Below, one piece after another: positions 1-16,379 of a stretch of DNA of 16,379 nt (its first letter is position 1; each line of letters opens with the position of its first letter). Made by a program: the position numbers and the translations under genes. The notes below the pieces were generated by a model. That model was not told where the DNA came from, did not search any database, and worked only from the letters and a program-made list of their open reading frames with translations. The DNA comes from Gemmatimonadales bacterium (GTDB lineage Bacteria; Gemmatimonadota; Gemmatimonadetes; Gemmatimonadales; GWC2-71-9). Where the stretch lies: NCBI GenBank assembly GCA_041615815.1, contig JBFJCP010000052.1:1-16379 (forward strand), written 5' to 3'.

Positions 1-1035
1 GCTGAACTCGCCGATGGCGCGGACCAGTCCCCATCCCGCCGCGGGCTCCGAGCCCCTCCCCGGCTCCGCCGCGTAGGCGAATACCAGCACTCGCGGCCGG
101 CGGCCGGAGGGCGTAGGAAACGGTCTGCGAGCGGCGACGCGCTCGGACTGCAGGCTCTGCTGCAACAAGCGGGCAACCTGCCGTTCGCTTCTCAGACCCA
201 CGTCGGGACGATCCCGCACGCGCTCCTCCCAAAAACGCACCGCCTCGGGAAATGGCCAGCGGCGGCCCGTCTGCTTTGCAAGCGCTGCTACCGTGGCCCG
301 GTACAATATCTCGTCGGCTCCGGGTGGACCCCACCCCGCGTCCTCCCAGTCGAACAAGGCCAGCTTACCACCCGGTAGCTGCCGGAGATTCCACGGCGTG
401 AAGTCGCCGTGCATGGGCCGCCAGTGGGAAGGTGTATCCGGTGCGCGCGGGAGATCGGCCAGGGCATGGTCGATCTCCGTCAAGATCAGGGAGAGTGGAG
501 GGAAGCGCGGCGCGCGATGCGGCGCGGCCGGCAGCGGAGTCACGATCAGGTAGTTCCATCCGTCTTGCTCGCCCACTGCGATGGGCCGTGGCGCCTCGAA
601 GGACGTGGGCGAGAAGCGATTCACCGCGGTCAAACCGCGGAACTCGTTGTCGAACGCCTCGCCACTTCCCTGCCGCAGCTTGATCAGTGCTACCGGCTCC
701 CCGCTCCTGAGGGCCAGCAGACTGAGCCCCGCCCGGCCCGCGGGCCGGCGCAGGTAGGCCGCGAAGCCGTCGAACTCACCAATCCGCTCCCGCCACTGGC
801 GCTCGAGCTCTGCCCACGTCTCCACCGGCATCGGCGGCTGCCACGACCTCGCCAGCCCCCTGAGGGGCACCGATCCCAGCCACTTCACGATCCACCACGC
901 CACCCGATGCGCCCACACGGCCCGGGCGCGGCACGGCGTGTACATCGCCAACCCCGCCAGCGCGGCCGCGCGGGACGACGTGGGGATCTTGAGATGACCC
1001 CAGACGGGAGGGAAATCGATGAATTTCGGTGTCAC
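1..1035 (-). CDS. Partial (runs off left edge): aminoglycoside-phosphotransferase-like kinase domain in frame with a GT4 glycosyltransferase N-terminus
   Basis: Manual translation: no stop from 1086 to base 1; probable GTG start at 1035 (VTPKFIDFPPVWGHLKIP; alternative GTG at 1077). Kinase motifs ALIKLR, HGDFTPWN, LFDWE; last codons RPRVLVFAYAAEPGRGSEPAAGWGLVRAIGEFS resemble GT4 N-termini of the AYACEPxxGSEPxxGW type. Absent from ORF track because no stop lies in the window. Confidence 0.85.
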   Translation of the reverse strand, partial: MTPKFIDFPPVWGHLKIPTSSRAAALAGLAMYTPCRARAVWAHRVAWWIVKWLGSVPLRGLARSWQPPMPVETWAELERQWRERIGEFDGFAAYLRRPAGRAGLSLLALRSGEPVALIKLRQGSGEAFDNEFRGLTAVNRFSPTSFEAPRPIAVGEQDGWNYLIVTPLPAAPHRAPRFPPLSLILTEIDHALADLPRAPDTPSHWRPMHGDFTPWNLRQLPGGKLALFDWEDAGWGPPGADEILYRATVAALAKQTGRRWPFPEAVRFWEERVRDRPDVGLRSERQVARLLQQSLQSERVAARRPFPTPSGRRPRVLVFAYAAEPGRGSEPAAGWGLVRAIGEFS

Positions 1036-1212
1036 GGAGTGGTCACGCCGAAGGCCGCGCGAAAGAAAAAAGGCCACAGCATCGCGCTAACCTAACACGG
1101 CGTAACGCCGCCGTTAAGATCGCCTCCGAGCACACGTTGCGATGGCGCGCGACCAGTCTCCGGCCGATCGCCGGCCACGGACGCAGGCGACTACGCTCCA
1201 CGGCAACGTGAA

Positions 1213-2217
1213 TCAGTACTCATATCCAAACAGCCCGAAGGGCACGTTGATACGGAATGGGCCCGTACGGAGATCGATCTCCGCATCTGCGCCGTTCCTG
1301 GCGACGACCGTGACACCTAAGGACAGCACGAACACCAACATACCGCCGGCCAACACGACCTGCTGCGGCATTTCGAAATCGAGGGAATCGCTGAAGGGAG
1401 TCAGCTCATCGAAGAACACGTACCCGTACGAGCCCTCACCGCGTGCACTCCTCTCGAGGATGGTCTGATCCGGAAGCTGGGCTACGCCCTCGAGCCCTCC
1501 AGTGGGCGAAAAATTGAACACGTTCATTGCGGCCGCGCATTCGGCGGCGGCTTCACTCTGACCGGAACACCCCGGCGGAGGAATCTCCAGCTGCCATCCA
1601 CCATTGGCCTGGAGCACCATGGAACCGCTGATCGTGGCGTCCACACTGCTCTGCCACGAGAAGAGAAAGTCGATGAACAGCGTCATCGCGCCAAAACCAC
1701 CACCGCCCGTGTTCACGCTCAAATCGACATCCGCAGTATTGGAGAAGAACCCGGCTTGCGTCACCAGCTGCTGTGTTCCCGCCGTGTTCACGTTGCCAAA
1801 GAAGCTCTGAAACAGACCCGACGACGAAATGTCGTCCGCTCTGGCCAATATCAGAACGCCCGTGGGATTGCCGCGAAAATCCTTCAAGGACTTCGCTCGC
1901 CGCTTGAACGCGCTGATGCGTTTCGCCTGCCGCTTGGCACGGGCCTTCGCGCTCGTCACAACCCTGCGGCGTTGTTCACGGGAGAACTTGGCCATCGACG
2001 CCGCATCCCGCTGTTGTAGCTTGTCGATGAGCTCGGTATCGATGTCCAAAGCTCTGGCCGCCTTCTGGAACAGCTTGTCTCGCTGCCGCGACACCACGTT
2101 CGATCGTCGCGCGTTGTACGCGAGGTTACGCAGCTGGTTCTGCGTTGCAGCCTTCCGCGCACTCTGAAGCTCGGCGTGCGCACTCCGGATGATCTTCCGT
2201 TTGAGATCCTTTTGCAT
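1213..2217 (-). CDS. Hypothetical protein, 334 aa; Arg/Lys-rich helical N-terminus, beta-rich C-terminal domain
   Basis: Long ORF, ATG preceded by GGAGG about 7 nt upstream; no family recognised. Confidence 0.75.
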   Translation of the reverse strand: MQKDLKRKIIRSAHAELQSARKAATQNQLRNLAYNARRSNVVSRQRDKLFQKAARALDIDTELIDKLQQRDAASMAKFSREQRRRVVTSAKARAKRQAKRISAFKRRAKSLKDFRGNPTGVLILARADDISSSGLFQSFFGNVNTAGTQQLVTQAGFFSNTADVDLSVNTGGGGFGAMTLFIDFLFSWQSSVDATISGSMVLQANGGWQLEIPPPGCSGQSEAAAECAAAMNVFNFSPTGGLEGVAQLPDQTILERSARGEGSYGYVFFDELTPFSDSLDFEMPQQVVLAGGMLVFVLSLGVTVVARNGADAEIDLRTGPFRINVPFGLFGYEY

Positions 2218-2459
2218 TCTGGTTCCTCCGCGTGACGGGTGAGTCTGCTACGTCGCGTTTTGCGCTTCGGACCCCACCCCGGCAACTCGCTACGCATCCG
2301 GCCCCACTGCCATACTGAGATGTGCATGCGGAGCCACTGACACGCCAGGACGTGACCGGCCCCCACCTTGCGCCTCGGCCGCACCCCCCACATCGTCCGC
2401 GCTCGCCTTCCGCGAAGGGACCCGCAAAGGATCGCTCCCTACCCCTAACCCCGACCCCC

Positions 2460-2825
2460 ATGCCCACACTGATCCCAGCCCCCACAATCATCCACGCCCC
2501 CGGGACACCACCCAAGGAGATCCACGAGTACGTGGGACGGGTGAACTCGAAGCACGAGGCGGTGAGCGTGGCGCACATGCGCGCCCCGGGCGGATGGAAA
2601 GAACCTGGACAACGACCCGACTTTCGCGAGATCACCGTTGTGCTGCTGGGCCTCCTACGGGTCGAGCACGACAACGGGACCATGGACGTGCGCGCCGGAC
2701 AGGCGGTGATCACCGAGCCCAATGAATGGATCCGCTACAGCACGCCGGAGCCGGAAGGGGCCGAGTATGTCGCGATCTGTCTGCCGGCGTTCTCGCTGGA
2801 GGGGGCGAGGCAGGATCCGGAGTAA
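2460..2825 (+). CDS. Cupin-domain protein (EutQ-like small cupin)
   Basis: MPTLIPAPTII...EYVGRVNS...GWKEPGQRPDFREITVVLLG...VRAGQAV...EWIRYSTP...AEYVAICLPAFS; ATG at 2460 preferred over the upstream low-complexity extension. Confidence 0.85.
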   Translation: MPTLIPAPTIIHAPGTPPKEIHEYVGRVNSKHEAVSVAHMRAPGGWKEPGQRPDFREITVVLLGLLRVEHDNGTMDVRAGQAVITEPNEWIRYSTPEPEGAEYVAICLPAFSLEGARQDPE

Positions 2826-2961
2826 GGTCGGGGGGGAATCAGGCGATCGGCGGCCGGCGACAGGGAATGAGGCGACAGGAGCCACAACCCTTCAGTCACC
2901 GGCTACACCACCCAACCTCTTTTTCCAGAGTCACTTAGCCAACCATGCGCCATCAGGTTTC

Positions 2962-2991
2962 TTGCCGCCTCCCCGTACCTACCGGTAGGTT
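2962..2991 (+). promoter_or_regulatory. Candidate sigma70 promoter (TTGCCG-N18-TAGGTT) overlapped by perfect 14-bp palindrome ACCTACCGGTAGGT (2977-2990)
   Basis: Palindrome read directly; about 100 nt upstream of the TonB receptor start. Promoter assignment is inference. Confidence 0.45.
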
Positions 2992-3088
2992 TAGGGTCCC
3001 CCCAATTCGACCCGTCTGCGTGGAGGTTCCAGCCGCAGCCCGACACTTCCGCGGAGACGGAGTCATCCCGCTCTCCAGGAGGTGCCCT

Positions 3089-5857
3089 GTGAGATCAACC
3101 CTCTTTCTTTTCACCGCAGCGTTGGCGAGCGCACTCGTCCTGACCGTGGCCAGCGCGGGCCCAGCCGTGGCCCAGCAAGGAATTATCCGCGGCACCGTGA
3201 CGAGTACGGATGGAACCCCGCTCCGCAGCGCCAGCGTAGCCATCGTGGGGACGGCGCGCGACGTCAGAACCGATGAGCAGGGTCGTTACGAGCTCTCCGT
3301 CCCGCCGGGAACCCATACCGTACGGGCGCGGCTCATCGGCTATGAGGCTGCGGGACGACAGGTCACGATCGCGGCGGGGGCTACGGTCACCGTCGACTTC
3401 CAGCTGGCCACCGGCGCCCTACTGATCGACGCGGTCGTCATCGTCGGCTCCCGCACCACCCGCACCGCCACCGAGACACCGGTCCCGGTGGACGTGATCC
3501 CGGCAGCCCAGATCCGGGAGAGTGGTGCCACCGAAGTGAACCAGATCCTCCACGTTGCAGCCCCGTCGTTCAACGCATCCTACCAGACCATCTCCGACGG
3601 TACGGACCACGTGAATCCCGCCAGCCTGCGGGGGCTCGGCCCGGACCAGGTGCTGGTGCTGGTGAACGGCAAACGCCGCCACAAGAGCGCGCTGCTCCAC
3701 GTAAACGGGACGTTCGGACGCGGCACCGTGGGCGTGGATCTCAACGCCATTCCGCCCGCCGCGATCGAACGGATCGAAGTGCTGCGCGACGGGGCGGCGG
3801 CGCAGTACGGCTCGGATGCCATTGCCGGTGTGATCAACATCGTGCTGAAAGAGCAAACGGGCGAGGTGGAGATCAACTCGCAAGCCGGGGTGACGGGCGA
3901 GGGAGACGGCGAGCAGGTGCGGACCGACGTGAACTTCGGATTCCCCATCGGCGGCGACGGCTTCCTGAACGTCACGGCGGAATACCTGGACATCGGCCGG
4001 ACGGACCGGTCCGATCCGTGGCAGGGAGACATCTTCCCCGGTATTTCGGGCACGACGGAGACGGATGCCGAGTTGGCAGCGCGGGGTCTCACCCGGCAGG
4101 ACTTCAGCATGAAGACCGGCCAGGGATCCACCACCGCCGGCATGGTCTTCTTCAACGGCAGCCTTCCCCTCACGGGAAACTCGGATTTCTACGCGTCCGG
4201 CGGCATCTCGCACCGCAATGGCGAAGCCACCGGCTTCTACCGGCTTCCCGACTCCGAGGCGCGAGTGGTCCCCGAGATCTTCCCCAACGGGTTTCTGCCG
4301 CAGATCCACACCCAGGTCTTCGACGGCTCCTTCACCGCGGGCGCGCGTGGTACCACACGGGGCTGGGACCTGGATCTGAGCGTCACACACGGGCGTAGCT
4401 CGTTCCAATTCAACATCGAGAACAGCAACAACGCCTCGATGGGCACGTCGAGTCCCACCACGTTCGACGCGGGTCGGCTGAACTTCCAGCAGTCCGTAGG
4501 GAATTTCGATGCGGTCAGGTTGATCGACACCAAGGGCGCCCTGCGGTCGCTCTCGTTCGTGGCGGGCGGCGAGTTCCGCGTCGAGAACTACCGCATCGAT
4601 GCCGGCGAGGAGGCTTCCTACATCCTCGGCAACGGCGGCGACATTCCGGGCGTCGACTTCGATACGACGTCGTCCGGCTCTCCCAAGGCGCCGGGATCGC
4701 AGGTGTTCCCCGGCTTCCAGCCGGCCAACGAGGTCAACCGCTACCGCAACAGCATCAGTCTGTACGGCGGGTTCGAGATCCAGGCCACGGACGAGTTTCT
4801 GGTCGACGTCGGCGGCCGGTTCGAGAGCTTCAGCGACTTTGGCGAGCGCCTGACGGGCAAGCTGGCCACCCGTTACGAGGTGACCCCGGGCTTCGCCCTT
4901 CGCGGCGCCGTGAGCACGGGATTCCGCGCTCCGTCACTCCACCAGGCCTGGTTCAACAACGTGAGCATTCAATTCCTGATCGATCCGGCCACCGGGGGCC
5001 TCGAGCCCAGCCGGGTATTGACCAGCAACAATCAGAGCCGGGTGACCAAGGCGTTCGGCGTGCCGGACCTCAAGGAAGAGACCTCCGTGAACGTGAGCGC
5101 AGGATTCACGGCACGGCCCACGAGCAACTTCTCGATCACGGCGGACTTCTACTTCGTGAAGATCGACGATCGCATCGTGCTGACCAGTCGATTCAGCGAT
5201 GGCGATCCCACGGTGGCGCAGATCCTGGCGCCGTTCCAGCGCGACGGGGTGAGTACGGCACAGTTTTTCGCCAACGCCGTGGACACCGAAACCAAGGGGT
5301 TGGACATCGTCGCGAACTACACCACCCCGCTGGGTCTCGGCACGTTGACGCTGACCGGCGCGGCGAACTTCTCGGACACGAAGGTCACGGCCACCAACGT
5401 CCCCTCCACGATGCAGGCGATCTTCGCCGGGAGCGGCTTCGACGTGGAAACCACGCTGTTCAACCGGGAGGAAGAGAACCGGTTGGAGACGGCCCTGCCT
5501 CGCCAGAAGGGCTCGGTGTCCGCACGGTACGCGGTGGATCGCTTCACCATAGGCTGGCGCGCCAATTACTACGGCAAGATCTTCTACCGTCCCACGGACA
5601 TCGACAACGACGAGACATTCAGCGCCAAGACGTTGTTCGATCTCGACGTGTCCTACGAGGTGACGAGCGGCGTCCGGCTCACGGTGGGTGCGAACAACCT
5701 GTTCAATACCTTTCCGGATCCGCACACGAAGGACTCGAACCTCTCCTGCGGAGCGGCCACCTGTGACGGAATGGGACGGTTCCGCTACAGCCGGCGGGTC
5801 ACCCAGTTCGGGATGAACGGCGGCTTCTACTACGGGAGGATTTCGTTGACGTTGTAG
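3089..5857 (+). CDS. TonB-dependent outer-membrane receptor with N-terminal carboxypeptidase-regulatory-like domain
   Basis: GTG at 3089 after AGGAGG (3077-3082); signal peptide ending AVA-QQ; plug motifs LRGLGPDQVLVLVNGKRRH and IERIEVLRDGAAAQYGSDAIAGVINIVLK; C-terminal barrel GANNLFN...GGFYYGRISLTL. Confidence 0.95.
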   Translation: MRSTLFLFTAALASALVLTVASAGPAVAQQGIIRGTVTSTDGTPLRSASVAIVGTARDVRTDEQGRYELSVPPGTHTVRARLIGYEAAGRQVTIAAGATVTVDFQLATGALLIDAVVIVGSRTTRTATETPVPVDVIPAAQIRESGATEVNQILHVAAPSFNASYQTISDGTDHVNPASLRGLGPDQVLVLVNGKRRHKSALLHVNGTFGRGTVGVDLNAIPPAAIERIEVLRDGAAAQYGSDAIAGVINIVLKEQTGEVEINSQAGVTGEGDGEQVRTDVNFGFPIGGDGFLNVTAEYLDIGRTDRSDPWQGDIFPGISGTTETDAELAARGLTRQDFSMKTGQGSTTAGMVFFNGSLPLTGNSDFYASGGISHRNGEATGFYRLPDSEARVVPEIFPNGFLPQIHTQVFDGSFTAGARGTTRGWDLDLSVTHGRSSFQFNIENSNNASMGTSSPTTFDAGRLNFQQSVGNFDAVRLIDTKGALRSLSFVAGGEFRVENYRIDAGEEASYILGNGGDIPGVDFDTTSSGSPKAPGSQVFPGFQPANEVNRYRNSISLYGGFEIQATDEFLVDVGGRFESFSDFGERLTGKLATRYEVTPGFALRGAVSTGFRAPSLHQAWFNNVSIQFLIDPATGGLEPSRVLTSNNQSRVTKAFGVPDLKEETSVNVSAGFTARPTSNFSITADFYFVKIDDRIVLTSRFSDGDPTVAQILAPFQRDGVSTAQFFANAVDTETKGLDIVANYTTPLGLGTLTLTGAANFSDTKVTATNVPSTMQAIFAGSGFDVETTLFNREEENRLETALPRQKGSVSARYAVDRFTIGWRANYYGKIFYRPTDIDNDETFSAKTLFDLDVSYEVTSGVRLTVGANNLFNTFPDPHTKDSNLSCGAATCDGMGRFRYSRRVTQFGMNGGFYYGRISLTL

Positions 5858-5858
5858 G

Positions 5859-5956
5859 ACAGGGAGCCGGGAGCGGGGAGCGGGAGTGAAAGCTGGATCG
5901 CGGCGACAGGTCCGCCTCGAGATCCGGCTCACTGCTCCCCGCTCCCCGCTCCCTGT
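5859..5956. repeat. Inverted pair of tandem heptamer (GGGGAGC-like) arrays between convergent genes; probable long hairpin
   Basis: ACAGGGAGCCGGGAGCGGGGAGC (5859-5881) versus GCTCCCCGCTCCCCGCTCCCTGT (5934-5956): 23-bp inverted repeat with one mismatch. Confidence 0.75.
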
Positions 5957-6765
5957 TTGCCCGCCACCACCAACGACCGGAGCAGCAATCCTTCGTCGAT
6001 CCCTTCCAGCATGCGGCGCTTCTTCTGCTGTTCCTCCTCGAAGGCGTGCGGTCCCTCGGCCACGCGCAACTCGTCTTCCACTTCTCCGCGCGCCCGCAGG
6101 ATGGCCTCGCAGGTGGTCCGGAACAGCGGGGTGACATCCTCCACCAGGATTACGGAGAAGCCGACCGAGCGCGCGAGGTCATCGGGCGACGCCGCGGCAG
6201 CGGTGGCCGAGGGCCCCAGCTCGTTGGCCCTTCGTTGAGCGGTCGCACTCAGGCCCTTTGGCGTATGAATGACATACCCCGCCATCCGGCCGCCCGGCCC
6301 GAGCACGCGATGGCATTCTCTCAGCACGGAGAGCTTGTCCGGAATTCAGCAGAACACGTCCGCGTGCACGAGTGCGTCGAACCGGTTCGACCCCAACGGC
6401 AGCGCGCGGCCATCGGCGACGACGGCGTGCGCCCTGTCCTGAGCTCCGCCGGCTGCGAGCTGGCCTTTGGCTGCCTTGAGTGCATCGAACGGGATATCGC
6501 TGGAGACCAGACGGCATGCGCTCAGCGCGGCGAGATGAGAGCCGGGCCAGCCTCGTCCGGCGCCCACATCCAGCAACGAGCTATCATGAGACAAGCCGAG
6601 ATGCGTGCCGAGCGCTCCGGCCTGCTCCACCGTCGTGTACCCGTTGAGCCCCACCTCGTGGCCGAGCACGGCACGCTCGACGTGTTTGGCGGCGTCCGAC
6701 ACGGGACGACCGTACTCCTCGAGGAAACGCTCCAGGTTGTCCTGCTCGTCGAGATGGCGCGGCAT
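5929..6765 (-). CDS. Class I SAM-dependent methyltransferase, probable selenoprotein (Cys139-Sec140), 278 aa by UGA read-through
   Basis: ATG 6765 with GAGGGGAG RBS; motif I LLDVGAGRG; ADGRALPL...FDALVHADVFC-TGA(6348-6346)-IPDKLSVLRECHRVLGPGGRM in one frame, restoring the usual post-motif-IV to LxPGG segment; SECIS-like hairpin follows the TGA. Confidence 0.85.
6318..6348 (-). promoter_or_regulatory. In-frame UGA plus putative bacterial SECIS element
   Basis: mRNA UGA-AUUCCGGACAAG-CUCUC-CGUGCU-GAGAG: 5-bp stem starting 12 nt after UGA, 6-nt loop starting 17 nt after UGA with G at loop position 2 followed by U. Confidence 0.7.
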
Positions 6766-6812
6766 GGTGAGACTCCCCTCGAGGGCCGTCGCGACGCTGT
6801 CTGGCCCCTTCT

Positions 6813-6843
6813 AAGATGCGCATTCTCCCTTGAGAAGGCGCAA
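6813..6843 (-). promoter_or_regulatory. Candidate MerR-type promoter/operator of the methyltransferase: TTGCGC-N19-CATCTT with an 11-4-11 dyad
   Basis: TGCGCATTCTC-CCTT-GAGAAGGCGCA (6817-6842, one mismatch) spans a 19-bp spacer between -35-like and -10-like hexamers; both hexamers are imperfect. Confidence 0.45.
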
Positions 6844-6873
6844 GGGGTGGTCGGGAGGGATCACGAGACGAAG

Positions 6874-6940
6874 GTCAGGTGTCGGGTCTCGGGAGTCAGG
6901 TGTCAGGGACGGGCGAAGATGACAGGCGACAGGCTACAAG
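6874..6940 (+). repeat. Degenerate tandem heptamer repeats (GTCAGGT-like x5; GACAGGC-like x3)
   Basis: GTCAGGT GTCGGGT CTCGGGA GTCAGGT GTCAGGG, then GACAGGC GACAGGC TACAAG, in a divergent intergenic region. Confidence 0.6.
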
Positions 6941-7141
6941 TAAGGGAACAGGCGAACCTGTGCGCGGACCCCCGGCCACCGATCCGCCGTTCCGCCGACC
7001 TGTCGCACACGAGCCACACTCGCTCTGGCCCGATAGTTGAAGCATTTAGCACGAGATAATCCTTTTACAAATCGACACCATGTGGACCGCTAGCCACAAT
7101 CGGTCGCGCCGCGCCCTCGGGACCGAGGCCCGAATCGCCAC

Positions 7142-9109
7142 ATGAAGCTGGTCGAAGTTCGGGTCCGTAAGTTTCGGAATATCCTCGACTCGGGGTCCGT
7201 GCCCATCCAACCGGATATCACCTGCCTCGTTGGCAAGAACGAGTCGGGGAAGACCGCGTTGTTGCACGCACTCTACCGGTTGCACCCCGATCGCCCCAAC
7301 GCCGAATTCTCGGTGGCCCACCAATACCCCGCCTGGTTCGAGAAGCGCGACCGCCTGAAGGGCGAGGCGCTCGAGAAACTGCGCCCCATCCTCGCCGCCT
7401 TCGAGCTCGAAGATCACGACGTGAGCGTGCTCGAAGAAGTGTTCGGCCCGGGCATCCTGCGATCGGATCGCGTGGTGGTGGCCAGGGACTACGGCGGACA
7501 GATCTGGTATTCCCTCGAGATCGACGACGCCGCCTTCGTCCGACACCTCCTCTCGGCCGTGCAGCTTCCCAAAGAGACGGACGAGCGACGATCGCGCATC
7601 AGCTCGATCGATGGACTGCGACACTTCATCCACGACCTCAGAACGGGACGAGTCTCCGGCCGCGAGCTGGGCTCGATGCGGAGGGAGATCGCGGACGATC
7701 TCGAGTCACAATTGAACGCGTCCCTGGGCGGCCGCAAACTGCTCGATGCGGTTCGCTTCGCGCTGGAGCCGCTGATCCCCAAGTTCCTCTACTTCAGTGC
7801 TTACAGCAGCCTGCCCTACGCGGTGGACATTCGCCGAATCATGTCCGCCGATCCCGCCACCCTGGACGACGATGAGCTGACCGCGCTCGCGCTCCTCAAG
7901 CTCGCCTCCGCGGACGAAACGTATCTCCAGAACGGCGACTACGAACGCCGAACCCGAGAACTGGAGTACGTGGCAAACGCGATCACGGACGATGTACTGA
8001 AGTATTGGAGCCAAAATCCCCTGCTGCGCGTGAAGCCGGACATCACGCAGCGCATCGAACAGACCCTGGAGGGCGACACGGTCCTCAAGGAAGAGCTCAA
8101 GATCCGCATCTGGGACGAGCGACACTCCCTCTCCCTGCCCTTCAACGAGCATTCCACCGGCTTTCGATGGTTCTTCTCGTTTCTCGCAGCCTTCTCGGCG
8201 TACGAGCACAGCGCCGAGCCCCTCGTGATCTTGCTGGACGAGCCGGCGCTCGGCCTCCACGCGCGCGCACAACGGGACTTCCTGCGTTTCCTGGAGGAGC
8301 GGCTCGCGCCCCGGTGCCAGGTCATCTACACCACGCACTCCCCGTTCATGGTGCAACCCGGAAGGCTCGATCGCGTGCGGTTGGTGGAAGATCGGGGAAA
8401 AGAGTTGGGTGCGATGGTTTCCGCGGAGGTGACGAGCGCCGATCCGGATACCCTGTTTCCGCTCCAAGGTGCGCTCGGCTTCGACATGGCACGGCATCTG
8501 TTCACGGGACCGCACAAACTCGTGGTCGAGCGAACGTGCGACTTCACCTATCTCACCGTGCTATCCGACTACCTGCGCCAACTCCCCGGTAGGACCGCGC
8601 TCGACGAACGGTGGACCATCGTGCCCGTGGGCGGAGCGGACCTCGTCCCCGCGTTCGTGGCACTCGTGGGCAATCAGGTGGACGTCACGGTCCTGATCAA
8701 CGCCCGCAAGCAGGGCCACCGCATGCTCTCGGCGCTGACGACCCAGGGTATCCTCCAGGTGAATCGCGTTATCAGCATCGGGCAGGTGGTGGGAGCGAGG
8801 TTCGGTCACATGGAAGATGTGTTCGAACCCAACGATTACCTGGCGCTGTACAATCGCGCCTTCGACAAGAACTGGAAGTTCAACGATCTCGACGGCGGCG
8901 GAACGATCGTGTATCGGATCGCGCGGAAGGAAGAAATTTCGAGCTTCGATCACGGGCGGCCGGCCGAGGAGCTGCTGCGCCACCGTGAGGAGATCATGGC
9001 GCAGCTCTCAGCCGAAACGCTCGACCGGTTCGAGGCGCTGTTCAAGGTGCTGAACGCCACGCTGCCGTCGAACACCTTTCAGATCGAGACGGACGCGGGC
9101 GTTGCATAG
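7142..9109 (+). CDS. OLD-family-like ABC ATPase (AAA_15/AAA_21 type) with C-terminal TOPRIM-like domain
   Basis: N-terminal VRKFRNI; Walker A GKNESGKT; signature STGFRWF; Walker B ILLDEP; H-loop YTTHSP; TOPRIM-like LVVERTCD...PVGG...VLINAR...MEDVF. Confidence 0.88.
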   Translation: MKLVEVRVRKFRNILDSGSVPIQPDITCLVGKNESGKTALLHALYRLHPDRPNAEFSVAHQYPAWFEKRDRLKGEALEKLRPILAAFELEDHDVSVLEEVFGPGILRSDRVVVARDYGGQIWYSLEIDDAAFVRHLLSAVQLPKETDERRSRISSIDGLRHFIHDLRTGRVSGRELGSMRREIADDLESQLNASLGGRKLLDAVRFALEPLIPKFLYFSAYSSLPYAVDIRRIMSADPATLDDDELTALALLKLASADETYLQNGDYERRTRELEYVANAITDDVLKYWSQNPLLRVKPDITQRIEQTLEGDTVLKEELKIRIWDERHSLSLPFNEHSTGFRWFFSFLAAFSAYEHSAEPLVILLDEPALGLHARAQRDFLRFLEERLAPRCQVIYTTHSPFMVQPGRLDRVRLVEDRGKELGAMVSAEVTSADPDTLFPLQGALGFDMARHLFTGPHKLVVERTCDFTYLTVLSDYLRQLPGRTALDERWTIVPVGGADLVPAFVALVGNQVDVTVLINARKQGHRMLSALTTQGILQVNRVISIGQVVGARFGHMEDVFEPNDYLALYNRAFDKNWKFNDLDGGGTIVYRIARKEEISSFDHGRPAEELLRHREEIMAQLSAETLDRFEALFKVLNATLPSNTFQIETDAGVA

Positions 9110-9365
9110 GCTGGGCACCTGTTGGGCGACCGGTCGACAGGTGTTGCGGAGGGGCGGCGGATAGATCCCTGGCGAGAAGGCCGCTCGTGTAGTCCACACA
9201 GTCCCAACGCTCCATCGCGCATTGCACCACAACGAGACGCCGGAACCCGGCGAACATCGTCGTACCTGCGATCTCCCCATCCTCCAAGGTGAATCCGCAC
9301 GCTTGGGTTGTGATCCGGTCAGCAGCTGTCGCCGTTCCGCGTCCGCGATCGACGATCCGCGACCG

Positions 9366-9827
9366 TTACGATTCGTCCACGAACCGCGACACAGTGACCG
9401 TCAACTCGTCATCGGCCACATTGAGTGCACCGTCGAGCTCGATCCTGGTGGGATAGCCGAGCTGGACGTGGTAGTCGACCTCGAGCACCGCGGCCTGATT
9501 GGCAATCGCACGTTCGATGATATCGAAGAGATCCTCGACCGTGTCGAAGAAGTCGAACAACTGCGCTTCGACGGCCGAGCCGTCCCGTAGGTCGATTACG
9601 GCCACGATCAGACCGTCGCGCACTTGGATCTCGTGGGGACCCGCGAACCCGCAGAAGCACCCACGATCCACCTGATAGGTGTAATCCACGATTCCGGCCG
9701 CCTGCCAGCGGCTCCGATTGACCTGTAACTCCCCGCCCTCTCCTACCCCGAGGATGCCACCGGAGCACCCCGCGGAAGCGAGCGAGAGGACGATCGCACC
9801 CACTGATTTCAGACCCAAGCGCTTCAT
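9366..9827 (-). CDS. Lipoprotein, DUF6174-like
   Basis: ATG 9827 after GAGGGG; basic N-terminus, hydrophobic stretch and lipobox LASAG-C; W...GIVDYTYQVDRGCFC...TVEDLF...Y...LGYP...D..ADDE pattern. Confidence 0.8.
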   Translation of the reverse strand: MKRLGLKSVGAIVLSLASAGCSGGILGVGEGGELQVNRSRWQAAGIVDYTYQVDRGCFCGFAGPHEIQVRDGLIVAVIDLRDGSAVEAQLFDFFDTVEDLFDIIERAIANQAAVLEVDYHVQLGYPTRIELDGALNVADDELTVTVSRFVDES

Positions 9828-9888
9828 AGCCCCTCGAAATGGCCAAAGCCTCATTTGTGTATACCCCACAAGCGCGCCCGGCGTCACT

Positions 9889-9922
9889 GGGGCAGGGAGC
9901 GGGGGCAGGGGGCAGGGGGCAG
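9889..9922 (+). repeat. G-rich tandem heptamer (GGGGGCA-like) array
   Basis: GGGGCA GGGAGC GGGGGCA GGGGGCA GGGGGCAG; five G-runs. Confidence 0.6.
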
Positions 9923-9986
9923 GAACGGCGGATAGCCAAGAGGTGCCTCGCGCAGCACGACACTCCTCACAGAGTTCACCGTGTAC

Positions 9987-10015
9987 TTGACGTTATTTAG
10001 CGTTAAGACTAAATA
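9987..10015 (+). promoter_or_regulatory. ArsR operator TATTTAG-N8-CTAAATA (9994-10015) directly after a TTGACG -35 box
   Basis: Perfect 7-8-7 inverted repeat in an AT-rich patch just upstream of an ArsR gene; fits autorepression. Confidence 0.7.
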
Positions 10016-10042
10016 TTATCCACATCTTTTGAGAGGCTGGAA

Positions 10043-10351
10043 ATGGCGAGGAAGCGTGAGCCGAAAGCTCGCCTGGATGCGTACGAAGCCGTCTTCACCG
10101 CATTGGCCCACCCAACTCGGCGACGGATTCTGCTGACCCTCAACTTCGAGGGCGGCTCGATGAGCGCGGGCGAGATCGCCGCGATCTTCGAGCACGCATG
10201 GCCAACAATCACGCGGCATCTCAGGGTGCTGGTGTCCGCCGGGCTGCTCCACTCCGAGCGGGACGGTCGCTCACGCGTCTATCGCATCGACCGGCGACGA
10301 CTGGACCTCGTTCGGGACTGGCTGGGGTGGTTCTCGAAGGACCCCGGCTGA
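10043..10351 (+). CDS. ArsR/SmtB family transcriptional regulator
   Basis: VFTALAHPTRRRIL...SAGEIA...WPTITRHLRVLVSAGLL..ERDGRSRVYRI winged HTH; GAGAGG RBS; no Cys residues. Confidence 0.92.
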   Translation: MARKREPKARLDAYEAVFTALAHPTRRRILLTLNFEGGSMSAGEIAAIFEHAWPTITRHLRVLVSAGLLHSERDGRSRVYRIDRRRLDLVRDWLGWFSKDPG

Positions 10352-10377
10352 CCGATCGCAATCCACGGGAGGACGTC

Positions 10378-10836
10378 ATGACCACGAAGAAGCGAGGCAA
10401 GCCCACGGAGCAGACCGCAGCGAAGGCGGCCACGGCAACGGCTTCCGACGACCCGTTGCTGTTTCGCCTCAACGTGGAGGTCGGCGATCTCGACGAGGCC
10501 GCCGAGTTCTACCGTGTCCTGTTGGGCCTCGTGGGCCGCCGGCAGGCGGGATCACGTGTCTATTTCACGTGCGGCGCAGTCACGCTCCAGGTCGTGGACG
10601 TCTCCTCGGTGCGCGCGCCACATCCAGCGGCCAAGGCGCTGTCGTTCACCGTGCGCGACCTCGACGCCGTATTCGAGCGCGCGAAAACGCTGGATTGCCT
10701 CTCCAACGAGGAGGTGCACGGCGAACCGGGCGGCCGTATCAGCGTGCGACCGTGGGGCGAGCGCTCGTTCTACGCAGAGGACCCGTGGCGGAATCCGCTG
10801 TGCTTCGTTGAGGCAGGAACGGTCTATCCCGGGTAA
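10378..10836 (+). CDS. VOC family (glyoxalase/bleomycin-resistance) protein
   Basis: ATG 10378 after GGGAGGA; VGDLDEAAEFYRVLLG...FTVRDLDAVFERA...RPWGERSFYAEDPWRNPLCFV. Confidence 0.9.
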   Translation: MTTKKRGKPTEQTAAKAATATASDDPLLFRLNVEVGDLDEAAEFYRVLLGLVGRRQAGSRVYFTCGAVTLQVVDVSSVRAPHPAAKALSFTVRDLDAVFERAKTLDCLSNEEVHGEPGGRISVRPWGERSFYAEDPWRNPLCFVEAGTVYPG

Positions 10837-10948
10837 GGACGTGTTGAGGGGTTGGGAACGATGGCTAGGGCTGCAGGATCCGATTTGCTCCGGCGGGAGG
10901 GTAGCAAGCGCTAGTCCCAGCGTCCCCGCGGCGAGGACCCTGCCCCGC

Positions 10949-11890
10949 TTACGGCCGCTCCGCCACCCAATCCCCTTCCCGCTCGTCTTCCGGCGTGACG
11001 ACGATCGGAACGACCTGACCGTCCGCCACCCGTACGGCTTCGAGGTCGTAGTCCGTCTCACCGGTTCCCTCCACCGTGTACAGCAGCCACACGTCGTCCG
11101 GTGACCAACGCGGTCCGTACCGCAAACCTGCACCCGGCGTGATCGTGCGGCGATCGGTGCCGTCCCGTTTCATGACCACGATTCTCGAGACACCGCCCGC
11201 TTCCGCGTGGAACGCTATGCGCGAGCCGTCGTGCGAGAATGCACCGCCGTACTCGTCCGCGGCGTCGGACGTGAGACGCGACTCCTCACCGGTCTCGACG
11301 TCGAGCTGGAACAGATCCAGGCTGCCATCGACGTCGCGACTCAGCAGAATCCCGCGGCCGTCCGGCGTCCAGTCTTGCGGCCCCAGCGACGAGGTGAGCG
11401 GCGCGCGGGTGATTTGCTCGAGGTTACCGCCATCCGCATCCACGACGTAGAGGTGGCCGGGAAACGGACCGGCACTCCCCAGCGCGTAGCCTCGGGTGGA
11501 CATGAACGCGAGACGCTCGCCGTCCGGAGCCCATGCAGGCAGCACGTCGTACGCCGGATGGTCCGTCAGGTTCAGCAGCCCGCCGTCGGCATGCATGACG
11601 TAGATGTCGATGGCCCCCGAACGACGCGACTGAAATGCGAGTGTGCGGCCATCCGGCGCGAAGCGGCCGAAGTTGTTGCCCGATGGATCACCGGTGAGGC
11701 GCACCGGCGCGGCCGCGCCCGGAACACGCAGATAGATGTCCGCGTTGCCGTTCCTATGACCGGTGAACACCACGCGGGCCGAGTCGATGGACCATGCCGT
11801 GACCGGGCGTGCATCCCGCCCGGCGCAGCCCATGGCGGCCACGAGTGACGCGAGCAGCGTCCAGCCCCGGAGTTCGGTGGCCCTCACCAT
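10949..11890 (-). CDS. TolB-like beta-propeller (PD40 repeat) protein, probable lipoprotein
   Basis: ATG 11890 overlaps the end of the SRPBCC gene; lipobox-like VAAMG-C; repeats FAPDGRTLAF, WAPDGERLAF, WTPDGRGIL, FSHDGSRIAF, WSPDDVWLLY. Confidence 0.85.
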   Translation of the reverse strand: MVRATELRGWTLLASLVAAMGCAGRDARPVTAWSIDSARVVFTGHRNGNADIYLRVPGAAAPVRLTGDPSGNNFGRFAPDGRTLAFQSRRSGAIDIYVMHADGGLLNLTDHPAYDVLPAWAPDGERLAFMSTRGYALGSAGPFPGHLYVVDADGGNLEQITRAPLTSSLGPQDWTPDGRGILLSRDVDGSLDLFQLDVETGEESRLTSDAADEYGGAFSHDGSRIAFHAEAGGVSRIVVMKRDGTDRRTITPGAGLRYGPRWSPDDVWLLYTVEGTGETDYDLEAVRVADGQVVPIVVTPEDEREGDWVAERP

Positions 11891-12411
11891 GTCACTTTCT
11901 CCACTTCTTCCGTCTTGGTGGACTTGGGAAGCATCCACATCGTGAAGCCCATGACCGAATACAGGAGCCGCGTCCGCATGGGGATCGTGCCCGTCTCGAG
12001 TTCGCTCTTGAGCAGCCCCAGGATCTCTAGCCAACCGGCCTTCTGTTTGTCAGCGCCCTTGTGGACGCTCGTGAACCCGGCGTGCGTGAGCGTGACCCGG
12101 CAGCCGTTGGGGATCTCGCTCAGCTCCCAGGTGACGAGTGTCGCGGGTTCTTTCCCGTTCTGCACGAAGTGATAGGTGTGCGCGAACTTTCGCGGCGGAT
12201 CCACCTCCACCACCTCTCCCACCACGAACACCCGTTTCTTGTTGGGGCTGTAGTAGCGCAGCCGGCTCCCCGGCCTGAGCTCCGTCTCCAGCACGCAGTT
12301 GTACAGCGGCCGCTGGATGCTGCCGGTCTTTGTGATCTCGCTCCACACCTGCTGGACGGGTACGTGGATATCGATCGACAACACGTGCGTGATGTCACCG
12401 GGGTCGGGCAT
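11884..12411 (-). CDS. SRPBCC (AHSA1/START-like) ligand-binding domain protein
   Basis: IDIHVPVQQVWSEIT...GEVVEVDPPRKFAHT...TLVTWEL...CRVTLTH...GWLEILGLLKSELETG; GGAGA RBS; follows an ArsR gene. Confidence 0.9.
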   Translation of the reverse strand: MPDPGDITHVLSIDIHVPVQQVWSEITKTGSIQRPLYNCVLETELRPGSRLRYYSPNKKRVFVVGEVVEVDPPRKFAHTYHFVQNGKEPATLVTWELSEIPNGCRVTLTHAGFTSVHKGADKQKAGWLEILGLLKSELETGTIPMRTRLLYSVMGFTMWMLPKSTKTEEVEKVTW

Positions 12412-12435
12412 ACGTTCTCCCTGTCTGTATCGTGG

Positions 12436-12786
12436 TCATCCGGCCTTGGACCGGGTGTCCCGCTCCAGCTGGTCCTTGAGATCCACCAGTGACTCTGTCC
12501 AGGGCTGCTGGTAGCGGCTCACCCAGCGGTCGTGAATCTGTTGGATCGGAACGGGGTTGAGGAAGTTCATGGTGGTGCGGCCGTCTTTGCGGCGGACCAC
12601 GAGGTGCGCGTCTTCCAGCACACCGAGATGCTGCATAATGGCAAACCGCGAATGACGGCGAAACTTCCGGGCGAGCGCCCCCGTGGGCTTGGGGCCGTCA
12701 CACAGCAAGTCCAGGATGCGGCGACGGACCGGATTGGCCAGCGCGCGCCACACGGGCTCGAGGTCCTTCGAACGGCGTGCTTGCAT
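12436..12786 (-). CDS. ArsR/SmtB family transcriptional regulator (SRPBCC-associated type)
   Basis: VWRALANPVRRRILDLL...SRFAIMQHLGVLEDAHLV..RKDGR...LNPVPIQQIHDRWVSRY; ATG 12786 preferred, since the track's TTG start at 12822 coincides with the -35 box. Confidence 0.92.
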   Translation of the reverse strand: MQARRSKDLEPVWRALANPVRRRILDLLCDGPKPTGALARKFRRHSRFAIMQHLGVLEDAHLVVRRKDGRTTMNFLNPVPIQQIHDRWVSRYQQPWTESLVDLKDQLERDTRSKAG

Positions 12787-12822
12787 ATGTGATAATAATA
12801 TCACATATTGATCGTCCGTCAA
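12785..12822 (-). promoter_or_regulatory. Promoter TTGACG-N16-TATTAT with perfect 10-4-10 ArsR operator ATATGTGATA-ATAA-TATCACATAT (12785-12808)
   Basis: Palindrome read directly; covers the -10 region and the ArsR start codon; sits in a 50-bp divergent gap. Confidence 0.8.
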
Positions 12823-12836
12823 TACCTGGAGGCAGG

Positions 12837-13229
12837 ATGCTGCGGAGTATTCTCGCTGTCGTCGCAGGCGCGGTCCTGTGGACCGTGCTCTGGGTCCCGT
12901 TCAATCTGGGAATGCAAGCGGCCTTCCCGGACATCATCGATCCCGAGCGGTATCTTGGCCACGTTCCCACGCTCATGAGCTACATCGTGATGAGCTTCGT
13001 GTTCTCCGTGGCCGCGGGCTACCTGACGGCGCTCGCGGCGAAGACCAAGCCGGTGCAGCACGCATTCGCGCTCGGCATCCTGCAACTCGCGCTCGGCATT
13101 GGCTTCGAAGTGAGCTACTGGGAGATGCTCCCTGTGTGGTATCACCTGGTGTTTTTGATGCTGCTCATTCCGGGGAACGTCCTGGGTGGGATGCTGCGGG
13201 CGGCGCGGCGGCCGGTGGCGGTGGTCTAG
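12837..13229 (+). CDS. Small integral membrane protein (about 4 TM helices), unknown function
   Basis: ATG 12837 after GGAGG; four hydrophobic segments; AGYLTA and PVWYH motifs. Confidence 0.8.
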   Translation: MLRSILAVVAGAVLWTVLWVPFNLGMQAAFPDIIDPERYLGHVPTLMSYIVMSFVFSVAAGYLTALAAKTKPVQHAFALGILQLALGIGFEVSYWEMLPVWYHLVFLMLLIPGNVLGGMLRAARRPVAVV

Positions 13230-13267
13230 GAAGACCCAGCAACACCGCATCGACGTCTTCAGAATTC

Positions 13268-13297
13268 CGGGCGGCGCTCGCATCACGGCGCCGCCCG
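13268..13297 (+). terminator. GC-rich hairpin downstream of the membrane-protein gene; possible terminator
   Basis: CGGGCGGCGC-10nt-GCGCCGCCCG perfect 10-bp stem; no clear U tract. Confidence 0.4.
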
Positions 13298-13457
13298 ATC
13301 TGTTGCGGCGATGCAACTCTTACCGTCCCGGGAGCCGCACCTCATATTCGGTCGCGACGCGCGCTCAGCATTCGAGGACCGGTCCCTCCGACCCACGGAT
13401 CCCTGTGTCGCTGAGCACTCTCGAGCTGCCAAAGGTCTCAACTGGAAGGAACCACGC

Positions 13458-14999
13458 ATGTCTGAGCGGAGACGCGTGGCCGACCCTGAGCCTGAGATCC
13501 CCGGGTCGCAACGCCGTATTGAGCGCATCTCGACGCCCCACACAACCACGCCCGCAGCGCCCCGAGCAACGCTCAGTGCCGTTTTCAGCGCAGAGACCTA
13601 CAGACACCTGTTACAATCGGACCTCGTTGGAGTCATTCTCGGAGAACCGGGTGGCTCGATCATCGATGCCAACGATGCCTTCCTCACGTTGACCGGCTAC
13701 ACCCGCGCCGATCTTCCCCTGAGCTCCGATGCAACGCCGTTTCCCGTCATGAGCCTGCTGAGCGACGGGGACGACGATGCCGTTCCCCGGAAAAGGCAAG
13801 CGACATCCTGGGAAACGGAGATCGTCGCCGAGGATGGGAGCAAAATCCCCGTCCTGGTGAGTACAGCCCGCCTGTCGAAGACGGGGCGAGAGTACATCGC
13901 GTTCGTCATGGACCTCTCGCAGACCAAAGAGGGCGAGATCGCGCTGCGGCGGAGCGAGGAGCGATTCAAGGCACTCTATGATCAAAGCCCTTCCATCTCT
14001 GTCACCGTGGATCCCACGGGCTCGATCGTCTCGATCAACTCCCTTGGGGCGGAACAGCTCGGATACCGCCACAGCGACCTTCTGGGTGCACCCGCCCGGG
14101 AGCTGCTCCACCAAGAAGATCGTGCCGCGTTCCAAGACCAGCTCGAGACCACGTCGAGTAAACCGGGTGTCATCAAGAGCCGCGACTTCCGCTTCATCCA
14201 GAAAGACGGGAGCACCCTCTGGGTGAGGGGATCATGCCGCTCAATGCTGGACACGGACGGGCAGGTACTCGTGCTGCTCGTCTGCAAGGATCTGACGGAG
14301 CAAAAGGAGAACGAAGCGAAGCTGCTCGATTATCAGACACAGCTCAGGGCGCTGACGCTGGAGTTGGGACTCGCTGAGGAGCAGGAACGCCGCCGGATTG
14401 CGGTGGGGCTGCACGACTCGATCGGTCATAGCTTGGCGTTAGCCAGTATGAAGCTCAGCGCGTATGGACAGAGCCCGGAACGAGATCCCGATAGTGAGCT
14501 GGTCGAGGTCCGTACGCTGATTGACGACGCGATCCAGGCGACACGCGCCCTGACATTCGAGCTGAGCTCCCCCGTCCTCTACGAGCTGGGGTTGGAAGCT
14601 GCACTCCTCAGCATCGGGGAACATGTGGTCGAAGCCAATGGCCTCCGCTTCGTGTTTGACACCGACGGCCAGCTCAAACCCCTTTCGACCGACGCACGCA
14701 TCGTACTGTATCGGTCCGTCCGCGAACTCCTCCTCAACGTGATGAAGCATGCGGCTGCCCGTTCCGTGACGATCACGGTGGCCAGAGTGCGGAATCGCAT
14801 CGAGATCACCGTTGCTGACGATGGGGTGGGTATCGATGCCGCTGCGATTGTCCGACACGGCGGTCCGCGCCGTGGGTTCGGGCTCTTCAGCATCGAAGAG
14901 CAACTTCGTGCGATTGGTGGAGATATCGTCGTCGATACCACCCCGGGAAGAGGGACGAAGTGCCTGCTCGTCGCGCCGCTCGAGTCACCAGCGCCGTGA
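13458..14999 (+). CDS. Cytoplasmic PAS-PAS sensor histidine kinase (HisKA_3, NarX/UhpB type)
   Basis: ATG 13458 after AAGGA; PAS motifs IIDANDAFLTLTGY and INSLGAEQLGY; H-box ERRRIAVGLHDSIGHSL; N-box ELLLNVMKHA; DDGVG; GFGL; no TM segments seen. Confidence 0.93.
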   Translation: MSERRRVADPEPEIPGSQRRIERISTPHTTTPAAPRATLSAVFSAETYRHLLQSDLVGVILGEPGGSIIDANDAFLTLTGYTRADLPLSSDATPFPVMSLLSDGDDDAVPRKRQATSWETEIVAEDGSKIPVLVSTARLSKTGREYIAFVMDLSQTKEGEIALRRSEERFKALYDQSPSISVTVDPTGSIVSINSLGAEQLGYRHSDLLGAPARELLHQEDRAAFQDQLETTSSKPGVIKSRDFRFIQKDGSTLWVRGSCRSMLDTDGQVLVLLVCKDLTEQKENEAKLLDYQTQLRALTLELGLAEEQERRRIAVGLHDSIGHSLALASMKLSAYGQSPERDPDSELVEVRTLIDDAIQATRALTFELSSPVLYELGLEAALLSIGEHVVEANGLRFVFDTDGQLKPLSTDARIVLYRSVRELLLNVMKHAAARSVTITVARVRNRIEITVADDGVGIDAAAIVRHGGPRRGFGLFSIEEQLRAIGGDIVVDTTPGRGTKCLLVAPLESPAP

Positions 15000-15661
15000 G
15001 CATTCGGATCGTGCTGGCCGACGACCACGGGATCTTCGTGGCCGGCCTGCGCGCGTTGCTCCAGAAGCAGCCCGACATGGAGGTGGTGGGTGACGCGGGG
15101 AATGGCCGGGACGCGGTGAACATGGTGCTCGACAAGAAGCCGCACGTGGTCGTGATGGACCTGTCCATGCCGGGCATGAACGGTATCGAGGCAACTCGTC
15201 AGATCCTGGCAAAACAGCCCCAGACAAAGGTCCTCTGTCTTTCGATGCATGCCGAGCGACGATTGGTGGCAGCTGTCTTGGACGGGGGAGCCTCGGGCTA
15301 CCTGGTCAAGGAGTGCGCCCTGGAGGAGCTGATCCGGGCGGTGCGCACGGTGATCGACGGGCAAATCTACCTCTCCCCGTCCGTTGCCGGCTCAATCGTG
15401 GCTGATTACACGGCGCGCCGGACGGAGGATGGGACCGCAGCGTTCGAGGTTCTGACCGATCGGGAGCGGGAGGTCCTCCAGCTCCTGGCGGAGGGCCACT
15501 CCGCCAAGGACATCGCCAACCGGCTCCACATCAGTGTCAAGACCGTTGGTACCCACCGCGAGCACGTCATGCGGAAGTTGGGTATCCACAGCGTCGCCGG
15601 TCTCACCAAGTACGCGATCCGCGAGGGCCTGACGTCCACCGATCCCGATCGCACTCCCTGA
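14996..15661 (+). CDS. NarL/LuxR family DNA-binding response regulator
   Basis: GTGA overlap with the kinase stop; IVLADDH, VMDLSMPGMNG, GYLVK; LuxR HTH LTDREREVLQLLAEGHSAKDIA..LHISVKTVGTHREHVMRKL. Confidence 0.95.
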   Translation: MSIRIVLADDHGIFVAGLRALLQKQPDMEVVGDAGNGRDAVNMVLDKKPHVVVMDLSMPGMNGIEATRQILAKQPQTKVLCLSMHAERRLVAAVLDGGASGYLVKECALEELIRAVRTVIDGQIYLSPSVAGSIVADYTARRTEDGTAAFEVLTDREREVLQLLAEGHSAKDIANRLHISVKTVGTHREHVMRKLGIHSVAGLTKYAIREGLTSTDPDRTP

Positions 15662-15695
15662 TATCGACTCGGCTGCCTCAGGCATCGGGAAGCAA

Positions 15696-15716
15696 GAAAT
15701 CAGGGAACTGCTGATT
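15696..15716. promoter_or_regulatory. Candidate NarL-family binding dyad AATCAG-N7-CTGATT
   Basis: 6-7-6 palindrome at 15698-15716; near-copy at 16265-16284. Confidence 0.55.
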
Positions 15717-15824
15717 GCCCCAGTCACGAGCCTCAGTGATCCTTCACACGCCAAGAACCGCCTCGGTTCCACGATTGGCGCCGGATGCAGGGTTGGAACC
15801 AGCGCTCTCATCGGGAGATCTCAG

Positions 15825-16223
15825 ATCACGAACATCGTGTTGGCCGACGACGACGGGCGGTTTCGTCAGTACCTGGGCACCCTGCTGGCAAAAGACGCTT
15901 CGGTGACCCTGGTGGGCGAAGCTGCGGACGGTGAGGCGGTGCTGCGGGTCGTGAACCAGCTCCACCCCGATCTCTTGATCGTCGATGTGGTGATGCCCGG
16001 CCTCAACGGCATCGAGACCACCCGCCGGGCGCTCGCTTCGAGTCCTCGGCTCAAGGTGATCGTGTGCTCCTTGCATGACGACCGGCGGATGGTCGATGCG
16101 GCGCTCCACGCCGGTGCATCGGGTTATCTGCTGAAGGACCATCTCGACCAAGAGCTTTCCCCCGCCCTGAGCGCGATCGCGCGGGGCGAAACCTTTCTCA
16201 GCGCGAGTCTGGCCAAGCGCTAG
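15825..16223 (+). CDS. Receiver-only response regulator (NarL-like REC, no HTH); start uncertain (ATC 15825 or GTG 15837)
   Basis: ITNIVLADDD...LLIVDVVMPGLNGIE...CSLH...GASGYLLKD...GETFLS then TAG; phospho-acceptor Asp and conserved Lys retained. Confidence 0.85.
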   Translation: MTNIVLADDDGRFRQYLGTLLAKDASVTLVGEAADGEAVLRVVNQLHPDLLIVDVVMPGLNGIETTRRALASSPRLKVIVCSLHDDRRMVDAALHAGASGYLLKDHLDQELSPALSAIARGETFLSASLAKR

Positions 16224-16264
16224 CGCTGCCGCCGTGCACCAGCATCTCAGGTTTTGTGAACTTC

Positions 16265-16284
16265 GAAATCAGGAATTGCCCGAT
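16265..16284. promoter_or_regulatory. Second candidate NarL-family binding dyad ATCAGG-N5-CCCGAT
   Basis: GAAATCAGGAATTGCCCGAT aligns ungapped with GAAATCAGGGAACTGCTGAT at 15696-15715. Confidence 0.5.
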
Positions 16285-16379
16285 GGTCGACTCGCGCACG
16301 TGGAGCTACCGTGTGACGCGTGAGATTCCGAGCCCGCTCCCGTGGGAAGCATACGCCTAGAAACAACCTCAGCGGAGCA

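Follow-up and report, generated by a model that had tools for sequence, protein, structure and literature searches.

Two adjacent open reading frames on the minus strand of a 16,379-nt stretch of a Gemmatimonadales contig (hereafter the window) raise the question of whether they are gene fragments or a single selenoprotein gene and, if the latter, what selenocysteine (Sec) does in its product. The ORFs, 6346..6765 (139 aa, C-terminus HADVFC) and 5929..6327 (132 aa), share a frame, and reading TGA as Sec yields one protein of 278 residues (5932-6765) with a sole internal TGA at codon 140. The locus has the following features:

5929..6765, minus strand: selenoprotein methyltransferase gene, 278 codons plus a terminal TGA, predicted from the frame, a Pfam domain, a structure model and relatives
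6346..6348, minus strand: in-frame TGA (Sec140), with TGA in 157 of 162 family loci and a Cys codon in the remaining 5
6349..6351, minus strand: Cys139 (TGC), first residue of the dyad, with a Cys codon at 151 of the 162 family loci and TGA at the other 11
6773..6780, minus strand: purine-rich GAGGGGAG, resembling a ribosome-binding site by its sequence, 7 nt upstream of the ATG
5859..5956, no strand: GC-rich 23-nt inverted repeat (arms 5859-5881 and 5934-5956) between the methyltransferase and the convergent TonB-receptor gene

The Pfam Methyltransf_11 match to the read-through protein spans the TGA (residues 65-161, E 1.1e-15), compared with E 4.4e-7 for the N-half alone and no Pfam match for the C-half alone, and relatives align over residues ~1-270, on both sides of the stop. 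These results bear out the initial annotation, which had proposed one TGA-interrupted gene that gene callers would split in two; the exact 139-aa N-half is indeed on record as a separate database protein, on 72 contigs. The gene is present once in the window's genome (4.19 Mb, 95.7% complete), and a genome of the same genus (G002) carries a syntenic copy that is 75% identical (L015:3333-4142). The inverted repeat overlaps the last methyltransferase codons, which encode a non-conserved C-terminal tail, and the stretch 5859-5956 has 18 BLAST matches in the genome, with related copies on several contigs. No promoter-like site was found on the gene's strand, and the window contains no Rfam match and no tRNA gene.

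We then asked how the interrupted codon reads in relatives. A profile scan identified 175 relatives in GTDB genomes (among 185,579 species genomes, using two short patterns) and at least 470 in metagenomes, and DNA was fetched for the best 80 of each, a sample biased toward the query's side. Four of the 166 loci examined were distant His-type genes, leaving 162 family loci (including the window's own gene and duplicates) from Gemmatimonadota, Acidobacteriota, Actinomycetota, Chloroflexota and KSB1. Columns 139 and 140 of these loci read Cys-TGA in 148, TGA-TGA in 9 (L043, L046, L081, L087, L151, L154, L159, L171 and L172), TGA-Cys in 2 (TGA-TGC; L094 and L174) and Cys-Cys in 3, with no other codon. 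Tabulating codon 140 had been suggested at the outset, with conserved TGA or Cys and homology on both sides as the expectation and Trp, Arg or other non-Cys residues in close homologs as counter-evidence; the outcome at the DNA level was TGA in 157 of 162 loci and TGC or TGT in the other 5, so that only TGA or Cys occurs (162/162), with homology on both sides. The frame beyond the TGA is open for ~131-140 codons in nearly all loci. At 90% identity, 161 loci (L010 was dropped as a duplicate of L015) formed 113 clusters: 102 CU, 6 UU, 2 UC and 3 CC. Several of the tandem-TGA genes (the UU/UC set) have purE (AIR carboxylase) upstream and a cupin or ferredoxin gene downstream.

Protein records give a different picture, leaning toward CC because only the Cys forms are called whole. 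Among 150 representatives, 138 could be aligned at His134: 88 have CC, 36 stop at Cys139 and 5 at residue 138, 2 have CW, and the other 7 show something else, being outgroup sequences or frameshifted calls. Of 401 genomes sampled evenly across the phylum, 27 matched at 1e-45; 9 contain an internal TGA, all of them C-TGA (9/9), and of the 18 without stops the 5 inspected were all His-type sister genes. The family is thus carried by about 2% of sampled Gemmatimonadota, and it is present in 2 of the 61 nearest relatives of the window's genome. None of 39 pattern matches in viral contigs was a relative, and a plasmid collection gave no match at 1e-20.

Decoding of UGA as Sec in bacteria calls for a hairpin just past the codon, and a candidate is present:

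6318..6333, minus strand: bacterial SECIS-type hairpin CUCUC-CGUGCU-GAGAG, from the predicted fold and synonymous conservation

Its loop (CGUGCU) starts 17 nt past the UGA, on a stem of 5 bp and with G at loop position 2, in agreement with the four bSECIS criteria in section 5 of PMC13188914. The predicted folding energy is -10.4 kcal/mol for a 42-nt piece, which is not better than that of shuffled sequences (z -0.08 to 0.36). The case for a SECIS therefore rests on conservation rather than energy, and the conservation appears decisive. Across 110 non-redundant Sec genes, the codons that build the hairpin are strongly biased relative to the same genes elsewhere: Leu145 is CTC in 109/109 (38% elsewhere), Ser146 is TCC in 104/108 (24%), Val147 is GTG in 105/106 (37%) and Arg149 is AGA in 98/109 (4%). 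All five stem pairs are retained in 104 of the 110 Sec genes and in 0 of 3 Cys-Cys genes, and two genes show a two-sided change of one stem pair. In UU and UC genes the hairpin occupies the identical position, its distance being 20 nt to the first TGA and 17 to the second, and the frame beyond is open; in UC genes it would act on codon 139 alone, so double decoding in UU genes is plausible. Searching the whole genome for TGA followed by a CGTG-loop hairpin gave 42 matches and no other evident gene, and the genome's SelD has a different loop.

These patterns bear on the alternative that the gene encodes no selenoprotein, that is, that the TGA is a nonsense mutation, a sequencing error, the end of a truly split gene or a Trp codon. 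In its favor, Trp stands at column 140 in 2 of the 138 aligned database proteins and in one cluster member, and a few loci (for example, L015, L114, L115 and L121) contain extra TAA or TAG stops. The Trp forms, seen as protein records only, come from short contigs (926 and 1416 bases, one cluster), the other members of their cluster are called as 115-aa C-halves and the Sec-clade 'KLSVLR' is present, so they are likely gene calls with TGA read as W. Against this alternative, the codon is TGA, never TAA or TAG, in 157/162 loci from five phyla and alternates only with Cys, the downstream frame is open and the hairpin is fixed in Sec genes only. Contigs from 4/4 sequencing runs (2 possibly the source of this DNA, 2 from other studies; contigs rather than raw reads) list no difference at 6346-6348, which together with the 157 TGA loci argues against chance or error. 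We consider a non-Sec gene very improbable; a frameshift or nonsense pseudogene and TGA=Trp were rejected on the column-140 codon pattern and the Sec-only fixation of the hairpin. The L015 copy has an additional TAG about ten codons ahead of the normal end, and L114/L115 (TAA) and L121 (TAG) also look truncated.

Components for Sec insertion were also found. The initial annotation had pointed to selA, selB, selC and selD as a check, and the window's genome encodes all of them above cut-off: selA (507 bits), selB (362.5 bits), selD (368.3 bits, itself with one TGA) and a tRNA-Sec with anticodon TCA (71.6 bits). Of the 79 genomes, 49 were tested: selA turned up in 40 of the 47 Sec-type genomes and in neither of the two with Cys-Cys. 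Six of the seven Sec-type genomes without selA (including the unpublished G102) have selB above its threshold or a tRNA-Sec scoring 66 bits or more, and the seventh, a 1.4-Mb bin, has a partial selB-like match only. The Cys-Cys genomes, a small set (n = 2) of incomplete bins, lack a selB match, and tRNA-Sec was absent from one and weak (49-54 bits) in the other. Within Gemmatimonadota selA does not discriminate, being present in 54 of 61 relatives. From the codon pattern, frame and hairpin, the apparent fragments are one intact methyltransferase gene whose internal TGA almost certainly encodes selenocysteine, and the UGA is very probably translated by SelB and tRNA-Sec via the hairpin to give a 278-residue SAM methyltransferase of the PMT/RebM class.

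The class assignment draws on conserved residues and a structure model:

6541..6573, minus strand: SAM-binding motif I, LDVGAGRGWPG (residues 65-75), with G68, G70, G72 and W73 each in 99% of 161 proteins; Pfam
6496..6498, minus strand: Asp90 at the end of strand 2 (model strand 85-90), 99% conserved, a probable contact of the SAM ribose as in class I enzymes
6358..6366, minus strand: His134-x-Asp136 just ahead of the dyad, both in 100% of 161 proteins
6712..6714, minus strand: Tyr18 in the N-terminal lid helix, 98% conserved, a candidate counterpart of PfPMT Tyr19

With Cys substituted for Sec and a 52-row alignment, the model reached pLDDT 94.8 and pTM 0.92. Motif I, the acidic residue after strand 2 and the Rossmann-like fold of the model identify the predicted protein as a class I SAM methyltransferase. 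The best matches among solved structures are phosphoethanolamine N-methyltransferases, SpnF, SDMT, TleD and RebM (Z 24.4-26.4). PfPMT, AtPMT, RebM/AtmM/MitM and SDMT match the full-length fold (Z 24-26, rmsd 2.4-3.4 over 229-263 residues) and share the Asp136 column and the lid tyrosine, but at only 14-22% identity and with His (His-His in RebM) after strand 4 where the present family has Cys-Sec. In profile alignments, Cys139-Sec140 coincides with RebM 140-141 (His-His in 'ESLHHM'), and Asp136 and Sec140 coincide with the Asp and His of 'SRDTILH' in AtPMT1/2. RebM His140/His141 we take to be catalytic. PMC6705855 describes a Tyr19/His132 dyad in PfPMT, and PDB titles name D128A and H132A mutants, whose positions are four residues apart just as Asp136 and Sec140 are. 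In a sister family sharing 28-31% identity, column 140 is His and follows Leu, Asn or Cys. By these alignments, Cys-Sec sits at the column that holds the catalytic histidine in related enzymes, and the dyad directly follows model strand 129-133, which agrees with the earlier suggestion that it lies after the strand following the SAM motifs and faces the active site. Columns 139 and 140 are Cys or Sec in 100% of 161 proteins, at identities down to ~38%, and the only other Cys columns above 80% are 84 and 151. Since the dyad replaces an acceptor-activating residue, it most likely touches the acceptor.

No named family accounts for the protein. Phosphoethanolamine N-methyltransferase was rejected because the column of its catalytic His (PfPMT His132, numbering deduced from the motif) is Sec/Cys. 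Membership of MduS (NF045649), which the initial annotation had raised, did not hold: like the window protein MduS combines a methyltransferase domain with Sec, but the protein scores 15.4 bits against a cut-off of 380, the match is confined to residues 62-164 (best E among 52 family members, 2.1e-12), and the model is 338 long and listed with CxxU and two Sec, compared with CU and one Sec here. ArsM/Sec-ArsM (NF008823, motif UxxG) was likewise rejected at 24.7 bits versus a cut-off of 263; together with the fusions NF041536, NF041537 and NF047649 the scores span 24.7-41.1 bits versus cut-offs of 263-575. Sec-ArsM shares the class I SAM domain and a Sec at an active-site position, but its Sec occupies the Cys224-equivalent UxxG site rather than a CU pair at the end of strand 4. 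The ArsM cysteines (72, 174 and 224 in CmArsM; PMC5552862), to which the dyad had been likened, have no retained column in the family; the 'SNC' cysteine (column 174) aligns with Asp136 rather than the dyad, and ArsM ranks 46th among structure matches (Z 16.8), behind the PMT/RebM fold (Z 24-26). SaoL, SaoB, SaoC, HgcA, MbdU and KCU-star share the vicinal Cys-Sec dipeptide (table of PMC13188914), but none is a class I SAM methyltransferase or matches here in NCBIfam.

The family is apparently an uncatalogued bacterial selenoprotein family. A scan of NCBIfam 20.0, including the selenoprotein HMMs proposed as a check, gave no family at cut-off for the window protein. The 119-family table of PMC13188914 (2026) contains methyltransferase selenoproteins only with UxxG or CxxU and no UU motif; it also lists a methylated-DNA-protein-cysteine methyltransferase selenoprotein family. 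We found no description in the accessible parts of the literature searched, including deep-Sep, BSepDB and SelCysML, and an earlier listing may exist, for example among the unvalidated candidates of Deng et al. 2026; the available part of the BSepDB supplement has no 'methyltransferase' entry, although known ArsM types would be expected there. The bacterial selenoproteome thereby gains a widespread family of which each Sec copy is mis-called as two fragments.

To place the dyad in time, we built quick trees rooted on a seven-gene His-type outgroup, masking the dyad in all but two rows. The family forms one clade (SH-aLRT 100) with CU and UU as its deepest lines, CC proteins nest among Sec forms in several places, UU forms occupy two separate positions, and a topology holding all Sec forms together was rejected (p-AU 2.4e-5). 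The near-identical hairpin across phyla suggests one gain followed by several Sec-to-Cys reversions; repeated Sec gain is formally possible, and the root is unsure because the outgroup branch is long. According to a 2026 review, Sec-to-Cys change is rare in bacteria and found mainly in FdhA and SelD, whereas repeated change is apparent in this CU methyltransferase family. The CU, UU, UC and CC alleles, which occur naturally on a single scaffold with a near-invariant hairpin, could show what a methyltransferase gains from Sec, and the UU alleles bear on whether one bacterial SECIS decodes two consecutive UGA codons. The placement of Sec at the outgroup His column, rather than at a redox Cys, may indicate new methyl-transfer chemistry.

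What that chemistry acts on can be approached through the residues at the dyad and through neighboring genes. An ordinary N-, O- or C-methyltransferase, acting on an organic metabolite or lipid head group with Cys-Sec as a base, metal ligand or redox switch that never bonds to the substrate, would fit the best structural matches (PMT, SDMT, RebM and TleD, Z 24-26), the retained lid Tyr18, Asp136 and C-terminal helical cap, and the solitary position of most copies among unrelated genes. The strict Cys/Sec occupancy of both columns in 161 proteins, together with the UU and UC variants, argues instead for chalcogen chemistry at both sites. A selenol and a thiol are also poor general bases relative to His, and we regard an organic acceptor as unlikely. 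A methyl relay, in which SAM methylates Sec140 and Se-methyl-Sec donates to an acceptor or partner protein, or serves as a demethylating methyl sink, would suit Sec140, whose column in relatives faces the SAM methyl. It would also suit the very strong nucleophilicity of selenolate, and in the methylated-DNA-protein-cysteine methyltransferase selenoproteins Sec is presumably a candidate methyl acceptor. No conserved acceptor gene accompanies the family, however, and Se-methyl-Sec donates methyl groups poorly unless it first becomes a selenonium, making a relay quite improbable.

Gene neighborhoods were scanned for 189 of the 200 nearest neighbors picked (duplicates and three others were left out), with 2 kb on both sides in only 61 of 113 clusters. 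The window gene stands alone between a TonB-dependent receptor gene, with which it converges, and the gene of an OLD/AriA-like ATPase, from which it diverges, and most of the 189 neighbors are unrelated. Rhodanese-, DsrE- or persulfide-dioxygenase-like (MBL-rhodanese) genes occur in the fetched flanks of 18/113 clusters, in about four contexts: an ArsR-rhodanese cassette (Actinomycetota); MBL-rhodanese (Chloroflexota); in a single Gemmatimonadota clade, a tandem rhodanese together with an SQR-III-like gene that scores 182.7 bits, short of its cut-off; and, in KSB1, a gene resembling 3-mercaptopyruvate sulfurtransferase. Kin share neighbors, so these amount to about four independent signals only. 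The window's genome contains only approximately seven rhodanese genes in 4.2 Mb. At L056, L063, L132, L153 and L155-L157, a tandem rhodanese with a signal peptide lies directly upstream of the CU methyltransferase, and most of these loci also have a convergent type III SQR-like gene downstream.

The most frequent specific neighbor is an ArsM-like selenoprotein, in 16/113 clusters (17 before L047 was dropped for missing motifs), with hosts that are all Actinomycetota, Chloroflexota or unassigned metagenome contigs. This protein (for example, L149:2801-3571) scores 214-229 bits against the NF008823 cut-off of 263 and has TGA at the Cys224-equivalent (WTG-U-IAG) and Gly at the Cys174-equivalent 'SNC' column; the CGUGC loop of its hairpin is often common to both genes. 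At the Cys-Cys locus L162 the ArsM-like partner is also Cys and has no such hairpin. The ArsM-like selenoprotein and the CU methyltransferase share an ArsR-rhodanese / MBL-rhodanese / MFS / DsrE / VOC cassette, and another type of ArsM-like selenoprotein (WAG-U-LSG) occurs as a second one at L061 and L137.

This partner raises the alternative of a metalloid or heavy-metal methyltransferase, in which Cys-Sec binds and methylates As(III), MAs(III), Sb, Te or Hg, with a relay to the ArsM-like selenoprotein in Actinomycetota and Chloroflexota, the partner itself being without the first ArsM cysteine. Its Sec at the Cys224-equivalent, the parallel Cys state and lost hairpin at L162, the CU motifs of SaoL, SaoB, SaoC, HgcA and MbdU (review table), HMA-domain neighbors in 3 clusters and a single MerR-family neighbor all speak for it. 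Yet the family keeps no ArsM cysteine column, and the window protein reaches 24.7 of 263 bits with ArsM. Acr3, ArsB, ArsC and MerT families are absent from the 189 neighbors scanned, leaving no arsenic or mercury efflux there, and the window's genome (95.7% complete) has no PF01758 match while encoding a separate, canonical ArsM domain as a fusion with a radical SAM domain. We therefore view metalloid or metal methylation as rather unlikely. That fusion (L175:55-2451, contig C2 of genome G000) is a 798-aa radical SAM/arsenite-methyltransferase with canonical ArsM cysteines that adjoins a glycosyltransferase-like gene, possibly indicating arsenosugar-type chemistry.

Overall, the gene neighbors appear to favor sulfur or selenium handling over arsenic or mercury resistance. 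A methyltransferase for sulfur or selenium species is the reading we tentatively prefer, since the dyad is invariantly Cys/Sec at both sites and sulfur carriers are among the neighbors. Against it, ~87 of 113 clusters, including the window, are without a sulfur-transfer or ArsM-like neighbor and the linked ones represent few independent events. The most frequent specific neighbor is the ArsM-like selenoprotein, the enzymes with the closest solved structures transfer methyl to N or O of organic substrates, and one His-type sister gene precedes a presumed phosphatidylserine decarboxylase-like gene. In such an enzyme, the Sec140 selenolate would capture a reactive species (sulfide or persulfide, selenide, or a small thiol or selenol) as a mixed seleno-sulfide beside the SAM methyl, the species possibly arriving on rhodanese- or DsrE-type carriers. 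The captured atom would be methylated from SAM, the neighboring Cys139 would free the product by closing a Cys-Sec ring and cellular reductants would reopen it, so that sulfide or selenide would be detoxified or volatilized as methylated products. MddH, MddM1/2 and TMT1A/B, which are class I enzymes resembling UbiE, methylate H2S and methanethiol, the activity proposed here, but the accessible parts of PMC11445057 and PMC12904073 mention no Sec in them, and the likeness is one of description only.

A bolder version of the sulfur/selenium reading, which we consider speculative and somewhat unlikely as a whole, is a single ancient replacement of His by Cys-Sec in a PMT/RebM-type enzyme, giving covalent sulfur/selenium methylation in at least five phyla. 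Sec would have come first, with several Cys reversions (one in step with the ArsM-like partner), and UU would be a Sec-Sec, diselenide-capable site served by one SECIS. If true, this would reveal an overlooked route to methylated sulfur and selenium compounds in marine sediments and soils.

Several further observations concern genes outside the family or elsewhere in the window. The gene directly after the Cys-His gene L185 is, we presume, a phosphatidylserine decarboxylase look-alike. L185:1501-2295 belongs with L184, L186 and L011-L014 to the His-type sister family, found in Gemmatimonadota and without a curated family match, and its context hints at a bacterial PMT-like lipid role. Within the window, 1213-2217 (minus strand) is a 334-aa ORF whose N-terminal half is basic and which matches nothing in Pfam or PADLOC, and 7142-9109 (plus strand) encodes a solitary 655-aa AAA_15/AAA_21 ATPase with weak AriA, PtuA, Old and GajA matches and no evident partner. 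Two ArsR-family regulator pairs lie at 10043-10836 (plus strand) and 11884-12822 (minus strand), accompanied by a VOC/glyoxalase gene in one case and an SRPBCC (AHSA1) gene in the other.
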